A DNA stretch of 64,000 nt from Bdellovibrionales bacterium. GTDB lineage: Bacteria > Bdellovibrionota > Bdellovibrionia > Bdellovibrionales > UBA1609. The stretch spans positions 71,439 through 135,438 of the forward strand of contig JAYUKW010000031.1 of NCBI GenBank assembly GCA_043764155.1, in the 5' to 3' direction. This document shows, in pieces, positions 1 through 64,000 of this stretch; positions within the stretch are counted from its first letter, which is position 1; each line of letters begins with the position of its first letter. The position numbers were made by a program, and so were the translations under genes. The notes beneath the pieces are model-generated. The model worked only from the letters and a program-made list of their open reading frames with translations. It was not told the origin of the DNA and searched no databases.

Positions 1-212
1 AATATTGGCCCAAAGAAGAGCGGCAGGACTTGGATCAGAATCTCACGAAGAAAAACGAACTAATGGTTACACGGACTGGCATTCACAGTATAAAATACAT
101 CCAGAATACATATCGCTATTTATGCAAACACGAATTTGTTACTTCACAAAGTTTAGAAGCAAATTCAGGGATTCTTGTGAATTTAAAAAATAGGGCTAAT
201 AAGCCATCCTAA
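1..212 (+). CDS. 3' end of an ORF open from the window edge, product unknown
   Basis: Frame 3 is open from base 3 to TAA at 210-212. The track lists it from an internal TTG at 30. No recognisable motif. Confidence 0.25.
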   Translation, partial: YWPKEERQDLDQNLTKKNELMVTRTGIHSIKYIQNTYRYLCKHEFVTSQSLEANSGILVNLKNRANKPS

Positions 213-213
213 A

Positions 214-708
214 TTAAATAAAAATTGAAAATCCAAAACAAATAATTGAAATAACAGTAGAAACACCCAGCAATAAAGCTAATTTCTTAAATTTTTGGTT
301 GGACTGTATAATTTGTAAATTTAAAGCCTTTATTTGGTTCACTTCCATTTGTACATCAAAAACTATAGATTTATGTAGCCCAATTCGATCTTCAATTCGC
401 CGACTTAAAGCGTCCACCTTGTTTTCTTTTTCATAAGATAAGGATCTAATTAAAGGGTGAGCGTCTGGATATTTATCCATAATTGCTAAACACCATTGTA
501 AAGACCTATAAATATACGCCGGCGCATCGCGACCCTCTTTGGTCCAACGAGTCCATGATGATGGATCAACTAATAAAAGCTTACAAATTTTTCGTCGACT
601 TAATCCTAAGGATTTTCTAATAGTTTCAAGGTCGCCAATCTCTTGAATGATTTGTTTTCGTTCATCTGGATATGGCCCAGCGTATGGGTTTTCCTCATTT
701 TTTATCAT
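214..708 (-). CDS. Hypothetical protein with a possible N-terminal HTH segment and a C-terminal transmembrane helix
   Basis: 164-aa ORF. The segment SLGLSRRKICKLLLVDPSSWTRW resembles an HTH. The hydrophobic tail is LALLLGVSTVISIICFGFSIFI. Confidence 0.5.
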   Translation of the reverse strand: MIKNEENPYAGPYPDERKQIIQEIGDLETIRKSLGLSRRKICKLLLVDPSSWTRWTKEGRDAPAYIYRSLQWCLAIMDKYPDAHPLIRSLSYEKENKVDALSRRIEDRIGLHKSIVFDVQMEVNQIKALNLQIIQSNQKFKKLALLLGVSTVISIICFGFSIFI

Positions 709-878
709 TACGCCCCCTATTTTCTATTTTTATAATCAAGATCTTATTGATATATTCAATATTATTAATTGAAATAAACAATATTGTAAGTCTAGTTTAA
801 AGTTAGTCTTTATAAGTCATTGATTTTTATAGATTTTTTAGGTGCCCAATCATACGTATGGACTAATTTAAAATACAC

Positions 879-902
879 TATAGCTTATAGTTATAAGCTA
901 TA
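879..902. repeat. Inverted repeat TATAGCTTATA-GT-TATAAGCTATA in a 558-nt AT-rich non-coding gap
   Basis: 11-nt perfect arms with a 2-nt spacer, read directly. It lies upstream of the HTH gene (214-708, minus). Operator function is only a guess. Confidence 0.4.
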
Positions 903-1266
903 TAGCTAAGTATATAATATCATTAATAATTTATTAATTTTAAATTCAATAAATGTTGTTGTCGACGGAAGTCGAGGTTGTTTTTGAAAAAATGGATTTC
1001 ACTCGGCTGAGGTTTTTTCGAGTATTTTAAATATCTTACTAAAACTCTAACTAGGTTCTACTAAAATCCCAATCTGTCCCTAAATGTAATGATGTAAGCT
1101 ATAAGGTTTGAAGTTTTTTAAGTCTTTGCGTTTTTATACAGAGGATGGGTTAAAAAGATTCCTATTATAGCCACTAATTGAGCTTGCAATCTTTACATCA
1201 CGGCTATGAATTCGTCTAAATAATGAGTATCAATTGCCAGTTTAAAAAATAAATAATGGAGTCAAA

Positions 1267-1596
1267 ATGAAAATAATAATTTTTGTATCAATGCTTTTGA
1301 TTGCTTCAAATGTTCTAGCTGATGAATCTACATGTAACACTGAAGTGAAAATTAACTCTAAGGATAATTCAGCATCAACGACGATCTATGGAGATGCGGC
1401 TAAAGCCATATATGAGTCTATGATTAAAGTACCTGAGTCTGATGGTGGCGGTATGGATAGCTTAGTTACAATAAAAAAAGGTCAATACGTAGAGTGCACT
1501 AAAGACGATCATATCTCTGGTGTTTCGTACTATTGCGTTTTGACAATAAACAGTGATGGTACTGTTGCTGTTAAAAATTTTATATTGAAAATTTAG
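1267..1596 (+). CDS. Small secreted hypothetical protein
   Basis: 109 aa. Signal-peptide-like N-terminus MKIIIFVSMLLIASNVLA. GGAG-type RBS (aatggag) upstream. Confidence 0.55.
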   Translation: MKIIIFVSMLLIASNVLADESTCNTEVKINSKDNSASTTIYGDAAKAIYESMIKVPESDGGGMDSLVTIKKGQYVECTKDDHISGVSYYCVLTINSDGTVAVKNFILKI

Positions 1597-1696
1597 TGTT
1601 ATTAAATCCCTTATTTAATTTCCAAGACTTGTGCACTAAATCACAGGCTTTCTATTTAGATTCATCCGGCTTGGTTATTAACACGACCCCTAATAT

Positions 1697-1759
1697 GAAC
1701 TGACTTAATTCTATAGATTGAAGCTTTGCAAGCTTCAATCTATAGAATTAGGTCAGTTC
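1697..1759. terminator. 63-nt hairpin (30-nt arms, 1 mismatch) with tip GAAGCTT-TGC-AAGCTTC
   Basis: gaactgacttaattctatagattgaagctt / aagcttcaatctatagaattaggtcagttc, read directly. It is downstream of ORF 1267-1596, and a second short stem CTGCTT/AAGCAG follows. Confidence 0.5.
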
Positions 1760-1827
1760 TGCTTTTGAAGCAGCTCTACCGATGACAAATCATCCGTTTT
1801 TTGATTAAAATAATTTTTGGAGAAAAA

Positions 1828-2274
1828 ATGAGTGATTTTAAATTAATTAATCTTACAGCTCTTTATTATAGCAAAATTGTAAAGTCCTTAAAATATTTAG
1901 AGTACAGCTATAACAGAACTTTAAAAATGCCATTAGATCCAATTTTAATGAATGATAGCGAGCTTGAAGCTTGGGATAGCTTCGCTTCTCGATTTGCCAG
2001 AAGTTCAGATATTTTTTTAAGTAAATTCTTAAAAGCGTATTTAATTAAAGACGATCCTGCCTTTGATGGTAGCTTTAAAGATACTCTGAACAGATCAGAA
2101 AAGCTGGGGTTGATAGAAAATGTAGAGACTTGGATGGAAATTAGACAACTAAGAAACGCTACTGTTCACGAATACAGTGACTCTGATTTAAAGATTATTT
2201 TTAGTAAATTCAGACAATTCACCCCACTCATTTTAGACTTAAGAACTAAACTCTCAAATGCGTCTCAATCTTAA
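1828..2274 (+). CDS. HEPN-domain protein, HepT-like (DUF86-type) putative toxin
   Basis: Rx4H motif followed by Y (LRNATVHEY). ATG at 1828 is preceded by GGAG; the track ORF starts at TTG 1801. Overlaps the downstream nucleotidyltransferase gene by 17 nt. Confidence 0.7.
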   Translation: MSDFKLINLTALYYSKIVKSLKYLEYSYNRTLKMPLDPILMNDSELEAWDSFASRFARSSDIFLSKFLKAYLIKDDPAFDGSFKDTLNRSEKLGLIENVETWMEIRQLRNATVHEYSDSDLKIIFSKFRQFTPLILDLRTKLSNASQS

Positions 2275-2566
2275 AGAAATCGCCATTATTCAGAAGGCCT
2301 TTAGAACTATTTTTCAGAAAAACAGTTTTAAACTTTATTTATTTGGCAGCAGAACAGACAATAACAAAAAAGGTGGAGATATAGATCTACTTGTTTTGGT
2401 TGATCAAAATGATAAACAAATATTTATTGATGGAAAAATAAAAATCTTAAAAGCAATTTTTGAAGATCTAGATGAACAAAAAATAGATATTACAGTAGTA
2501 ACTCATACAGAATTAAATTCAGACTTTTTTCTTAAAATCATTTCAAAATCTATGATAGAGCTTTGA
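2258..2566 (+). CDS. Minimal nucleotidyltransferase, MntA-like putative antitoxin
   Basis: Pol-beta NTase signature LFGSRTDNNKKGGDIDLLVLV (GS..., DxD). 102 aa. Confidence 0.75.
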   Translation: MRLNLKEIAIIQKAFRTIFQKNSFKLYLFGSRTDNNKKGGDIDLLVLVDQNDKQIFIDGKIKILKAIFEDLDEQKIDITVVTHTELNSDFFLKIISKSMIEL

Positions 2567-2641
2567 TTTCATCTATTTTTCAACCCCTGTATTTAAATTC
2601 AAACACAATGTGACCTAATTAATTTAAATTATTAAGACTTA

Positions 2642-3307
2642 ATGCCTGGTTTCAAAGGATTTGCTGGAATTAAATCCGTGGTCTGTTTTGCCTTAAGTCT
2701 GGCAGACCTGGGTCTTGATGTTGAACTCAGTTCAATTATGATAAATGTAATGCAAACATTAAAAGATAAAAAAATCAGATCAAAACCCTACTCTTTAAAT
2801 AAGAATAAATATTTGCTCGACTTTGAGTTTGATAAATTAAATCAGATTTTAACTAGCTTTGAAGATCAAGACATTAGAAATGTTTTAATACTTAAACTGG
2901 CACTATCAACAGGTGCTAGAGCAACCGAGCTTTTAAACATTAAGATTAATGATTTGGATATCAAATCTAAGTCAGTATTTATCTACGGTATTAAGGGCAG
3001 CAATGACCGAGAAATACCCCTTGAGACAAAGCTTTTTGTAAGCCTTCAAAAGTTTATTCAAACCGAAGGGAAAAGTGAACGGCTTTTTGAAATCTCGTAT
3101 CCCCGACTTGTACAAATTTGGCTTAACTATAGGCCTGTTCAAAAATCATTTCATGCCTTACGACATACGTTTGCCATACGTCTATACAAAAAAACTCGGG
3201 ATATACGTCTGCTTCAGTTTGCCTTAGGTCATAGAAATATCGCGAACACTATGATTTATGCTGACTATGTTTATTCTCAAGAGGAATTAAGACGACTTAT
3301 TCTTTAA
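2642..3307 (+). CDS. Tyrosine recombinase/integrase, catalytic domain only
   Basis: R-H-R-Y catalytic set: GARATEL, HALRHTF, LGHRN, MIYADY. The likely real start is ATG 2738 or 2750. There is no room for an N-terminal core-binding domain. Confidence 0.8.
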   Translation: MPGFKGFAGIKSVVCFALSLADLGLDVELSSIMINVMQTLKDKKIRSKPYSLNKNKYLLDFEFDKLNQILTSFEDQDIRNVLILKLALSTGARATELLNIKINDLDIKSKSVFIYGIKGSNDREIPLETKLFVSLQKFIQTEGKSERLFEISYPRLVQIWLNYRPVQKSFHALRHTFAIRLYKKTRDIRLLQFALGHRNIANTMIYADYVYSQEELRRLIL

Positions 3308-3446
3308 ATATTAATCCTATCTTTTATCTAATCAGGTTATCACTTTAATTTAGCGACTTAAGATTGTTTTACTTTAGATTACAAATCTTGACTAAAATCT
3401 AATATAATTTTCTAGCCATAAAATTTGGAATTGATACTATAAATTT

Positions 3447-3728
3447 ATGACTTCAGAAAAATTTCAAATCTTTAAAGACCGTGTTCAAGTGTATTTAGAC
3501 TGTAGCGCTTTTGACGTCAAAGCGCTTAAAGCTAATCTTGAAACCCCATCTAACACAGAGCTTTTAAAAATATTTAAAACTGAACTTCTTACGGCCATTC
3601 AGTCTGACACTCTGGATAGACATGTATACGAAGAGCTAACAGGTTTAGATTTTGACGATGATTTATCTTACAAGGACTACCTTCAAGTCATTTACAATTA
3701 TTTATTTGCTGGCGGCGCACAACCTTAG
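3447..3728 (+). CDS. Hypothetical protein (acidic, 93 aa)
   Basis: ORF only. No motif recognised. Confidence 0.4.
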   Translation: MTSEKFQIFKDRVQVYLDCSAFDVKALKANLETPSNTELLKIFKTELLTAIQSDTLDRHVYEELTGLDFDDDLSYKDYLQVIYNYLFAGGAQP

Positions 3729-3734
3729 GTATCG

Positions 3735-4034
3735 TTAAGCTTGTTTTTTTATAATTTCCTCTGAAGTGGCATATTCAATCGCTTGAAAAATATGAATTTC
3801 AAAGCGGGTTGACCAGGTTATGTTATATCCACCTTCAGTCGCAAAGACTTTATTCCATTCATCTTGATTTTTTGGAAAGCATTTAACTTTTTTAAAAAAA
3901 GAAAGGTCAGAGATATATTTTTTACCCTCCGTAGTTTCAAACTCAATTTTAGGATACTTCAAAGAAGTAACGTTTTTGACTAATATATTGGCTTGATCTA
4001 TGGCAAATCCTCTCCTTGTATAGCTTTGTTCCAA
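3735..4034 (-). CDS. DUF2442-like small protein
   Basis: The pattern ILVKNVTSLKYPKIEFETTEGKKYISDLSFF fits my recollection of DUF2442. TTG start. Sits directly downstream of a DUF4160-like remnant, the usual partner. Confidence 0.45.
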   Translation of the reverse strand: MEQSYTRRGFAIDQANILVKNVTSLKYPKIEFETTEGKKYISDLSFFKKVKCFPKNQDEWNKVFATEGGYNITWSTRFEIHIFQAIEYATSEEIIKKQA

Positions 4035-4212
4035 GCTTCCTTAAGTTCTAAAATTCTTTTGTAAGTTTCGTTGCTCTAGTACCAATATTACCATTTAGTA
4101 AATTTCCTTCTAAATCAAAAACCGCCCATTCGTTTTGATATTTAACGTGAATATGAGGATTTTTATGTTTATTCACATCAAACCAATACATATAAACAAC
4201 GATTCCAAACAA
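3998..4212 (-). pseudogene. DUF4160-like gene, apparently frameshifted and lacking an ATG start
   Basis: Minus-strand translation gives (T)ELFGIVVYMYWFDVNKHKNPHIHVKYQNEWAVFDLEGNLLNGNIGTRATKLTKEF*. The expected C-terminus KRILELKEAWNKAIQGEDLP* continues in another frame after the T4/A4 run at 4057-4060. Only a TTG (4210-4212) is available as a start. Confidence 0.4.
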
Positions 4213-4266
4213 TTCAGTTTGAAAATTATAGCCTGATTCTGTGAAAGGCTTTATTTTAAATACGAA

Positions 4267-4818
4267 ATGAGCTATTTCTACCTCATGTCAAAACTACGTC
4301 TTATCAATCTGAGCGAAATCAACGAATCTAAAAAAACTTTTACATTCGATAGTATCGAATCTTTAGGTGGTGATTCAGGAGAATTCCAACTTAAAAGCCT
4401 GAACCTAAACTTAAGTATTCAGGATGCTGGGGATGGCTATTATGTTTCCGGTGAACTTAAAATTTTAAGACAGTACCCATGCACTCTTTGTAGCTTCGAG
4501 GCTGATCTGGCTCAAAATATAAAATTTGACGAGTTCATTCGTGTCGACCCAAGCTTTGACGCTGATTCTGAATTGGTAGCAAAAAGTGACGAATCAGAAT
4601 CTCTAGTAATTAAATCCCACGTTTGGGATCTTTTAGAATTCATCAGAGAAACTATTTATCTTGAAGAGCCCGTACAGTTTTACCCTAAGGGTCAAGAATG
4701 CAAAACCAAATGCCCCAACTACTTAGAATTAGTCTCCAAAGGGATTTTGATCGATTCAGAAGAAGCTAAACCGGCCTCTGCTTTTGATAAGCTTAAGAAT
4801 TTTCAATTCAAAGGTTGA
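4267..4818 (+). CDS. yceD: YceD/DUF177 family protein (23S rRNA accumulation protein)
   Basis: Conserved position immediately upstream of rpmF. Paired Cys motifs CTLC and CKTKC. Acidic 183-aa protein. Confidence 0.7.
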   Translation: MSYFYLMSKLRLINLSEINESKKTFTFDSIESLGGDSGEFQLKSLNLNLSIQDAGDGYYVSGELKILRQYPCTLCSFEADLAQNIKFDEFIRVDPSFDADSELVAKSDESESLVIKSHVWDLLEFIRETIYLEEPVQFYPKGQECKTKCPNYLELVSKGILIDSEEAKPASAFDKLKNFQFKG

Positions 4819-4889
4819 TTTTTATTCTAAAGCCTGTGAAAACAGGAGCTTCTGTTTAATTTGATTCGTATTTTTGGAGGTTATTAGTT

Positions 4890-5069
4890 ATGGCGATGCC
4901 TAAGAGTAAAATTTCTCGTTCAAGACGTGGCATGAGACGATCTCATGATTCACTTAAGTCCCCCACTGTTCACAAGTGTAAAAACTGTGGCGCTCACTAT
5001 AAACCTCACCACCTTTGTTTATCTTGCGGCTACTATAATGGAAAAGAAGTCGTTACAGCTGAACTATAA
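4890..5069 (+). CDS. rpmF: 50S ribosomal protein L32
   Basis: Not in the ORF track (59 aa). Translated by hand: MAMPKSKISRSRRGMRRSHDSLKSPTVHKCKNCGAHYKPHHLCLSCGYYNGKEVVTAEL. GGAGG RBS at 4876-4880. Confidence 0.9.
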   Translation: MAMPKSKISRSRRGMRRSHDSLKSPTVHKCKNCGAHYKPHHLCLSCGYYNGKEVVTAEL

Positions 5070-5107
5070 ACTATCCCTTAAATATCAATTATTTAAAGGG
5101 GGGTTAA

Positions 5108-6091
5108 ATGTTTAAATCTCAAATCATGGGCATTGGTTCTTACCTGCCTGAAAAACTCTTAACCAACAAAGACCTTGAGTCTATGGTAGACACTACTGAT
5201 GAGTGGATTTTTGCTCGTACAGGAATTTCTCAAAGACATATTGCCGATCCAAGCCAAGTCACTAGTGATTTGGCTTTAATTGCGTCTCAAGCAGCTTTAA
5301 AAGAAGCCGGTCTTGAACCAAAAGACATTGATTTTATTTTTTTCGCTACAACTACACCTGATCAAATCATGCCAAGTGCGGCGAGCATCCTTCAACATAA
5401 GATAGGTGCAAGTTGCGGAGCTCTGGACGTTTACGCGGCGTGCTCAGGATTTTTATACTCACTGTCCATTGCTGACCAAATGATTAAAACCGGAGTTTAC
5501 AAGAATATTTTAATCGTCGGCGCTGAAATTTTAAGTCGGTTTGTAGATTATGAAGACCGCACCACGTGTATTTTATTTGGTGATGGGGCTGGGGCCTTTA
5601 TTTTGTCCAGAGCCGATGAAAAATCTAAATCTGAAATTTTAGGTCATAAACTCGGAGCCGATGGAAGCTTAGGGGATCTTTTGATTTTACCTGCCGGTGG
5701 AACCAAACACCCTGCTACAATTGAAACCGTCCAAGAAAAACAACATTTTGTTAAAATGAACGGTCGAGAGATCTTTAAAAATGCTGTTAGAGCCATGTCT
5801 CAGTGCTCCAAAGATGTACTAGAAAAAACCAACACAGATCCAAAAGATATAGATTGGTTGATTCCACATCAAGCCAACACACGTATTATTGAAGCTGTCG
5901 CTAAGCAGTTTGATATCAGTATGGATAAAGTGATTTTAGATATTGAAAACATGGGAAATACGTCTTCTGCCACAGTCCCTTGTGCGATGAACACAGCTGT
6001 CGGTATGAAAAAAATCAAACGTGGTGATTTAGTTATGCTCACGGCTTTTGGTGGCGGCTTAACAAGCGCCAGTATTTTACTGAGGTACTAA
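5108..6091 (+). CDS. fabH: 3-oxoacyl-ACP synthase III
   Basis: Catalytic triad contexts AACSGFLY, HQAN, GNTSSAT. Position in the fab cluster. Confidence 0.95.
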   Translation: MFKSQIMGIGSYLPEKLLTNKDLESMVDTTDEWIFARTGISQRHIADPSQVTSDLALIASQAALKEAGLEPKDIDFIFFATTTPDQIMPSAASILQHKIGASCGALDVYAACSGFLYSLSIADQMIKTGVYKNILIVGAEILSRFVDYEDRTTCILFGDGAGAFILSRADEKSKSEILGHKLGADGSLGDLLILPAGGTKHPATIETVQEKQHFVKMNGREIFKNAVRAMSQCSKDVLEKTNTDPKDIDWLIPHQANTRIIEAVAKQFDISMDKVILDIENMGNTSSATVPCAMNTAVGMKKIKRGDLVMLTAFGGGLTSASILLRY

Positions 6092-6095
6092 CATT

Positions 6096-7064
6096 ATGTC
6101 TGACTTAAATTCAGATTCAAAAGTTGCTTTTCTTTACCCTGGTCAAGGCAGTCAATCTGTTGGAATGGGTAAATATTTATTTGAGAATTTTTCTGAAGTT
6201 AAACAGTTATTTGAAGAAGCCTCTGACGCCATTTCGGTCAATTTAAAAAAATTATGTTTTGATGGTCCTGAATCTGAACTGATGAAGACTGAAAACACAC
6301 AGCCTGCGATTGTCACAGTTTCTATTGCTGTCACCCAAGTTTTAAAAAATGAATTTGGTGTCACGCCTTCAACGACCGCGGGTCATTCCGTGGGCGAGTA
6401 TGCAGCGGCTTATGCGGCTGGATGTCTTTCTGTCTTTGATGCGATTAAAGCCGTTAAACTTCGTGGGCGTTACATGCAGGACGCCGTCCCCGAAGGTTTA
6501 GGGGCTATGGCGGCATTTATGGGACCTTCTGCTGAGGAAGTTGTAAGGATTTGTGAATGGGTTTCCAAAAATTCAGATATGGGAATTCTGGAAGCGGCCA
6601 ACTTCAATGCTCCAGGGCAAATCGTGATCAGTGGTCATGCTACGGCCTTAACTTGGTTAGAAAAAAATGTGGATTTAATACCAAATAAACCTGCTCGAAT
6701 GAAATTGATTCCACTAAAAGTGTCGGCCCCCTTTCACTGTTCACTGATGAAACCGGCCCAATTACAAATGCAAGATTTTTTAAATGGAGTCACATTTACA
6801 GATCCAAAAATTAATTTTATTCAAAATGTCTCAGCAGAAATCTCTAGAACTAAAATTCAAGTGAAAGATCTTTTGGTGAAGCAGATCAGCTCGCCTGTGC
6901 GTTGGATTGAATGCACTGAAAAAATAAAAGCACTTGGGGCCACTGAATTAGTAGAAGTGGGTTCAGGGCAAGTTTTAAAAGGCTTAACAAAAAAAATCTG
7001 GCCAGAATTTGAAAAATTTAGATCTACAAACAACCTTGATGATTTAAAATTATTTTCAAATTGA
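6096..7064 (+). CDS. fabD: Malonyl-CoA:ACP transacylase
   Basis: GHSVGEYAA active-site motif and FPGQGSQ-like N-terminus (YPGQGSQ). Confidence 0.95.
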   Translation: MSDLNSDSKVAFLYPGQGSQSVGMGKYLFENFSEVKQLFEEASDAISVNLKKLCFDGPESELMKTENTQPAIVTVSIAVTQVLKNEFGVTPSTTAGHSVGEYAAAYAAGCLSVFDAIKAVKLRGRYMQDAVPEGLGAMAAFMGPSAEEVVRICEWVSKNSDMGILEAANFNAPGQIVISGHATALTWLEKNVDLIPNKPARMKLIPLKVSAPFHCSLMKPAQLQMQDFLNGVTFTDPKINFIQNVSAEISRTKIQVKDLLVKQISSPVRWIECTEKIKALGATELVEVGSGQVLKGLTKKIWPEFEKFRSTNNLDDLKLFSN

Positions 7065-7077
7065 AATAGGACTAAGT

Positions 7078-7821
7078 ATGGATTTAAAAAATAAAAATAT
7101 TTTTATAACAGGTTCTAGCCGTGGAATTGGTGCGGGCATTGCTTTGAAGCTTGCAACCATGGGCGCTAAGGTCACCATCACTTATTTAAAAAATAAAGAC
7201 GAAGCTGATATAGTTTTTCAAGATCTGCCAGGCGAAGGGCATTTATTACTGGCCTTAGATGTTAATGATGAAGAGTCCGTCAAAGAAGCTACAGATTTGG
7301 CGATCAAAGAATGGAGTGGCAAAATTGATGGGCTAGTTAATAACGCCGGGATCACCCGCGATCAGCTGCTTTTAAGGATGAAAAAAGAAGATTTTGATGA
7401 TGTGTACTCGACAAATTTACGTGGATCTTTTTACACAACCAAAATGCTTTTAAAGTCCATGATGAAGTTGAGAAAAGGATCTATCGTAAATATTTCTAGC
7501 GTTGTTGGTCAAATGGGCAACGCAGGGCAGTCAAATTACTCGGCGACCAAGGCAGGATTAGAAGCTTTTTCAAGATCTATTGCCAGAGAAATTGGCTCTC
7601 GAAATATTCGAGTCAATGCCATTGCCCCTGGTTTTATTCAGACCGACATGACGGACGAGCTTTCAGAGGCTCAAAAGCAAGCTTTGATTAAAGATTTACC
7701 ACTTGGACGCTTAGGGCAAGTGGATGATGTTGCTGAAAGTGTAGCCTTTTTGTTAAGCGATGCTTCCTCGTATATCACTGGACACACGCTTCACGTTAAT
7801 GGTGGAATGTTCATGAATTAA
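7078..7821 (+). CDS. fabG: 3-oxoacyl-ACP reductase (SDR)
   Basis: TGSSRGIG cofactor motif, NNAG, YSATKAG (YxxxK). Confidence 0.95.
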
Positions 7822-7883
7822 ATTATAACTATATAAAAACTAGGAGAACTAAAATGTTAGAAACAAAAAATAATGGAGGAGTT

Positions 7884-8117
7884 ATGTCATTGGATCCAAA
7901 AATTAAGAAGATCATCGAAGATCAGTTAGGTGTTGAAGGTGATAAAGTCACTCCAAACGCTTCATTCATTGATGATTTAGGCGCTGACAGTCTTGATATC
8001 GTTGAGCTGGTTATGGCTATGGAAGAAGAATTTGACATGGAAATTCCAGATGAAGACGCTGAAAAATTAAAAACTGTTCAGAACGTTATGGATTATATCC
8101 AGAGCAAAAAAGGGTAA
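7884..8117 (+). CDS. acpP: Acyl carrier protein
   Basis: [19 protein letters not shown] phosphopantetheine site. ATG 7884 is preceded by GGAGGA; the track ORF starts upstream at 7854. Confidence 0.95.
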
Positions 8118-8125
8118 TCCTTTTT

Positions 8126-9382
8126 ATGTTCAATAGAAAACCCCTTGAACAAAGACGAGTTGTTGTTACCGGAATGGGGCTTTTGTCTCCATTAGGACTA
8201 GATGTAAAATCCAGCTGGGAAAAAGCAGTTAATGCTGAATCCGGTATTGGAATGATCGAAAGTTTTAATACGGAAGGCTATGACGTTAGGTTTGCGGGTG
8301 AAGTTAAGGGTTTTGATCCTGAACTTTATATACATAAAAAAGATTTAAAAAAAATGGATCGCTTTATTCAGATGTGCTTAGCCACAGCTGAAATGGCGAT
8401 TAAAGATTCTGGAATCGATTTAGAAAAATTAAACATGCAAAGAGTCGGCACGCTGATCGGAAACGGTATTGGTGGCCTTCAAAGCATGGAAAGCCAACAT
8501 AGAATTTTATTTGAACGGGGCCCATCTAGAATGTCCCCGTTTTATATTCCATCAGTGATTGCGAATTTGGCTCCGGGTCACATTTCCATTAAATATGGTT
8601 TTCAAGGACCGAATTACACGATCACGTCCGCGTGTGCTTCAGGTGCCCATGCCATTGGTGAAGCGGCTAAGTATATTCGTGATGGTCACTGCGACATGAT
8701 GATTGCAGGCGGCACAGAAGCCGGCGTCACTCCGATTGCAATCGGTGGGTTTGCCGCGATGAAAGCCCTATCCACTAGAAATGATCAGCCACAGACGGCT
8801 TCACGCCCTTTTGATGAATCCAGAGATGGATTTGTACTGTCGGAAGGCAGTGCGGTTTTAGTTTTAGAAGATTATGAAATAGCCACTAAACGCGGGGCCA
8901 GAATTTATGCGGAACTCACAGGGTATGGTTTATCTTCAGATGCCTTTCATATGACGAATCCTGCCCCTGAAGGGCGAGGTGCGGCCTTATCTATGAAGAT
9001 TGCGCTGCAAGACGCTCAAATGAATCCTGAAGACATTCAGTATGTGAATGCCCACGGGACAAGTACTCCGGTTGGAGATCAATTAGAAAGCATTGCGATT
9101 GAAAGTGTATTTGGGACTCATTCTAAGAAAGTTTGGGTGAGTTCAACAAAAGGTGTTTGCGGGCATACATTAGGTGCGGCTGGGGCCATTGAAAGTGTAT
9201 TTTCAATTATGGCCTTAGTAGATCAAACAGCACCTCCTACGGCTAATTTACAAAAGCCCGGTGAAAACTGCAGACTAGATTATATCCCGGGGGCTGCCCG
9301 ACAAGGTAAAATCACATCTGTATTAAATAACAGTTTTGGTTTTGGTGGCACGAACTCCAGTTTGATTTTTTCCAAAATATAA
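8126..9382 (+). CDS. fabF: 3-oxoacyl-ACP synthase II
   Basis: ACASGAHAIG (Cys), HGTSTPVGD and GHTLGAAG (His-His). Confidence 0.95.
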   Translation: MFNRKPLEQRRVVVTGMGLLSPLGLDVKSSWEKAVNAESGIGMIESFNTEGYDVRFAGEVKGFDPELYIHKKDLKKMDRFIQMCLATAEMAIKDSGIDLEKLNMQRVGTLIGNGIGGLQSMESQHRILFERGPSRMSPFYIPSVIANLAPGHISIKYGFQGPNYTITSACASGAHAIGEAAKYIRDGHCDMMIAGGTEAGVTPIAIGGFAAMKALSTRNDQPQTASRPFDESRDGFVLSEGSAVLVLEDYEIATKRGARIYAELTGYGLSSDAFHMTNPAPEGRGAALSMKIALQDAQMNPEDIQYVNAHGTSTPVGDQLESIAIESVFGTHSKKVWVSSTKGVCGHTLGAAGAIESVFSIMALVDQTAPPTANLQKPGENCRLDYIPGAARQGKITSVLNNSFGFGGTNSSLIFSKI

Positions 9383-9399
9383 AACAAACTTAGCCTCAA

Positions 9400-9897
9400 A
9401 TGATAAACAAGATACTTATAGCTTCTGATCACGCAGGCTTTTCTTTGAAAGAAAAGTTAATTAAGAATTTAACTGTGGATTTAACTGTGGATTTAAATGT
9501 AGATTTAAATAAAGATTTATTAAGTCAAAGTTCTACTAAGTTTATTCTTGAAGACTTAGGCCCTAGCACTGATGCAAGTGTAGATTATCCTGACTACGCA
9601 AAAAAAGTTTGTAACGAAATTATTAAATCAAAAGATCCTAAAACTATGGGTGTTTTGATTTGTGGTTCCGGCCAAGGTATGTCCATAATGGCCAATAAAT
9701 TTAAAGAGATCCGGGCCGCCCTATGCTGGTCTGAATCCACGGCTAAACTTTCCCGCCAACACAACAATGCCAATGTGCTTTGTTTAAGTTCACGTGAAAT
9801 TAGTGATGATCTAAATTATAAAATTCTAAAAGTTTTTTTAAGCACTTCGTTTGAAGGTGGCCGTCATCAAGCAAGGTTAGATAAATTTAAAATTTAA
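9400..9897 (+). CDS. rpiB: Ribose-5-phosphate isomerase B (RpiB/LacAB family) with an internal tandem-repeat insertion
   Basis: SDHAGF, ICGSGQGMSIMANK, FEGGRHQARLDK. Contains 4 x 12-nt repeats at 9469-9516. Confidence 0.85.
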   Translation: MINKILIASDHAGFSLKEKLIKNLTVDLTVDLNVDLNKDLLSQSSTKFILEDLGPSTDASVDYPDYAKKVCNEIIKSKDPKTMGVLICGSGQGMSIMANKFKEIRAALCWSESTAKLSRQHNNANVLCLSSREISDDLNYKILKVFLSTSFEGGRHQARLDKFKI

Positions 9898-10021
9898 AAA
9901 AATTCGTGTCCCATTTGGCCCGCCAATTTTTTTCCTAAATAATTTCAGTAAAAAAGTTAATACCATTCTTCATTTTAATTAAGACTAAATATAAAGTTAT
10001 ATTTTTATTAACCAAGATGAA

Positions 10022-10333
10022 TCATGCGACTTCGTTTTTATTAATCCTATCTTCCGATAAGTTTGTACCACGAGGACGGACGTACACAATATAGAGGTTT
10101 TTGTCTTTAGGATTCTCACAGTAAAATATAGAGTTTCCTCTGTAAGTAAGTTTAAAAAACAAAGGATTTGTCTCTAAAATCGACCCAGATAAAGGGTTCG
10201 AAGTAAGGGCGTTTTCAACATAATCAATTAGCCCAACAACTGTTTCGATCGCCAACTCGAAAGTGAAATTTTCAGCGATATGCTCTCGAATTAAAATAAG
10301 ATCTTCTTCAGACTTAGGTGTCCACTTAAGCAT
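10022..10333 (-). CDS. ParE/RelE-family toxin
   Basis: MLKWTPKSEEDLILIREHIAENF... followed by YIVYVRPRG, which is ParE-like. The ATG at 10333 overlaps the antitoxin stop by 8 nt; the track ORF extends to 10357. Confidence 0.65.
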   Translation of the reverse strand: MLKWTPKSEEDLILIREHIAENFTFELAIETVVGLIDYVENALTSNPLSGSILETNPLFFKLTYRGNSIFYCENPKDKNLYIVYVRPRGTNLSEDRINKNEVA

Positions 10334-10610
10334 ATTTCTTACGAAGACCTTTCTCACTCTTTTTGAGTTTTGCTTTAAGGTCAGAAGTGCTTATGCCTTC
10401 GCCTCTTAGAGCTTGTGCATAACCAATTGCAAGGTTTTTATGAAGAGCAATTTCTTCATGCAGTTTGTGGATTTGGTCTGCAGGAACCATGGCAATCTCT
10501 GTTCCATTCTTGTGAGATATAATTTGAACTTCGCCAGAGACAACTTGGTCAAAAGTTTCAAAAAGCGTATTTCGTAATTCAGTAATAGTTTTTTTCTTTA
10601 AATTTGCCAT
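10326..10610 (-). CDS. Phd/YefM-family antitoxin
   Basis: MANLKKKTITELRNTLFETFDQVVSGEVQIISHKNGTEIAMVP is a typical Phd/YefM N-terminal domain. Likely start is ATG 10610; the track starts at 10646. Confidence 0.7.
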   Translation of the reverse strand: MANLKKKTITELRNTLFETFDQVVSGEVQIISHKNGTEIAMVPADQIHKLHEEIALHKNLAIGYAQALRGEGISTSDLKAKLKKSEKGLRKKYA

Positions 10611-10660
10611 ATGTACATCTTGGCGTACGTATAGCCCAAGTGTCAAGATTTTAATTTTTT

Positions 10661-11209
10661 CTAGCAGTTAGCCTCGTCGTATTTCTCGACAGCTTCTTCA
10701 AAAGCACTCGTTAGGTCCTTTGCTTTTCCCGCAGCTATAATTCTTTTTAGTTTGGCGATTGTGTCCGCTTTAAATCTTAAAGTCTTGGGTAGCCTAAGTT
10801 CTTTTGCTGGTTTTGTTCTTTTGTCTTTAAATTGCACATTGGCCCAATGTTTCATTTTTGCAAAAGTAATCCCTTCGAAGTCAGGTCCATTTTCCGCATT
10901 TTCTCGAATAGCTTTTAGTATGACTTGAATTTCCTTCGGCGTATTGTCGAGCCCTAAAAAGTTGGCCCGGTGGTGCATTATTGCTGCGGGGAGAACTTCT
11001 AAAATGCGAGGTTCGACATTTCGACCTGCCCATAACGCGTCTTTAAGTTCTATCTTAGCCCCCGTCCTTGCAGGAATGCTCAGGTTAGTTTGCAAGAGAC
11101 CTTTGGCCTTAAGCATTCCTATGGTCTTCTTAAAGCGTAAGTCCTTTCGATTGAGCTTATTTTGCTCTGCCTTTGCTTTTATTTTTTTAAGGAACTCATT
11201 TGTTTCCAT
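10661..11209 (-). CDS. Hypothetical protein with a C-terminal ribbon-helix-helix-like segment
   Basis: 182 aa. The C-terminal KTLRFKADTIAKLKRIIAAGKAKDLTSAFEEAVEKY has a strand-helix-helix pattern. Lies 2 nt downstream of ORF 11212-11703 and 14 nt upstream of the longest phd-like ORF (10646; 50 nt from its likely ATG at 10610). Confidence 0.45.
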   Translation of the reverse strand: METNEFLKKIKAKAEQNKLNRKDLRFKKTIGMLKAKGLLQTNLSIPARTGAKIELKDALWAGRNVEPRILEVLPAAIMHHRANFLGLDNTPKEIQVILKAIRENAENGPDFEGITFAKMKHWANVQFKDKRTKPAKELRLPKTLRFKADTIAKLKRIIAAGKAKDLTSAFEEAVEKYDEANC

Positions 11210-11211
11210 TT

Positions 11212-11703
11212 TTAATCTCCGAGAAAGTATTGGAGGTCGCCATTATTTTCCTGAATCCTTCTTACCAGATTTGGAAAACGCTCACTCGCTATTGCATCAA
11301 TAATCAAAATCTTATTTTTTTGTTTAGCTTTAACCGCCTTACTGACCAATGCAGATTCAGGATCAAGCAATTTCACCTGTACATATTTAGAATCCCAAAA
11401 CAGTTCAAAAGTGCTTCCTGGGGGAAGCCAAACAAGACCACTATCGCTATCTAGTTCTAAGTCATACTTAGGCAGGATTTCTTTCGTTAGAACCCTAGTT
11501 ACGAAGCCTTGGGTATTTGTAATGACTGCATCAAGATCATTAGTCATTTGGAGAGTTAGAATCGGAGCTACCATCTCGTTGGCCAAAAGTGTGATTTGGC
11601 CAAGAATGCGAACTTCAACCGAGCGGATCTTTGATTCACCGGACTGTTCTCGATCCACATTCTCTGCAGTGATTCGCTCATTTAACTCTTTAAAAATGGC
11701 CAT
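11212..11703 (-). CDS. Hypothetical protein, first gene of the four-gene operon
   Basis: Likely start MAIFKELNERI at 11703; the track ORF extends to 11784. A weak NTase-like TNDLDAVI segment is the only hint of function. Confidence 0.45.
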   Translation of the reverse strand: MAIFKELNERITAENVDREQSGESKIRSVEVRILGQITLLANEMVAPILTLQMTNDLDAVITNTQGFVTRVLTKEILPKYDLELDSDSGLVWLPPGSTFELFWDSKYVQVKLLDPESALVSKAVKAKQKNKILIIDAIASERFPNLVRRIQENNGDLQYFLGD

Positions 11704-11904
11704 AATTATCTCTTTCATCATATTTATAATATACAGTACGTACGGTATATTTGCAAATAATATTGAGCATTTAAGTTGTTTCAATTTGAGATAAAATATC
11801 TTAGTAAATCCAAGGGTTTAAAAGTCTAGTAAATTCATTGTGTTTTTAATCTCACATATGATTATTCATTTTGGTCGGGGAAATGTTGAGGATGTGTTTC
11901 TACC

Positions 11905-11937
11905 TTTTTTCCGCCAATTTAGATTTGGCGGAAAAAA
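11905..11937. terminator. Bidirectional rho-independent terminator-like hairpin
   Basis: TTTTTTCCGCCAA-tttagat-TTGGCGGAAAAAA. Perfect 13-nt arms including T6/A6 runs, in the gap between the minus-strand operon and ORF 12095. Confidence 0.6.
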
Positions 11938-12094
11938 GGATTTCAATACGAAGCATTATTTAAGATCTAATTTTAAGATCTAATTTCAAGCAAATAATAA
12001 CCTGTACATTGAACTCTCAATTTATCTTTCTCGATTATCTTTTCATTTTAAAAATTTCCTACTCAAGAACATAATATCAGGATAAAAATAAATT

Positions 12095-12589
12095 ATGAAA
12101 AAACTTTGGTCGTCTTTAAAATTGTTGATAGTTTTTGTTATTTTTATGGCCTTCGGGGCTATAGTTGTTGTGTATTACCCTTGGCTTTTTGGTAAAAATG
12201 TTAAGGGTGAAATCATTGAAGTTGAACGCGTAACCATGCCCAGCACTGTGATTGGTTCAGTGAACAAATTCCAGATGCATTCTTATGCTGTTTTAATTCA
12301 AGATGATAAAGGCGAGATGTTCACATCAAGTTCTGAAGACCGTCGATGGGAAGTGGCTAAAAAAGGGATGTGTGTAGTGTCCTTATTTTATCGTCATCCA
12401 CCATGGAGACTTCAATCAGCTGGGACATTTTATAATGCTAGAGTTCAAAAGATTTTTCGATGCCCGGGGAAAGACTATTCAACTGAAAGTAATTCTACCA
12501 AAGATAGTTTTAATGATAATTCGACAGATATAAATAATGATGAAGCCACTGTTGAATCTTCTAATAAACCTATAGAGGTTGAAAAATGA
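12095..12589 (+). CDS. Membrane-anchored hypothetical protein
   Basis: N-terminal TM helix [23 protein letters not shown]. Overlaps the glyA start by 4 nt. Confidence 0.5.
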
Positions 12590-13839
12590 ACGTTGATCTA
12601 AAACTAGACGCTTTATCTAAATCAGATCCCGCCGTTGCAGATTTGATTCAAAAAGAATTTTTACGCCAACAAAACGGCTTAGAGATGATCGCATCTGAAA
12701 ACTACGCATCCCAAGCGGTGCTTGACGCCCAAGGTTCTGTTTTAACGAACAAGTACGCTGAGGGCTACCCAAACAAAAGATATTACGGTGGTTGTGAATT
12801 TGTCGATGAGATCGAACAGTTAGCTATCGACCGAGCTAAAGAACTTTTTAAATGTGATCACGCTAACGTTCAGCCTCACTCTGGAAGTGGAGCGAACATG
12901 GCCGTGTTTATGGCGGCATTAAAACCTGGCGAGACGATATTAGGAATGGATTTGTCCCAAGGTGGACATTTAACCCATGGGTCGCCAGTGAATTTTTCTG
13001 GTCAACTGTACACTGTTGCCAGTTACGGGATTGATGAAAAAACTCATCTTTTAGATTACGATTTGATTTTAGATATCGCAAAAAAAACGAAGCCTAAATT
13101 AATTATTGCAGGTTACAGCGCGTATCCTCGATTTTTAGATTTTAAAATATTTAAAGACATTGCAGACCAAGTGGGTGCGAAGCTTCATGTGGATATGGCG
13201 CACTTTGCGGGACTTGTGGCTTCTGGCCATCACCCCTCCCCTGTTGGCATTGCTAATTATATTACGTCAACAACTCACAAAACTTTAAGAGGCCCTCGTG
13301 GTGGTATTATTTTATGTGATGAAGCCGATGTTAAAACTATTAATTCTAAGATTTTTCCAGGCATTCAAGGTGGGCCACTAGAGCATATTATCGCGGGTAA
13401 AGCGGTCGCTTTTAAAGAGGCATTAAGTCCAGACTTCAAAGTGTATATTGGTAACGTCATTAAAAATGCCCGTGTGCTAGCTGAAGAATTTATGACTTAC
13501 GGATACGGCGTGGTCAGTGGTGGAACAGACAACCATTTACTTCTTATTGATTTAAGAAACAAAAACGTTAACGGTAAAGAAGCAGAAAAAGCTTTGGATT
13601 TGGCTGGAATCACTGTAAATAAAAATACTGTACCTAATGAAACCCAAAGCCCATTTGTAACTAGTGGAATTCGTGTCGGCACACCAGCCTTAACAACACG
13701 AGGCATGGGTGTGACTGAAATGAAACAAATCGCGAAGTGGATGGATATGGTTTTATCTGATCATAAAAATGCGGATTTGTTAGAAAAAGTTCGTTTAGAG
13801 GTTTACAGCTTCACCAAGGACTTCCCGATTTATAATTGA
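12586..13839 (+). CDS. glyA: Serine hydroxymethyltransferase
   Basis: [17 protein letters not shown]-lysine motif. Full-length SHMT-like sequence. Confidence 0.95.
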
Positions 13840-13911
13840 TATTTTTTAAAATAGTAAAAAATATTAATTTTTTCATAAAATATAATAATAAATTAATTCT
13901 CATATTTTAGT

Positions 13912-14607
13912 TTAATTAGTAAGTGTGTCTTTTAATTTTTGTAGATCCGCATCTACAGGTTCTCCTAGCCAAACCGAAAAGACTTCTTTAATAAACCCTT
14001 TGTGGCCTACGATTTTTTGATTAATTCCTTTCATCATAAGATATAGTTCGTCTGAGTCTTTTAGACTTACGCCCACTAAATAAAAAGGTTCGTTTTTAAT
14101 GACTTTATTTTTTGCTATAACTTCAAAAAATTCAACTTGAGCTTTGGTTTCACCGTTGATGTTATTTTTTGAATAGGACATCAGCATAGCTTCTTTTAGT
14201 TTATCCCCAGAAAATGATCTTAAAGGTTTAAGTTTAATCGCAATGTAGTTTGAATTCGCAAGTTCTTGGGGATCGGTAGTTTTAGATTTGGAATCTTCAA
14301 AATACATTCTGGCCTCATATATATTAATAGAAAAGACAGCTACTTTTTTATGTCTAATGCCCTGATTTCGTCCAAAAAGTTTAACTTTACTTTCTTGCAC
14401 GATGACTTTGATGTCTTTGTTGTTTTTCTTTGATTTTTTTGGATTAGTTTTGTCTTTGACGATATCACTATTGGGTGTTGCAGGTGTCTGATCAAATGTG
14501 ATTTCAAGACTTGTTTCGTTGTCTTTAATCTCGAAACAAAATCCAATATTTGATATGAAAATAAAGACCATAACTGCACATATTTTATAAATATGAGAAC
14601 TCTTCAT
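13912..14607 (-). CDS. Secreted hypothetical protein (possibly a chalcone-isomerase-like fold)
   Basis: Signal peptide MKSSHIYKICAVMVFIFISNIGFC. The fold guess from VAVFSINIYEARMYF is weak. Confidence 0.45.
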   Translation of the reverse strand: MKSSHIYKICAVMVFIFISNIGFCFEIKDNETSLEITFDQTPATPNSDIVKDKTNPKKSKKNNKDIKVIVQESKVKLFGRNQGIRHKKVAVFSINIYEARMYFEDSKSKTTDPQELANSNYIAIKLKPLRSFSGDKLKEAMLMSYSKNNINGETKAQVEFFEVIAKNKVIKNEPFYLVGVSLKDSDELYLMMKGINQKIVGHKGFIKEVFSVWLGEPVDADLQKLKDTLTN

Positions 14608-14645
14608 AGATTACTCCATTAAAATCGTTTAAGCTTTAGTCTGAT

Positions 14646-15143
14646 ATGCACATGTTTAGAACTCAACAGCTTTTTATTTTGTTTATTGGCCTATCCCAGT
14701 GTGTACAGTCCTCGAATAGAAATATAATTGAGCCTCAGATCACTATGATGTCCGGTTGGGTGTCCCCTGTTGAACCCAATGTCACCTTGACCCAAAAATT
14801 TAGACCAAAGTACAACTCCAAACATAAGGGCGTCGATTTAGCCGGTAAAATGAACCAGCCTTTATTTGCCACTAATAGTGGTGTTGTAACCTATAAAGGC
14901 GACAAATTTAGAGGCTACGGTAAAATGATTTTACTTGAGCACAGCGAAGGCTGGACTTCGCTGTACTCACATCTATCAAAATTTAATGTCGATAACGGCG
15001 ATAAAGTTTATGCGGGACAAGTTATTGGATATATGGGACGAAGCGGACGCGCGTCTGGTGTGCATCTGCACTTTGAAGTTTATAAAAACAAAATCCCTAT
15101 AGATCCCCTAAGAGTCGTCCCAATCCGATACAAATTTAAGTAG
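14646..15143 (+). CDS. M23 (LytM-type) metallopeptidase
   Basis: HKGVDLAG and GVHLHFEV zinc-ligand motifs. Signal peptide present. Confidence 0.85.
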   Translation: MHMFRTQQLFILFIGLSQCVQSSNRNIIEPQITMMSGWVSPVEPNVTLTQKFRPKYNSKHKGVDLAGKMNQPLFATNSGVVTYKGDKFRGYGKMILLEHSEGWTSLYSHLSKFNVDNGDKVYAGQVIGYMGRSGRASGVHLHFEVYKNKIPIDPLRVVPIRYKFK

Positions 15144-15519
15144 TACTTATTTAGATCTTAATTATGACTTCAAATTTCAAAATAACTCTAAGTCTTTCCT
15201 TATAATTTTAATATAGGCGAAGCCTTGTCATTTGCCCTGCAGCTCGAGAACTCCAAAAAATATATTTTAATTTAAGATCCTTGAGATGATTTATAATAGG
15301 CTCGTTGGCATGAAGCCTTGCGGTTTTTTGCAAGGCAAATGACAAGGTCTGTCCTATTATAAATCATCTCAAGGATCTTAAATTAAAATATATTTTTTGG
15401 AGTTCTCGAGCAAGGCTTCGTGCCAACGAGCCTATATTAATATTATAAAGAAAGACTTAGAGTTATTTTGAAATTTGAAGTCATAATTAAGATCTAAATA
15501 AGTACTACTTAAATTTGTA
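15129..15519. repeat. Nested giant palindromic element (outer unit with a split core, plus a complete inner unit)
   Basis: Outer arms 15129-15217 / 15431-15519 (89 nt, 2 mismatches). Inner arms 15243-15300 / 15353-15410 (58 nt, perfect). Inner core 15301-15352. Outer half-cores 15218-15242 and 15411-15430. All verified base by base. Confidence 0.9.
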
Positions 15520-15541
15520 GGGGTAGGATCGTCTGTTTTTT

Positions 15542-16267
15542 TTATCCAACAAGAATGATGTGATTGTCTTTAGAGTTCACTTTCATGATGTCACTTCTAC
15601 GGATGCCTAGGTTAACGAAGTCGATTTGGGATTCCATGGATTCAAGTATTTTCATTTGATTATAAATTTTAGTTACTTCTTTTCTAATAAAATTTAAGAT
15701 CTGTGTTTTATATTTAGGTCTAAGTGCGACAAACTTGACGCTAAATGTTTCGCTTTCATTTTGACCATTTACGATACTTAACTTATCTATTCTTAAAATT
15801 TCTGCGGAGGCATTAAAAGATTTCATCTTAAGTTTTGAATGGTACGGAAAGTGAACTTTAATTTTATCCTTCATCATTAATTTACCAAAAGGAAGTTCGA
15901 TACGGGCTCCGCCGGCACTGAGCTGTTTACATTTACCTTGGATCACTTCCCCATTTTTAATGATCACAATTGAAGAGCTATCTAATTCAATACGAACATG
16001 AGATCTGATTTTCTGATGTTCAGATCTAGGGCTGTAAGTAGTCAAAAAGGCGTCTACTTCTTTTGAGTTAAAACATTCAAGCTCGGTCATTTTAACCCAA
16101 TCTGTATGCTCGTTGGTTCTAACGTACTGGTGACGAGTTAAACTCTTGGCTTGAAGCATTAAACATAATTCAGGATAACTGTAGGGCCCCAACCACCTTT
16201 GACCACATCTTAAATGCCATATTTGGCTTAAAAGCTTTATTTCGTGAGATGTTAAATAAACTTGCAT
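15542..16267 (-). CDS. GYF_2-domain plus PilZ-domain protein (putative c-di-GMP receptor)
   Basis: N-terminal WLGPYSYPELCLMLQAKSLTRHQYVRTNEHTDWVKM is GYF_2-like. PilZ motifs RSHVR (RxxxR) and QLSAGGA (D/NxSxxG-like). Confidence 0.7.
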   Translation of the reverse strand: MQVYLTSHEIKLLSQIWHLRCGQRWLGPYSYPELCLMLQAKSLTRHQYVRTNEHTDWVKMTELECFNSKEVDAFLTTYSPRSEHQKIRSHVRIELDSSSIVIIKNGEVIQGKCKQLSAGGARIELPFGKLMMKDKIKVHFPYHSKLKMKSFNASAEILRIDKLSIVNGQNESETFSVKFVALRPKYKTQILNFIRKEVTKIYNQMKILESMESQIDFVNLGIRRSDIMKVNSKDNHIILVG

Positions 16268-16451
16268 GGGCCTTTCCTATTACTAATTTTATCGGAAATT
16301 AGGGCTTTAGACTTAAGCCAGTTTCAAAATAAGACAGTTATAATTTACGCCAAGTGTCTTAAAGAGCCTTCGAGCTGTCGTTTGTTATTAATTTGTTGTT
16401 TAGAATAGCATTTTGGGTAGTCTTTATATGAACGGGCCCTTCAAGGAGAAC

Positions 16452-17330
16452 ATGATGACAACATTTAAAAAGCTTACGTTTTTATTTTTAACGACAACTA
16501 TCTTTTCAATGACCACTTTGGTCCAGGCTCAGTCCTTAGATGTCGACCAACTTAATTTATCCTTGGTTGATGTCGTTCAGGAGCATGTTGATAGGTTTGA
16601 TTTTTTAGAAAGCGGATTTATAACTGTTGATAAATCTACTGATTTATCCCGAGGACTTTTAGGTCTTACCTTTGGATTTGAATCGACTGAATTAAATCTT
16701 TTGTCTTCACGAATTCCACAAAAAATATTTTTGGAAGGTGGATTAAACATCAAAACAACAGATCTGGGATCAGTTCAAAAAGTTGATTTTGAAGCCGTTT
16801 TAAATTTAAAAGGAGATCTGTTATTAATTTTAAAACATATTAATCAACTTTTTGATGATTGCGCCAATATTGACCCACAAGATAATTTCCAAGTTGAACT
16901 GTGTCTTTACATTAAAACCGCTGGAATTACGACGAATGCCAATCAGTTGGCCCCTGCTCTTGAATCTTTAAGAAACGCCTTATTGACTCTTATTTCGGGG
17001 AACTCGCCAGAAGACATGATGTATAAAGATCTAATTAACAGCATTATAATTGTGCCAGGAGTTGATGGCGTAAAAGCATCATTATTAGTCAATAATTTAA
17101 AACTTTTTGGTTTAGAGTTAAGTGGCGAGATCAGTTTAGACTTTACAAATACAGGTCTATTATTAAAGACGTCTGGATCTACGCTTTTAAATAGTGCTAA
17201 TTATGCAAGCTTCATTGCTGGATTTGAAAAAACCCTTATAGGCGTGCAAAACAAAGATCAGTCAGCTTTAGATTCGATCTATAATTATACGTATTTCACG
17301 TTTGAACTTTTAGAAGGTATTTTTCTTTAA
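16452..17330 (+). CDS. Secreted hypothetical protein
   Basis: ATG 16452 follows AGGAG. Signal peptide MMTTFKKLTFLFLTTTIFSMTTLVQA. The track ORF starts at 16413. Confidence 0.5.
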   Translation: MMTTFKKLTFLFLTTTIFSMTTLVQAQSLDVDQLNLSLVDVVQEHVDRFDFLESGFITVDKSTDLSRGLLGLTFGFESTELNLLSSRIPQKIFLEGGLNIKTTDLGSVQKVDFEAVLNLKGDLLLILKHINQLFDDCANIDPQDNFQVELCLYIKTAGITTNANQLAPALESLRNALLTLISGNSPEDMMYKDLINSIIIVPGVDGVKASLLVNNLKLFGLELSGEISLDFTNTGLLLKTSGSTLLNSANYASFIAGFEKTLIGVQNKDQSALDSIYNYTYFTFELLEGIFL

Positions 17331-17418
17331 GCTTAATTTTTTAAATAGATTAGTGTTGTTTTCTAAAGTGAGATTATATAAGTTAATTTAAATTTAGAAA
17401 TGTTCAAATTCTTAGTTT

Positions 17419-17494
17419 GCGGAGTTAGCTCAGTTGGTAGAGCACCAGCTCGACATGTTGGTGGTCATAGGTTCAAGTCCTATACTCCGCACCA
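17419..17494 (+). tRNA. tRNA-Val (anticodon GAC) with encoded CCA and an unusual C at position 33
   Basis: Hand-folded cloverleaf. Acceptor GCGGAGT/ACTCCGC, D arm GCTC/GAGC, anticodon stem CCAGC/GTTGG, loop TCGACAT, T arm ATAGG-TTCAAGT-CCTAT, A73, CCA. Confidence 0.85.
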
Positions 17495-17642
17495 TTTTTT
17501 AGACTTAAATCTTGAGTTTTTGGACCTAAACCTTAGCTTGCAGGTCATAATCCTTGCCGGTTTAATTTTTTAGAAAGAAGATCTTGATTTTATTTTTTAG
17601 CAGATAACTTTAAATTCAAAATATTTTCCAGGTTGTTAAATT

Positions 17643-19205
17643 ATGCTACTTCAAGACCAACTTTTTATTTTAACTTCACAACTTCTTAAACTAAATGAAA
17701 ATGAGTTTGACCAAGTTACTACTGATTTCGCAGCCAACTTCGGTGTCGATCTTATTGAACCTAAAAAAATTAATTCATACTCTTTCGCTTCGCTAGACAT
17801 AACAGAAAGTCTTATTAGCTATAGGGACTGGATCAAAGACCTGCGTTTAAAATCATTTATAAATATAAAATATGTGAGGTTGGGATCGATTCCAAAAATA
17901 CCCCAAAAGATATTAGAGCAATATAGCGCTGAAGAGAAAGTTATTCAGATTTCTTCAGATAAGTTAAATCGTTTTTTTGTTTTTGAAACTATTTATTCTA
18001 GATCAACTCACATCAGTGGTTCTGAACTTCTAGAATTAATAAATAGTCAGTTTAAAAACGAAGCTGATTGTTATGAACTGTGGATGGAACTACTAAATTC
18101 ATGCGTTAAAAACTATGGTAGTTATTTTGATGCAAGTACTGTTGAAGATGCGAAACGTTTTATGCGGCAATATTACGACATTAAGTCTAGTTCCAACACA
18201 GGTATTGAAATTCTAAGAATCATTCAGTATTTCTTAGCAGAGAAAAAACAACCATTTATTATTCCAACTATTCTAAAAAACAAACTGGTTAAGCCGGAAT
18301 CAAATTCAAATGATCTGATGTCTAATTTAGAGATATTGCCGCATCTGAAAGATGAAGCTTTGAGTTCAAATGAAATTACTATGCTTATTGACGCCCAAAA
18401 TGGTGGTGAGAAGCTTTGGCAATTATTATTACTCGATTTTATTAGATTGACTGAAAATTCTGAAGAGCACTCAGGGAAATTTAATAATATGATGTCAGAA
18501 ACTGAAACCCGTGAAGCACTTTTAAAAATGGACTCTTCGTATCTATCATTAGGGGATCTTTTTTTAAGATTTTTTGATTTTAAAAAAAATATTGAAATTA
18601 TTATTCCTCCTCCAATCTCTGAAAAAATTATTTGTCCTAAACCACACTTAGTGAAGCATATAGATCTATTTACGCCTGCATTAAATCCTGAACCTTGGAC
18701 CATGATGGCTTTTAGATATATTTGTCAAAATAGTGCCGACATTAATTTAAAAGCTATGAAAACCAAAGATAATCATAGCGTTCTATTTACTGATCTGAAG
18801 AGTAGTCTTAACGATGCATTAGATATTGCAAAGAAAAGTTCTAGTCCATTTTATGAATTATTTAGTCTGTCGATCTGGCTACTTGAAGCTGGAGATTTAG
18901 ACTTTGAGACATCAGACGGTAAATCAAAAATTTATTCTGATGTCGCAAATTCAGGGTTTTCTGACCGCGCGCAGAATTTTCTGAAGGAATCAGAAATTCC
19001 ATATTTCCTATGCACCATTAAGTTCCCATCACAAAAAATAAAAATTGCACTTATCCAAGAATTTGTAAAAAGTTTTTTTGCTACTGAATCATGGGCAAAT
19101 GAGGATTCAAGTCATGACGAAAGTATAAATCAGCGCAAATATATCATGACAGATGTGTATAATAGCCTGAGAAAAGCTAAAAGCTCTTTAGATTTAATTC
19201 TTTAG
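17643..19205 (+). CDS. Hypothetical protein (520 aa), no recognisable domain
   Basis: Long ORF directly downstream of tRNA-Val. No motif recognised. Confidence 0.5.
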   Translation: MLLQDQLFILTSQLLKLNENEFDQVTTDFAANFGVDLIEPKKINSYSFASLDITESLISYRDWIKDLRLKSFINIKYVRLGSIPKIPQKILEQYSAEEKVIQISSDKLNRFFVFETIYSRSTHISGSELLELINSQFKNEADCYELWMELLNSCVKNYGSYFDASTVEDAKRFMRQYYDIKSSSNTGIEILRIIQYFLAEKKQPFIIPTILKNKLVKPESNSNDLMSNLEILPHLKDEALSSNEITMLIDAQNGGEKLWQLLLLDFIRLTENSEEHSGKFNNMMSETETREALLKMDSSYLSLGDLFLRFFDFKKNIEIIIPPPISEKIICPKPHLVKHIDLFTPALNPEPWTMMAFRYICQNSADINLKAMKTKDNHSVLFTDLKSSLNDALDIAKKSSSPFYELFSLSIWLLEAGDLDFETSDGKSKIYSDVANSGFSDRAQNFLKESEIPYFLCTIKFPSQKIKIALIQEFVKSFFATESWANEDSSHDESINQRKYIMTDVYNSLRKAKSSLDLIL

Positions 19206-19456
19206 TTCCATATTTATAAATATTTATTTATTATGTCTAATCATTAGTTTGCGGAATAGTTATAACCTTTCGTTCTGGAATTTGTTGTCCTGCAAATAAA
19301 CAAACAGAACTTAGAGCCAAAAGGAAATAGATTTGTGAATATGAAAAATTTTTCGATAAAGAAAATATTTATATTTTTATCATTATCTATTTTAATAATT
19401 ACATTTCAAAAATAAATGATGATATATAAAAAAGGACTTGAAGCGTATTAAAAATA

Positions 19457-19885
19457 CTAATCATCTTTATTCAATCTCAATTTCAGATTAAATAATCTGA
19501 AATTGGTAGAGTCGTCGTTCTCGATTATTTCGACATCATAAATTTTATTTTCTTTTAAATAAATGTAATCAAAAGCCCGATCAGACCTTTCATTAGGTAA
19601 TGCAAAAACAGTCTTGCTATCTGTGTATTTTAGCAGGATAGAAATTAGCTGCTTTTCAAAATAATTAAACAAAAATACGTCCCATGAACTACTAAATATA
19701 GAATCTAACTTCGTAAACTGAATTGAATTTTCTTTTAGCTCATGAGCTTCTGTAATGACTTCTAATTTATCAGTATAAAATTTTTCCTGAACTTTTAATT
19801 CATTTAATATCAAAGAAACTTTATCCAAACTAACACAAGCCAATACGGATCTTGATAAAAAATTAATCTTTTCAGATTTATTCAT
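19457..19885 (-). CDS. Hypothetical protein (142 aa)
   Basis: ORF only, flanked by very AT-rich non-coding DNA. Confidence 0.4.
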   Translation of the reverse strand: MNKSEKINFLSRSVLACVSLDKVSLILNELKVQEKFYTDKLEVITEAHELKENSIQFTKLDSIFSSSWDVFLFNYFEKQLISILLKYTDSKTVFALPNERSDRAFDYIYLKENKIYDVEIIENDDSTNFRLFNLKLRLNKDD

Positions 19886-20143
19886 TCTCTAAGATTACTT
19901 CTATAGCTTACTTAAGTAAATAACTTTAATTTTAAGTAAAATTAAGAATTTTTATAATTATTTTAACTTATATATGTTCAAATATTTTTTGATTTTACAG
20001 TGTCTTAAAATTAAATAGTATAGCACTAACACATAATATCTAAGGCAGCATGAATCAATACTAAAAATCAATTGTAAAAAAAGTGGAGCATATTTTTAAT
20101 TCTAAAATTAATTAGCTAAGTTTTTAAATTTAAGGAGTAATCT

Positions 20144-21409
20144 ATGTTTAAGTATGTTTTTTTTATAGTTATATTTTCATTTAATTTTTTGGCCTTTGGG
20201 CAAGACTGTCAAATCTCTAGTACAAAAGGTTATGTTAAATCACAAACAGTTCCTGAATTTTCAGATGAACAAACTACGAATTGGGCCAGAACTGCTGAAA
20301 TCATAGCTCATACAAAAAACCTGAAAAGCCAAGATTTTGATCTTTTTTATGAAATGGCATCCCCTTATGACCCGAACAAAGAAACCATATTTATTGCAGG
20401 TGGTTTTTATCCTTGGGTGAATTTGCAATTCGTGACCAAAGGTTCTCTTTCTGATTTGGCTGTTAAATACAATGTATTTGAAATACATTGGCGTGGTACA
20501 GGGTGTAGTGAATTGCCTTTAGGATTAGCGCCTGAGTTATTTACTCATGAGATGCTGGCTTATGACCTAGAGCGCGTTAGGCTTCATTTAGGAATAAAAA
20601 AAATCAATTCATGGTCTTCGTCTAATGGATCTTTTTTAATGCTTATGTATTCTGTGTTATATCCAAAATCAACAGGCCAGATTTTTCTTAGAGATACGGC
20701 CATTTACATACCAACCCTTTTAGAAAGTTCTAAAAACTTTGAAAATAACATTTTGGTCGATTATTTGAATCAGCCAGAATTCGCTTCTTTTGATTACAAT
20801 ACAAAGTTTCAGTTCATAAAATCCAAAGATATTGTTTCTTATAATATCCTTCTAAAATCATTTGGAACTATTTTTTTTAGAAAAGAACAACAACGAACGT
20901 TAATGTTGGAGGTTTTAGAAGCTGCTTTTATATTAATCCAAGCTGATAATTCATCAACATTAAAAACTGAAATCACTGAACCCTTATTAGACTCATTAAA
21001 CCGTGTAGAGACTTGGAGTCATGCTGAACTATCAAATTACTGTGCGTCCACACTGAGTGAAGATTTTTCTACAATTAATCCTGATCAAGTTTACGTCGTA
21101 GATTATGTCTATCACCGCTGCCTCCCCTTCCAATTAAAATATAAAGCTAACCTTTTGTCTCAGTTAGATTTCAGAGGATCTTTAAAAAACGCACATAACT
21201 TTTTTGTATATCAAGGATATTGGGACGAATACTTGTATAAAGAATTAGCCGCTTCAATCGCGACTGAAAACAAGGGAAGTGTTTTATTTATTGATAAAAA
21301 CATTGGACATGGCGAAATCAATCAAAGAAGTTTTTCATGTTTTGCTACAATTTTATTAACCTTCTTTGATGACCCAGCATCAAAAGTTTATTTAAATTAT
21401 TGTAAATAA
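20144..21409 (+). CDS. Secreted hypothetical protein, possibly an alpha/beta-hydrolase fold
   Basis: Signal peptide MFKYVFFIVIFSFNFLAFG. Weak nucleophile-elbow-like WSSSNGSF. GGAG RBS. Confidence 0.45.
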   Translation: MFKYVFFIVIFSFNFLAFGQDCQISSTKGYVKSQTVPEFSDEQTTNWARTAEIIAHTKNLKSQDFDLFYEMASPYDPNKETIFIAGGFYPWVNLQFVTKGSLSDLAVKYNVFEIHWRGTGCSELPLGLAPELFTHEMLAYDLERVRLHLGIKKINSWSSSNGSFLMLMYSVLYPKSTGQIFLRDTAIYIPTLLESSKNFENNILVDYLNQPEFASFDYNTKFQFIKSKDIVSYNILLKSFGTIFFRKEQQRTLMLEVLEAAFILIQADNSSTLKTEITEPLLDSLNRVETWSHAELSNYCASTLSEDFSTINPDQVYVVDYVYHRCLPFQLKYKANLLSQLDFRGSLKNAHNFFVYQGYWDEYLYKELAASIATENKGSVLFIDKNIGHGEINQRSFSCFATILLTFFDDPASKVYLNYCK

Positions 21410-22050
21410 TAAAAATTTAAAAAGTTTTTCACCCAAAGTTCAAAGACATCTTTCGGGTTATGATTTAACCCCATTGTTTTTAGTGATGTGACTTCAGTCG
21501 AACACTGACCACAGACTTCGAATAGTTTAAACTTCTCTAAATCATTATTTACATTAATGGATAAGCCGTGGCTGACCCAGCCGCGGTGATGATGAAGCCC
21601 CAAAGACATTATTTTTTTATCATCAATAAAAATGCCAATATTTTGCTTATCATTCGATGTAACATTAAGGCCTAAATCTAAAAATGTTTTTTTTGAAATA
21701 TTTAAGATGAATTGAATGTAGTTTCTTAAAGTGAGCTGATTTGATTTTAAATTTAAGACTGGATAAATAATCAACTGACCTGGATTGTGCAGGGTCAGCT
21801 TCCCGCCCCTTAAAGTTAAGTCTACAGAGTTAAATACAGAATTATAGTGTGACAGATCTGTAGCCCATAGCGACTTACCAACACTTAAAACTTCTGGATG
21901 TTCACACCCCAAAATTAAAGTGCTGTCTGGATCGTGACTTTCTACATGTTCGGTTTGAAGTTTAAAAGTCTCTTTGATGTCTATTAAACCTAACCACTCT
22001 GACTTAAAGCTTATGGCACTACTCATGCTTTCATTCATATTATTATTCAT
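21397..22050 (-). CDS. lipB: Octanoyltransferase (lipoate-protein ligase B)
   Basis: LGCEHPEVLSVGKS and RGGKLTLHNPGQLIIYPVL are LipB signatures. C-terminal CG context (FEVCGQ). Confidence 0.85.
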   Translation of the reverse strand: MNNNMNESMSSAISFKSEWLGLIDIKETFKLQTEHVESHDPDSTLILGCEHPEVLSVGKSLWATDLSHYNSVFNSVDLTLRGGKLTLHNPGQLIIYPVLNLKSNQLTLRNYIQFILNISKKTFLDLGLNVTSNDKQNIGIFIDDKKIMSLGLHHHRGWVSHGLSINVNNDLEKFKLFEVCGQCSTEVTSLKTMGLNHNPKDVFELWVKNFLNFYYLQ

Positions 22051-22952
22051 GGCTCTAATAACTCGTTTTCAGAATAGGTCTTAAAGATAATTTGATTGTC
22101 TAAGATTTCATTTTTGTAGGGTCCATTCACAAAAACTAGTTTTTTTAAAACCTCAAATGGATTTGATGGAGCATAAATTTTAAAAGTATATTTATTGTTT
22201 TCAGAAGTATAAAGCTGCACATTTTCAAGTCCAATTCCAAGACTGTCTTTGATCGTGACACGAATTTGACCCAATTCCTCAAAAGTAAGTTCGCTTTCGA
22301 AAATGACTTGGTATTCATTTCCTGGGGAATTGTGTTTTTCATAAATTTTATTAGATGATTTATTTAAAATTTGGTCATTTAATTCTTGAGTTAAACCCCT
22401 AAAGCTAGAATCAGAAGTAAAAGTGCCTGTTCGGGATAAAAATACTAAATTTAAAGCCGAATTTTTAATTTGATAAAATGAAATTTCATTTAAATCTGCA
22501 CTTTCTATATTTTTAGAATCTAAAATCAAATTCCCAGTGATCAAATAATAATTTTCAAAGTTTTTAATATTGGATGAATTCACATTGGATAACATAAATT
22601 CCATGTCTATATTTTCTTTTAAAAAATCATCTTTCATTTTTTTTAAAACCTGTTTGAAAGCCACAGGAATTTTTAGCTTGTTTGGAACGCTAACCGGGGC
22701 CATTTCGGTTTCTAAAGGTTCTGTTTGACTGATCCACCAGCTGTAAGACTTTAATGAGTTTTTTTCTGTCATTTTAATTCTTGGAACAACAATAATTTTA
22801 AGAACTTCTTTAGTAGCCAGATTTGATATTTTTGTTGGCTCCTTTTTTTCTATGTTTTGAGAATATCCAATTTTCGTTGAAATTAAGATTAATAAATATA
22901 ATAAAATATTTGAATATAAATTATTATGTTTCAATCTAAGACCCCAAATCAA
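22047..22952 (-). CDS. Secreted/membrane-anchored hypothetical protein
   Basis: 301 aa with a hydrophobic N-terminus. Overlaps the dnaE 3' end by 17 nt and the lipB start by 4 nt, indicating an operon. Confidence 0.5.
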   Translation of the reverse strand: MIWGLRLKHNNLYSNILLYLLILISTKIGYSQNIEKKEPTKISNLATKEVLKIIVVPRIKMTEKNSLKSYSWWISQTEPLETEMAPVSVPNKLKIPVAFKQVLKKMKDDFLKENIDMEFMLSNVNSSNIKNFENYYLITGNLILDSKNIESADLNEISFYQIKNSALNLVFLSRTGTFTSDSSFRGLTQELNDQILNKSSNKIYEKHNSPGNEYQVIFESELTFEELGQIRVTIKDSLGIGLENVQLYTSENNKYTFKIYAPSNPFEVLKKLVFVNGPYKNEILDNQIIFKTYSENELLEP

Positions 22953-25900
22953 AACTCACGTCCTTAATGTCCATCAATTTACTGACTCTTTGAACAAAAT
23001 CAAGATCTGGGTACACTTTGCTTTCGCCGGCTCTGATCACATAGTCTTTGTTCATTTCTTTGGATGAGATCTCAAAATAGACTTGTGTGGGTCCTGGATG
23101 CTCATCAAAAAGGGCTGTCAATTGTTCGAGCTTTAACATCAATTCACTTTCTTTAAATCTAAATTTGATTTTATTTTTCTTAGCCAGTTCAGATCTTATG
23201 GGCTTAACTTCAGAGATAAACATTTTTTTTTGACTCTCTTCGACCTCAATTTTTCCAATAAAAATCATGGGGATATCCAATTCAAATTGAAGCTTATATT
23301 TGTCGTAGGTGTCTGGAAAAACAATAGCTTCAAAAGATTCAAACTGGTTTTCAATTTGAAGAAAGGCCATTCTGGTGCCTTTTTTTGTGATGATCTCACG
23401 CTTGCTGCCGATCAGACCTGGCATTTCAACAAATTCTTTTTTTGTTTTCTCATCAATAAAAGTTTTAACTTCAAATAAATGTTCAACTCCGTCCAAAGGG
23501 TGGCCACTTAAATAAAAGCCAAGAACTTCCTTTTCGAAATTTAAAACTTCTTTTTTACTATAGGGTTCCGTTTTTGGAATCACGATAGATTGTTGAAGTT
23601 CTTCGACGTTAGCAAACAAATCAAATTGGCCAATCTCTTTATCTCTTCGTGCACGTTCTTGGGATTCAATATAAAGGGGATAGCCTTCATAAAGTTCACG
23701 ACGATTAAATCCAAACTCATCAAAGGCCCCAGCCTTAATTAAGCTTTCAATGGTTTTTTTATTTACACGTCTTAAATCTACAGTTGAGAAAAACTGATCT
23801 AAGCTTTCGAATTTTTTATTTTCTAAACTATTTCGAGTTTCTAGAATGGCTTGGGCGGCGGCTTCACCAACACCTTTTACAGCACCTAAAGAAAATAAAA
23901 TATTGTCCCCAGCCACATCAAAATTAAATTCAGATGTATTTACACTTGGGGGCTTAATGGTGATCTTTTTTCGTCTGGCATCTTTGGCGTACTTCACAAC
24001 GTTATCCGTGTTGCTCATTTCTGTTGAAAGAAGGGCTGCCAAAAATTCCACTGGATAGTAATATTTTAGCCACGCCGTTTGCGCTGAGATCACACAGTAG
24101 GCGGCCGCATGGGATTTGTTAAATCCATACTTGGCAAACTCAGCCATCAATTCAAACAGGTCGCCAGCTTTTTTAGGATCAAAGTTATTGTCCCCAGCCC
24201 CTTTTAAAAATCTTTCTTTTTGCTGCTCCATTTCAGCAGCAATTTTTTTACCCATCGCTCGACGAAGCATATCCGCTTCACCTAGACTGTAGTTAGCGAT
24301 TTTAGCAGCGATCAACTGCACTTGCTCTTGGTACACAATAATTCCGTAGGTTTCTTCTAATACAGATTCAAGCTCTTTAAATGGGTACTTAACAGAAACT
24401 TCACCCATTTTTCTTTTGAGGTATTCCGGGATCATCTCCATCGGACCTGGTCTATAAAGGGCTGTGATGGCAACCAAATCTTCAAAGCGATTGGGTTTAG
24501 CTTTTGTGATTAAGCTTGTAATTCCACCGCCTTCAAATTGAAATACGCCGGCAGTGTCACCCTTTTGCATTAGATCGTAAATTCCAGGGTCGTTCATGGA
24601 AATACTGACCGTGTTGATTTTTATATTTCGGTTTTTTTCAATCAACTTAAATGTGTTTTGAATATGAGTCAGAGTTTTTAAACCCAAAAAGTCGAACTTA
24701 ATCAGTCCAAGTTTTTCAGCGTGCTTCATATCAAACTGAACTACGTTTTCGTTCGCACTTCCTATATATAATGGCGCGTGATCTACGATATTTCCGTCGG
24801 CGATAATAACACCTGCCGCGTGAATTCCGGCGTGACGAACAAGGCCTTCAATCTTTAAAGCTAATTCAACTAAAGTTTTAATCTTTGGATCTTGCTCAAA
24901 TAAGTCTTCAAATCGAGGTTCTGCCTCCAAGGCTTCTGAAATCGTGATCCCTAATTTTTCTGGAACTAAATTACAAATGTGATTCACTTCCGTAAATGAA
25001 AAACCTAAGACACGACCCACGTCACGAAGGGCGGCTCGGGTTTGAAGCTTTCCGTAAGTGATGATTTGAGACACACTTTCGGGGCTGTATTTTTCGGTAA
25101 CATAATTTATAACTTCAAGTCGTCGATCTTGGCAAAAGTCGATATCAAAGTCAGGCATACTGATACGTTCTGGATTTAAGAATCGTTCAAAAATTAAATT
25201 ATTTTGAATGGGATCTAAATCTGTAATCTTTAGACTATAAGCCACCAACGAACCAGCTCCAGAGCCCCGACCAGGACCAACAGGAATGTCATTGGCCTTG
25301 GCCCAACCAATAAAGTCTTGGACGATTAAAAAATATCCATTAAAACCCATCTGGTGAATGACTTTAAGTTCGAACTCTAAGCGTTCAAAATACTTGGGCT
25401 TATCTGAATCTTGGATTTCATTTCTAAGTTTTAATTCTAAAAATCTTTCTTCTAATCCTAGTTTTGCCAAATGACTTAACTCTTGGTCTTCAGTCCGGCC
25501 CTCTTGGGTTTCAAATGAAGGTAAATGGTAAATGGGTTGGCCGTCGTCTTTTGTAGTTTTGATTTTAACCTGACAGCGGTCAGCGATTTCATTCGTTCGG
25601 GTGTAAAGCTCAGTGTTGAAATGAAATAAGTTTTTCATTTCTTCTGAGGATTTAAAATAAAATTGATCTGACCCAAGTTTTTTTCTTGTGTCATCGCTTA
25701 ATGTTTTGTTTGTGCCCACACAAACTAAAATTTCTTGGGCAATTTGATCTTCAGGATTTAAGTAATAAGTGTTATTCGCGCCCACCAATGGAATTTTTAA
25801 ATCACTTGAAGATTGGTTTAGAAATTTATGGAATTCAGTTTCATAAGCAAGACCATGAAGATTGTATTCTAAGTAAAGCTGATCACTAAAAATATTTTTT

Positions 25901-26559
25901 AAATTTGATAGGTGGCTCATTGCTTGATCTTGGCTAGACGACATTTGCATCTGAGCCAACCAGCCATCAAAGCCACCCGTTAAAACAATAAGGTCTTGAT
26001 TAAAATCTTCCAATTCCGAAAAATCTAAAAATGGAGTTGAAAAATTTGTACGACGTTGATTTTTATAGGCATTGGTCGAAATCTGACACAGCTTCTGATA
26101 GCCTTTATAATTTTGAGCTAAAAAAACTAATTTCCCAAAATTTTTAAGATTGTAGTTGTTTGGATTTTGGCTTGGATTTAAATTCGCATTTTTATCTAAT
26201 TTACTTTGTGATTTTTGCTCCGTTTTTTTTTCCATACTTTTTTCAGTGCTAATATTGATACTTGCATCACTCATCGATGACATATTTTTATTTGCACTTT
26301 TTGCAGAAATATTTTGTAAGGACTTATCAAAATGAATATTTTTTGAAAAAGAAGTTAAGACCTCTAAACCCAAAATAGGATTGATTTCTTTTTTCTTACA
26401 CGAAAAGTAAAACTCAGCCGCCGCAAACATATTAGTGTTGTCTGTTAAAGCCAAGGCCTTCATAGAATAAGACTTGGCCTTTTCAATTAGTAGATTGACC
26501 TCTGTTGAGGACTCTAGAAGTGAGTAATGGCTATGATTGTGTAAATGGACAAAACTCAT
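22936..26559 (-). CDS. dnaE: DNA polymerase III alpha subunit
   Basis: PHP motif FVHLHNHSHYSLLES, palm GPGRGSGAGSLVAYSLKITDLDP, FNKSHAAAY. 1207 aa. Confidence 0.97.
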   Translation of the reverse strand: MSFVHLHNHSHYSLLESSTEVNLLIEKAKSYSMKALALTDNTNMFAAAEFYFSCKKKEINPILGLEVLTSFSKNIHFDKSLQNISAKSANKNMSSMSDASINISTEKSMEKKTEQKSQSKLDKNANLNPSQNPNNYNLKNFGKLVFLAQNYKGYQKLCQISTNAYKNQRRTNFSTPFLDFSELEDFNQDLIVLTGGFDGWLAQMQMSSSQDQAMSHLSNLKNIFSDQLYLEYNLHGLAYETEFHKFLNQSSSDLKIPLVGANNTYYLNPEDQIAQEILVCVGTNKTLSDDTRKKLGSDQFYFKSSEEMKNLFHFNTELYTRTNEIADRCQVKIKTTKDDGQPIYHLPSFETQEGRTEDQELSHLAKLGLEERFLELKLRNEIQDSDKPKYFERLEFELKVIHQMGFNGYFLIVQDFIGWAKANDIPVGPGRGSGAGSLVAYSLKITDLDPIQNNLIFERFLNPERISMPDFDIDFCQDRRLEVINYVTEKYSPESVSQIITYGKLQTRAALRDVGRVLGFSFTEVNHICNLVPEKLGITISEALEAEPRFEDLFEQDPKIKTLVELALKIEGLVRHAGIHAAGVIIADGNIVDHAPLYIGSANENVVQFDMKHAEKLGLIKFDFLGLKTLTHIQNTFKLIEKNRNIKINTVSISMNDPGIYDLMQKGDTAGVFQFEGGGITSLITKAKPNRFEDLVAITALYRPGPMEMIPEYLKRKMGEVSVKYPFKELESVLEETYGIIVYQEQVQLIAAKIANYSLGEADMLRRAMGKKIAAEMEQQKERFLKGAGDNNFDPKKAGDLFELMAEFAKYGFNKSHAAAYCVISAQTAWLKYYYPVEFLAALLSTEMSNTDNVVKYAKDARRKKITIKPPSVNTSEFNFDVAGDNILFSLGAVKGVGEAAAQAILETRNSLENKKFESLDQFFSTVDLRRVNKKTIESLIKAGAFDEFGFNRRELYEGYPLYIESQERARRDKEIGQFDLFANVEELQQSIVIPKTEPYSKKEVLNFEKEVLGFYLSGHPLDGVEHLFEVKTFIDEKTKKEFVEMPGLIGSKREIITKKGTRMAFLQIENQFESFEAIVFPDTYDKYKLQFELDIPMIFIGKIEVEESQKKMFISEVKPIRSELAKKNKIKFRFKESELMLKLEQLTALFDEHPGPTQVYFEISSKEMNKDYVIRAGESKVYPDLDFVQRVSKLMDIKDVSFDLGS

Positions 26560-26696
26560 GGAGAAAATATTAACATAAATATGTCTTAAGACCTAAGGTT
26601 ACTCGTATCAGAAAATCACACACCATTTCATAAAACTAAAGATCAGGGTCCTAAGAGCTCGAAACGAATAGATAATGACTCGGTGCCATTAAGATC

Positions 26697-26826
26697 AACC
26701 CCGAAAGGTGCCAGGTTCCGTTTGAGAATTAAAGCTGTTTATTTAGATTTAATAATTGATATATTCCCTTTTAGATCATTCTAAATTGATTTAATTCTCA
26801 AACGGAACCTGGCACCTTTCGGGGTT
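26697..26826. repeat. Perfect 37-nt inverted repeat with a 56-nt spacer (terminator-like or structured RNA)
   Basis: aaccccgaaaggtgccaggttccgtttgagaattaaa at 26697-26733 and its exact reverse complement at 26790-26826. Starts 9 nt past the RND gene stop. Confidence 0.85.
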
Positions 26827-26834
26827 CCGCTTGG

Positions 26835-29800
26835 CTAATGGAATTTGGCTTCGATTTTTTGGATCAGGACCAGAAGACATAAATAGATACTGGGAAAGAA
26901 GATGAGTGTCATGACCGCAGAAAATACGATTCCCCATGCCATTGTAAAGGCGATGGGACGAGTAAACCCCGTGTCACCCCCAATAGCATAAGCCATCGGA
27001 AAAAGTCCGGCTAGAGTTGTAACTGTGGTTAAAAATATAGATCTTAGCCGGCTGGCGGAGCCCACTTTCACACAGTCTTTTAGAGATAATAAACCTTCAG
27101 CGACTTTAATATTAATCTGGTCTGACATGATTAAGGTTCCATTCACGGACACCCCAATGGCGCCAATCAAACCAATCATCGAAAAAACACCTAAGGGTAG
27201 ATCATGGAATTCATGAAGCAACATCACGCCTGCGATCGAAAACGGAATGGGAAGACTCACGATCAAAGGCTGAGTGAGCGAATTTAAAGCTAGAGTCAAG
27301 ACAAAGTAAATTCCTAAGATACAGGCGATCAAAGATTTTAAAACCCAAGTTTTGTTTTCAGCCTCCTGTAAAGATTCACCGCTGGCACGAATAATGTGCT
27401 CTGGAAATTGGGCTTCAATAGTTTTCACAAATAAGTCAGCCTCTTTAACAATCTGTTCTCTGCGTTTTTCATTCATGATTTTAAATTTAGCACTTTGAAC
27501 TTTGTATCCATTTAAATGACTGATAGTTTTTGGCGATTGCTCTAGCTTCCACGCCCCTAATTCAGACACCGGAATTAAGCGTTGGTTGTCACTTAAGACT
27601 TTTACTTTTTCAGGATCAAATCCATTTTTCGTAATTTCAGAGCTGTTGATGGTGAAGTTCACGGGATACGCCCGACCTTCAATTCGAATCTCTTTAATCC
27701 AATTTTCATCCACCTTACCCAAGACAGCATTTTGAATCGAACTTTTATCAATAGAATATTTAGCCATTTTATTATAGTCAGGGGTGAACACCCATCTTTT
27801 GACAGTCATATTCTGACCTAAATCTAAAGGTCCTAGATCTTTTATTTTTTGAGGTAAAGTTTCTAGGCTGGATTTTAGATTTAAATTTTCTCTAGTATTT
27901 TTGGTGTAAAAATTAAAAGTTAAATATTTTGATTTATCACTTTCTTCATCGGACCAAGTTTTACTGGCCGTTAAATATTTGTATTTCTTCTTTTGATCTT
28001 TAACGACCGCTTCTGCTTTTTTTAAAAAAGTATTTTTAATTTGTTCAGGCTGAGTATGATTCTCTTTGACACGTGCCAAAATTCTAAAGACGTTGTCGCT
28101 TATAATGTTTTCGCCATTTCTCCAGACGGAACCAATACTTAAATCAATAGTTTCAAACTCGTCTTTTGAACTCAAAGATTGAAGTTTTTTGTATAAGGGT
28201 TCAATCTGGCGAAAAGTGTCTTCTTTAGATTGAGTGGATAAAATTTCCCCATCGATCCGAACCATATCATCTGAAATATTTAGATTAAAGTCTTTCTCAA
28301 CATCCATAGAAAAATAAAAAAGCAATGTGGTTATGACAACAAATGATAAACTTATAGAGATCTTCCAGTTTAAAAATATCAACACTAATTTTTCATAAGC
28401 TAGTCTAACCTTATCAAACCAAAGATTAAGTTTAGTCTGACTTGGTTTTTTTACAAAATGGCTTAAGTGATTAGGTAAAATCATAAAGGATTCAATCAAG
28501 CTAAAACCCAAGGCAGTAATTAAAACTATGGGGATGGATGAAATCATATTGCCTAATTCACTGGGAATAACAAGGAGCGGTAAGAAGGCCACCATGATCG
28601 TTAAAATAGTTCCAGAGACTGGAATAAATAATTCATCTATAGATTTTTTGGCAGACTCATTTGGGGTTAATCCCGCTTCAAGTCCTTCATTATATTTTTC
28701 ACATACAATGATCGCATCATCTACTAACATACCACTGACTAAAATGAGCCCCACAATAGATAAAATATCAATGTCATAACCCATAATCATCATGGTGATG
28801 AATGTGGCCGCATAACAAAATGGAACACCCAAAATAGTAAAGAAGGACGATTTCACTGATAAAAACATCAGTAAAAAGACAAACACAATGATCACACCCA
28901 CAATTCCATCAGAATTTAAAGCGCTCAACTGTCGTTGAATAAAACTTTTGCCACTCATGACGGAAGCGACACTTATTCCATATTTATTTTTATTGGCTTC
29001 ATCCAAAACTTTTAAAACTTTATCGTGAAGTAAAATAATATCGCTGTTCAAATCTTTTTTAACATTAATATAAAAAGCTCTTTTATCCCCATCATAAGTC
29101 CACTGATCGTGATTGGGATAATAATAATCAACAACTGCAAATTGACCCAAAGTGGTTTTAAACCCAGTAGGGCTTGAATAAATCACCAGGTTATTTAAAT
29201 CTTCGATAAACTGAGACTCAATGTTTTGTTCAAACTCTATGTAAGTGAAATTATTTCCCCGACGAATGGTTCCCAAAGGTCTAAACATTAAAAAATCATT
29301 TATTTTTTGTTTAACGACAAGTGAGCTGACTTCAAAATTTTTCATTTTGGCTTCATTCAAATCAATTTTAACCGATCTTTTTGGAAAATGACTGTCTTGA
29401 ACTTCTGCAATACCACGGATCTGAGAGATTTTATTTTTTAAAACTTCAAGCCAAAGACGATGATCTTTATTTTCTAAATCAAAGCTTCGAACAATAAGGG
29501 CATTTTGAAAATTAGACGTGATTTTTTGCTCTACAACTTTTATACTTCGAATATTTTCCGGTAGAAAAAATCTTAAGGATTCAACAATCTGTCTGATCTC
29601 ATTTGAAGCCTGGGCTGTATTTTTAAAATCTGCAGGAAAGTTAATATAAATTCTAACCCGACCTTGATTTGATTCAGATTCGATCTTTCGAATTCCAGGA
29701 TAGCTCATTAACTTTTCTTCAAGAGGAAATGTGACCTCTTGCTCTAGGTCGGCCGCAGTCGATTCTGGATATGAAACTTCAATAAGTATCATATTAAAAT

Positions 29801-29921
29801 TTAAGGGCGGCGCCAAATCCCGGTTCATCATCGATAAGGACAAAACGCCTAGTATCAAAACCATAATCGAAATAAGGTTCACAAGTTTTGAACGGTTTAA
29901 AAAATAATAAAAAACACTCAC
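26835..29921 (-). CDS. RND-family efflux transporter (AcrB/AcrD/AcrF-like)
   Basis: 1028 aa with 12-TM/two-large-loop architecture. Typical N-terminus FLNRSKLVNLISIMVLILG and the TM4 region GLILVSGMLVDDAIIV. Confidence 0.9.
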   Translation of the reverse strand: MSVFYYFLNRSKLVNLISIMVLILGVLSLSMMNRDLAPPLNFNMILIEVSYPESTAADLEQEVTFPLEEKLMSYPGIRKIESESNQGRVRIYINFPADFKNTAQASNEIRQIVESLRFFLPENIRSIKVVEQKITSNFQNALIVRSFDLENKDHRLWLEVLKNKISQIRGIAEVQDSHFPKRSVKIDLNEAKMKNFEVSSLVVKQKINDFLMFRPLGTIRRGNNFTYIEFEQNIESQFIEDLNNLVIYSSPTGFKTTLGQFAVVDYYYPNHDQWTYDGDKRAFYINVKKDLNSDIILLHDKVLKVLDEANKNKYGISVASVMSGKSFIQRQLSALNSDGIVGVIIVFVFLLMFLSVKSSFFTILGVPFCYAATFITMMIMGYDIDILSIVGLILVSGMLVDDAIIVCEKYNEGLEAGLTPNESAKKSIDELFIPVSGTILTIMVAFLPLLVIPSELGNMISSIPIVLITALGFSLIESFMILPNHLSHFVKKPSQTKLNLWFDKVRLAYEKLVLIFLNWKISISLSFVVITTLLFYFSMDVEKDFNLNISDDMVRIDGEILSTQSKEDTFRQIEPLYKKLQSLSSKDEFETIDLSIGSVWRNGENIISDNVFRILARVKENHTQPEQIKNTFLKKAEAVVKDQKKKYKYLTASKTWSDEESDKSKYLTFNFYTKNTRENLNLKSSLETLPQKIKDLGPLDLGQNMTVKRWVFTPDYNKMAKYSIDKSSIQNAVLGKVDENWIKEIRIEGRAYPVNFTINSSEITKNGFDPEKVKVLSDNQRLIPVSELGAWKLEQSPKTISHLNGYKVQSAKFKIMNEKRREQIVKEADLFVKTIEAQFPEHIIRASGESLQEAENKTWVLKSLIACILGIYFVLTLALNSLTQPLIVSLPIPFSIAGVMLLHEFHDLPLGVFSMIGLIGAIGVSVNGTLIMSDQINIKVAEGLLSLKDCVKVGSASRLRSIFLTTVTTLAGLFPMAYAIGGDTGFTRPIAFTMAWGIVFSAVMTLIFFPSIYLCLLVLIQKIEAKFH

Positions 29922-31450
29922 CTGTTCACCTCAAACTTACGGTTTGCGCTTGAGACTTGATTTGAAGTTTTAAAAGAATCATTAGAATTTTGACTTACGC
30001 CAGATTCAATTTTTTGATCTGGTAAATTTAAAAAGCACGCTGAATTGACGTCCCCTAAATAGACGGATTGATCTAAAATGATTTTATAAAAATCAACTAA
30101 TGCCTGATTGTAGTCTGTCTTGACCGAATTGATTTGATTTCTTGTGGTTAGAAATTCAAAAAATCCAATGCGACCATTTAAAAAGTTTTTGATTGAAATC
30201 TGCTGCAAGTCATCGGCAAAAGTTTCAGCCTCTTTCATGTTTTTAAGAGACTGAACTTGGTCTTCAATGGCTTTTTGAAAAGTCAGTTGAATCTCTTTTT
30301 GCTGACTTAAGACATGATCCCGTTGAATTTTTCTTCGTATAATTTCGAACTCTAATGATTTTTTAGAATTTTCGATTTGAATATTGCTGAAGTTCCAATT
30401 GAAATTTAGACCTACAACATTTGAATTAGTAGTGTCATTTAAAGGTAGGGTTTCAAAAGATCTTAATCCAGCATAAATTGAAATGTCGTTTTTTTGATTG
30501 AGTTGAAGTAACTTTTTTCGAGCGTCTAAAATTTCAATTTCCAAATTCAATTGATCTATAATTTGAAATTTTTGACTTTGATCTTTTAAAATCAAATCTA
30601 TATTTTCATTTAAACTTAAATTTTCAAGCTCTATAGCTTTAAGTCTTAATAGATCACTTAAGTTCAATTGACTCATTTTAAAAGATTGAATGGATTTTGT
30701 GACCCTGTTTAATAATTGTGATTTATCAATCTTTAAAGATAAATTATTTTGTTGAGTGATTGTATTAAGGCTCAATCGACTTTGAATAAAGTTAAGATCA
30801 TCCACAGATTCTGATAGTATTTTTAAGTTTTTCTCTTGTAGAAAGGTCTCAAAAAATTGATTGGAAATCTTTTGGCATGCTTGAAGAAGTTTTTTGTTGT
30901 CAAAAACCTTTTTATTTTTTTGATCAGTCGCATTTAAAATCTCTTGAGTGTTAAAACCTAAGAAGTCATTCAGTAAAGAGATATAAATATTTCCAGAGAC
31001 TCGCTCTTTAAATAAAAACGTATTCACATCTGGAATATCAAATAGTTTTTCAAAACTTAAATCTAAAGACAGACCATAAGGTGTCCTTTGCTGAACCTTA
31101 GAGACCAAGTTAATAGCCTGGTAACTGACATCATTCATATTGGAATTTGAATCACTCCAAAGCTTTTCAAAACTTGTATTCAATTGGGTTTCCCATGGAG
31201 AATAACCAGGTATGAAACCGAGCCACTCAATTGAGGATTCAGCTTCAATCTCTTGAGCTTTCTGATCTAGATCTAATGATTTTTTTATTAATACATCTAG
31301 TAGATTTTTTTGATTTTCCACATCACTTTTTAAATTTTTATGAGCTTGAGCTAAACCTCTTGAAAAGCTTTGATTAATAAATATTATGTTACAGCAAACC
31401 AAGGCTACGACTTTAAAAAATAAAAAGATCTTTTTATTTTTTTGTTTCAA
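29918..31450 (-). CDS. TolC-like outer-membrane efflux protein
   Basis: 510 aa with a signal peptide and long coiled/repeat halves. Overlaps the RND gene start by 4 nt. Confidence 0.65.
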   Translation of the reverse strand: MKQKNKKIFLFFKVVALVCCNIIFINQSFSRGLAQAHKNLKSDVENQKNLLDVLIKKSLDLDQKAQEIEAESSIEWLGFIPGYSPWETQLNTSFEKLWSDSNSNMNDVSYQAINLVSKVQQRTPYGLSLDLSFEKLFDIPDVNTFLFKERVSGNIYISLLNDFLGFNTQEILNATDQKNKKVFDNKKLLQACQKISNQFFETFLQEKNLKILSESVDDLNFIQSRLSLNTITQQNNLSLKIDKSQLLNRVTKSIQSFKMSQLNLSDLLRLKAIELENLSLNENIDLILKDQSQKFQIIDQLNLEIEILDARKKLLQLNQKNDISIYAGLRSFETLPLNDTTNSNVVGLNFNWNFSNIQIENSKKSLEFEIIRRKIQRDHVLSQQKEIQLTFQKAIEDQVQSLKNMKEAETFADDLQQISIKNFLNGRIGFFEFLTTRNQINSVKTDYNQALVDFYKIILDQSVYLGDVNSACFLNLPDQKIESGVSQNSNDSFKTSNQVSSANRKFEVNR

Positions 31451-31686
31451 AGATTAGCCCCCCAGCTGCAAACGAATATACGATTGTTTCTCTAAAAAAC
31501 ACAAATAGGACCTGGGAACATCATGTTATTTATTATAATTCTAGATTTAAGCAATTTTAAGTTTTAGACACTGATCGGCTCGACTCGTATTCGTACCTTT
31601 GAATAGAATGGGTAAATTAAATTTTTCAAATATAAATGTTTATAAAATAGACCAAATTTTAAATTTTATTTTAACATAAGGAAAAT

Positions 31687-32130
31687 ATGACAACTGAAGA
31701 TATTCTTTTTGATGGTAAAGGGTCTTTAAAAGCCTATTCAAGTGCTCTTTGGATGATGGGTCTATTTTCAATTGTGACCATTGGAATTGGTTTAATTATC
31801 ACGATCCCAATGTTTATTAAAATTTGGCTTGAAGTAAAAACAACTTATTACAAAATTTCTTCTAAGCGAATTCAAATAGAAAAAGGATTACTAAGTACGA
31901 CGATCAATTCACTTGAGCTTTGGCGCATTAAAGATTTGAAGTACCAAAGAAATCTTTTTGAAAAACTAACAGATGGTTGCACTTTAAGTCTGATGACCCA
32001 AGACGTATCAACCCCTGATTTAAATTTGAAAGGATTTACGGCCAATGAAGGTCGAACACTATTTGATAAACTGCAAAATGCAGTTTCAAATGCGCGGCGA
32101 ACTAATGGCACGGTGTCTTTAACAAGTTGA
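31687..32130 (+). CDS. Membrane protein with a bacterial PH domain (bPH_2/YdbS-like)
   Basis: Two N-terminal TM helices, then YKISSKRIQIEKGLLSTTINSLELWRIKDLKYQRNLFEKL, which is typical of bPH_2. Confidence 0.6.
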   Translation: MTTEDILFDGKGSLKAYSSALWMMGLFSIVTIGIGLIITIPMFIKIWLEVKTTYYKISSKRIQIEKGLLSTTINSLELWRIKDLKYQRNLFEKLTDGCTLSLMTQDVSTPDLNLKGFTANEGRTLFDKLQNAVSNARRTNGTVSLTS

Positions 32131-32209
32131 TGACAAACTAATATCCATATTATTGATCCCACTCAATCTTAGTCTGATCTTGGAACAAAACTAGACTCAC
32201 GCAGCAGTT

Positions 32210-32276
32210 GAGACAGAGTCGGTAATAATAAAATCATGACAGAATCGCTTCATATAGACACATAAAAAAAAATTTT
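32210..32276. repeat. Solo, partly degenerate copy of the IS right end plus its flank
   Basis: 32238-32276 is a 39-nt perfect direct repeat of 33573-33611. 32210-32237 is a degenerate match to 33543-33572. Confidence 0.8.
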
Positions 32277-32288
32277 TGTCGATAGCAG

Positions 32289-33583
32289 GCGATTCTGTCC
32301 CGTAGATTGTTAAGGGATTTTGTCTCGTGAGTATATTTAAGCAGCATTTAATTCATAAGGCGAGTGCTTATGAACTTTTTCTAGTTCTAAAGCTCGTCCA
32401 GCAAAAAATACTTTCGATGTATGATCCTTATAAAAACGTATTTCCACATCTTTTTTAGATAAATTTATTGGTGGATTTTTTATTAAAAATTTTTCTCCAC
32501 GCCAGCTTATCGTATGGTCAAGAGCAACTCGTCTTTGATACTTCATACAAAAAATTTCATTTAAATTTAAACCCTCAGGAACTTGTCTGTATGCAGATTC
32601 TTTTTTTATCGGCTTAACTGTATGTTTATTTTTCCATTCGGTCTGCATATAATTATTAAAAAACTTATTCGCATCTTCAACATTATTAATTTTTTGTAAC
32701 CTCATTTCTGCAACTAAACGGTCCTGCAAATAACCCCATAAGCGCTCTATTCTGCCTTTAGCCTGAGGACTATTGGCGCATATAACTTCGATCCCCAGCT
32801 CTTCACATGCCCTAGAGAATTGAGTAAAATCTTGCCGCTTTGTTCCCCCAAGCCAACCCGCACGATCTGTATAAATATATTTTGGTATTCCTTTTATCTT
32901 AATTATCTTTTCAACTACATCCATACAATTAATCGTGTCTTCAGTTTTATAAAACCCACCAAATGGTACATCACTTGTTGCATCGTCTATCGCCGCTATT
33001 AAAACTGTCGTTTCTCCTTTCCAAAACATGTGCTCACACCCGTCCATTTGAAGCATAAAGCCTTCGTTATGATGACGCTGACGGTGACTGTGTCCATTTG
33101 GCTTTCTGTGTTTACGGGTGCGCTTAACTAAATTCCATTCATGACACCATTTTCTAAAGGTGGAGTAACTAATATTTAAATTAATATCTAATTGAAGCTT
33201 TTCAAACATATGTAAAATATTAAAATCATAATACCTTCCAATCGCATATTGATAAGCTAAAGATTTTAACTCCGATGAGGATTTATTCACTGGCGCTTGC
33301 CCTTTGTTACCATGTAAAATTGCTGTTATGCCTTCCAGGCGAACTTGCGAAGCTATTCTTGAAATAGATCTCTCTGATAAATTTAAAAACAAGGCGCAGT
33401 CTTTACGACTTAAAGTGCCAGAAATAAACCTCTCAATACTGTCGATTTGATGTCGTTCTTTTGATGACAAACTAACTCCCATACCCTTTATTCCCCCAAA
33501 CTCACGTCTCACCTTGAAACACTACAAGACTAACGCACAGGGGAGGACAGAATCGGGTAACAATTTACACGGGACAGAATCGC
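32289..33583 (-). mobile_element. Insertion sequence (about 1.3 kb) with one rve-type DDE transposase
   Basis: Imperfect terminal inverted repeats GCGATTCTGTCCCGTAGATTGTTA (32289-) and TAACAATTTACACGGGACAGAATCGC (-33583). One transposase ORF inside. No clear target-site duplication seen. Confidence 0.75.
32337..33482 (-). CDS. DDE transposase (HTH plus integrase-core/rve domain); family unresolved, ISNCY- or IS481-like
   Basis: DGCEH..., IAAIDDATSD, YTDRAGW, ANSPQAKGRIERLWGYLQDRL. ATG 33482 follows AAAGGG; the track ORF extends to GTG 33512. Confidence 0.85.
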   Translation of the reverse strand: MGVSLSSKERHQIDSIERFISGTLSRKDCALFLNLSERSISRIASQVRLEGITAILHGNKGQAPVNKSSSELKSLAYQYAIGRYYDFNILHMFEKLQLDINLNISYSTFRKWCHEWNLVKRTRKHRKPNGHSHRQRHHNEGFMLQMDGCEHMFWKGETTVLIAAIDDATSDVPFGGFYKTEDTINCMDVVEKIIKIKGIPKYIYTDRAGWLGGTKRQDFTQFSRACEELGIEVICANSPQAKGRIERLWGYLQDRLVAEMRLQKINNVEDANKFFNNYMQTEWKNKHTVKPIKKESAYRQVPEGLNLNEIFCMKYQRRVALDHTISWRGEKFLIKNPPINLSKKDVEIRFYKDHTSKVFFAGRALELEKVHKHSPYELNAA

Positions 33584-33683
33584 TTCATATAGACACATAA
33601 AAAAAAATTTTATTTAAAAAATGTAACTTAAATCTACGAATTTAATCGAATTAAACTAAACTGATTAAGCAGCCGTAAGTCTA

Positions 33684-34457
33684 GTGATGCAGATTTTAAA
33701 ATTTTGTTTTTTAAGTTTAATCTTAGCTTCTATTACATCCTGCTCTTTTCAAGAGCTCACAGTGGCTAGTCTTGGATCAATTGATAATTTTGATGACACA
33801 GAGATTGATGACGACTTTGTTCCACCTGAAGACGAAAAAGAGGAAGAGATCGTAGACGAACCATCGCCCGTCATTCCAGGTGATACATTAAAAAATACTT
33901 TTTTTATTGAGCAACAAAGTTTTAATTTAGCCCACGGTCCTTCGAAAAGATGGGATGGATGTCGACAAAATCATAAGTCTTCTGGTGGATATAATAGTGA
34001 TCTTAGTTGTGGCCGCGCATTTATTGAAGACAAATTTGGAAAAAATCTAAATCAAATTTTTTTCAAATGTGTCTTCGATGCGTCTAATGAAGCTAAGTAT
34101 ACCAATATTCAAAAAATATTTATAAATCATCTAGGAAGCTACAACGATAGAACAGCTAGAAATTCAACTAGATTAAGTCATCATGCCTATGCCAGAGCAT
34201 TAGATATAAAAAACTTTAATTTAATTGATGCGAAAGGAAATAACTTTAAAATTAGTACTTTGCTTAGAGACTACAAAGGGCAACAGGCCATTTTTTATGA
34301 CAGCTTCAGGCAGTGTTGGAAACAGTCTATGCCATCATCTTGCAAACCTGGAAATTCAGAGCACGAAGGATCTGTAGGACATAATTCGTCTAAGCTTGGT
34401 GGCAATACTCTTCATAATGATCATATACATTTATCTTTTCCTTTGTGTGCGGGGTAA
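33684..34457 (+). CDS. Lipoprotein with a LAS-type zinc-peptidase-like (extensin-like C-terminal / M15-like) domain
   Basis: Lipobox LASITSC. SHHAYARALDI and HNDHIHLSF resemble the SxHxxGxAxD ... HxH metal-site motifs. Confidence 0.55.
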   Translation: MMQILKFCFLSLILASITSCSFQELTVASLGSIDNFDDTEIDDDFVPPEDEKEEEIVDEPSPVIPGDTLKNTFFIEQQSFNLAHGPSKRWDGCRQNHKSSGGYNSDLSCGRAFIEDKFGKNLNQIFFKCVFDASNEAKYTNIQKIFINHLGSYNDRTARNSTRLSHHAYARALDIKNFNLIDAKGNNFKISTLLRDYKGQQAIFYDSFRQCWKQSMPSSCKPGNSEHEGSVGHNSSKLGGNTLHNDHIHLSFPLCAG

Positions 34458-34463
34458 TTTTTT

Positions 34464-34925
34464 ATGAAGAATTCAATTTTGATTTTTTTTACTATTTTCA
34501 TTTTTTCTTTTTCGGCGTCGGCTGAAGAGAAAATGAAAATTATTGCCAAGAACTCTTTCAATGTAAGATTACTTAAAAAAATCCCCCTAGCTGGCGGCCA
34601 TTTTGTCTATTTAACAGTTAGAGACGAAGGCCATGTTTTGGGTCAAAATTTTCTAGTTCAATTACGAGCAAGCTGTAAAGGTGAAGTTGATGATTTTTCT
34701 TCATTAAAAATTTTAGATTCAATTTCAGTTTGTAATTTAAAACCTGAATCTGTGAAAACAAATAAGAATTTAACTGCATTAGCTTTTTTATCAAAATCCG
34801 CAAATATAAATAAATATTATGAAGACATATCAAATGGAAAAACAGAACCTAATGTTGACTGCAACGCTAAAACCGAGATCCTAAAGTTCTCTCTAAAAAA
34901 TATTTGTTTAAATTCAAATTCTTAA
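34464..34925 (+). CDS. Secreted hypothetical protein
   Basis: Signal peptide MKNSILIFFTIFIFSFSASA. 153 aa. Confidence 0.45.
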   Translation: MKNSILIFFTIFIFSFSASAEEKMKIIAKNSFNVRLLKKIPLAGGHFVYLTVRDEGHVLGQNFLVQLRASCKGEVDDFSSLKILDSISVCNLKPESVKTNKNLTALAFLSKSANINKYYEDISNGKTEPNVDCNAKTEILKFSLKNICLNSNS

Positions 34926-35017
34926 TCAGCCAAGTATGCTTTTTCACCGGCTTGAAGATTTATTTTTAAATGACCTACAGGTAAGTAACCCCCTTCAAGA
35001 ACAAGAGGCGAAGTTTA

Positions 35018-35190
35018 TCTAAGAAAACCTCCAGTAGATTTATTTAAACTTAAAAGATATTTGATATTTAAAACAGGCGAGACCTTGTCATTTGCTTTGC
35101 AAAAAAATTGCAAAGCTGTATGCCAACGAGCCTGTTTTAAATATCAAATATCTTTTAAGTTTAAATAAATCTACTGGAGGTTTTCTTAGA
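35018..35190. repeat. Giant hairpin element, copy B (60-nt perfect arms plus 53-nt conserved core)
   Basis: Arms 35018-35077 / 35131-35190 are exact reverse complements. Core 35078-35130 is CGAGACCTTGTCATTTGCTTTGCAAAAAAATTGCAAAGCTGTATGCCAACGAG. The element ends 1 nt from the guaA stop. Confidence 0.9.
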
Positions 35191-35191
35191 C

Positions 35192-36715
35192 CTACTCCCA
35201 CTCAATAGTTCCCGGAGGTTTGCTACTGACATCATAAACCACGCGGTTCACACCTTTGACTTCATTTGTAATACGATTTGAAACTCTGGATAAAAATTCA
35301 AATTCGAAGGGATACCAATGGGCAGTCATACCATCGACAGAGGTGACTGCTCTTAAAGCCACAACCTTATCATAGGTTCTAGAGTCCCCTTGCACACCAA
35401 CAGCTCGGATAGGAAGTAAGACAGCAAAGGCTTGCCAGATTTTATCATAAAGGCCGGCCTTTCTAATTTCATCTATGTAAACGGCATCGGCCTCTTGAAG
35501 AATTTTAACATCTTCAGGGTGAATCTCGCCTAAAATACGAATCCCTAAACCTGGTCCTGGGAAGGGATGACGATCAATTAAGTACGCCGGCATATCTAAG
35601 GCTTTCCCGATTCTTCGAACTTCATCTTTAAATAAATCACGAAGTGGTTCGATCAATTTTAAATTTAAATCTTTAGGCAACCCACCGACATTGTGATGGG
35701 ATTTAATAGTCACACTCGATCCGGTTGGCGATACACTTTCAATCACATCAGGGTAAAGAGTTCCTTGAGCCAACCACTTAATATTTTTATCTTTAGGAAT
35801 TTGTGCTTTGAAAACTTTAATAAATGTATGTCCTATCGCAATTCGTTTCTCTTCAGGATCAGATTTTCCTTTTAAGGCATCAAAGAAATCTTTTTCAGCT
35901 CTCACTCCTTTTACATTTAGACCTAAGCCATCATAGGATTTTAAAACCTCATCGAATTCATTTTTTCTAAGTAAACCCGTATCGACAAAAACACACATGA
36001 CTCGATCAGGCCCAAATATTTTAGTAAGTATAGTGGCCGTTACACTTGAATCTACCCCACCGGATAAACCACACAAAATCACTTCATCGTCTTTAACTTC
36101 AGATTTATATTTATCCGTTAAACTTTGCAAAATTTCTTTGGGCTTCCATAATTTTTGAACTCGTGGAGTTTTTTGTAAAAATCTTTCGAACCACAAATGA
36201 CCATTTTCAGTGTGGGTCACTTCAGCATGAAACTGTAAACATAATATATTTTCAGATTCTAAAGCCGCGGGAAAACCGTTTTCGCTCACAGCAATCTGTT
36301 TTAATTCTTTTGGAATTTCAGAAATCACATCCCCATGGGACATCCAGACTTTTGAATTTTTTAAATCTGAAGTTTTTGAAATCACTTCTGAAAGACCGTA
36401 CTCACGATGATTAGAGCTTGTAACTTTGCCCCCAAGCTTGTGAACAATCAGCTGCATGCCGTAACAGACACCTAAGATTGGGGCTATCGCTAACAATTCA
36501 ACGATGTCCCGAACAAAGCCTTCTTTGTCTGTCACAGATCTAGGGCCACCGCTTAAAACAATTCCAGCAGGATGTCTGGATTTAATGATTTCAGTTTTAT
36601 AATTATAGGGATGGACTTCGGAGTAAATTCCCATTTCACGAAAACGTCTAGCGATTAATTGTGTGTACTGGGACCCAAAATCTAAAATTAAAATCCCTGA
36701 ATTTAAATTATCCAT
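35192..36715 (-). CDS. guaA: GMP synthase (glutamine-hydrolysing)
   Basis: GATase GVCYGMQL, PP-loop CGLSGGVDSSV, C-terminal KPPGTIEWE. Confidence 0.97.
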   Translation of the reverse strand: MDNLNSGILILDFGSQYTQLIARRFREMGIYSEVHPYNYKTEIIKSRHPAGIVLSGGPRSVTDKEGFVRDIVELLAIAPILGVCYGMQLIVHKLGGKVTSSNHREYGLSEVISKTSDLKNSKVWMSHGDVISEIPKELKQIAVSENGFPAALESENILCLQFHAEVTHTENGHLWFERFLQKTPRVQKLWKPKEILQSLTDKYKSEVKDDEVILCGLSGGVDSSVTATILTKIFGPDRVMCVFVDTGLLRKNEFDEVLKSYDGLGLNVKGVRAEKDFFDALKGKSDPEEKRIAIGHTFIKVFKAQIPKDKNIKWLAQGTLYPDVIESVSPTGSSVTIKSHHNVGGLPKDLNLKLIEPLRDLFKDEVRRIGKALDMPAYLIDRHPFPGPGLGIRILGEIHPEDVKILQEADAVYIDEIRKAGLYDKIWQAFAVLLPIRAVGVQGDSRTYDKVVALRAVTSVDGMTAHWYPFEFEFLSRVSNRITNEVKGVNRVVYDVSSKPPGTIEWE

Positions 36716-38172
36716 TAAGCATCCAGTCGATAATTAGGGGCTTCTTTGGTGATTGTGACGTTATGAACATGGGACTCTTTTAAACCTTGTCCAGAAATTT
36801 CAACAAACTTGGCTTTGGCTTGAAGCTCTTCAATGTTTTTAGCCCCCACGTAGCCCATTCCTGATTTTAAACCACCCATCACTTGATGAATGATCCCGCT
36901 GATAGATCCCTTGTAAGGGACTCGTCCTTCAATTCCTTCTGGCACAAGCTTATCCATGTCGTTCACGGCATCTTGAAAGTATCTGTCTTTAGAACCTAAG
37001 GACATGGCACCTAAACTTCCCATCCCACGATACACTTTATAAGTACGGCCTTGATATAAAACTGTTTCCCCTGGGCTTTCATCACAACCGGCTAACATAT
37101 TTCCAAGCATGACTGTGTTTGCACCAACAGCCAGCGCTTTAGTGACGTCCCCAGAAAATTTAATTCCTCCGTCGGATATAACTGTCTTACCAAATTTTCT
37201 AGCGACCTTTGAGCATTCAATCACCGCCGTGATTTGAGGAACTCCTACGCCGGAAACAATTCTTGTTGTACAAATACTTCCAGATCCCACGCCAACTTTG
37301 ACAACATCCGCCCCTTTTTCAAAAAGGATTTTAGCCGCATCCGCTGTCACAATATTTCCAGAAACAATAATAATATCTTTAAATTTTTTAGACGCCCAAT
37401 CCGTCATATCAATCACATTTTGTGAATGCCCGTGGGCTGTATCAATAGCGATAACATCGACCCCAGCAGCAGCTAAAGCTTCAACTCGCTCTTTATTCGC
37501 TGACCCTACACCAACGGCCGCTCCGACAAGGAGACGCCCGTAGTTATCTTTTGTGGCTCTTGGATAAGTGTGGGCTTTCTCGATATCTTTAATTGTAATC
37601 AAACCTTTTAAAAGCCCTTGATCATCAACGACTGGTAATTTTTCAATACGGTGTTTTTGAAGAATTTTTTTTGCATCATCTAAAGTCGTGCCTTCTTTGG
37701 CTGTGACTAGATTTTCTTTAGTCATCACTTTTTCAATCATCTGATCCACATTGGTTTCAAAACGTAAATCACGGTTCGTTAAAATCCCAACTAGTTTTTG
37801 ATTCACAGTGATGGGCACACCACTAATTGAGTAGTGCTTCATTAAATCCAAAGCGTCGCTGACTTTGTGCTCAGGAGAAAGAGTGATTGGATTTCTAATC
37901 ATTCCACTTTCATACTTTTTAACTTTTTCAACTTCGCTCGATTGCTCGTCTATACTTAAATTTTTGTGAATAAATCCAAGACCGCCTAACTGGGCCATGA
38001 CCCTTGCCACTTTACTTTCAGTGACCGTATCCATGGCGGCCGAAATCACCGGAGTGTTAAGATATAGATCTCTGGCAAAAAAAGATCGGGGTTCGATTTC
38101 AGTTGGAACGACAACCGAGTGTTGAGGGACTAATAGTATATCATCAAATGTGAGTGCTTTAGGAATATCCAT
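36715..38172 (-). CDS. guaB: IMP dehydrogenase
   Basis: [11 protein letters not shown] catalytic loop, CBS pair, [16 protein letters not shown] 38172 follows GGAGA; the track ORF starts at 38205. Confidence 0.97.
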
Positions 38173-38189
38173 TTTTATCTCCGTTAATA

Positions 38190-38690
38190 TTATGTTATGT
38201 ACCAAGAGCTTACTTTTACATAATGAAGAGCGCTTTTTTCAAGGCCCTTGATCTCATCTTCTGTTAGCTTTCGAACTTGCTTTGCTGGTCGGCCAATAAT
38301 GAGTGAGCCTTCTTCAAAGCGAGCATTTTCAGTCACTAATGATCCCGCACCAACGATACAATTTTTTGGAATAATAGCGTGATCCATCACAATCGATCCC
38401 ATTCCTATCAAAGAATAAGACTCTATCGTGCACCCATGTAAAATCACTTTATGACCAATGGTCACATGATCTTTAACAGTGGTTTGAGCTTTCTTATAAC
38501 TCCCATGGATGACACTGCCGTCTTGAACATTTGAATTTTTACCAATGTGTATTGGCATCACATCGCCCCTTAAAACTGCCTGAAACCAAACAGACGCCCC
38601 CTCTTCAATGACAACGTCACCTAAGATATCAGCGCTTTTCGCTATAAATGTTTTTGGGTTTATTTGAGGAGACTTTCCTAAGATATTCAT
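38190..38690 (-). CDS. Gamma-class carbonic anhydrase-like / left-handed beta-helix (hexapeptide) protein
   Basis: Hexapeptide repeats throughout (IGKNSNVQDGSVIHG, IGHKVILHGCTI, IVGAGSLV). About 166 aa, YrdA/PaaY-like. Confidence 0.8.
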   Translation of the reverse strand: MNILGKSPQINPKTFIAKSADILGDVVIEEGASVWFQAVLRGDVMPIHIGKNSNVQDGSVIHGSYKKAQTTVKDHVTIGHKVILHGCTIESYSLIGMGSIVMDHAIIPKNCIVGAGSLVTENARFEEGSLIIGRPAKQVRKLTEDEIKGLEKSALHYVKVSSWYIT

Positions 38691-38741
38691 GATTATCTAA
38701 AACATAAAAAAGGAAGTTTGGCAATGAGAGTGGACTTTTCT

Positions 38742-39302
38742 TTACATCATGTATTTTTGTCGAGATTTCAAAAACGAGTTTTTCTTCAAAAGCTGAGAAG
38801 GACTGTTTTTTTCAAACACGGCCACATCTCTTGTTTTTTGAATGAAACTTTGGGTTGCATAAAACTCGATGTCTTTTTTTGAACTGCAAATAGCTAAGGC
38901 TTCAAAGGCTTTCACCTTAATCAACTGAACTGTATCTTTCAAAGTTGTCTCTAAACTTAATGTCGCTAACTGCTCATCGGACTCGACAGTGTCAAAAGTA
39001 CAAAGCTTAAGTTTGTAGTTTAATTGATTTAATATTTCATGAGCCAAGTCATAGGGATTTTTAAGACTCATTTCGCCTTCCATAGGCATAATACCAAAAG
39101 GTAAAATGGGACACCAAACAGGAAATGAAATTTTCCCTTCAAGATCTTTAAATAAAACAAATGATGACAAATCGTCACCAGTCACAGCAATACCTTGAGG
39201 AAATACTTTGATTGGTGGTTTATTATTTACAGGGTTCTTTTTTTCAGACACTTTTTTTTCTTTAATCCCTTTTAAGACTTTTGTAGCTGCACTTGATTTC
39301 AA
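38742..39302 (-). CDS. Hypothetical protein, possibly a bifunctional-nuclease (DUF151)-like domain
   Basis: FVLFKDLEGKISFPVWCPILPFGIM...NPYDLAHEILNQLNYKL loosely fits the BFN pattern. Overlaps the miaB stop by 4 nt. Confidence 0.35.
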   Translation of the reverse strand: MKSSAATKVLKGIKEKKVSEKKNPVNNKPPIKVFPQGIAVTGDDLSSFVLFKDLEGKISFPVWCPILPFGIMPMEGEMSLKNPYDLAHEILNQLNYKLKLCTFDTVESDEQLATLSLETTLKDTVQLIKVKAFEALAICSSKKDIEFYATQSFIQKTRDVAVFEKNSPSQLLKKNSFLKSRQKYMM

Positions 39303-40804
39303 ACGAGTTCACCTCTTAAGGTTTGCGGAAAGGCTTTGTAAATTTTTACGTTAACTGTCTGGCCAACTAAATGAGCGTCTCCAATAAAATGAACCACTTT
39401 GTTTTTAGTTGTTCTTCCGGTTAGGACACGCCCTAAGTCATCAAATCGTTCGACTAAAACTGGGTAGGTCTGCCCTTCATCTAAATAACATTTTTTAAAA
39501 AGCATTTCATTATGTTTATCAAAAAGTCTTTGTAATCTTTCAGATTTTTGCTCTTCAGATAATTGCTCTTCCCATTTAGCGGCTTTGGTGAATGGGCGCG
39601 GACTGTATTTAAAGGCATAAATGCTTTCATAATAAATTTCATCGATCAAAGACAACGTGTCTTCGAACTGTTGATCCGTTTCACCTGGGAACCCAACGAT
39701 AATATCCGTAGAAAAAGAGACACCAGGGACATAATCAAAAATCATTTTGGCTTTTTTAATATAGTCTTCGCGAGTGTAACCACGGTTCATTCGACTTAAA
39801 ACTTCTGAATTTCCCGCTTGAACAGGTAAATGAATATAGTCACACACTTTATCCCGATGGTCCGCGTGAACGCGCATTAATTCTTCTGTAAAGTCTTTAG
39901 GGTGACTTGTTGTGTATCTAATACGTTCAATATCTGTCTCTTGAGCTACACCTTTCAATAGGTCTGAAAAATTAACACCGCATTCAGAAAGATAAGAGTT
40001 CACATTTTGGCCTAACAAAGTGATTTCTTTAACTCCTTTTTTAGTCAAAATATTAATATCACTGATCAGATCTTTGAATGGACGACTACGCTCGCGCCCG
40101 CGGGTGAACGGAACTACACAAAAAGTACAGAAATTATCACAACCTTTTGTGATATTAATAAAACTAGAAATTCCAGGGGCACGATTTAATGTTTCGATAT
40201 GATAAGGCTTGGCATGTTCAAATTGGGTAGCAAAAAAACGATCATTTCTATTTTCTAATTGATTATAAACTTGGTGGACTAGCTGAGGCAATGTATCAAT
40301 CGCATCAGTTCCAAAAACAAAATCTAAAACAGGAATGTCTTTTAAAAGCTGGTCTTTTTCTTGTTGTGCAACACAACCCCCAACTCCAATTCTTAAATTT
40401 GGATTTTTGACCTTCATTTTTTTATAACGACCCACTTCAGAATGAACTTTGTGGACTGGCTTTTCTCGAACACTACATGAATTAATAATAATTAAATCCG
40501 CGTCGTCCACACTGTTGGAGTGGGAAAAATTCATCATTTCAAGAAGACTAGACATGCGCTCAGAATCATTTTCATTCATCTGACATCCATATGTTGAAAT
40601 AAAGTACTTCAAATTTAAATCCAAAACCTTTTGAGAAAAATCTTTTGAGCTAGATTTTAAATTTAGCCCTGAATCCAAACTTGTGTCGGACTTTAAATTA
40701 AGCTGGGGCTTAAATTTAATGATTTTACTTTTTTCAAAAAAAGGTGACGTGATATTTGGATCCATGGTGATCAAATTAATATAATTAAGGGCGTTTAGGG
40801 TCAA
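39299..40804 (-). CDS. miaB: tRNA-i6A37 methylthiotransferase (radical SAM MTTase)
   Basis: FISTYGCQMNENDSE (UPF0004 domain), CDNFCTFCVVPFTRGRERSR radical-SAM cluster, C-terminal TRAM. The N-terminal extension of about 60 aa may be non-coding. Confidence 0.9.
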   Translation of the reverse strand: MTLNALNYINLITMDPNITSPFFEKSKIIKFKPQLNLKSDTSLDSGLNLKSSSKDFSQKVLDLNLKYFISTYGCQMNENDSERMSSLLEMMNFSHSNSVDDADLIIINSCSVREKPVHKVHSEVGRYKKMKVKNPNLRIGVGGCVAQQEKDQLLKDIPVLDFVFGTDAIDTLPQLVHQVYNQLENRNDRFFATQFEHAKPYHIETLNRAPGISSFINITKGCDNFCTFCVVPFTRGRERSRPFKDLISDINILTKKGVKEITLLGQNVNSYLSECGVNFSDLLKGVAQETDIERIRYTTSHPKDFTEELMRVHADHRDKVCDYIHLPVQAGNSEVLSRMNRGYTREDYIKKAKMIFDYVPGVSFSTDIIVGFPGETDQQFEDTLSLIDEIYYESIYAFKYSPRPFTKAAKWEEQLSEEQKSERLQRLFDKHNEMLFKKCYLDEGQTYPVLVERFDDLGRVLTGRTTKNKVVHFIGDAHLVGQTVNVKIYKAFPQTLRGELV

Positions 40805-40893
40805 TCAACTAAATGTGTGACTTTTTGTATGAGTGTGGGTAATTTTTAAGAATTGTAAATGAGCTGCAACATAAAGCAATTGAAGGACAATCT

Positions 40894-41451
40894 ATGATTA
40901 AACCACGTCAAAAGGCGTCTAAAGCTTGGACCGATTTACCTGAAGATTTTAAGGTCCAAGTGGTTAATTTGTTCAAAACACATTTTAAGACCGAATCAAA
41001 AACGGGAGCTTTTAAAATCCTAGGTCGTATTTATAAAAATGAAGTAGTTTTAAGATGCTCTTATTTGCTAAACAACAGCATCAAACCTATTCAATTTGAC
41101 CTATCGACGGACTTAAAAGTGGATTCAAAAAGTAAGCCCTTGGCTATTTTTGAACTGTTAGTTGATTGTGCGGCTAACTTATTTCAATCCTCTTTTGATG
41201 AAGAAGAGTTTGGTGTTCCGGCTATTTGGACTGAAATCGATTTTGATGGAACATTAATTTATGCGAAATCAGAAAGTATAAATCCAGAACTTGAAGATGA
41301 AGCTAATAAACTTTTAGGTGAAGATTTTTTAAGCGAAGAACTTGAAGGAGATTCATTAGCTCCAGACCCTAGCTTAATTAAAGGCGAATTAGATTCTGAA
41401 GATATTGAAGTGATTGCAGATATTTTAAATAAAAATAAAAAAATTCATTAA
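40894..41451 (+). CDS. Hypothetical acidic protein
   Basis: ORF only, 185 aa, with an acidic C-terminal half. Confidence 0.45.
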   Translation: MIKPRQKASKAWTDLPEDFKVQVVNLFKTHFKTESKTGAFKILGRIYKNEVVLRCSYLLNNSIKPIQFDLSTDLKVDSKSKPLAIFELLVDCAANLFQSSFDEEEFGVPAIWTEIDFDGTLIYAKSESINPELEDEANKLLGEDFLSEELEGDSLAPDPSLIKGELDSEDIEVIADILNKNKKIH

Positions 41452-41455
41452 CTAA

Positions 41456-42607
41456 TTATTCAACGGCTCCACTTCCATTGGCTCCGGCGGGGTCGGTAGA
41501 TTCTTGACCAGGCCTGTGTGTTCCAAGCATTCTAGCTACTAAAGACTTTCTTTCTTGAATTACTTTTTCGTAGCAACCTTGCTGCTGGCAGCAAAGATCA
41601 GCGGCTAACGGAAACGCCCCGAATGGATATAAACCTTCTTCAAAAACATTAATTCCTTGGCCAGGACACTCATCCAATATCGACTCACTGCCAGACTTTG
41701 AAATAACAACCCCATTGGCATCTAAAACAGATTCACAATGTTCATTGTTAATTGAAGATAAAGAAGTAATAATTAATTTAAAACCATTGCCTTCACGAAC
41801 TAAGTTCGGCGACTTACGATAATTTTGCGGAGTAGAAATGTTTTTAGCGACCAGATCCAGTTGTGCTACTCGACTGACTCTATTATTTTCACATGTAAAA
41901 CCTATCGAACTCCAATTAAACTTTCGACTTCCAGGGGCAACTGCATTATTTGAACTCATTAAGTAACTATATTCATTTTCGTAAGATTGATTTAAAACAT
42001 CAGTGATATAGCTGTCAGCCCAAGGAACACTTATATTTTGAGTTGAAGAGCCTGTGTTTCTCCAAGCAATATAAGACCCTAAAAATGAATCTTCACTGGA
42101 TTCGGCAAACACCTCTGAAAACAAATAGTTTAAAAATGCTTTTTTTGGACTTAAAGCTTTTAATACTTCTTTATGATAATCAGAATATGTCTTTTGAGAA
42201 TTTAATCGAACGCCTATGCCATTTACAAAAATTTTCTTCTGATCAAAATTTTTAAAATCTAACACTGCAATTTTAGTGGCTGTCTTTAATGTGACTTGGG
42301 TTCCCTTTCTTGAAACATTCATTTTAGGAACAACTACAGGTTTTTTTAACATCTCTGAATCGAATTCAGCCATTTGTTTTTTTGTCGTTAAAAATTTTCG
42401 CTTAATATCTTCAGGTTTCTTAATTTCAACAGAATCTTGAGCAAATTCTGAAGCTACAAACGAATTATAATCAAATCGCTGAGTAGACTGAACTTTAGGT
42501 GCCGCTAATAAAAAGTTGGAAAATAACAAAGTGGGCATCAAAAAAGCTGAGCCTAAGATTAGCTTTTTCATCGATTTAGATTTCAAAAATGATTTTATAG
42601 TATCCAT
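41456..42607 (-). CDS. Secreted hypothetical protein with a Cys-rich C-terminus
   Basis: Signal peptide from M13 (MKKLILGSAFLMPTLLFSNFLLAAP). C-terminal CPGQ...CCQQQGC. Confidence 0.5.
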   Translation of the reverse strand: MDTIKSFLKSKSMKKLILGSAFLMPTLLFSNFLLAAPKVQSTQRFDYNSFVASEFAQDSVEIKKPEDIKRKFLTTKKQMAEFDSEMLKKPVVVPKMNVSRKGTQVTLKTATKIAVLDFKNFDQKKIFVNGIGVRLNSQKTYSDYHKEVLKALSPKKAFLNYLFSEVFAESSEDSFLGSYIAWRNTGSSTQNISVPWADSYITDVLNQSYENEYSYLMSSNNAVAPGSRKFNWSSIGFTCENNRVSRVAQLDLVAKNISTPQNYRKSPNLVREGNGFKLIITSLSSINNEHCESVLDANGVVISKSGSESILDECPGQGINVFEEGLYPFGAFPLAADLCCQQQGCYEKVIQERKSLVARMLGTHRPGQESTDPAGANGSGAVE

Positions 42608-42730
42608 AAATAAATTATTTCATGGATAGAAACATACTTAAAGTTTTATATTTAAAGTTATCCCAGCAAAGATAAGAAAACTAGACCAAAGCAAAGTAGG
42701 CCACTCATTGATTTAGAAGAATAATGAAAG

Positions 42731-43654
42731 CTAGTAATCCTCTTCCGAAGAGCGTTTACCGCTGGCCACACCTTGAACTTCTTCGAATCCATCATCATCG
42801 TCTTCAGACATAGAACTATCTGTGTCGTCAATTTCAAGTTCGTTAACAACAGACGTAAAATCTTTTTCAGTTTTTAAATCGCCCTTAAGCATTTCGACAT
42901 ACTTATCTGGGTATTTAGCTGTAAGCTCGTGAATATATTTATCTAACTTACCTTCAGTTAATATTTTTTTCTTCAACTGAATGCGCTTCCAATTCAAAAG
43001 ATAATGGTAACGGCAGTAGCCTTCAACTGCTGCAATTTCATCACATCCAGAATATTTACAAAGCACCCGACCTTCAGCATCAGTTAAAAAGATCTCGGGA
43101 GCTGAGGATAATTTCTTTTCTGCAAAATCTTGAGTCAGCTCAGCAACATTCTGAGACGACCCTTTGACGTCAGAAGACTTTTTTGAACCTGAAGATTTTA
43201 TTTCTTGTGACGTGGCTATCTTCGAGATTTTTTTTCCATCAGAAGTAGGACTTGATTTAATCTTATCTTCAGATTTTAAATTATTTTTAACAATTTTGGA
43301 TTTGTCATTTTTTGAAGCAACAGAAGCCTTAATGTCAGGTACTTTTTGAGTTATTTTTTGCGACGATTTTTGTTCAGACTTTGGTGATTTTTTTTCTACC
43401 TTTTTTGAAGTCAACTTTTCAACAAACTTGGTGATTAAACCTTTCTTCGGAGCTTGTTTTATAACTTTAGATTTTTTTATCGAACCTTTGGCTGAAGCTT
43501 GTTTTTTAATCATAACTTTTTTAGCCGATGATATTTTTTTTGATGGGGATTTTTTTGCCGGTGATTTGGCAGATGTTTTACTTGACGACTTTATTGCTGT
43601 TTTTTTAGTCTTTATATTTTTTTTTGCAGTCGTTTTTTTTGATTTAGTAGGCAT
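42731..43654 (-). CDS. Lysine-rich (histone-H1-like low-complexity) protein with a Cys/His cluster and an acidic tail
   Basis: About 150 aa of KKxxAKK/SPxKK repeats, then CKYSGCDEIAAVEGYCRYHY and a C-terminal DDTDSSMSEDDDDGFEE. Confidence 0.55.
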   Translation of the reverse strand: MPTKSKKTTAKKNIKTKKTAIKSSSKTSAKSPAKKSPSKKISSAKKVMIKKQASAKGSIKKSKVIKQAPKKGLITKFVEKLTSKKVEKKSPKSEQKSSQKITQKVPDIKASVASKNDKSKIVKNNLKSEDKIKSSPTSDGKKISKIATSQEIKSSGSKKSSDVKGSSQNVAELTQDFAEKKLSSAPEIFLTDAEGRVLCKYSGCDEIAAVEGYCRYHYLLNWKRIQLKKKILTEGKLDKYIHELTAKYPDKYVEMLKGDLKTEKDFTSVVNELEIDDTDSSMSEDDDDGFEEVQGVASGKRSSEEDY

Positions 43655-43814
43655 ATTCCCTCATAAAATTTTTTGATTTAGTAGGTGTAGAATCTGTCTG
43701 AGCTAAGCCTTAGAGTCAAGTGTCTGTAGTGGTTAAACTTGGATTGCACTTAAAGATAAATTTATTTAATCTGTGCAGGTTTTTATATTTAAACACTTTA
43801 TTCGGAGGTTTGAG

Positions 43815-44990
43815 ATGTCTTCAACTTTAATTTTTTCGGCTCAACGCACCCCTATTGGGTCATTCAACGGGTCTTTATCTTCAATGTCTTCAACTGAACT
43901 TGGGTCTAAAGCGATCGGCTCGGCTTTAAAACAATCTGGATTTAATCCAGACGACATTCAAGAGTGCATCATGGGTCAAGTCCTTGCTGCCGGAGTGGGC
44001 CAAGCCCCCGCCCGTCAATCTTGGATTAAATCTGGCGGAACAGTCTCAACTCAGTGCTTAACAATTAATAAAGTTTGTGGGTCAGGTTTAAAAGCGGTCA
44101 TGCTAGCTGATGATGCAATTAAATTAGGACGAGCAGAGGCTATTGTTTGCGGCGGACAAGAGTCCATGAGCCAATCTCCTTACTTACAGATGGGGGCGCG
44201 CGCTGGCTACAGAATGGGACATCAAACTTTAGAGGACTCTTTAATTAAAGATGGGCTATGGGATCCTTACAACAACTGGCACATGGGCAATGCCGCTGAA
44301 CTTTGCGTTCAAGAATATAAAATAAGTCGACAAGAGCAAGACGAGTTCGCAGTCGAAAGCTATAACAAAGCCCTCCAAGCCCAAAAGAAAAATTGGTTTG
44401 AAAAAGAAATTTTAACTTTGGAAATTCAAGACAGAAAAGGTCCAATTAAAATTATTCAAGATGAAGAGCCCGCGAAAGTAATGTTTGATAAGATTCTAAC
44501 ACTTCGCCCGGCCTTCGATAAAAACGGGACTGTGACGGCAGCTAACGCCAGTAAACTTAACGACGGAGCCGCCGCTTTAGTTTTAGGTAGTTCCAACATG
44601 CAGTCCAAAACATCGACGAAACCTATTGCCAAAATCATTGCTCAAGCAACATTCGCACAAGATCCGAAATGGTTCACAACAGCCCCTGTCGGAGCCATTA
44701 AAAAAGCATTAAGCTTTGCAAAAAAATCTGTCGCTGACATTGACCTTTGGGAGATCAACGAGGCCTTTTCAATAGTCACAATGGCCGCACAAAAAGATTT
44801 AAATATTCAATTTGATAAAATTAATGTTCACGGTGGAGCCGTGGCTTTGGGCCACCCTATTGGAGCCAGTGGCGCCAGAATTTTAACAACGTTGATTCAC
44901 GCTTTACATACCCATGATAAACAATTTGGTCTGGCTACTTTATGTATTGGTGGTGGCGAAGCCGTCGCTCTGATCATAGAGCGTGTGTAA
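43815..44990 (+). CDS. Acetyl-CoA C-acetyltransferase (thiolase II)
   Basis: [10 protein letters not shown] (Cys), [29 protein letters not shown] 43815 follows GGAGG. Confidence 0.93.
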
Positions 44991-44997
44991 AAATATT

Positions 44998-45741
44998 ATG
45001 TCACACAAAATTTATAAGTCTGCCGAAGACGCTTTAACTGGAATCAAAGACAATATGACTTTGTTAGTTGGAGGTTTTGGTCTTTGTGGAATTCCAGAAA
45101 ATTTAATTTTAGCATTACAAAAAAGCGGAGTTAAAAACTTAACCTGCGTGTCTAACAATGCTGGTGTGGATGATTTTGGCTTAGGCTTACTTCTTAAGAC
45201 CAAACAAATTAAAAAAATGATTTCAAGCTATGTGGGTGAAAACAAAACTTTTGCTGATCAGTTTTTAAGTGGAGTTTTAGACGTTGAACTGACCCCTCAG
45301 GGAACATTAGCTGAAAAGATCCGTGCAGGCGGGGCTGGAATCCCCGCGTTTTATACACCCACGGGTGTGGGCACAGAGGTGGCTAAGGGCAAAGACACAA
45401 AAGTTTTTAAAGGCAAAACTTATTTATTAGAAGAAGCGATTCAGGGCGATTTTGCTTTAATTAAAGCTTGGAAGGCCGACACTTATGGAAATTTAGTTTT
45501 CAGAAAAACAGCTGCGAACTTCAATCCCATGATGGCGACGGCTGGAAAAATCACAGTCGTTGAAGTCGAAGAGATCGTGGCTTTAGGTGAACTTGACCCA
45601 GATCAAATTCATGTTCCAGGCATTTATATCCAGCGAATTATCAAAGGCGAACATTTTGAAAAACGAATTGAACAGCTAACTATAGAAAAGTTCCAGCGAG
45701 ATGGCGGAGGGCGCGAAGCCCCTCCAAAAGCCATCGAGTGA
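44998..45741 (+). CDS. scoA: 3-oxoacid CoA-transferase subunit A
   Basis: [13 protein letters not shown] and the [20 protein letters not shown] motif. Confidence 0.9.
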
Positions 45742-45761
45742 ACTAGACAGCAAGGACAAAA

Positions 45762-46427
45762 ATGACTGAAATAAATATCGCAGATTTAGGTTGGACTCGA
45801 GAAGAGATGGCTCAGAAAATTGCTGAATCTGAAATCAAAAATGGTATGGCTGTGAATCTGGGTATTGGCATACCTACTTTAGTTAGTAACTATATCCCTA
45901 AAAATATGGACGTGATGTTTCAAAGTGAAAACGGACTTTTAGGGATGGGACCTTTTCCAACAAAAGACAAGGTCGATCCTGATTTAATCAATGCAGGTAA
46001 ACAAACTGTCACCGCTGTTTTAGGCGCAAGTTTTTTTTCTTCAGCCGACAGCTTCGCTATGATTCGCGGGGGGCATGTGGACTTAACTGTTTTAGGTGCG
46101 ATGGAAGTCGACCAAGAGGGCAACATTGCCAATTGGATGATCCCTGGAAAAATGGTGAAAGGCATGGGGGGCGCAATGGACTTAGTCGCTTCTGCTCAAA
46201 GAGTGATTGTGGTGATGCAGCACACAGATAAAACTGGAAATTCCAAATTACTAAAAAAATGTCAGTTGCCTTTAACAGGGCTTCATTGTGTTAACAAAGT
46301 GGTGACGAACTTGGGTGTATTTCAAATCAATCGAGATAAAAAAGGCAGTCAATTCAAACTTCTAGAATTAGCCAGTGGTGTAAGCCTAGACGTCGTAAAA
46401 AAATACACCGATGGTGATTTAGAATAG
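45762..46427 (+). CDS. scoB: 3-oxoacid CoA-transferase subunit B
   Basis: QSENGLLGMGP (catalytic Glu in the SENG motif) and GMGGAMDLV. Confidence 0.9.
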   Translation: MTEINIADLGWTREEMAQKIAESEIKNGMAVNLGIGIPTLVSNYIPKNMDVMFQSENGLLGMGPFPTKDKVDPDLINAGKQTVTAVLGASFFSSADSFAMIRGGHVDLTVLGAMEVDQEGNIANWMIPGKMVKGMGGAMDLVASAQRVIVVMQHTDKTGNSKLLKKCQLPLTGLHCVNKVVTNLGVFQINRDKKGSQFKLLELASGVSLDVVKKYTDGDLE

Positions 46428-46536
46428 TGTTTAGTTTGTATAATTTTCTGCAAGTTTTTCTAAATTCTAAATCAATAAAAAATTGTATTCATTAAAAGCC
46501 TGAATTAGCAGGCATACATCGTGCAGTTCAATTCAA

Positions 46537-47370
46537 ATGAAATATATATTCTTGATTTTATCTTTATCTGCTGGACCTGCATCTGCGATCCAAATTTCTG
46601 GTTTTAAAAATGATCTGTTTCAACATCGACGAGTTATTGACTCAAGATCTAACGGCAACTTTGTGATTTTTGATTATAACGAAGCTCGCGATGTGAATGG
46701 GCAAGACGAAATCCCTGTCGACAAAGCCCTAACTGAACGGGTCACTTTATTAGATACTGGTTTTGAAAGGTCCACCAGAATTTCAGGCGTTGACACAAAT
46801 GTGGCTGGCAATATCAAAGGGGCTAAATTTGCAGTCATTTTTATCCACGGACAAAATGGAAATAAAAACTTAGGTTTTAATGATTGGACTTTTGGTGGCA
46901 ATTTTAACCGACTAAAAAATATTGTAATAAGAAGTGATGGCTTTTATTTAAGCCCTACTGCACGACTAAATAAGCGAGGAGCAAAAAACATTGGAACTAT
47001 GATTCAGTCTCTAAAAGCCAAAAACAGTGGGCTTAAGGTTGTTCTCTCTTGTGCTTCAGCAGGCGGACTCATTTGTAGTGATCTAAGTCGAAGCGAAGCT
47101 CACTCAAGTCTGATCGATGGAGTGATTTATTTAGGATCTGCCGTTGTGCCCAATTTAGTTTCACAAAGCCAATTTTATCTCAAAAAAACACCAATCATAA
47201 TAGCTCATGGATCAAGTGATCCTATCGCAGATTGGAGTTATTTTTTACAAGTTTTCAAAACTTTAGATTCAGACCAGCATCCAGTAAAATTATTTATCTA
47301 TAAATCTGGCATACATGGAACACCAATCAGAATGTTTGATTGGGCAGAAGGCCTAAATTGGATTTTATAA
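46537..47370 (+). CDS. Secreted alpha/beta-hydrolase-like protein
   Basis: Signal peptide; VIFIHGQNGN; nucleophile-elbow-like SCASAGG; AHGSSDP. Confidence 0.5.
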   Translation: MKYIFLILSLSAGPASAIQISGFKNDLFQHRRVIDSRSNGNFVIFDYNEARDVNGQDEIPVDKALTERVTLLDTGFERSTRISGVDTNVAGNIKGAKFAVIFIHGQNGNKNLGFNDWTFGGNFNRLKNIVIRSDGFYLSPTARLNKRGAKNIGTMIQSLKAKNSGLKVVLSCASAGGLICSDLSRSEAHSSLIDGVIYLGSAVVPNLVSQSQFYLKKTPIIIAHGSSDPIADWSYFLQVFKTLDSDQHPVKLFIYKSGIHGTPIRMFDWAEGLNWIL

Positions 47371-47391
47371 GCTGGATTTTATAAATATTTT

Positions 47392-48267
47392 TTATACATC
47401 AATTCCAACTGGCATGCAGACATATAAATCGAATCCACAGTTTTCTGTTCCTCTCACTGAATCAGGAACTTCATAAATAGAATCAGTATCCTCGTTGTAC
47501 ATATGGTCTGTTAATCCGTCTTTAATCGAACAATTGCTTTTATTTGCGAATCCTAAAATAGGAACAGACTTGTAGTGGACAGGGCAAGTGCAATCCGATG
47601 TCGACGGATTAGGATTTTTACACTGCCCCCCATTTTGTAGATACTTCGTAAACATACCCCCACTAGGATCCGCAGCAATCCACTGGTCGCCATTACATAT
47701 CAACGTTGTTTTGAAAGCTAATTTTGAAATATCACTTAATTTGGTAGCACCAATAGTATTAGCATCACAAACATTAGATTTAATTTTTTCTGATGTATTT
47801 AAAATAGTTGAACAGCCTGATATTTTTCCATTTTTAATATTAAAGTAAATTGGAATTTTAATCGAGTTGTCTTCATTTTTTTTATTAACAATTTCTAGAT
47901 CTGAGACATAATTATTTTCATAAAGATTTACTTTATTATTTAAATTTAAATTTAAATTTTTAAAATTCTCATCGACTTTAGAGTAATTAATTGTTTTAGT
48001 TGCATTCAAAAAAATCTCGTTAGTGTTGAAGGCTGTATTCACATCTAAATCTTTAAAGTTTGCCTTACACACATTTGGATCTTTTAGACTATTTTTAATC
48101 ATTTTGTAATAATCTCTTAAATCCATCTTTTTTTCTATCTTTGAACTTGTCTTGTCTATCTCACCAAACATAGTAGCAATGTTTACAGAAAGCAATCCTA
48201 ACAAAACCAAAGAGGCTAAGACTTCAACAAAAGAAAAACCTGTCTGATTAAAAAATTTAGGACTCAT
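47392..48267 (-). CDS. Type IV pilin/pseudopilin-like protein with a Cys-rich C-terminal domain (paralog 3)
   Basis: Prepilin motif QTG/FSFVEVLASLVLLGLL (Glu5 present). C-terminal CKNPNPSTSDCTCPVHY. Confidence 0.65.
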   Translation of the reverse strand: MSPKFFNQTGFSFVEVLASLVLLGLLSVNIATMFGEIDKTSSKIEKKMDLRDYYKMIKNSLKDPNVCKANFKDLDVNTAFNTNEIFLNATKTINYSKVDENFKNLNLNLNNKVNLYENNYVSDLEIVNKKNEDNSIKIPIYFNIKNGKISGCSTILNTSEKIKSNVCDANTIGATKLSDISKLAFKTTLICNGDQWIAADPSGGMFTKYLQNGGQCKNPNPSTSDCTCPVHYKSVPILGFANKSNCSIKDGLTDHMYNEDTDSIYEVPDSVRGTENCGFDLYVCMPVGIDV

Positions 48268-49117
48268 AATAACACTCCATCACTTTTGCCCCACATCCAG
48301 CACCAGAACCATAATTGAAATAGCCCCCACGGCAGTCTTGACTTTCGAATTCATAAATTAATTTTGAACTGAATCCAGAAGGGCATTTACAACCACCTGT
48401 ATAAATATTTTTATTCATACATTGTCCCACATCACCTTTAGCATCCGTTGCAAAAGAAAAATAACCTGCATTTTTATAAGCAGGAATCCAAGCTGTTCCA
48501 TCACAAACTTTAGGAATTTTGTCATTTGTACTATAAATAAACTTCCCTTTTGAAAAAGAGTCACACTTGGATTCATCAACAGTCACATTCATATTCGATC
48601 TGCATTTTAAAATTTTACCCTCGGCATTCAATTCAACTTTGAGCTCAACAACTGAAGATTTTTTTAATGGCAAATAGTTATAAGTTAAATTCGTCACAAA
48701 TTCTTTACTTACATTTGTAGATGATGTTTTTGCAATTTTAAGATTTTTTGAGTTATTATTTATTGCAGCAAGTGGTGATATATCCATCACTAAATCAGAA
48801 CCTACAGTTTTCATACTTTTAATTGACGTCAACTCGACATCACCTAAAACCAAGTCTTTATTTAAAAAATGTGCTGTACAGACTCTTTCATCTGAAAAGT
48901 AAGATATTATCATAGAATCACTGTTTTCAATTTCAAGTTCGGCGTCCACGCTTGAAATTGTTTTTTTGGCTTTATTAAAATAGCCTGAAGATAATATAAC
49001 AAGCGCAGACAACTGAGCTAATCCAATTATAAAGATCAACAGTATAGATCCAGATTCACTTTTTATATGAAATTTATTTTCTATCGACTGACGCATAATT
49101 TGACCTGTGCCCCACAT
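48257..49117 (-). CDS. Pseudopilin-like paralog 2 (non-canonical N-terminus, no Glu5)
   Basis: SESG/SILLIFIIGLAQLSALVIL hydrophobic segment. Shares CTAHF and CKCPSGF motifs with its neighbours. The start may be M8 (49096). Confidence 0.5.
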   Translation of the reverse strand: MWGTGQIMRQSIENKFHIKSESGSILLIFIIGLAQLSALVILSSGYFNKAKKTISSVDAELEIENSDSMIISYFSDERVCTAHFLNKDLVLGDVELTSIKSMKTVGSDLVMDISPLAAINNNSKNLKIAKTSSTNVSKEFVTNLTYNYLPLKKSSVVELKVELNAEGKILKCRSNMNVTVDESKCDSFSKGKFIYSTNDKIPKVCDGTAWIPAYKNAGYFSFATDAKGDVGQCMNKNIYTGGCKCPSGFSSKLIYEFESQDCRGGYFNYGSGAGCGAKVMECYYES

Positions 49118-49941
49118 CTTCCGTTTGTAACAATTTTATTTTCTCTGTCATTCGTATCATACCAGGCATCAAGTACGCCGTTTTTACAGCCGTAATTTTC
49201 AACCGAATATACTATCTGTGCAAAATACCCATCAGGACATGAACATTTACCGGTTCTTGGATTAGGTATTTTACAAGAATATCCAGATATCATTGAGGCG
49301 TAAGAACCACCGTTTCTTGAGTTATCTTTCCACTCAGAATTAATACAAGTTAATGTTTTTTCTTGAGTGAAGTCATAATTAGTAACCCCTTCACTTTCTG
49401 AATTACAGACAACATTTGTATCATCTAAATCACCGGCGAGTGAATCCGTAGAACATGTTTCTATTCTATCTGGGCTCAAAGCTTTTGTAGTGAAATAGAA
49501 TGGAAGTTCTTTAAAAATTTTATCTTTATCAGATTTTAAGATTATATTAGACATGTGGATATTTGTTCCACTCACTAACTCTCTGTTCACATTATCAATA
49601 TAAATTTTTAGATTTGGATCGTTATTTACAAATTTAACAACATTTAAGTTTAAAGTTTTGTCCGCCTTTATCCCGTAAATATTTTCTATATTTATATTAT
49701 TAGATGAAGTCTTATTACCAAAATTAGCTGAACACTTATCTTCAGACGCTAAAATTTTTCCTAATATCTGAATGGCGTCTAATGAATCCAAGCTTTTTTT
49801 TAGTGAAACATTTTTTTGGTTAAAAAACACGGCAAGTGTTGAAGCTTGCATTATCAAGAAAGAGATTAAAGTAGTAGAAATCATAAGTTCAATTAAATTG
49901 AATCCATGTCTACCTATCGACAATTTACCTGTATATTTCAT
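49081..49941 (-). CDS. Type IV pilin/pseudopilin-like protein with a Cys-rich C-terminal domain (paralog 1)
   Basis: GRHG/FNLIELMISTTLISFLI is a canonical prepilin cleavage/methylation motif. C-terminal CKIPNPRTGKCSCPDGY. Confidence 0.7.
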   Translation of the reverse strand: MKYTGKLSIGRHGFNLIELMISTTLISFLIMQASTLAVFFNQKNVSLKKSLDSLDAIQILGKILASEDKCSANFGNKTSSNNINIENIYGIKADKTLNLNVVKFVNNDPNLKIYIDNVNRELVSGTNIHMSNIILKSDKDKIFKELPFYFTTKALSPDRIETCSTDSLAGDLDDTNVVCNSESEGVTNYDFTQEKTLTCINSEWKDNSRNGGSYASMISGYSCKIPNPRTGKCSCPDGYFAQIVYSVENYGCKNGVLDAWYDTNDRENKIVTNGRCGAQVKLCVSR

Positions 49942-49984
49942 TATTTACTATCGGACAAAATGCTAATAAATTTAAAATAATTTA

Positions 49985-51727
49985 CTACATTTTTTGTGGA
50001 ACTTGAATATTTAGGACCTTAAGTCCAGCACCTAGTATTTTTTGCGAATGGATTGTTAAAAGAACTCGTCTGGTAGATAAGTCTTTATCCTCTAATCCTA
50101 AGATTCTATGTTTATTATAAAATGAATTATAAGACTTTGCTAAGTCCAAAAGGTAATTAGCAACAAGACTTGGCTTAAATTTTTCAAATGCCAAACTCAA
50201 AACAGATTCATATCCAAGTAAAACACAAATTAAATCAATTTCTTCTTTCTCAAAATTAATTTTATCATTATATGTATTAGTGATATCAAAATTAAATTTT
50301 TCAATTACACTTAAACATCTGACACTAGTATATTGTATATAAGGCCCACTATCCCCTTCAAAATCTAAAATCTTGGACCAGTCAAAATCCACATCTTTAA
50401 CTCTGTCATTGACTAAGTCATTAAAAATCACAGCACCTACACCCACTTGCTCAGCCACAAGATCTTTATTTTCTAAACTTGGATTTTTGGTTTCAATAAT
50501 TTCTTTTACAAGTTCAACGGACTTGTTTAAGACGTCTTCCAAAAAGATGGCTCGCCCTTTTCTAGTCGACATCTTTCCTTGATCTTTAAATCTATACATA
50601 CCAAATGAAATGTGATGGCAATTTTCTGCCCATTCATACCCCATTAAACTTAAAGTTTTAAACACTTGCTTGAAATGAAGTGTTTGATCTACACCCACCA
50701 CATAAAGATTTAAATCACTGCCCAAGACATCATGACGATAAATGGCACTTGCCAAATCACGAGTCGCATAAAGAGAAGCTCCATCACTTTTTTTAATTAA
50801 ACAAGGCGGCATATCTTCGCCCACATTTACGACGTAAGCCCCTTCGCTTAATTCAAGCAGCCCTTTTTGTTCAACCAAAGCCACAGTGTCTGAAAGTTGA
50901 TCTGAGTAAAAAGATTCACCACGAACTAGATCATGTTTAACTCCTAAACGGTCCCAAAGTCTTTGATACTCCTTCATTGAAATTTCAACAAACATCTTCC
51001 AAAGAGCAGTAATTTCAGGGTCGCCTTTTTCTAAACGAATAAAAACTTCTGACCCTTTTTCGTTTAAAGAATTATCTTTTTCAGCTTCATCATGAAATCG
51101 AACATACATATCAAACAAAGCTTTGAAAGGTTCATTTTTGAAGTCATATTCACTTTTCCATTCTGTGTAGGCCCATGCGAGCTTTCCAAACTGGACGCCC
51201 CAATCTCCTAAATGATTTAGTCCAACAACTTCATACCCTTGGGTTACGCTTAAATTTCTAAGTGCCTGACCAATAACTGTAGCTCTTAAGTGGCCCACGT
51301 TCATAGGCTTGGCAACATTAGGAGAAGAGTAATCAATGACTAATTTTTTATTATTTTTTTTTCTTACAAAACCAACGTTGTCAGTATTCACTAAATTTAA
51401 AAGCTGATTTGTTAAATAGCTAGTTTTAAATTTAAAATTCACGAATCCAGATATCGCTGAAACTTGCTCAACCTCTTTCAAAAACTCAGATTTGTGTTTT
51501 TCTTGATTTAAAAACTCAGCAATTCTTTTTGCTATTTCAGCAGGAGATAATCTCAAAGTTTTCGATAGACTAAAAACTGGCAAAGACATTTGACCAAAAC
51601 TTGTGTCATTTGGTTGTTCTAATAAATTTTTAATTTGATATTCAGACTTAGCAATACCGTTTAATAAGCTCATATTAAAAATGGATTCTAATTCAATTGA
51701 TAAGTCAGATTTAATTTTAAAATTCAT
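49985..51727 (-). CDS. argS: Arginine--tRNA ligase
   Basis: SPNVAKPMNVGHLR (HIGH-type) and KMSTRKG (KMSKS-type). C-terminal anticodon-binding domain ending in M. Confidence 0.95.
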   Translation of the reverse strand: MNFKIKSDLSIELESIFNMSLLNGIAKSEYQIKNLLEQPNDTSFGQMSLPVFSLSKTLRLSPAEIAKRIAEFLNQEKHKSEFLKEVEQVSAISGFVNFKFKTSYLTNQLLNLVNTDNVGFVRKKNNKKLVIDYSSPNVAKPMNVGHLRATVIGQALRNLSVTQGYEVVGLNHLGDWGVQFGKLAWAYTEWKSEYDFKNEPFKALFDMYVRFHDEAEKDNSLNEKGSEVFIRLEKGDPEITALWKMFVEISMKEYQRLWDRLGVKHDLVRGESFYSDQLSDTVALVEQKGLLELSEGAYVVNVGEDMPPCLIKKSDGASLYATRDLASAIYRHDVLGSDLNLYVVGVDQTLHFKQVFKTLSLMGYEWAENCHHISFGMYRFKDQGKMSTRKGRAIFLEDVLNKSVELVKEIIETKNPSLENKDLVAEQVGVGAVIFNDLVNDRVKDVDFDWSKILDFEGDSGPYIQYTSVRCLSVIEKFNFDITNTYNDKINFEKEEIDLICVLLGYESVLSLAFEKFKPSLVANYLLDLAKSYNSFYNKHRILGLEDKDLSTRRVLLTIHSQKILGAGLKVLNIQVPQKM

Positions 51728-51756
51728 TTTTAGTCCTGTATTTATATAGCCTGCAA

Positions 51757-52794
51757 TTAGTCATAGGCTAAAACAAATTCTTTTTCTAGTGTTTGGCCTT
51801 CTATTTCAATTTTTAGTAAATAAACACCAGCTGTGAGCTTATAAGGATAAAGTGGAATTCGAATACGACCTGTTCCTTGAGACACAAGATTTAGACCCGC
51901 TTTTAGATTTTGGGTTCGAACTCGTTTCCCTTGGGCATTAAACAGTCTGACTTTGACGGGTTGGCCTTTTTTAAGATCTGACCTTGCGTACATGTATTTT
52001 GGAAGATCACTTGTAAAGTCCTCGATCACAAAATAGCTTAAATTTAAATCTATACCCTCTTTTAAGACTAAATTCTGAATAGATTTGTAGCCAGAAAAAA
52101 TCACCAAACCGAAAGTCATAAAACAAAGCGTAAGTATCCAATTTTTTTTAATTGAAAAATTTTTATCAAAAGCATGCGATTCATGTCCAAATGATGAATT
52201 CACGTCCTCAAAAAAAGAAAGTTCGGATTTATCAGAATCTAATTTTTTAGTTTCATAATCCCAAGGTTCAGGCATGTTGGCTCTACGGTTATTCAGGACA
52301 CCGTTTTGGCAGCTATTTCGGTTGAAATTATGATTCTCAAAACGGTTCTCTATTTCAACCAAAGTATCATTGGCTTTTAATTTTTTCTTATATTTCCATC
52401 CTAAATATTGTAATGGTGAAATCTTAAGAGGGACTTCTGATAAACTGTTTGCAAGCGAGTCTTTGAATTCTGATCCATAGAAATCAAAATTATTTGACCT
52501 GGTATCCGTTTTTTCTGATAACGTTATGGGAGGTTTTTGAGTTAAAAAAAACGCTGATTCTTCATAGATTTTTTTCCAATCTTTCCAACCAGAAATCCAA
52601 CAAAAATCTGTAGGTCTAAAATCTCCCGATTTTAATTTGTCCTTAACTTCAGTTTTAGTTAATGGCCCAATTGGGCGCCAATTATTTTCAGCATCAAGCT
52701 TTAAGATAACCCAACTTTCGTCTTGGTTTTCAAAATGATTTGATTTTGATTTCAAAGAGTTTTTAATGCCTTTGAGTTTTGATTTTAAATCCAT
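51757..52794 (-). CDS. GYF_2-domain membrane protein
   Basis: WVILKLDAENNWRPIGPLTKTEVKDKLKSGDFRPTDFCWISGWKDWKKIYE is GYF_2-like. One TM helix, WILTLCFMTFGLVIFSGY. Confidence 0.55.
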   Translation of the reverse strand: MDLKSKLKGIKNSLKSKSNHFENQDESWVILKLDAENNWRPIGPLTKTEVKDKLKSGDFRPTDFCWISGWKDWKKIYEESAFFLTQKPPITLSEKTDTRSNNFDFYGSEFKDSLANSLSEVPLKISPLQYLGWKYKKKLKANDTLVEIENRFENHNFNRNSCQNGVLNNRRANMPEPWDYETKKLDSDKSELSFFEDVNSSFGHESHAFDKNFSIKKNWILTLCFMTFGLVIFSGYKSIQNLVLKEGIDLNLSYFVIEDFTSDLPKYMYARSDLKKGQPVKVRLFNAQGKRVRTQNLKAGLNLVSQGTGRIRIPLYPYKLTAGVYLLKIEIEGQTLEKEFVLAYD

Positions 52795-52808
52795 TTAAAA
52801 AGGATACA

Positions 52809-54470
52809 TCATTCCAATTGAGTTAGTAAATGTCTATACATGGCAATAAAGTGGTCAGACTCAATGGGAACACCCAAATAGCCAATAAACGCATCTCTGG
52901 ATATAAGTCCTGATTTAAATTTTTTATATAATTTTTGACCCATAATTTTACCCAAAATGGCCGCAGCCTCGAGCTGAACGCTCCAATGGGCGTCGGTGAT
53001 GGGTCTATTAATTTCAGCTGGATCAACAAAATCTGACGTGACATTTTTAATTTCTGATAATCTGAAATCGACTGAAAATCTTAGAACAGATTCTGCATAG
53101 TCCCCTTCTTTGCCTAAATTGTTCTCGAAAACAGTTTTTTGCTCTAAGGATTTAAGGCGAGCATTTAAATCAGATTCATTTAAAATTTTAACTGTTGGAT
53201 TCAACCAAAGGTTAAAAAAGAAACTAACAGCATCAAGCCAAATTCGTCTCTGCATAAAATAATCGCCTGACCAATTTAAACTTTCACGTTGGCTCAGCTG
53301 AGAATGAATAAATTCACCGACAAGGCTGTAAGCACTGTTCACAGAGGGCTTAGCTAAAAACTGAATTTGATCTTTTGGAAAGACGATATTTTTTTGTGCC
53401 GTAACAAAATAAGCTAGTTTCTCTTTGTCTTGTTTTTTTAACTTTAAAAACTCAAGCTTTTCAAAATCCAGATCCTTGGGAATTAATACATCTAATAAAT
53501 TTTTCCAATTAGGGAGTTCAAAGTCAGCAATATAGTTATCTAATATTTTTCCTAAATAGTCCGTATAATCGGGTTCAAATAAATCATCGTTTTCGATTTC
53601 AGAAATCATTTGGTCGTCCATTTCTTGAAGAAAAACCAAATAACTTTGAAGCTTAACCCAAGGGGTCGAACTTAGAATACAAAACTCTGACTGAAGACGC
53701 AGAACTTCAAATTTATCTTCTATGGCATGCTCTGAAAGTGCAAAATAAAGTTTATCGCTGTTGAGATGAAGAATAACATCTCGATTTAAATCAAAGTTTT
53801 TTATTTTTTGTGGCAAATGAGCTTGAGCTAAATGAAAGTCTCCATAAATTACATAATTTATAACTGTATTGTCTGAATTTAATGACTCAGATTCAAAAAA
53901 ATCATCAATAACTGAAGCTGAATAAAGATCTCGTTCTTTTAAATCATCCAGTTTAGAGTCATTGATGCCCAAGACTTTAATACTATTAAGTTTGGCCCAA
54001 TTCAGAATTTTTTCATATCCATCAATAGGCAAGTTGCTCCATGTTTTTTGCCATTTTGTTTTTTTTAATAAATCTTGAAAGTTAATTTTTCCGCTCAAAA
54101 AATCATCAATCTTTTTTTGATCCTTAAAATTAAAAATTTCTAGCATAAGGACTAATTTTTTTGTATTAAGCTTTTTATACACTTCCCGTAAAACCCTAAA
54201 ATGTGTTCTTTGGGACTGATAAAAAGAATGATAGTCGCCACCGATAACAAATCTAGCTTCAAGAATCTTTGAAACCAGTTCGTCCATTGACGAGATATCC
54301 CAAACTTGATCAAAGGTTTTTTCGTATTCATTTTGATAGTCTTGAATGTCGTCAGAAATTGGGCCAGTAAAAAGCTGAATTTCTTGGCGGAGTGATTCAT
54401 AAAAATGACGTCTTGTCTTTAACCATCTAGAATGCATATTATATCTTATATCTTTTGAGTTTCTGTTCAA
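52809..54470 (-). CDS. Hypothetical protein, possibly ChaN/Tiki-superfamily (haem-binding-uptake-like)
   Basis: VIGGDYHSF and YVIYGDFHLAQAHLP resemble the paired GxxH motifs of ChaN-like proteins. The assignment is weak. Confidence 0.35.
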   Translation of the reverse strand: MNRNSKDIRYNMHSRWLKTRRHFYESLRQEIQLFTGPISDDIQDYQNEYEKTFDQVWDISSMDELVSKILEARFVIGGDYHSFYQSQRTHFRVLREVYKKLNTKKLVLMLEIFNFKDQKKIDDFLSGKINFQDLLKKTKWQKTWSNLPIDGYEKILNWAKLNSIKVLGINDSKLDDLKERDLYSASVIDDFFESESLNSDNTVINYVIYGDFHLAQAHLPQKIKNFDLNRDVILHLNSDKLYFALSEHAIEDKFEVLRLQSEFCILSSTPWVKLQSYLVFLQEMDDQMISEIENDDLFEPDYTDYLGKILDNYIADFELPNWKNLLDVLIPKDLDFEKLEFLKLKKQDKEKLAYFVTAQKNIVFPKDQIQFLAKPSVNSAYSLVGEFIHSQLSQRESLNWSGDYFMQRRIWLDAVSFFFNLWLNPTVKILNESDLNARLKSLEQKTVFENNLGKEGDYAESVLRFSVDFRLSEIKNVTSDFVDPAEINRPITDAHWSVQLEAAAILGKIMGQKLYKKFKSGLISRDAFIGYLGVPIESDHFIAMYRHLLTQLE

Positions 54471-54554
54471 TCGTTTATGGAACTATTAAAGAAAAAAAGA
54501 CCCAAGGAAAAACTTTTTAAGAAACCTGAGTAAAATATCAGAGGAAAATATCAA

Positions 54555-55736
54555 ATGATTAAGAACTTTTACTTACTTGCATTGACGATTATCTTATCAA
54601 TTATTTTACATGCGTATTTAACTAACAGCTACTACCAAATTCATTATGGCGAAGGCGTCTCTGGAAACTCAATTTGTAATGTCGGAGAAAAGTTTAATTG
54701 TGAAGCTGTTTCTGCAAGCCCTTACTCCCAGTTTCTTGGAATTCCACTGGCCGTTTGGGGGCTAGGGTTAAACTTGGCTCTATTGATATTACTTTTAGGT
54801 CACATGATAAGTGATGATTTCAAGAAACAGTGGTTTACAGCTTTTCAAATTTTAGTTTTAATGAGCGCACTGGGATCTATCGTTATGGGGATTATCTCTT
54901 TGAGTTTTTTAAGCGTGTACTGCTTATTTTGTATTATTTTATACGGTCTATCTTTCTTTCAACTCTATCTTGTATTTAAGATTTCACCCTTGGCTGAATT
55001 TAAACAAAATGTTTTTGGGCTTTTTAATTTAAGTAAGGTCCCTTACGCAGTATTTATCACACTTCTTTTATTTCCAGGAATTTCTATTTTTGTAAGTGCA
55101 AAAATGAAAAGGGATTATGGTGGGGATAAATTTGAAAAACAATTAGACTCACTTTTATCGGACTGGAAAAACGAATCTAATGTGATTGTCTTTGCGAACA
55201 CACCTGGAACTTTATCTCAGCCAGCAAAAAACTCGGAAACTAAATTCGAAATCGTCGAATTTGCTGATTTTTTATGTGGTCATTGCCAAAAAGCGTCCAG
55301 AACTATAAAGACTTTTTTAGCCAACCATGATGCAAATTTTAGATTCTATACTTTTCCTCTGGACCAAACATGCAGAACAACTGAAAACAATTTAACGGGC
55401 CCCAGCTGTTACCTTGCAAAAACCACTTACTGTGCAGAAAAACAAGGTCAGGGCTGGAAGGTGCATGATTGGCTTTTTGACAATCAAAAAGACATGTTTG
55501 TTAGCCTTGATAAAATAAAATTGAAAGTGAAAGATATGATATCCAACTTTGGTCTAGCTGAAGCCGAATGGATTTCATGCACAGAATCAGAAGAAACTCA
55601 TCAAGCTATTGTCAATCAAAGTCAGTTTGCCCAAAATTTAAATATCACGGGAACACCTACTATTTTTGTAAACGGAAAAAAACTTAAGGGTGGCCAAGTT
55701 TTAGATGTTTTGAAACGAGCGTACAAAATTCAATAA
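54555..55736 (+). CDS. Vitamin K epoxide reductase (VKOR) domain fused to a DsbA/thioredoxin-like domain
   Basis: Loop cysteines CNVGEKFNC, TM CxxC (CLFC), then Trx-fold FADFLCGHCQKA and GTPTIFVNG. Confidence 0.8.
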   Translation: MIKNFYLLALTIILSIILHAYLTNSYYQIHYGEGVSGNSICNVGEKFNCEAVSASPYSQFLGIPLAVWGLGLNLALLILLLGHMISDDFKKQWFTAFQILVLMSALGSIVMGIISLSFLSVYCLFCIILYGLSFFQLYLVFKISPLAEFKQNVFGLFNLSKVPYAVFITLLLFPGISIFVSAKMKRDYGGDKFEKQLDSLLSDWKNESNVIVFANTPGTLSQPAKNSETKFEIVEFADFLCGHCQKASRTIKTFLANHDANFRFYTFPLDQTCRTTENNLTGPSCYLAKTTYCAEKQGQGWKVHDWLFDNQKDMFVSLDKIKLKVKDMISNFGLAEAEWISCTESEETHQAIVNQSQFAQNLNITGTPTIFVNGKKLKGGQVLDVLKRAYKIQ

Positions 55737-55820
55737 AGCTATAATCCTTTCACCTGTTGACAACTGAAAGCTTAAACCTTCAACTAGAGTTAAGTGCAGT
55801 TCTGTGCGGAGGCCATTTAA

Positions 55821-57059
55821 GTGAGTGATAAAAATAATTTAAACACACCGCCAACCCCCGATCAGTTACTAACAGTAACAACAGACAGTTACCACAGCTC
55901 ATCATCTCCAGGATCGAGTCTTCAAACAGTTATAAAGCATAATGAAGACTTAATGGCCAGGCTATCCGTTAACCTAAGACGAGTCGGGCATCTTGAAAAA
56001 GTGATTGATGATTTAATGTTGCGATTCAAAGTTGAAAAATCAAGTAGCGATGCCCTACGGGATGAACTTTTAATTTACACTGAAAAAAATCGATTGTCTG
56101 AAAGTCAAAATCAAAAAATGTTAGGTGATTTAAGTCGCAATCAAAAAAAAATTGAACAGATAAATACAGAAAATGAAGTTTTAAAATCGCAGTTTAGAAC
56201 TTTAGAAAAAGACTACGAATCTAAATTAAATCAACTTGATCTTGAAGTTGTTGAACTTGAAAAAATTAAAGATTCTGCTGAAAACCAATTAAAACCTAGA
56301 CTTGTTCTATTTGAAGACCAAGTCAAAAAACAACAATTTTTAATTGAAGAATTAAGATCTAAAAATGAAGAATTAAAAGAAAAACTTCTGACTTTAAGCC
56401 ATCAAGCTCAAAGCGAATCTTTAAAATTTCAGAACATTTCTAAAGACCTACAACATAAACTTAAAGAGCGAGACATAATCATCGGACAGTATGAAGGCCT
56501 AGATGATAAGCTCAAATCTTTATCGAAAGACAAGGCTATTTTAGAAAATAAAAATATTGATTTAAACGGTGAGCTTAGGAAGCTTCAGTCCGCTAGGTCA
56601 TCAGAAGTTGAAAAACTTCAAGAGGATTTAGCTCAAAAATCGAATGAAGTTCAAAAATTTAAAGTTGAAAATTACGAAATTAAAAAGTCATGGGCTGAAT
56701 CCCATGCGAATTCTAAGACTTTAGAATCTCAAGCGAAAATGTTAGAAGAACAAGCTCAGTCCATGAATTATATGTGGCAAGAAAAAAATAGAAAATTTAT
56801 TGAATTAGAATCACAAAATAAAATATACGAGAGTATGCGCCATGACCTTTCCGTTAAAATTAAAAATTTTGAGTTAGAAATGAAAGCTAAAAATCAAAAA
56901 ATCAGTGACCTTCTGACCATGGTTGAAACCATGAAAGATAAAGGCCATCACGAAAAAGAAGCCATTTTAGAAACGGCCATTCGCGGAATGAAAGGTCTTT
57001 ATTTTGAAGAAGATATCGAACAGTCTTCAATGACCCCTATCAAAAATCCGACTGTTTAG
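55821..57059 (+). CDS. Coiled-coil protein
   Basis: 412 aa with heptad-rich K/E/L composition throughout. GTG start. Confidence 0.5.
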   Translation: MSDKNNLNTPPTPDQLLTVTTDSYHSSSSPGSSLQTVIKHNEDLMARLSVNLRRVGHLEKVIDDLMLRFKVEKSSSDALRDELLIYTEKNRLSESQNQKMLGDLSRNQKKIEQINTENEVLKSQFRTLEKDYESKLNQLDLEVVELEKIKDSAENQLKPRLVLFEDQVKKQQFLIEELRSKNEELKEKLLTLSHQAQSESLKFQNISKDLQHKLKERDIIIGQYEGLDDKLKSLSKDKAILENKNIDLNGELRKLQSARSSEVEKLQEDLAQKSNEVQKFKVENYEIKKSWAESHANSKTLESQAKMLEEQAQSMNYMWQEKNRKFIELESQNKIYESMRHDLSVKIKNFELEMKAKNQKISDLLTMVETMKDKGHHEKEAILETAIRGMKGLYFEEDIEQSSMTPIKNPTV

Positions 57060-57062
57060 ACA

Positions 57063-58034
57063 ATGATTAAATATTATTTATCCCTGAACGATAAACTTGT
57101 TGAATCTGAAACAAAGCCCAAAAGCCTTGAAAATTTAGTTTGGGTGGATATGAATTATCCGTCGAACCAAGAAGAACACGAGGTCGAATCATTAATTTCA
57201 ATTGAAACACCGACCCGAGAAAAAATGTCGGAAATTGAAGTTTCAAGTCGACTTTATGTTGAGAAAGGTACTATATACACGACATCTACTTTAATAACTA
57301 ATTTTGAAAAAGAGATCCCAGAATCTCATTCTGTAACTTTTATTTTTAAAGATAAAATTCTGATTACAGTTAGGTATTCAGAGCCAAAATCTTTTGTCTT
57401 ATTTTTAAGCCGATGCTCTAAGCACCAACAAATCCCTATTCATTCCGGTGTAGATGTCTTTATTGGTATTACAGAAGCGATCATTGATCGCTTATCTGAT
57501 GCCTTAGAATTAATTGGACGTGAATTAGACCTAACATCTATTGGTGTTTTTCAAAAAACTTCAAATGAAAAACGTAAAGGATCAAACGATCTTCAAGAGC
57601 TGTTAAGAAAAATTGGAAGGTTTGGTGATCTAAATGGTAAATTAAGAGAAAGCTTACTGACTCTGTCTAGGCAGATGAGTTATTTAATTTTAGTTGGTGG
57701 AAAAAATAAACAAGAGCACATCGAAGACCTTGAAACCTATGTTAAAGATATTAGTGCCTTAAGTGAACATACCAACTATGTTTCCAGTCGTATTAATATT
57801 CTTTTAGATGCTATTTTAGGAATGATTAATATTGAACAAAATGCCATAATTAAATTCTTTTCAGTCGCAGCAGTTATATTTCTTCCTCCTACATTAATCG
57901 CGAGTGTCTACGGAATGAATTTTAATCATATGCCTGAACTTGATTGGCATTTAGGATACCCATTAGCTGTTAGCTTGATGCTTCTATCTGGTATTGGTCC
58001 TTATCTCTATTTTAAAAAACAAAGATGGTTTTAA
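57063..58034 (+). CDS. corA: CorA-family magnesium/cobalt transporter
   Basis: YGMNF signature before the last TM helix. Two C-terminal TM helices. Confidence 0.9.
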   Translation: MIKYYLSLNDKLVESETKPKSLENLVWVDMNYPSNQEEHEVESLISIETPTREKMSEIEVSSRLYVEKGTIYTTSTLITNFEKEIPESHSVTFIFKDKILITVRYSEPKSFVLFLSRCSKHQQIPIHSGVDVFIGITEAIIDRLSDALELIGRELDLTSIGVFQKTSNEKRKGSNDLQELLRKIGRFGDLNGKLRESLLTLSRQMSYLILVGGKNKQEHIEDLETYVKDISALSEHTNYVSSRINILLDAILGMINIEQNAIIKFFSVAAVIFLPPTLIASVYGMNFNHMPELDWHLGYPLAVSLMLLSGIGPYLYFKKQRWF

Positions 58035-58403
58035 CTAAAATTCAATTTTGGTTATTTCAGGAAGACTGATTGAAGATATGTCTACAGTTTTTGCTTGGTT
58101 TAAATCATCACAAATTTTAAATTTGTCATTTAAAAAAGTTTCAAGTAACCGTTTATATTCTAATCCCACATCACAAATCAAAACCCCATTTGGATTTTTT
58201 TCTGACAATTCTGACAAAGTTTCAACGAAGGAACTCATGCCCGTTGAACCAACAAAGTTAAGATCCTTAATTGAAAAAACAACTTTATTTTGAATAAAAT
58301 GACGTAAGCTTTTTTTTCTAAACTCAAAGGCCTTATCGAAGTCTAAAGTCCCTGAAAGCTTAACCACAATGACCTCATTATCCCACTCAATAATTGCTTC
58401 CAT
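58035..58403 (-). CDS. STAS-domain protein (anti-sigma-factor antagonist-like)
   Basis: LSGTLDFDKAFEFRKK...DLNFVGSTGMSSFVETL is a SpoIIAA-like pattern. 122 aa. Confidence 0.7.
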   Translation of the reverse strand: MEAIIEWDNEVIVVKLSGTLDFDKAFEFRKKSLRHFIQNKVVFSIKDLNFVGSTGMSSFVETLSELSEKNPNGVLICDVGLEYKRLLETFLNDKFKICDDLNQAKTVDISSISLPEITKIEF

Positions 58404-58532
58404 CTGGACCTCGTAGTTTCATTTTAGTTAAATTTAACAATCAATACAATTTTATGCCGTTTTTTCAGTCATAGATAGGCCGTAATGTGTTTTTCTAGCC
58501 CAAAATCAATTATTGGCTTTCTCAAACATTTA

Positions 58533-58658
58533 CTGACGTGCTTTGATATCAAGGTTTAGTTGCAAATGGCTTCGGGATAGTTGCTACTTGCTTTCGCACG
58601 CAATCACTGACGCACTTTAAACCCTGTTTATTAGCAAATGGCTGACGCACTTTAAACC
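58533..58658. promoter_or_regulatory. Three copies of the CTGACGyrCTTTrA... motif (two also followed by ...GCAAATGGCT) in the STAS/lptD divergent intergenic region
   Basis: An exact 17-mer CTGACGCACTTTAAACC occurs at 58607-58623 and 58642-58658. A degenerate unit is at 58533-58571. Regulatory function is assumed from position only. Confidence 0.5.
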
Positions 58659-58735
58659 TAGACTTTTGGTTTGTGATTTTTGAATAATTCTGAGAGTTTA
58701 AAGGATTATGTTACAGATATTAAAGTTTTAATATT

Positions 58736-61246
58736 TTGATTGATTTACTTCAAATAAATAATGAAGAGGAAAACATTAAATTGATTCAGAAATTAAAAAT
58801 CTATTTATTATTTTTTTTCTGGATCTTTTTTTCGAATCCTATCTTAGCACAAGAAAAACCAACTAAAAAATCTGCTTTTAAATCTGTAAATAAATCTACA
58901 GATCAACTTAAAAATAATCCGCCAGATAAACTAAAGGCTAAAATCTCTGATCCAGCTTCTAATAAACCAACTGACAAAATTAACGACATTATTTATCAAG
59001 CCGATGTCATTCAAGCCGATCTAGACACTGGTAAGGCCATTTTAAAAGGTAATGTTATTATTTATTTTGAGGGTTATAAATTAACAGCCCCAGAAGCCGA
59101 GATCATCAAAGCAGAATCTAGATTCACAGCCAAGGGCGGAGTAAAAATTGAAAACTTGATGACCCAAATGACAGCAGATCATGTTGAAATCTTTTTTGAT
59201 AACAACACTGGAATTTTAAAAAATGCCCGCATTGAGTCTGGACAAATGTTACTTGAAGCCAAAGAGATTCGAAAACTTGATAAAGATGTTTTTGAAGCGG
59301 ATAATTCTTATTTCACAACTTGCGTGACATGTCCCCCACTCTGGAGGTTTGGTGCCCGAAAAATTAAAGCCGATATCAACAAGTATGTGGATATCAGATG
59401 GGCTAATCTGCAAGCTGGAAAAATTCCGATTCTTTGGATTCCAAGATTAATATTACCTGTAAATACCAGAAGAAAAACGGGCTTACTGCCGCCGGCTCCT
59501 GTGTTTTCAACTTCAAGGGGTCAGTTCGGTTTAGAGCAAGGATATTTTTGGGCCATTGCAGACAATAAAGATCTCACGTTTACTCCAACTATTTATTCTA
59601 AGTCTGGCGTGAAATCTGTCTTTAATTATCGACACGTATTTGATTCTCAAAGTCGCGCTGAAATTAATTTTGGATATTTAAAAGACAATGATTTTGAAAC
59701 TTATGACTTCAACGATAATAAAGAAACAACCAGAATCTTGAACCGGTGGTTTATAGATTTTAAAAACCAACTTTACTTACCAAATAATTTTATTCAAAAA
59801 TCCAATATTAGACTTTTTAGTGATTTACTTTATCTTTCAGACTTTCCAAATGAAGTCCAAGGTCAAAGAGACGCCAATGTGGAAAATCAAATTTCTTTAA
59901 TTAAGAACGAAGGTAAAAACCACTTTTCATCAGAAATAGTTTACAATATAAATTTACTAACTGAAGATTTTAAATCCGATAATTTAAATGCAGTCCACAG
60001 AACTCCGCAACTTAGATATTCAAGACTGAATTCAATATTATTAAAAAACTTTAGATTTAGTTTTGATACCGAGTATAATAAATTTAGCCGAAAGGGTTTG
60101 TCTTTTGACAATGTTCAGCTTCCTACCTTTCCTGCAACAGAACTTCCTAACGGTTTACCTAAAGACATTTTAACTGCAGGCAATGGTACTTTTGACCCTT
60201 CTTCTGGATTAATCAGATCCGGACATAGACTTTTTGTTCAACCTAAAATAGTAGGCTCATTTAACTTAGGCAAAAATTTTATTTTATTACCAAAATTAAG
60301 TTTTAATCAGGCTCTCTATGCTTTCTCTCCAGAGTTTGATTCTGGTTTCGCGGCAAATACGGATAATCTTCCTTATTCGGAGTCAGCCAACAGATCTTAC
60401 ATTGAAAGCGAACTTGAAATTAAAACTAAATTTTCAAAAGTTTTAAATGAAAACTGGAAGCATATTATTGAGCCTTCCATGTCCTACATTTACGGTGATT
60501 TATTATATGAAACGGACCATTTATTTTTTCAAGGGCCTAAAGGCTTGCCCTACTACAGAAGATTTCAGCCAATTAATGACTTAGACTTTTTTGATTATAA
60601 TCATGGTATTCAATTCGATTACTATGACAGAATCGAAGACACTCAAATAGTAAAATTCAGCTTACTTCAAACTTTACTTAGAAAAGACAAGACTTCGGAT
60701 GTCAGTTATTACAGCCAACCTGTCTTTTTTGAATTGTCTCAAAACTATGATTATTTAAACGCGAGAACAGCTAACCCCGACGCCTGGTCTACATTAAATG
60801 CATTAGTTAAGATTAAAACAAAACACATTGAAACCTTCACTCAAGCCGCCCATTTTCATAAAATCAAAGAGACCAATATTTCTACAAGATCTAAATACAT
60901 TTTTAAATCTGGAAATTTTTTATCTGCAAGCTACAAGAAAAATAATTTAATCAGTCGAACAAATGAAGTGGAGCTTCAGCAAGAATTTTTTGGAGCGGGA
61001 TTAGGATTAAAACTCCCATCAATAAGTTTATCTGGGGAACTTTTGTATTCGACTTATGATGATGAAATCCAGCAATGGCAAATGCGTGTTGGATATTCGC
61101 CGCCAGGTGAGTGTCTTGATATTTTCTTTAATGTTTATGACAACATCGATCGTCGACAAGCCAATACACCAGATATTAAATTTCAAATCACTTGGAACTT
61201 TGGCCAAGGCAATGAACGCCCTGCCGACATCCAAGCCGTCTTTTAA
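58736..61246 (+). CDS. lptD: LPS-assembly outer-membrane protein LptD (OstA family)
   Basis: OstA-N-like segment (ADVIQADLDTGKAILKGNVIIYFEGYKLTA) and a large C-terminal beta-barrel. There is no ATG start: candidates are TTG 58736 or, more plausibly, TTG 58781 after GAGGA, which gives signal peptide IQKLKIYLLFFFWIFFSNPILA. Confidence 0.85.
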   Translation: MIDLLQINNEEENIKLIQKLKIYLLFFFWIFFSNPILAQEKPTKKSAFKSVNKSTDQLKNNPPDKLKAKISDPASNKPTDKINDIIYQADVIQADLDTGKAILKGNVIIYFEGYKLTAPEAEIIKAESRFTAKGGVKIENLMTQMTADHVEIFFDNNTGILKNARIESGQMLLEAKEIRKLDKDVFEADNSYFTTCVTCPPLWRFGARKIKADINKYVDIRWANLQAGKIPILWIPRLILPVNTRRKTGLLPPAPVFSTSRGQFGLEQGYFWAIADNKDLTFTPTIYSKSGVKSVFNYRHVFDSQSRAEINFGYLKDNDFETYDFNDNKETTRILNRWFIDFKNQLYLPNNFIQKSNIRLFSDLLYLSDFPNEVQGQRDANVENQISLIKNEGKNHFSSEIVYNINLLTEDFKSDNLNAVHRTPQLRYSRLNSILLKNFRFSFDTEYNKFSRKGLSFDNVQLPTFPATELPNGLPKDILTAGNGTFDPSSGLIRSGHRLFVQPKIVGSFNLGKNFILLPKLSFNQALYAFSPEFDSGFAANTDNLPYSESANRSYIESELEIKTKFSKVLNENWKHIIEPSMSYIYGDLLYETDHLFFQGPKGLPYYRRFQPINDLDFFDYNHGIQFDYYDRIEDTQIVKFSLLQTLLRKDKTSDVSYYSQPVFFELSQNYDYLNARTANPDAWSTLNALVKIKTKHIETFTQAAHFHKIKETNISTRSKYIFKSGNFLSASYKKNNLISRTNEVELQQEFFGAGLGLKLPSISLSGELLYSTYDDEIQQWQMRVGYSPPGECLDIFFNVYDNIDRRQANTPDIKFQITWNFGQGNERPADIQAVF

Positions 61247-61251
61247 TGCTT

Positions 61252-61394
61252 TAGATTAAGTTTTAACTTTATAAGTTATGTAATAAATAAACTAAGCGAA
61301 GCGAGTGTCACTCGCCTTGCAAAAAAACGGCAAGGCTTCGCGCCATCGAGCTTAGTTTTTTTATTACATAACTTAAAAGTTAAAACTTAATCTA
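61252..61394. repeat. Giant hairpin element, copy C (about 46-nt arms plus a diverged conserved core)
   Basis: Arms 61252-61297 / 61350-61394 (1 indel, 1 mismatch). Core GAAGCGAGTGTCACTCGCCTTGCAAAAAAACGGCAAGGCTTCGCGCCATCGA. Starts 6 nt after the lptD stop. Confidence 0.85.
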
Positions 61395-61634
61395 TAGAAT
61401 TAAAATCTACGTCTTATTATTAGTTAACTTAAGCCAAAACCGTCGGCTAATTTCTTTTGTATTTCTTTAAATCTATTTATCTTTAAAAGAACCCATGGTT
61501 TTGGACAAAGTTACTTCATTGTTCGTTACGAAGGAAAGATAAGGTAAAACAATATTGTTATTGCACTGATTAAATCTTTAGATCGAAGAGCGTTGTTTGG
61601 TTTTTTATTTTTACTAAATCTACTTTTAAAAACT

Positions 61635-61646
61635 GGGGGGGGGGGG
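61635..61646. repeat. G12 homopolymer tract
   Basis: Twelve consecutive G in an AT-rich intergenic region, 48 nt upstream of ATG 61694. Confidence 0.9.
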
Positions 61647-61693
61647 CAAATGTGACGCGTTTAGAACTTATTTGGTTGGCTTTTAAATAAGAA

Positions 61694-62872
61694 ATGAGTA
61701 TCTTTCAGCAGATGTTCAATTCTGAATTAAAAAAACTAAAGCCAATATTTTGGGTTATTCATTTATTTTTCTTGTTTAGTTATTCTTTTTTGAAAGCGAA
61801 TGACTGTACTTATTATCTGTTCGATTCCAAAGTTCCTACTCACAGAACGATGTTGCCTGCTGAATTTATCGAAGTATTAAAAACTCATCGAATAAACAAT
61901 TTAAGTCATACAATTGGTGGAGGAAAGGGATATGCTTTTAATATTTTACACTACGCTAAAGATGGAATCATTAACCGGTCTAACATTGCTTATCTAGGTG
62001 AAACAAACCAAGCTGATTTCACGGCTAAAGTAATGCAAAAGCTATTTCCATTGGCAGATTTTCCTCATAATCCAAAAATTAAAGAAAATATCACCAAGGG
62101 GCAAATCTATATTTTAATTCAAGACAGCTATTACAAACATGATAATTTTATGCCTTTTGAGTTAAGTATGCCGTTGATAAAAAGTGCTAACCCACTAATT
62201 TCTGAAGAGGAGGATGGATTATTAAAATCGTTACTTTCCCTAAGTCCTGAAGATAAGGTTGTAAGTGTTTATGGGACTTTGACTTCCTCTGAAAAAATTA
62301 ATGGAGGTGGCAATAATACTGTATCTCCTAATTTAATCGTTTCATCAATTTTAGAGGCGGATATAAAAGTAGCTTTAGTAGTTCTTTCGAGACAGAGTGG
62401 TCGGTATCCAGAATTCGATTTAGAAAATCTAAAAAATAGTGGTGTTTCAGTTTATTTCCTGAGTGAGATTCTTGAAAATAAAAGGAGCAGTCTCTTCCTT
62501 CCTGCTGTTATACTCAATGATACAACAGGTCGAATGCCTTTGATCTATGGCTCTGCTGATTTAGCATTTAGTATTGGTCCAGTTAATTTTTTTGAAGGAC
62601 TGTTACATAAAATACCCACAATTATTCTTCAAGGCGAGTTAAATGGATACAGTAAGCACACATTTTTCAAATCAGTTTCACTTGCTAAGAAAACTAATGG
62701 AGCTTTGTTCGCTGATAACTTGGAAAATATAGCTGAATTAATTTTGAAAGCTGAAATGATTGATCAATCACAAATATTACCTGCTTATTTAATCAAAGAT
62801 ATCGATGGTCAAAATTCAGTAGTTAGATATTTGGATAGACTTTATGAAATTGTCACTTCGCAATTAAAGTAA
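61694..62872 (+). CDS. Hypothetical protein, possibly a GT-B glycosyltransferase (WaaA-like C-terminal motif)
   Basis: LNDTTGRMPLIYGSADLAFSIG resembles the DTMGEL..LY..ADVAFVGG block of Kdo transferases. N-terminal TM helix. Lies next to lptD. Confidence 0.35.
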   Translation: MSIFQQMFNSELKKLKPIFWVIHLFFLFSYSFLKANDCTYYLFDSKVPTHRTMLPAEFIEVLKTHRINNLSHTIGGGKGYAFNILHYAKDGIINRSNIAYLGETNQADFTAKVMQKLFPLADFPHNPKIKENITKGQIYILIQDSYYKHDNFMPFELSMPLIKSANPLISEEEDGLLKSLLSLSPEDKVVSVYGTLTSSEKINGGGNNTVSPNLIVSSILEADIKVALVVLSRQSGRYPEFDLENLKNSGVSVYFLSEILENKRSSLFLPAVILNDTTGRMPLIYGSADLAFSIGPVNFFEGLLHKIPTIILQGELNGYSKHTFFKSVSLAKKTNGALFADNLENIAELILKAEMIDQSQILPAYLIKDIDGQNSVVRYLDRLYEIVTSQLK

Positions 62873-62983
62873 TAATATATCTTGATTTTATGAGATTGGA
62901 ATTCCTCAAAAATTTAGGAGTAAAATTTTTGGGGAATTCCAGTACTAATCTGGACAACAGACTTAAAAAAATTCTAATTAATT

Positions 62984-63718
62984 TTAGCCGACGGTGGCGT
63001 AGACGCGGTGGGAATCCCCATGATCTTCCAGTTTATTTAAGAATTCATAGACTTCTGTTTTTTGAACTTCGCTCAAGTCCATAAGGTTTTTTGGTTTGTA
63101 GGACAATTCTGCAACTTTAACGTTCCAGCCTCTTTGACTTAAGACATCTCTAACTTGTCCTAACTCATCGGAAACGGTAAAAAATGCTGCAAGTTTAATT
63201 GACGAATCTATATTGGTGCCTTCATTAGTCTCGACAAGTTCAACGTCATTAGCCCCAGCTTCGATGGCTTCTTCGTCTAAGTCAAAAGCTCCTTTTTTTT
63301 CAGCTTCAATTAAACCTATGCGGTCAAACATCCACCCTACGGCGCCGGACTCGCCCATTTGGCCGCCGGATTTATTAAACATTAAGCGCATTTCAGAGGC
63401 CGTTCTAGCCCTATTATCTGTTTGGCATTCGACCATCACACCGACTTGGTGGGGTCCGTAGCCTTCGTAAGTTAAGTTTTCAATCTCTTTGCCGTCATCC
63501 AGCAAACCGGCTCCGCGCTTGATTGCTTTTTCAATAGTATCTTTAGGACAAGACGCCGCTTTTGCTATATCAACAGCCAATCTTAAGCGAATGTTAGTGT
63601 TGGGGTCTATGCCTCCAAGCTTTGCGGCCACTTGAATCTCTTTGACGAATTTTGTGAATATAGCACCGCGCTTCGACGCCATTTCTGCTTTAGAATCTTT
63701 CTTCCATTGCTTACCCAT
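62984..63718 (-). CDS. yebC: YebC/PmpR-family DNA-binding regulator
   Basis: MGKQWKKDSKAEMASKRGAIFTKFVKEIQVAAKLGG...NIRLRLAVDIAKAASCPKDTIEKAIKRG is a typical YebC N-terminus. Confidence 0.9.
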   Translation of the reverse strand: MGKQWKKDSKAEMASKRGAIFTKFVKEIQVAAKLGGIDPNTNIRLRLAVDIAKAASCPKDTIEKAIKRGAGLLDDGKEIENLTYEGYGPHQVGVMVECQTDNRARTASEMRLMFNKSGGQMGESGAVGWMFDRIGLIEAEKKGAFDLDEEAIEAGANDVELVETNEGTNIDSSIKLAAFFTVSDELGQVRDVLSQRGWNVKVAELSYKPKNLMDLSEVQKTEVYEFLNKLEDHGDSHRVYATVG

Positions 63719-63732
63719 AATTACCTCTTAAA

Positions 63733-64000
63733 TCACTTTTTCAAACTTGATGTTAAAACCGACTGACTTGCTAAAATCTGAAACGCCTGAGCATAGTATT
63801 TAATCTGTTTGATCATACTGTTAAGGCCATTTGTTCTACTCGCGGATAAATGATGCGCAAGCTCTGTTTTGTCTATGAAAAACAGCTCTGTATTTAATAT
63901 TTCTTTAGCCGACTGATCATCATAAACCCTTAAGAGTAAAGCCACTAAACCCTTAACAATTAAAGCATCGCTGTCGGCTTGAAGATGAACATTCCCCTTT
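63733..64000 (-). CDS. sufE: SufE/CsdE-like sulfur-acceptor protein (5' end outside the window)
   Basis: The reading frame is open to the window edge. ADSDALIVKGLVALLLRVYDD...HLSASRTNGLNSMIKQIK matches the SufE pattern. Confidence 0.65.
   Translation of the reverse strand, partial: KGNVHLQADSDALIVKGLVALLLRVYDDQSAKEILNTELFFIDKTELAHHLSASRTNGLNSMIKQIKYYAQAFQILASQSVLTSSLKK

Follow-up and report, generated by a model that had tools for sequence, protein, structure and literature searches.

The stretch of DNA analysed here (the window) comprises 64,000 nucleotides from a Bdellovibrionales bacterium and has a GC content of 35%. The best named relatives, judged by GuaA, are MAGs of the Bdellovibrionaceae or Bdellovibrionales, with 72% and ~61% identity. 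Between a convergent pair of genes that encode an M23 peptidase (plus strand, stop codon at 15141–15143) and a GYF/PilZ protein (minus strand, stop codon at 15542–15544), a block of 391 nt is found at 15129–15519 that consists of two inverted repeats, one inside the other (Table 1). The outer left arm begins within the peptidase gene, so that its first 15 nt (15129–15143, TACAAATTTAAGTAG) comprise the four final codons of that gene plus its stop codon, and the last 15 nt of the outer right arm (15505–15519) are a perfect inverted copy of this native 3′ end. The inner right arm (15353–15410) runs into CAAGGCTTCGTGCC in the window version.

Table 1. Parts of the nested block and other core-bearing elements in the window and in related genomes.
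Feature	Position	Strand	Genome	Description
Outer left arm	15129–15217	.	window	89 nt
Outer type-1 core, left half	15218–15242	+	window	CGAAGCCTTGTCATTTGCCCTGCAG; ends in GCCCTGC, the 5′ strand of the apical stem
Inner left arm	15243–15300	.	window	58 nt; perfect complement of 15353–15410
Intact inner type-1 core	15301–15352	−	window	52 nt; opposite orientation to the other three window cores
Inner right arm	15353–15410	.	window	58 nt
Outer core, right half	15411–15430	+	window	CAAGGCTTCGTGCCAACGAG
Outer right arm	15431–15519	.	window	89 nt; mismatches at 15441 and 15449
Element	35018–35190	+	window	61-nt perfect arms (35018–35078, 35130–35190); 51-nt type-1 core at 35079–35129
Element	61241–61405	+	window	52-nt type-1 core at 61298–61349; decayed arms of ~57 nt
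Type-1 core	L003:6914–6974		MAG Bdellovibrionales JTS-AC215	51-nt arms, 100%
Type-1 core	L007:14433–14559		relative (PilZ and GuaA 84% identical)	70-nt arms, 1 mismatch
Type-2 core	L007:3316–3491 (= L014:16163–16338)		related genome	AGCTCGGATTnTAGTGnTCAGCG...GCTAnAAACGTATGA; one of a pair with 59-nt and 95-nt perfect arms
Type-2 core	L014:3418–3668		related genome	AGCTCGGATTnTAGTGnTCAGCG...GCTAnAAACGTATGA; one of a pair with 59-nt and 95-nt perfect arms

The first-pass annotation of this DNA had described outer arms of 89 nt with two mismatches, perfect inner arms of 58 nt and a 52-nt inner core in the opposite orientation, and each of these descriptions holds. In an ungapped comparison, 87 of the 89 positions of the outer arms matched (the two exceptions are 11 and 19 nt away from the core), as did all 59 positions compared for the inner arms. 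A repeat search returned the pairs 15129–15218/15430–15519 (90 nt, 98%) and 15242–15300/15353–15411 (59 nt, 100%), and a covariance model of the core (R1) matched the inner core at 15296–15357 on the minus strand with 78.7 bits. Folded as single-stranded DNA, the block reached −165 kcal/mol (z = −35 against shuffles). The anatomy of the block is real and far beyond chance. According to the same annotation, the two half-cores correspond to the intact cores at 35.1 kb and 61.3 kb and are separated at the apical loop. The former agrees with the results of a 21-mer probe and of the alignment; as to the latter, only the columns of the apical loop are missing when the halves are joined and aligned with the intact cores. 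Judged by the window sequence, the most economical reading is that one unit is nested in the apical loop of another, and such nesting is probable.

The core itself is a real repeat family that is palindromic, intergenic, lineage-specific and apparently undescribed. The window holds three intact type-1 cores and one split core, which a 21-nt core probe recovered as four matches against 0 expected (100 shuffles); these cores of one genome differ by roughly 15%, as counted from the alignments. Further copies, for which a search had been proposed at first pass, occur in this genome as well as in two related MAGs. The type-1 core is asymmetric and pairs imperfectly with itself. It comprises ~52 nt plus ~10–13 nt on each side, with a 7-bp apical stem, an A-rich loop of 7–9 nt and internal loops. 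The core alignment revealed compensatory changes in the apical stem (GCCTTGC/GCAAGGC, GCTTTGC/GCAAAGC and GAGTTGC/GCAACTC). A second, distantly similar core type (type 2) is carried by two elements of the relative with 84% identical PilZ and GuaA, and has only the GCTCG boundary motif and an ATGAC motif in common with type 1. The element at 35018–35190 is flanked by convergent genes and terminates 1 nt ahead of the guaA stop codon, while the one at 61241–61405, whose arms carry four mismatches and one indel, begins at the stop codon of an 836-aa gene and is identical in a second assembly (scaffold_1195, see below). In the element at L007:14291–14637 (L007b), the apical loop is enlarged by ~70 nt of non-palindromic sequence. 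Together with the outer core of the block, which is split exactly in its apical loop, this suggests insertion into hairpin tips and marks the apical loop as a recurrent insertion point. In the same L007 element, a 31-nt unit is repeated three times in tandem in the left arm and occurs once in the right arm.

A pattern scan of the genome contigs added one true copy (L003) and one chance match in a cas2 gene, and a scan of metagenome contigs gave two chance matches only; given the strictness of the patterns, cores as divergent as those of L007b and type 2 would escape them. In IMG/VR viral contigs, 96 pattern matches were obtained, of which none was confirmed by the covariance model. R1 found no type-1 cores beyond those known in the window, in the 10 kb upstream of it or in the relatives' loci. 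The first-pass remark that the core was not recognised as any described REP/MITE/Correia/ERIC-type element is in agreement with Rfam, where only a tRNA at 17419–17491 passed the gathering threshold in the whole window, and where the interval 15050–15600 at E ≤ 10 returned only sub-threshold models of miRNA precursors, which represent generic long hairpins. A literature search did not find such elements described in Bdellovibrio-like bacteria, and exact look-ups of guaA and of a 153-aa ORF returned no record.

All eight elements are situated just downstream of stop codons, and four of them lie between convergent genes. Such a position would suit a fixed functional hairpin that does not move, that is, a long dsRNA or DNA structure at gene 3′ ends of which the pairing is kept by selection and the arm sequence is free to drift. 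The roles considered are those of a terminator acting in both directions, of a hairpin that stabilises mRNA or is a substrate of RNase III, and of an apical motif bound by protein, and both the co-variation in the apical stem and the conservation of the core across genomes are in favour of this explanation. However, orthologous sites in relatives lack copies, and a pairing of 100% over 59–95 nt appears to be beyond the expected functional need. Moreover, a simple scan found no terminator-like stem followed by a T-run, although classic terminators exist in this genome, and neither the nested copy nor the inverted copy of coding DNA is explained. A fixed hairpin is regarded as improbable.

Several known signals were looked for in and around the core. 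An intrinsic terminator is a short G+C-rich stem-loop with a T-run directly behind it; no terminator-like site was found in a scan of 14600–16300, and the T/A-run of the type-1 core is located in the loop and not after the stem. Matches to sigma-70 promoters were at or below chance. The motif TGGC(A/G)(T/C)-N-TTGC occurs at 15305–15321, 35110–35126 (−) and 61330–61346 (−), i.e., in all type-1 cores and in one orientation, and resembles a sigma-54 promoter (TGGCAT-N-TTGC). The −24/−12 consensus of sigma-54 has a GG-to-GC spacing of 10 nt. Since this spacing is 11 nt in all copies, the motif is probably not a sigma-54 promoter. A lox- or dif-like site (inverted repeats of 7–13 bp with an 8-nt spacer) was also rejected, as the nested junctions carry no hybrid half-sites.

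In contrast to the core, the arms are private to each copy. Every core lies exactly in the middle of a long palindrome, whose arms measure 51–95 nt (172 nt in the second assembly), and five of the eight arm pairs are 100% complementary, while two more have only one or two mismatches. An all-against-all comparison of the core elements and two core-less palindromes gave no significant similarity between the arms of different copies. The arm sequences had no other match in the ~190 kb of DNA compared and no similarity to the intergenic spacers of relatives; the right flank of the 15.1–15.5 kb block was marginally similar to the spacer of one relative (p about 0.03). Beyond the core, the copies have in common only the ~10–13 nt adjoining it (TTATAATAGG, TTAATATAGG, TTAAAACAGG). 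Arms that differ in sequence from one locus to the next are therefore no ordinary terminal inverted repeats, and the pattern of a conserved centre with private arms is the reverse of the REPIN and MITE architecture. The first-pass annotation had proposed that an element was inserted into the hairpin tip of another copy. The break in the apical loop is in line with this, but the "copy" has to be narrowed to the core with ~10–13 nt per side. Since the long arms are unrelated between copies, the block cannot be described as a simple insertion of one MITE into another.

The M23 gene provides information on how one pair of arms was made. The peptidase ends in RYKFK* in the window and in QYKSK*, HYKSK* or RYKTRR* in relatives, and its C-terminus is neither longer nor shorter than that of the two closest of them (YKFK* versus YKSK*). 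As the C-terminus is native, the 15 coding nt in the left arm are original, and hence the inverted copy at 15505–15519 was made in place. This 15-nt inverted end on the outer right arm points to templated snap-back copying.

These observations bear directly on the view that the elements are ordinary non-autonomous transposons of the MITE type, in which arms and core move jointly and the block is a MITE inserted in a MITE; the arms would then seem unique only through the existence of many small subfamilies of which few copies were sampled. Eight elements from three genomes with eight unrelated arm pairs, and an outer arm that holds native M23 coding sequence whose inverted copy must arise in place, speak against it. 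Clear direct target duplications were not seen either: the edges of the block offer only a possible 4-nt repeat, GTAG, and no consistent duplication was found at the other copies. On the other hand, presence and absence differ at orthologous sites, and a loop of 8 nt cannot have been the source of the 58-nt inner arms that occupy it, which a unit that travels with its arms would accommodate. The same genome also has a conventional family with shared terminal repeats (26697–26826 and L113:16912–17041). With the absence of a transposase from the window and its flanks added to the points against it, joint movement of arms and core is judged to be unlikely. The two members of this second palindromic family, the latter of which lies upstream of the window, lack a type-1 core and share the terminal repeat AAAGGTGCCAGGTTCCGTTTG, which is present on both arms; the copy in L113 is placed between convergent genes, beside a classic bidirectional terminator (AAAAAAAGGCGAAGATCATCTTCGCCTTTTT).

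The evidence for movement comes from orthologous sites, which the first-pass annotation had suggested to align. The M23–PilZ gap is 398 nt in the window and 2, 32 or 73 nt in relatives, which indicates that the block is a lineage-specific insertion; the site was found to be empty, with no nested block, in five relatives' contigs. PilZ is 82–87% identical in these contigs, and with proteins that have diverged by 12–18%, the exact boundaries of the empty site cannot be drawn. The site downstream of guaA is empty in three relatives, and conversely, the site of a relative's element with 95-nt arms (L014c) is empty in the window. Thus, the mobility proposed at first pass is supported by presence and absence at the M23–PilZ site and two others, but not by a clear target-site duplication or a donor copy, and, as neither was found, it is inferred from presence and absence only. 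Neither transposase domains (~86 kb of the genome) nor RAYT or HUH domains turned up when ORFs of the window were scanned, nor were any listed in the precomputed Pfam annotation, and no donor copy or mobilising gene was found in the ~190 kb of relevant DNA. The earlier remark that no transposase, recombinase or RAYT-like gene is adjacent is consistent with these scans; a tyrosine recombinase lies 12 kb away.

Two further intergenic sites are worth mentioning. A palindrome shared by descent was considered for the ACR_tran–dnaE spacer, where the window (26560–26834) and a relative (L007:3322–3564) both have long palindromes; their sequences are unrelated, which suggests independent gains just after the stop codon. 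The ACR_tran efflux-pump ORF of this relative extends three codons into the arm of the type-2 element (L007:3316–3491) owing to a 1-nt indel relative to the window. The rpiB–SHMT gap contains a palindromic element alone in the relative (L007:14255–14657), and in the window (9898–12585) ~2.7 kb with a PhdYeFM antitoxin pair and ORFs of unknown function. This intergenic site seems to be an insertion hotspot.

A second assembly of the same strain is available from ENA (ERZ28573637, sample SAMN19433757), in which the relevant scaffolds are scaffold_15 (L001/L002) and scaffold_1195. Over 12.5 kb, scaffold_15 departs from the window nowhere but within 15129–15519, and scaffold_1195 is 100% identical over a further 11 kb that includes the 61.3-kb element. 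Over the ~23 kb compared, the difference is confined to the 15.1–15.5 kb block. Here, 15411–15430 of the window is replaced by the reverse complement of 15218–15242, and the two mismatches of the outer arms are gone. In other words, the right half-core and both mismatches have been exchanged for the mirror image of the left side. The ENA block thereby has 396 nt, with perfect arms of 172 nt around a single inner core and no right half-core, and leads from the end of the inner core (GGTCTGT) through the inner arm to CTGCAGGG. The case for nesting thus stands or falls with the choice between the two assemblies, since it rests on the 20 nt of the right half-core, which the ENA assembly does not contain. 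Elsewhere, the ENA assembly apparently breaks at window positions ~32277–32336, between the end of scaffold_15 and the start of scaffold_1195 according to coordinate arithmetic; an A9T5 run lies there beside a weak 23-nt inverted repeat, and the window contig reads through.

Perfect inverted repeats of 58 nt exceed commonly used assembler k-mer sizes, so that short k-mers cannot resolve the path through them. The nesting, or at least the split core, might accordingly be an artefact of a mis-resolved palindrome in a short-read metagenome, and the fact that two assemblies of one strain differ only here over ~23 kb is in keeping with this. However, the two versions are not equivalent in terms of k-mers. 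At k ≤ 59, every k-mer of the ENA version is present in the window version on either strand, whereas the window version has 58–96 private k-mers, including those that span the point where the inner arm meets the right half-core. The window version thus requires real reads with the right half-core, and would not be inventable from the ENA version. The ENA version, which has no k-mers of its own, could stem from the window's reads through palindromic mis-traversal or bubble popping, but it could equally be obtained in the cell by one snap-back template switch, as a real conversion product. In addition, the palindrome is internal to its contig and flanked by unique genes, and the architecture recurs in contig_2869, in a k141 MAG contig and at two other loci of the window, one of which is identical in both assemblies. 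An assembly artefact is considered very unlikely as the source of the nesting.

The second assembly also bears on the possibility that the locus is an inverton, of which the short core flips between long inverted repeats by means of a recombinase or RecA. An inverton would be expected to show both orientations in a population, an internal promoter and a recombinase nearby. Long perfect inverted repeats permit inversion in principle, and flipping would account both for an inner core that points the other way from the remaining three and for the disagreement between assemblies. Yet the assemblies do not differ by an inversion, as the orientation of the inner core is the same in both, and matches to promoters are no more frequent than chance predicts. 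At 2642–3307, a tyrosine recombinase of only 221 aa (PF00589) is encoded, but at a distance of 12 kb. Altogether, an inverton is extremely unlikely. A HepT-like/nucleotidyltransferase toxin–antitoxin pair is located at 1801–2566, ahead of the recombinase (2642–3307), and just upstream of this pair, at 1697–1759, there is another palindrome with 30-nt arms and a 3-nt loop. Palindrome, toxin–antitoxin pair and recombinase (1697–3307) may form a small integrated module.

The reading that we prefer, and hold with moderate confidence, is that of a lineage-specific family of hairpin repeats that insert into hairpin tips and whose arms are maintained by snap-back copying, with the nested block as one such case. 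The mechanism, i.e., tip insertion followed by snap-back copying, is pieced together from the arrangement of the copies. A core-bearing unit would insert into the single-stranded tip of a hairpin, typically just past a stop codon. During DNA synthesis, intrastrand snap-back template switching would then keep the arms perfect and lengthen them outward: the nascent strand would fold on the palindrome and copy its own other arm in the direction away from the loop. Such copying would erase mismatches between the arms and could continue into native flanking DNA, and because it runs outward, the central core would be left asymmetric. The block at 15.1–15.5 kb would represent a unit (inner arms and core) in the apical loop of a resident unit, and the ENA variant either the state after one more snap-back from the 58-nt inner arms or the same error made by an assembler. 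The mirror-image exchange in that variant is the outcome expected of a snap-back from these arms. Outward snap-back copying would explain the private but perfect arms, the asymmetric centre, the extension into the native flank and the ENA variant together. Any role in the cell, for instance as a hairpin at the 3′ ends of transcripts in the manner of REP elements, would be hypothetical.

Template-switch events have been reported to create perfect hairpins in one step (bioRxiv 10.1101/2023.04.19.537475). A process of this kind matches both the difference between the ENA and window versions and the inverted M23 end. The origin of the inner arms falls outside the snap-back model: they may have moved in along with the core, or the outer loop was already enlarged when the core arrived. 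The former predicts that arms are shared between copies, and no shared arms were seen. Furthermore, the perfection of the arms could reflect selection on the function of the hairpin and not a mutational mechanism.

Several known systems resemble the family in part. REP/REPIN sequences, which are mobilised by RAYT (TnpA-REP) transposases and have a conserved imperfect palindrome of 20–40 nt as their repeated unit, and BIME clusters are likewise short, intergenic, non-coding hairpin repeats that occur in many copies past the 3′ ends of genes, and both they and the type-1 elements are presumably handled as single-stranded hairpins. REPINs, however, have conserved arms and a variable loop, whereas the present elements have a conserved centre and unique arms, which are perfect over 51–172 nt; the DNA covered by the analysis contained no recognisable RAYT gene. 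Correia elements of Neisseria, ERIC, RUP and Nezha MITEs are non-autonomous palindromic intergenic elements of 100–400 nt. Bacterial MITEs show insertion polymorphism between relatives and occasional nesting, as is the case here, and the dispersal expected of MITEs was indeed observed (four cores in 64 kb, homologues in two MAGs and empty orthologous sites). The terminal inverted repeats that MITEs share are not shared by the type-1 elements, nor were the target duplications that MITEs carry clearly seen, a distinction that is drawn from general descriptions of these elements.

The quasi-palindrome template switching described by Ripley resembles the present case in that an imperfect inverted repeat becomes perfect in one step and a hairpin is extended by copying of an arm. 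It is sporadic and concerns short repeats, however, and is not known to maintain a dispersed family with a conserved core. The attC sites of integrons are recognised as folded single strands. They are imperfect palindromes that start from or extend over the upstream stop codon and have cassette-specific sequence, which is reminiscent of the elements described here, but attC sites conserve the outer R″/R′ boxes and occur in cassette arrays next to an intI gene, while the type-1 elements conserve the centre. An assignment to attC was rejected, as the arm ends have no R″ (RYYYAAC) or R′ (GTTRRRY) boxes and the neighbours (SHMT, guaA, dnaE, etc.) are housekeeping genes and not cassettes.

A bolder version of the preferred reading, which is unlikely, is that the core is a new kind of mobile DNA, namely a hairpin "seed" of ~75 nt that enters the single-stranded tips of hairpins, among them the loops of its own family, with arms that do not move along but are synthesised from the flanks by snap-back template switching. 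If this were true, each copy would build a unique, self-correcting palindrome that grows outward, and the two public assemblies may have caught one step of conversion in a natural population. On the practical side, a palindrome may be silently "perfected" by a metagenome assembler, as this locus suggests, where alone the two public versions differ. Bacteria do not normally maintain long perfect palindromes stably. If the arms arise and are corrected in place, this lineage would offer a natural system that generates, tolerates and extends long perfect palindromes in a bacterial chromosome. The family would then link template-switch mutagenesis with the spread of repeat elements, and repeat finders that require shared terminal repeats would overlook a class of elements.

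Follow-up and report, generated by a model that had tools for sequence, protein, structure and literature searches.

How does a long, nearly perfect DNA palindrome come to contain the end of the gene beside it? This question is raised by a locus in a Bdellovibrionales genome, of which a stretch of 64,000 nucleotides (hereafter the window) was analysed. ORF 14646..15143 (plus strand) encodes a Peptidase_M23 protein (Pfam PF01551, E = 2e-32). A repeat search of the window finds two outer arms of a palindrome, palindrome A, at 15129-15218 and 15430-15519. They are 90 nt long and complementary at 88 of 90 positions (98%), the two mismatches being 15199/15449 and 15207/15441, and the pairing breaks off sharply beyond 15129 and 15519. 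The left arm consists of the native gene end followed by 75 nt of 3′ flank: positions 15129-15143, TACAAATTTAAGTAG, read Tyr-Lys-Phe-Lys-stop (TAC AAA TTT AAG TAG). The right arm is the inverted copy and ends, at 15505-15519, with the reverse complement of these last four codons and stop (CTACTTAAATTTGTA). The first-pass annotation had already seen that the left arm starts inside the M23 gene and that the same 15 nt return inverted at 15505-15519, and both points are confirmed in the sequence. It was also right to place the gene end and stop in the arm, but the arm takes in four codons (Y-K-F-K), not the three it had counted. On the far side, only 22 unique nt separate the palindrome from the stop of a convergent PilZ/GYF gene (15542..16267, minus strand; identified by Pfam and sequence).

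The centre of palindrome A is occupied by members of a small repeat family. Every unit of this family consists of a conserved asymmetric core (an X half, a variable interior and a Y half) between two arms of 47-100 nt that are specific to the locus. The X half is about 25 nt and the Y half about 23 nt long, and together they close a 7-bp stem around the interior, which measures 6-9 nt in minimal copies, 35-70 nt in the units of ERZ25039505 and 170 nt in outer unit A. The last value reflects a two-level structure, in which an inner unit, arms and core, lies within the loop of the outer core and takes the place of nearly all of its A-rich loop. The X half of the outer core is found at 15219-15241 (GAAGCCTTGTCATTTGCCCTGCA, plus strand) and its Y half at 15410-15429 (GCAAGGCTTCGTGCCAACGA, plus strand; pattern and HMM matches, alignment). 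Between them are the inner left arm (15242-15300), an intact inner core of 52 nt (15301-15352) and the inner right arm (15353-15411); the inner arms are 59 nt long, perfectly complementary, and unrelated to the local flanks. The inner core lies in the opposite orientation to the outer halves and reads, on the minus strand, ACAGACCTTGTCATTTGCCTTGC-AAAAAACC-GCAAGGCTTCATGCCAACGAG (X half, AAAAAACC loop, Y half). Folded as single-stranded DNA, a 411-nt stretch of this locus gives a single hairpin of -165 kcal/mol, compared with an average of -33 for shuffled sequences (z = -35).

Four units are present in the window (outer A, inner A, B and C) and eight in total over three related genomes. Pattern searches and an HMM place the core matches of the window at 15297-15355 (minus strand), 15215-15241 plus 15410-15434 (plus strand, split), 35075-35134 (plus strand) and 61295-61353 (plus strand), with 0 expected by chance. 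Unit B has its core at 35079-35129 (plus strand, pattern and HMM matches) between arms at 35018-35078 and 35130-35190, which are 61 nt long and 100% complementary, with a weak extension of the left arm to 35005. Unit C has its core at 61298-61349 (plus strand) between arms at 61241-61297 and 61350-61405, which are 93% complementary with one indel. The subtype of this core is also present in the unit of the Bdellovibrionales MAG JANODG010000016 (L002), whose core is at 7228-7283 and whose arms are at 7131-7230 and 7279-7375. Three diverged units come from a more distant relative, ERZ25039505 contig_2869, in loci that were fetched via homologues: L019 21985-22215, L019 19412-19593 and L020 649-995. 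Their X and Y halves align with the halves of the other members. At L020 896-987, the outer 31 nt of an X/Y-unit right arm are tandemly triplicated, while the left arm holds a single copy.

A scan of 185,579 species genomes with a degenerate core pattern returned one true match, L002. This pattern is too strict, for it missed the diverged L019 and L020 members, and the spread of the family is therefore underestimated. A match in a metagenome contig, L003, was discarded as a chance one inside a high-GC coding region. Viral contigs scanned with the same pattern gave no match, and neither did blastn of the core against phages and plasmids. There is no further X/Y unit in the 12.5 kb beyond the window, and about 250 kb of sequence contain no solo X or Y and no X/Y without arms.

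The arms of different units share no similarity, whereas the cores do. When every arm was searched by short-word blastn in about 220 kb of sequence from this genome and its relatives, only its own partner came up. The view of the first-pass annotation, that the centre is conserved and the arms are unique, the reverse of a classical MITE, is thus borne out by the arm searches and the X/Y alignments. The GC content of the arms (18-27%, compared with 39-56% in the cores and 34.8% in the window) fits spacer DNA. A candidate polarity rule, by which the native arm would always be on the X side, is true for A, C and L002 and is broken by B and L019 21985-22215, where the gene is on the Y side.

The pairing of the core hairpin is under constraint: 93% of the cells of the core stem are paired, four compensatory cells occur at two pairs, with double changes in B, L019b and L020a, and the covariation score was reached in 0 of 500 shuffles. 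These compensatory changes raise the possibility that the core is a conserved 3′-UTR motif of a functional structured RNA, with selection keeping the long stem paired and leaving its sequence free to differ between loci. The conservation of an asymmetric core between genomes whose spacer DNA cannot be aligned is consistent with such a role, as are the start of the stem, in most units at a stop codon or only a few nt away, and the weakening of the pairing of the B and L002 arms within coding sequence. However, there is no Rfam match and no canonical terminator, the orientation of the core with respect to the upstream gene varies (L019 21985-22215, unit B), and perfect stems of 60-90 bp far exceed what RNA function needs and would be RNase III substrates. 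Selection of this kind would leave the origin of the stem unexplained; it is compatible with a duplication of the flank and is not an alternative to it. As an account of the units we regard it as quite unlikely.

Long inverted repeats also invite the suspicion of inverted chimeras produced in amplification or assembly. Wherever ENA scaffolds 15 and 1195 overlap the window, they match it at 100% identity. Over 20 kb, two assemblies of the same sample differ only inside palindrome A (window 15410-15450, L001 10767-10815), where in scaffold_15 the reverse complement of X replaces Y and the right arm is perfectly complementary to the left. This difference is either a de Bruijn graph misassembly, that is, a wrong exit from the 59-nt perfect repeat, or a real arm-to-arm conversion, in which the left side has overwritten the right one in part of the population. 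In three independent assemblies, one contig ends 184 nt past the lptD stop (L017), another 15 nt past it (L018), and a third starts inside a palindrome centre (L006). X/Y-type palindromes seem to break short-read assemblies. The disagreement inside palindrome A and the broken contigs are what an artefact might leave behind, but the units are internal to contigs with unique genes on either side, and the palindromes recur in independent samples and projects (the window, the ENA scaffolds, the JANODG MAG, ERZ25039505, and L004 with an identical sequence in L005). Moreover, the conserved core that the X/Y units have in common, with its compensatory changes, is beyond what an artefact can make. We therefore consider an artefactual origin highly improbable.

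The next point is which of the two arms is the original one. At palindrome A it is the arm on the gene side. The C-terminus of the M23 protein, IPI[RKQ]YK[FS][KR], is kept in 12 homologues at 59-81% identity, including homologues that have no palindrome, and the M23 DNA of the window, L009 and L004 can be aligned as far as the stop codon and diverges directly after it. In L002 the arm takes in the last 15 codons of QueF plus the stop. This tail, VHKQKGYELPEDLMI, is kept in the 10 nearest homologues according to a homologue alignment (a PDB comparison left out the C-terminal tail), and the DNA of the L002 QueF end shares 96% identity with that of L013 over 23 nt. The inverted copy of this gene end in L002 carries a 3-nt deletion and two substitutions, and the gene copy retains the ancestral state. 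Since the changes lie in the inverted copy, the far arm of L002 is the derived one. At L002 7339-7375, the copy of the QueF end encodes the last 11 codons and the stop of a convergent downstream membrane-protein ORF (7339..7992). The 3-nt deletion is in frame for this ORF, which suggests that its new C-terminus is translated.

In some other X/Y units the overlap with the gene is shorter or absent. The arms of unit C and of L019a hold one codon plus the stop; in unit C the gene is lptD-like (stop at 61244-61246), and its final codon and stop open the left arm, an overlap of only 7 nt. The perfect 61 nt of the right arm of unit B end 1 nt short of the guaA stop codon (35192-35194; guaA is on the minus strand), and the further match into guaA (7/12) is not significant. 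When the non-coding part of the arms was compared with the spacers of relatives at M23, QueF and lptD, alignment scores were no better than those of shuffles; with proteins only 61-85% identical, this comparison carries no information. Of each arm, the non-coding three quarters are beyond tracing, because spacer DNA is unalignable at such divergence; within the coding part, the alignments identify the gene-side arm as native DNA and the opposite arm as a copy. The first-pass annotation had proposed that the arms are inverted duplications of the local flank. The native end of M23 and, more strongly, those of QueF (15 codons) and SHMT (7 codons, see below) agree with this proposal, which does not fit the inner-unit arms, as they are not local, and is little helped by guaA, where the arm is 1 nt short, and by lptD, with its 7 nt.

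These native ends also bear on an ordinary foldback or MITE-like transposon, whose arms would travel with the element, diverge fast and replace the ends of the target genes. The inner unit evidently came with its arms, and in L002 the downstream gene owes its last 11 codons and its stop to the arm copy, as such a transposon might do. But for the outer parts of the arms it is contradicted by what they encode, the native, conserved C-termini of M23, QueF and SHMT; no arm is found again in about 220 kb, and no target-site duplication is visible at the arm boundaries. A transposon of this ordinary kind therefore appears improbable.

Relatives without the element show what the M23 locus looks like in its absence. 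The spacer between the M23 and PilZ genes is 73 nt in L009 (80% M23 identity), where the best hairpin is a 12-nt stem, and 32 nt and 30 nt in L020 (61%) and L021 (68%), both palindrome-free. Neither a core nor a long inverted repeat is present in any of these three spacers, and the gene end is not repeated there in inverted form. The first-pass annotation had suggested looking in such relatives for a single arm; at 61-80% protein identity, the inverted copy is absent from all three spacers of 30-73 nt. These short palindrome-free spacers indicate that the 376-nt palindrome is a derived gain. A fourth relative, L004 (76%), has an extra lyase gene here, without a core. At the other genes, the lptD flank of L017, which belongs to the same MAG as L002, is free of a unit in 184 nt, and the QueF flanks of L011 and L013 hold a tRNA gene and no unit. 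Judged from these loci, the units sit at different places in different genomes.

Two of these flanks have features of their own. Directly after lptD in L019, where the window has unit C, there is a GC-rich 73-nt tandem repeat (12360-12516; 2.2 copies, 94% matches). In L011 (10480-10560) and L013 (10620-10700), the tRNA gene comes next after queF, and beyond it the gene content varies and includes toxin-antitoxin genes; this queF-tRNA region looks like an integration hot spot. The L002 MAG does not have the queF-tRNA arrangement.

The best explanation, in our opinion, is a dispersed family of small hairpins at which fold-back (template-switch) synthesis is nucleated by the core hairpin; we would put its probability at about 0.5. 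It is documented that template switching can perfect inverted repeats, create new ones and make existing ones larger (PMC5941160, PMC8794818, PMC13100816). First, a core would come into the short spacer directly downstream of a gene. Second, during replication or repair, the nascent strand that has passed the core would snap back on the core hairpin, that is, on the X/Y stem. Third, it would take itself or the sister strand as template, by snap-back or by template switching. Fourth, 50-100 nt of the newly made flank would be copied before the strand goes back to the original template. An inverted copy of the flank, with the last codons and the stop of the neighbouring gene, would thus be put in beyond the core, and the core would end up exactly in the middle of a long locus-specific palindrome. 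Further rounds of switching could then maintain the near-identity of the arms. The arms are 98-100% identical, as against a core difference of about 15% within one genome, which suggests homogenisation, an active maintenance of the arms.

A single switch and return at the same locus fits the arms of outer A, L002 and L004; the arms of inner A are not copies of the present flanks. No convincing microhomology is seen at the return point of palindrome A. The arms end within a few nt of a stop codon in four of nine palindromes, which plain random-length copying would not predict. In spacers of 30-73 nt, a copy of 50-100 nt is likely to reach the gene, and the clustering of arm ends near stops may come from pairing that is lost inside translated sequence, as in B and L002, where arm pairing degrades where the arm lies in coding sequence.

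The same construction exists with other centres. A palindrome at L004 6704-7022, identical in sequence in the second sample (L005), opens with KDFPIYS-stop, seven native codons of SHMT; the SHMT of the window ends in KDFPIYN-stop and has no palindrome. The L004 palindrome is nested, with outer arms of 49 nt, inner arms of 47 nt, asymmetric spacers of 16 and 8 nt between the levels and a GC-rich centre of 103 nt. It has no Rfam match, and the idea that its centre is a diverged X/Y core was dropped, as no X or Y is detectable in it. At L020 11795-11970, another palindrome takes in the end of an AcrB-like gene (last codon and stop), and its centre is unrelated to X/Y. Flank duplication is thus not strictly dependent on the X/Y core. 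The core stands at the exact centre of eight of about 10 long locus-specific palindromes.

Such palindromes with native gene ends and no core or another centre (L004 and L020) leave room for a different order of events, in which template switching that is independent of the core makes the palindromes first and an X/Y element or unit then enters the apex loop. The position of the inner unit, exactly in the hairpin loop of the outer core and replacing most of its A-rich loop, is what apex targeting would produce, and so is an X-Y interior that ranges from 6 to 170 nt; insertion sequences aimed at REP hairpins are known (PMC1525189). Yet with a central X/Y in eight of about 10 palindromes, nearly every pre-existing palindrome must have been hit, and the three relatives have no long hairpin at the M23-PilZ locus that could have served as the target, the 12-nt stem of L009 being the best. 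A maker of perfect palindromes of 50-100 nt from gene ends would still be required, and it would itself be unexplained. We consider this order of events unlikely and retain fold-back synthesis at the core as the preferred reading.

The inner unit of palindrome A adds a further element. What its arms adjoin at present are the two halves of the outer core, and they are copies of neither; a source for them was looked for in about 220 kb and no match was found. Since these arms are non-local, at least one unit must have moved, or have been captured, together with its arms. Either the inner unit arrived with its arms or it is cargo of the outer core; in both cases, the loop of a core can receive a whole unit, or a core with cargo. 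No enzyme, autonomous copy or target-site duplication was found for the X/Y units, and no transposase, reverse transcriptase or HUH gene in the window, where the sole recombinase is a 221-aa Phage_integrase ORF (2642-3307). This ORF belongs to a small island (ORFs 1267-4800), which also has a nucleotidyltransferase / substrate-binding pair and small DUF4160-type ORFs and is adjoined by a perfect 30-nt palindrome with a 3-nt loop (1697-1759).

More tentatively, and with more doubt than the fold-back reading itself, the X/Y core may be an undescribed type of mobile or self-propagating DNA, whose insertion is coupled to fold-back synthesis and writes an inverted "target duplication" of 50-100 nt of the adjacent gene end. 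It would in this way build long locus-specific palindromes, could rewrite the 3′ end of a neighbour (as in L002), and may move as a hairpin whose boundaries depend on structure and not on sequence. Most likely the units are selfish or neutral DNA. As a by-product they would place a very stable hairpin straight after a stop codon, and this predicted structure might help to define or protect the 3′ ends of transcripts.

It is usually through their conserved ends that interspersed repeats of bacteria are recognised. Repeat finders and annotation pipelines would miss the X/Y elements, because only a 50-nt centre is conserved. If the core nucleates flank duplication, these units would be a natural and recurrent case of snap-back or template-switch synthesis making long bacterial palindromes, and a source of new 3′-UTR hairpins and of altered C-termini, of which L002 is the one example. 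They would also offer a handle on how perfect palindromes of 60-90 bp, which are unstable in E. coli, are tolerated in these genomes.

The X/Y units match no MITE, REP/REPIN, attC, intrinsic terminator or Rfam family, a full-text literature search returned no description of such an element, and they are probably a new variant of palindromic interspersed repeat. With MITEs and foldback elements they share small size, a non-coding palindromic structure, multiple copies, a location in spacers by gene ends and nested insertion. In MITEs, however, the terminal repeats are conserved, the interior varies and target sites are duplicated, whereas the X/Y units have a conserved centre and unique local arms: the arms of the eight units have no sequence in common that could be terminal inverted repeats, and no direct repeat is present at the arm boundaries of A, C and L002. 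A repeat family of the conventional kind does occur in the window (26697-26826) and in L015 (16912-17041), with conserved arms (AAAGGTGCCAGGTTCCGTTTGRGAAT) and varying centres. Its copy in the window lies in the dnaE-acrB spacer, where L020 has a different long palindrome.

REP and REPIN sequences are likewise short extragenic hairpin repeats, often just past stop codons and usable as insertion targets. They are mobilised by RAYT transposases; a REP measures 20-40 nt and carries a GTAG or CGTC head, and a REPIN is a doublet of REPs in inverted orientation, with conserved arms (PMC3116915, PMC3733652, PMC2817692). The X and Y halves have neither a GTAG/CGTC head nor a doublet structure, the conserved part being the centre, and there is no RAYT or other transposase gene in the window. 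Integron attC sites resemble the X/Y units in their conserved outer boxes, which pair over an interior of variable length with unpaired bases, and in lying at the 3′ end of the upstream gene or overlapping it. They differ in having no long flanking palindrome derived from the gene end. RYYYAAC / GTTRRRY boxes are not recognisable at the ends of the core, the units are accompanied by neither an integrase nor a cassette array, and their neighbours are housekeeping genes (M23 peptidase, guaA, the lptD-like gene and queF). A scan for intrinsic terminators gave none at A or B and, at C, only two short stems inside the core. Unlike the U tract of an intrinsic terminator, the A/T run of the units lies in the loop and not after the stem. 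In Rfam, only a tRNA of the window reaches the gathering threshold, and the sub-threshold matches are generic long-hairpin miRNA models.

Hairpin repeats of organelles, such as the sponge RHEs (PMC2800124), the Volvox palindromes (PMC2670323) and the yeast GC clusters, are similar in being GC-richer, structured selfish elements that invade the AT-rich spacers of compact genomes, but their families are defined by conserved stems. To our knowledge, no report describes flank-derived arms in any of them.

The closest parallel is with template-switch (quasi-palindrome; Ripley model) or snap-back duplications. In these, too, a short hairpin nucleates an inverted copy of the sequence beside it, the arms become longer and more perfect, and stems can be made in one step. 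Where the gene end is traceable, the X/Y units have one native arm and, across a short hairpin, another that is its reverse complement, and the three relatives at 61-80% protein identity represent an ancestral state without the inverted copy. Two differences stand out. First, arms of 47-100 nt are far above the size of the usual bacterial events. Second, the nucleating hairpin is here a conserved sequence, asymmetric outside its 7-bp stem and present at many loci and in several genomes. What the X/Y units add to the known template-switch duplications is therefore a dispersed, conserved and asymmetric nucleating core.

Follow-up and report, generated by a model that had tools for sequence, protein, structure and literature searches.

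A 64,000-nucleotide stretch of Bdellovibrionales DNA was analysed (the window, in what follows), with a G+C content of about 29–41%. On its reverse strand lies guaA, whose product has its best protein matches at 81–88% identity; the matches with a named source (72% identity or less) are mostly from Bdellovibrionaceae/Bdellovibrionales. A gene at 34464–34925 on the + strand is convergent with guaA, and between the two we found a perfect inverted repeat of 61 nt per arm (35018–35078 / 35130–35190) with 51 nt between the arms. We call this element copy B; its left neighbour is the gene just named. A sequence-only reading of the same DNA had already placed perfect arms one nucleotide from the guaA stop codon, between convergent genes. 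Position, gene arrangement and perfection all held, but its arm length of 60 nt (core 35078–35130) was one pair too short. The features of the locus are:

35018–35078: left arm of copy B, 61 nt, 25% G+C, half of a perfect inverted repeat
35079–35129 (+ strand): core of copy B, family 1, an imperfect palindrome scoring 58.5 bits against the family profile
35085–35091 (+ strand): 5' half of the lower core helix P2, TTGTCAT, pairing with 35120–35126 with one T x C mismatch
35094–35116 (+ strand): apical stem-loop P3, GCTTTGC-AAAAAAATT-GCAAAGC, bearing a compensated T-A pair
35120–35129 (+ strand): right block ATGCCAACGA, more strongly conserved than the rest of the core in a comparison of three genomes
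35130–35190: right arm of copy B, terminating 1 nt short of the guaA stop codon
35192–36715 (− strand): guaA (GMP synthase), whose stop codon at 35192–35194 delimits copy B

Shuffled sequences fold at about −26 kcal/mol, whereas the full 173 nt reach −105.4 kcal/mol as the + strand (z = −23) and −106.3 kcal/mol as the − strand (z = −20). Folded alone as single-stranded DNA, the core of copy B reaches −10.8 kcal/mol (+ strand) and −13.2 (− strand), and cores folded alone in this way are only modestly stable, at −8 to −13 kcal/mol. By blastn, the left arm has no second copy in the window or in any of the loci that we fetched.

The core of copy B is related to other DNA of the window. Its blocks GACCTTGTCATTTGC and ATGCCAACGAG recur unchanged when 15301–15352 is read as its reverse complement (26/27 by blastn), as had been noticed from the sequence, and the apical stem differs by a compensated pair, GCTTTGC/GCAAAGC in copy B against GCCTTGC/GCAAGGC in the copies at 15.3 kb (the inner one) and 61.3 kb; the inner 15.3-kb copy indeed contains CCTTG twice. 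The further claim that the two conserved blocks are not complementary to each other failed: TTGTCAT (35085–35091) and ATGCCAA (35120–35126) pair at six of seven positions, and the T x C mismatch, at the fourth position of this lower helix, is kept in six of the seven family-1 copies. Because the conserved blocks are thus partly complementary, the core is itself an imperfect palindrome, as can be seen by setting one half, GGC-GAGACC-TTGTCAT-TT-GCCTTGC, against the reverse complement of the other, GGC-TCG-TTGGCAT-GAA-GCCTTGC.

Further copies were sought in two ways. A pattern that three of the window copies fit was scanned against public genome and metagenome contigs: the genome contigs gave one true match (locus L004) and three chance matches, the metagenome contigs two chance matches and nothing true, and viral sequences chance matches only. 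A blastn comparison of the core with plasmid and phage collections gave no match. We also fetched the neighbourhoods of GuaA, QueF and LptD homologues, about 290 kb altogether, in which the relatives are represented by fragments of about 20 kb. Core profiles run over about 260 kb of sequence, chance matches set aside, found, beyond the known elements, only two copies in one relative, and no core without long arms. Within the window, core matches occur at four elements only. Three further loci, L030–L032, have no core, and no element was found in the roughly 20 kb of each of L011, L013, L016, L017 and L029–L032. The resulting set, a small one from which all inferences below are drawn, comprises nine copies from three related genomes: seven of family 1, to which the core of copy B belongs, and two of a related family 2. 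L004 comes from the Bdellovibrionales MAG JANODG01, the closest NCBI-held relative that we found for the window genome (LptD 82% identical); the second relative carrying elements is a 986-kb ENA contig (ERZ25039505), represented by loci L009 and L028. Besides copy B, the copies are:

15129–15519 (window, + strand): outer 15.2-kb copy; arms 15129–15218 / 15430–15519, 90 nt, 98% complementary
15242–15411 (window, − strand): inner 15.3-kb copy; arms 15242–15300 / 15353–15411, 59 nt, 100% complementary; core 15301–15352, 64.1 bits
61241–61405 (window, + strand): 61.3-kb copy (copy C); arms 86–93% complementary with an indel; core 61298–61349, second subtype
7231–7278 (L004): family-1 core between arms 7131–7230 / 7279–7375
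21999–22202 (L028): family-1-like element; core 22048–22153, apical region enlarged
about 19420–19598 (L028): family-1-like element; core about 19460–19540, apical region enlarged
3418–3668 (L009): family-2 element; core 3513–3573
16163–16338 (L009): family-2 element; core 16222–16279

The two copies at 15 kb are nested: the inner one lies in the apical loop of the outer one, whose core it splits, and has the opposite orientation. The left arm of the outer copy extends over the final 15 nt of a gene for an M23 peptidase. Copy C begins 6 nt inside lptD, and its core is 90.7% identical (over 54 nt) to that of L004; with its decayed arms, copy C is older than the other copies in the window. Family 2 has the same architecture as family 1, and the motifs common to both are only 5' (A/G)GCTCG and 3' RTGAC.

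When the nine copies were compared, several features of the element emerged: (i) the common part is confined to the central 50–60 nt (about 55 nt), and the arms, of some 50–100 nt and 18–27% G+C, are locus-specific in all nine, each matching by blastn only its own partner; (ii) the arms are perfectly complementary in five copies, 98–99% complementary in two and decayed in two, from which it follows that complementarity is first perfect and can later erode, the imperfect arms of copy C and L028d being those of old copies; (iii) every non-nested copy has one boundary near a stop codon (−48, −15, −6, −6, +1, +6, +7 and about +13 nt); and (iv) no direct repeat of the target-site duplication type is present in the 40 nt outside each arm. 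Conservation is highest in the right half of the core, CAAG.CT.C..GCCA(A/T)(C/A)GA, and the TGTCA block varies, reading TGGGA in one copy. The apical loop is a hot spot, being occupied in three copies, by the nested element in the outer 15.2-kb copy and by 52 and 31 extra nucleotides in the two L028 copies. The orientation of the core with respect to the stop-proximal gene varies, being reversed in copy B and L028c and forward in L004, L028d, copy C and the outer 15.2-kb copy; A-runs and T-runs flank the core in L028c, L028d, L009a and L009b. Past the perfect part of the arms, identity decays in L004 and L028c and weakly so in copy B (8/14). In the outer 15.2-kb copy the mismatches lie near the core and not at the outer end, so that an outward gradient of decay is not universal. 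The notable feature of the family is a conserved core that always sits inside a long, locus-specific palindrome, probably of host DNA, and not the covariation of a putative RNA. This goes beyond the sequence-only reading: no two loci have the same arms, and at the one locus where their origin could be tested, L004, they come from the host.

Where do the arms come from? At L004 the inverted repeat (7131–7230 / 7279–7375) extends 48 nt into queF and covers its last 15 codons. The 15 C-terminal residues of QueF (VHKQKGYELPEDLMI) are kept in orthologues of 67–88% identity, and at the nucleotide level the L004 arm matches queF of L013–L015 at 22 of 23 positions. The orthologous queF loci L011 and L013 have neither inverted repeat nor core after queF; a tRNA gene is found there instead. 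Because the end of queF is conserved in orthologues at element-free loci, this sequence comparison shows the left arm of L004 to be native host coding DNA and its right arm, therefore, to be the inverted copy; host origin is shown for this copy only. The L004 right arm supplies about the last 11 codons of the convergent MFS transporter gene, in another frame than queF. That gene (7339–7992, − strand) keeps only positions 1–176 of the 347 in its Pfam profile, the N-terminal half. Since the inverted copy encodes the end of the MFS gene and half of the profile is left, the copying event at L004 also remodelled or truncated this neighbour.

Elsewhere the comparison was less informative. Neither arm of copy B could be demonstrated to be native host DNA, and the intergenic regions of L009 and L017, compared in search of a native arm, are not alignable. 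For the C-terminus of the M23 peptidase at the outer 15.2-kb copy we found no close orthologue, the alignments stopping before its last four residues. The arms of the inner 15.3-kb copy do not derive from the outer core that surrounds them, which leaves two histories for the nested pair: either arms can travel together with their core, or the outer loop was expanded beforehand.

Occupied sites were also compared with their counterparts in relatives. Downstream of guaA, the element is absent from four relatives (L009, L016, L017 and L029), and the gene to the left of copy B shows no orthology to the gene after guaA in L029. The DNA that follows guaA (31451–35191 in the window) is occupied by different gene sets, with intergenic distances of 1 to 135 nt, in each of these four relatives; within the clade, the position is a hot spot of gene turnover, by gain as well as loss. 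At lptD, yebC follows directly in L028 and L031, and the window has copy C and an extra ORF at that place. This ORF (392 aa, 61694–62872, between lptD and yebC) matches no Pfam or NCBIfam model. Two further contigs end near lptD. The contig of L027 (12344–12527), from the JANODG01 MAG, stops 184 nt after the lptD stop codon. About 95 nt after that stop codon it has one half of a core like those of family 1 (TTTGGCACAGGCTTGC), which is oppositely oriented and has another arm. The contig of L030 (6793–6807) stops 15 nt after lptD, and these nucleotides are like the start of the copy C left arm at 13 of 15 positions. Assemblies thus seem to break at these palindromes, and several genomes may have an element at the lptD site; the state of this site in the relatives is ambiguous, and in the JANODG01 MAG it is not simply empty. 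Copies B, C and L004 all lie at synteny breaks, and one core subtype occupies non-orthologous sites, after lptD in the window and after queF in the JANODG01 MAG.

We then considered whether the conserved pairing reflects an RNA. RNAalifold, run on four copies, recovered the apical stem and the lower helix. In a gapless seven-copy alignment of both helices (14 pairs), scored against 500 shuffles and slid controls, 85.7% of the alignment cells pair and 4 of the 14 pairs have changed on both sides, a count that only 2 of the 500 shuffles and none of the slid controls reached. In L028c and the outer 15.2-kb copy, three other stem pairs have been lost with no compensating change. The G.U pairs make inconsistent demands on the strand, the second subtype calling for the reverse strand and the outer 15.2-kb copy for the forward one. 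The sequence-only reading had taken covariation, together with conserved unpaired blocks, as a sign of selection on a folded nucleic acid or on a protein-binding site. The compensated changes themselves stood up to this count, but selection on an RNA is not supported by them, as copying makes complementarity by itself: a single template switch can yield perfect stems, homogenised arms, inverted spacers and compensated pairs (PMC8794818; PMC8604942). Because the elements themselves create complementarity by duplication, covariation is here weak evidence for selection on a folded RNA. The hairpin is conserved, orientation and wobble pairs do not favour RNA, and nothing in these data says RNA; a DNA hairpin or a site recognised by a protein fits better than a discrete small RNA.

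Searches for expression signals and known RNAs agree in being negative. At the gathering threshold, the only Rfam match in the window is a tRNA (17419–17491), and permissive settings returned only generic long-hairpin models (plant miRNA precursors), far below their cut-offs. A consensus scan of 34900–35300 on both strands found neither a sigma-70 promoter nor an intrinsic terminator. Intrinsic terminators consist of a G+C-rich stem of 5–20 pairs and a loop of 3–8 nt, followed by a T-run; in the core, the apical stem is followed by TGTATGCC, with no T-run, and we rejected this candidate. The earlier view, of a conserved and partly asymmetric core that a plain terminator would not explain, is borne out, the scan for terminators being negative. 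Sigma-54 promoters have the spacing GG-N10-GC (TGGCAC-N5-TTGC). On the reverse strand, the right block and the stem read TGGCAT-ACAGCT-TTGC, that is, GG-N11-GC in all family-1 copies, not N10, and a sigma-54 promoter was likewise rejected. A conserved three-way junction or mini-hairpin around TGTCA was rejected too: the 61.3-kb copy can form one, but L004 and the A/B subtype cannot.

What kind of element is this? Our preferred reading, to which we give a probability of roughly 45%, is that copy B belongs to a family of REP-like and probably mobile DNA cores, imperfect palindromes of about 50–60 nt, each of which forms the centre of a long palindrome of local host DNA. The arms could then arise as follows. 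When the core becomes single-stranded, at a replication fork or from a nick or break at its edge, its two halves would pair; the 3' end could then prime synthesis back along the same strand, or switch template, and the reverse complement of one flank would thereby be written on the other side of the core. Recurrent events of this kind would keep the arms perfect and extend them, would allow the core to flip, and would copy mutations across the stem, giving rise to 'compensated' pairs. Selection may tolerate such overwriting no further than the point where the neighbouring gene ends, and arms would then stop at or near stop codons, and a gene that serves as the copying template would permit the deeper intrusion seen at L004 and the outer 15.2-kb copy. 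The weak residual similarity past the perfect part in L004, L028c and copy B may be a trace of such copying. The closeness to stop codons could also have a simpler cause, in the compactness of intergenic regions or in a role like that of a terminator. Core mobility, a fold-back or template-switch step and a core-recognising enzyme are what we infer from the pattern; in the loci examined, the core could not be tied to any nuclease, transposase or reverse transcriptase. A bolder version of the preferred reading has a substantial, if smaller, chance of being true: the core may be selfish DNA of a categorically new sort, a 'palindrome maker' whose propagation or maintenance is obligatorily coupled to fold-back synthesis by a putative core-specific nickase or similar enzyme, and which would turn 3'-flanking or coding DNA of the host into hairpins, remodel gene ends and mark rearrangement junctions (guaA, lptD, queF).

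Four other explanations have to be weighed against a mobile core that acquires its arms locally. The core might be an immobile cis-element of the host (a site for a protein, say, or a hairpin resembling a terminator) that gains palindromic flanks passively, since any hairpin would promote template switching during replication. Template switching is a general process, and the copies do lie at gene 3' ends, sometimes with A-runs or T-runs (L028c, L028d, L009a, L009b). We nevertheless consider this unlikely: guaA and queF of relatives do without the element, cores that are 90.7% identical follow different genes in the window (lptD) and the related MAG (queF), one copy is nested within another, distribution among close relatives is patchy, and ordinary hairpins at these loci have no arms of 50–100 nt. 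More improbable still is a structured RNA (a small RNA or a 3'-UTR element) in which the core would be functional and the arms a processing or stabilising stem, for instance a substrate of RNase III. It would account for the maintenance of two helices with four pairs changed on both sides, for the P2 pairs of the second subtype, which all hold on the reverse strand with one G.U, and for a location just past stop codons, in what would be 3' UTRs. Yet the outer 15.2-kb copy and the second subtype need their G.U on different strands, the loss of three stem pairs is uncompensated, and the orientation of the core relative to the stop-proximal gene is mixed. The unique arms offer no shared promoter, and the scan found neither promoter nor terminator; no Rfam family reaches its threshold, and an arm that copies host coding DNA is left unexplained.

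A conventional MITE, with arms and core transposing together and the long terminal inverted repeats representing many low-copy subfamilies, has slim chances by comparison. The elements are indeed short and without genes, lie in intergenic DNA and vary in their presence, and the arms of the inner 15.3-kb copy are unrelated to the outer core around them, as if a whole hairpin had been inserted. A MITE should have conserved termini and a variable interior, and we observe the reverse: the arm pairs are unique in nine of nine copies, no copy has a direct target-site duplication, an L004 arm is native queF sequence, and the sole transposase of the window, of the ISNCY family, belongs to an element with unrelated ends. 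An artefact of assembly or sequencing, such as a chimeric palindrome, deserves hardly any credence. Repeats do disturb assembly, and the contigs of two relatives end 15–184 nt after lptD; but three assemblies, independent and unlike in kind, show the same architecture with related cores, each element lies within its contig with different genes on either side, and old copies with decayed arms exist.

The preferred reading, a REP-like mobile core, invites comparison with known systems. REPs and REPINs are mobilised by RAYT transposases (Y1 HUH). Like them, the core is a short (about 50–60 nt), repeated, extragenic imperfect palindrome found after stop codons or between convergent genes, and it retains a conserved mismatch, as hairpins recognised by proteins do. 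Judged by itself, the core answers to the description of a REP, with seven family-1 copies, two conserved helices and the conserved mismatch. REP copies are alike over their whole sequence, whereas here only the centre is common and the flanks of about 50–100 nt are locus-specific; moreover, family-1 cores lack the 5' GTAG signature. With MITEs such as Correia, RUP and Nezha, the element shares small size, lack of coding capacity, hairpin formation, variable intergenic presence and occasional nesting; these have conserved termini and direct target-site duplications, in contrast to the unique termini, conserved centre and missing duplication seen here. The ISNCY transposase, 1.5 kb from copy B, was rejected as a mobiliser, its ends (TGTCGATAGCAGGCGATTCTGTCCCGT) being unrelated to the core or the arms.

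The arms, for their part, resemble the products of template switching at quasi-palindromes or of fold-back synthesis: reverse-complement copies of adjacent sequence, perfected stems, inverted spacers and compensated pairs (PMC8794818, PMC8604942). Through such events a long palindrome can grow from a short inverted repeat whose centre is asymmetric. The events known from bacteria are short and sporadic, unlike one conserved family with arms of about 50–100 nt at every copy. Palindromes with a non-palindromic centre are formed in the rDNA of Tetrahymena. Integron attC sites are likewise 3'-end hairpins, often over the stop codon, locus-unique and with conserved unpaired bases. In attC, however, the outer ends are conserved (R''/L'' and L'/R' boxes) and the centre varies, the inverse of the present arrangement, and there is no cassette array here. 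The stem-loops at the 3' ends of chloroplast genes have loops that flip by recombination between the arms. They too are inverted repeats after genes with the spacer in either orientation, but they are locus-specific hairpins without a shared mobile core. An invertible promoter switch (inverton) was rejected, as the arms have no sequence in common between copies and no promoter-like site was found. We found no description of such elements in the literature, in Bdellovibrionota or elsewhere, and know of no bacterial repeat family that copies the end of a neighbouring host gene backwards. No known family matches the whole element, and we file it with the small palindromic repeats of the REP/MITE type.

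If a conserved core does seed the writing of arms from host DNA, bacterial repeats would have a means of shaping genomes that is new. Such a process would produce long perfect palindromes, normally considered unstable, rewrite the 3' ends of genes, as with the last 11 or so codons of the L004 MFS gene taken from an inverted copy of queF, and sit at synteny breaks. The family also counsels caution in RNA discovery, for compensated pairs and perfect stems can arise from DNA copying and not from selection on RNA. Standard repeat finders would miss it, since no more than about 55 nt recur and everything else is unique.

Other repeats were noticed in the window and its relatives. The ISNCY-family insertion sequence (32221–33611; transposase 32337–33512, − strand, NF033594, 322 bits) has 27-nt terminal inverted repeats at 32277–32303 and 33569–33595 and an extra solo end at 32221–32276, of which 32238–32276 is identical to 33573–33611. 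It sits in about 3.7 kb of lineage-specific DNA between guaA and a 510-aa gene. Another long palindrome (26697–26826) is perfect in the outer 37 nt of each arm, which are richer in G+C (AACCCCGAAAGGTGCC...), and degenerate in its inner part; it has no family-1 or family-2 core and ends 8 nt from the stop codon of an AcrB-like gene. The intergenic region between this acrB-like gene and dnaE, which holds that palindrome in the window, holds a family-2 element in L009. At 1697–1759 lies a near-perfect palindrome of 30+30 nt with a 3-nt centre (...GAAGCTTTGCAAGCTTC...) and no conserved core. Finally, an unrelated hairpin unit (CGCTGGCACGGCCACATGCAWAGCTGTACAGCTTCGCTTGCCGTGGCGGTTTTC) occurs in a related genome, in tandem after lptD (L028, 12330–12500) and once after guaA (L009, 11527–11585), and looks like a REP-like or terminator-like repeat.
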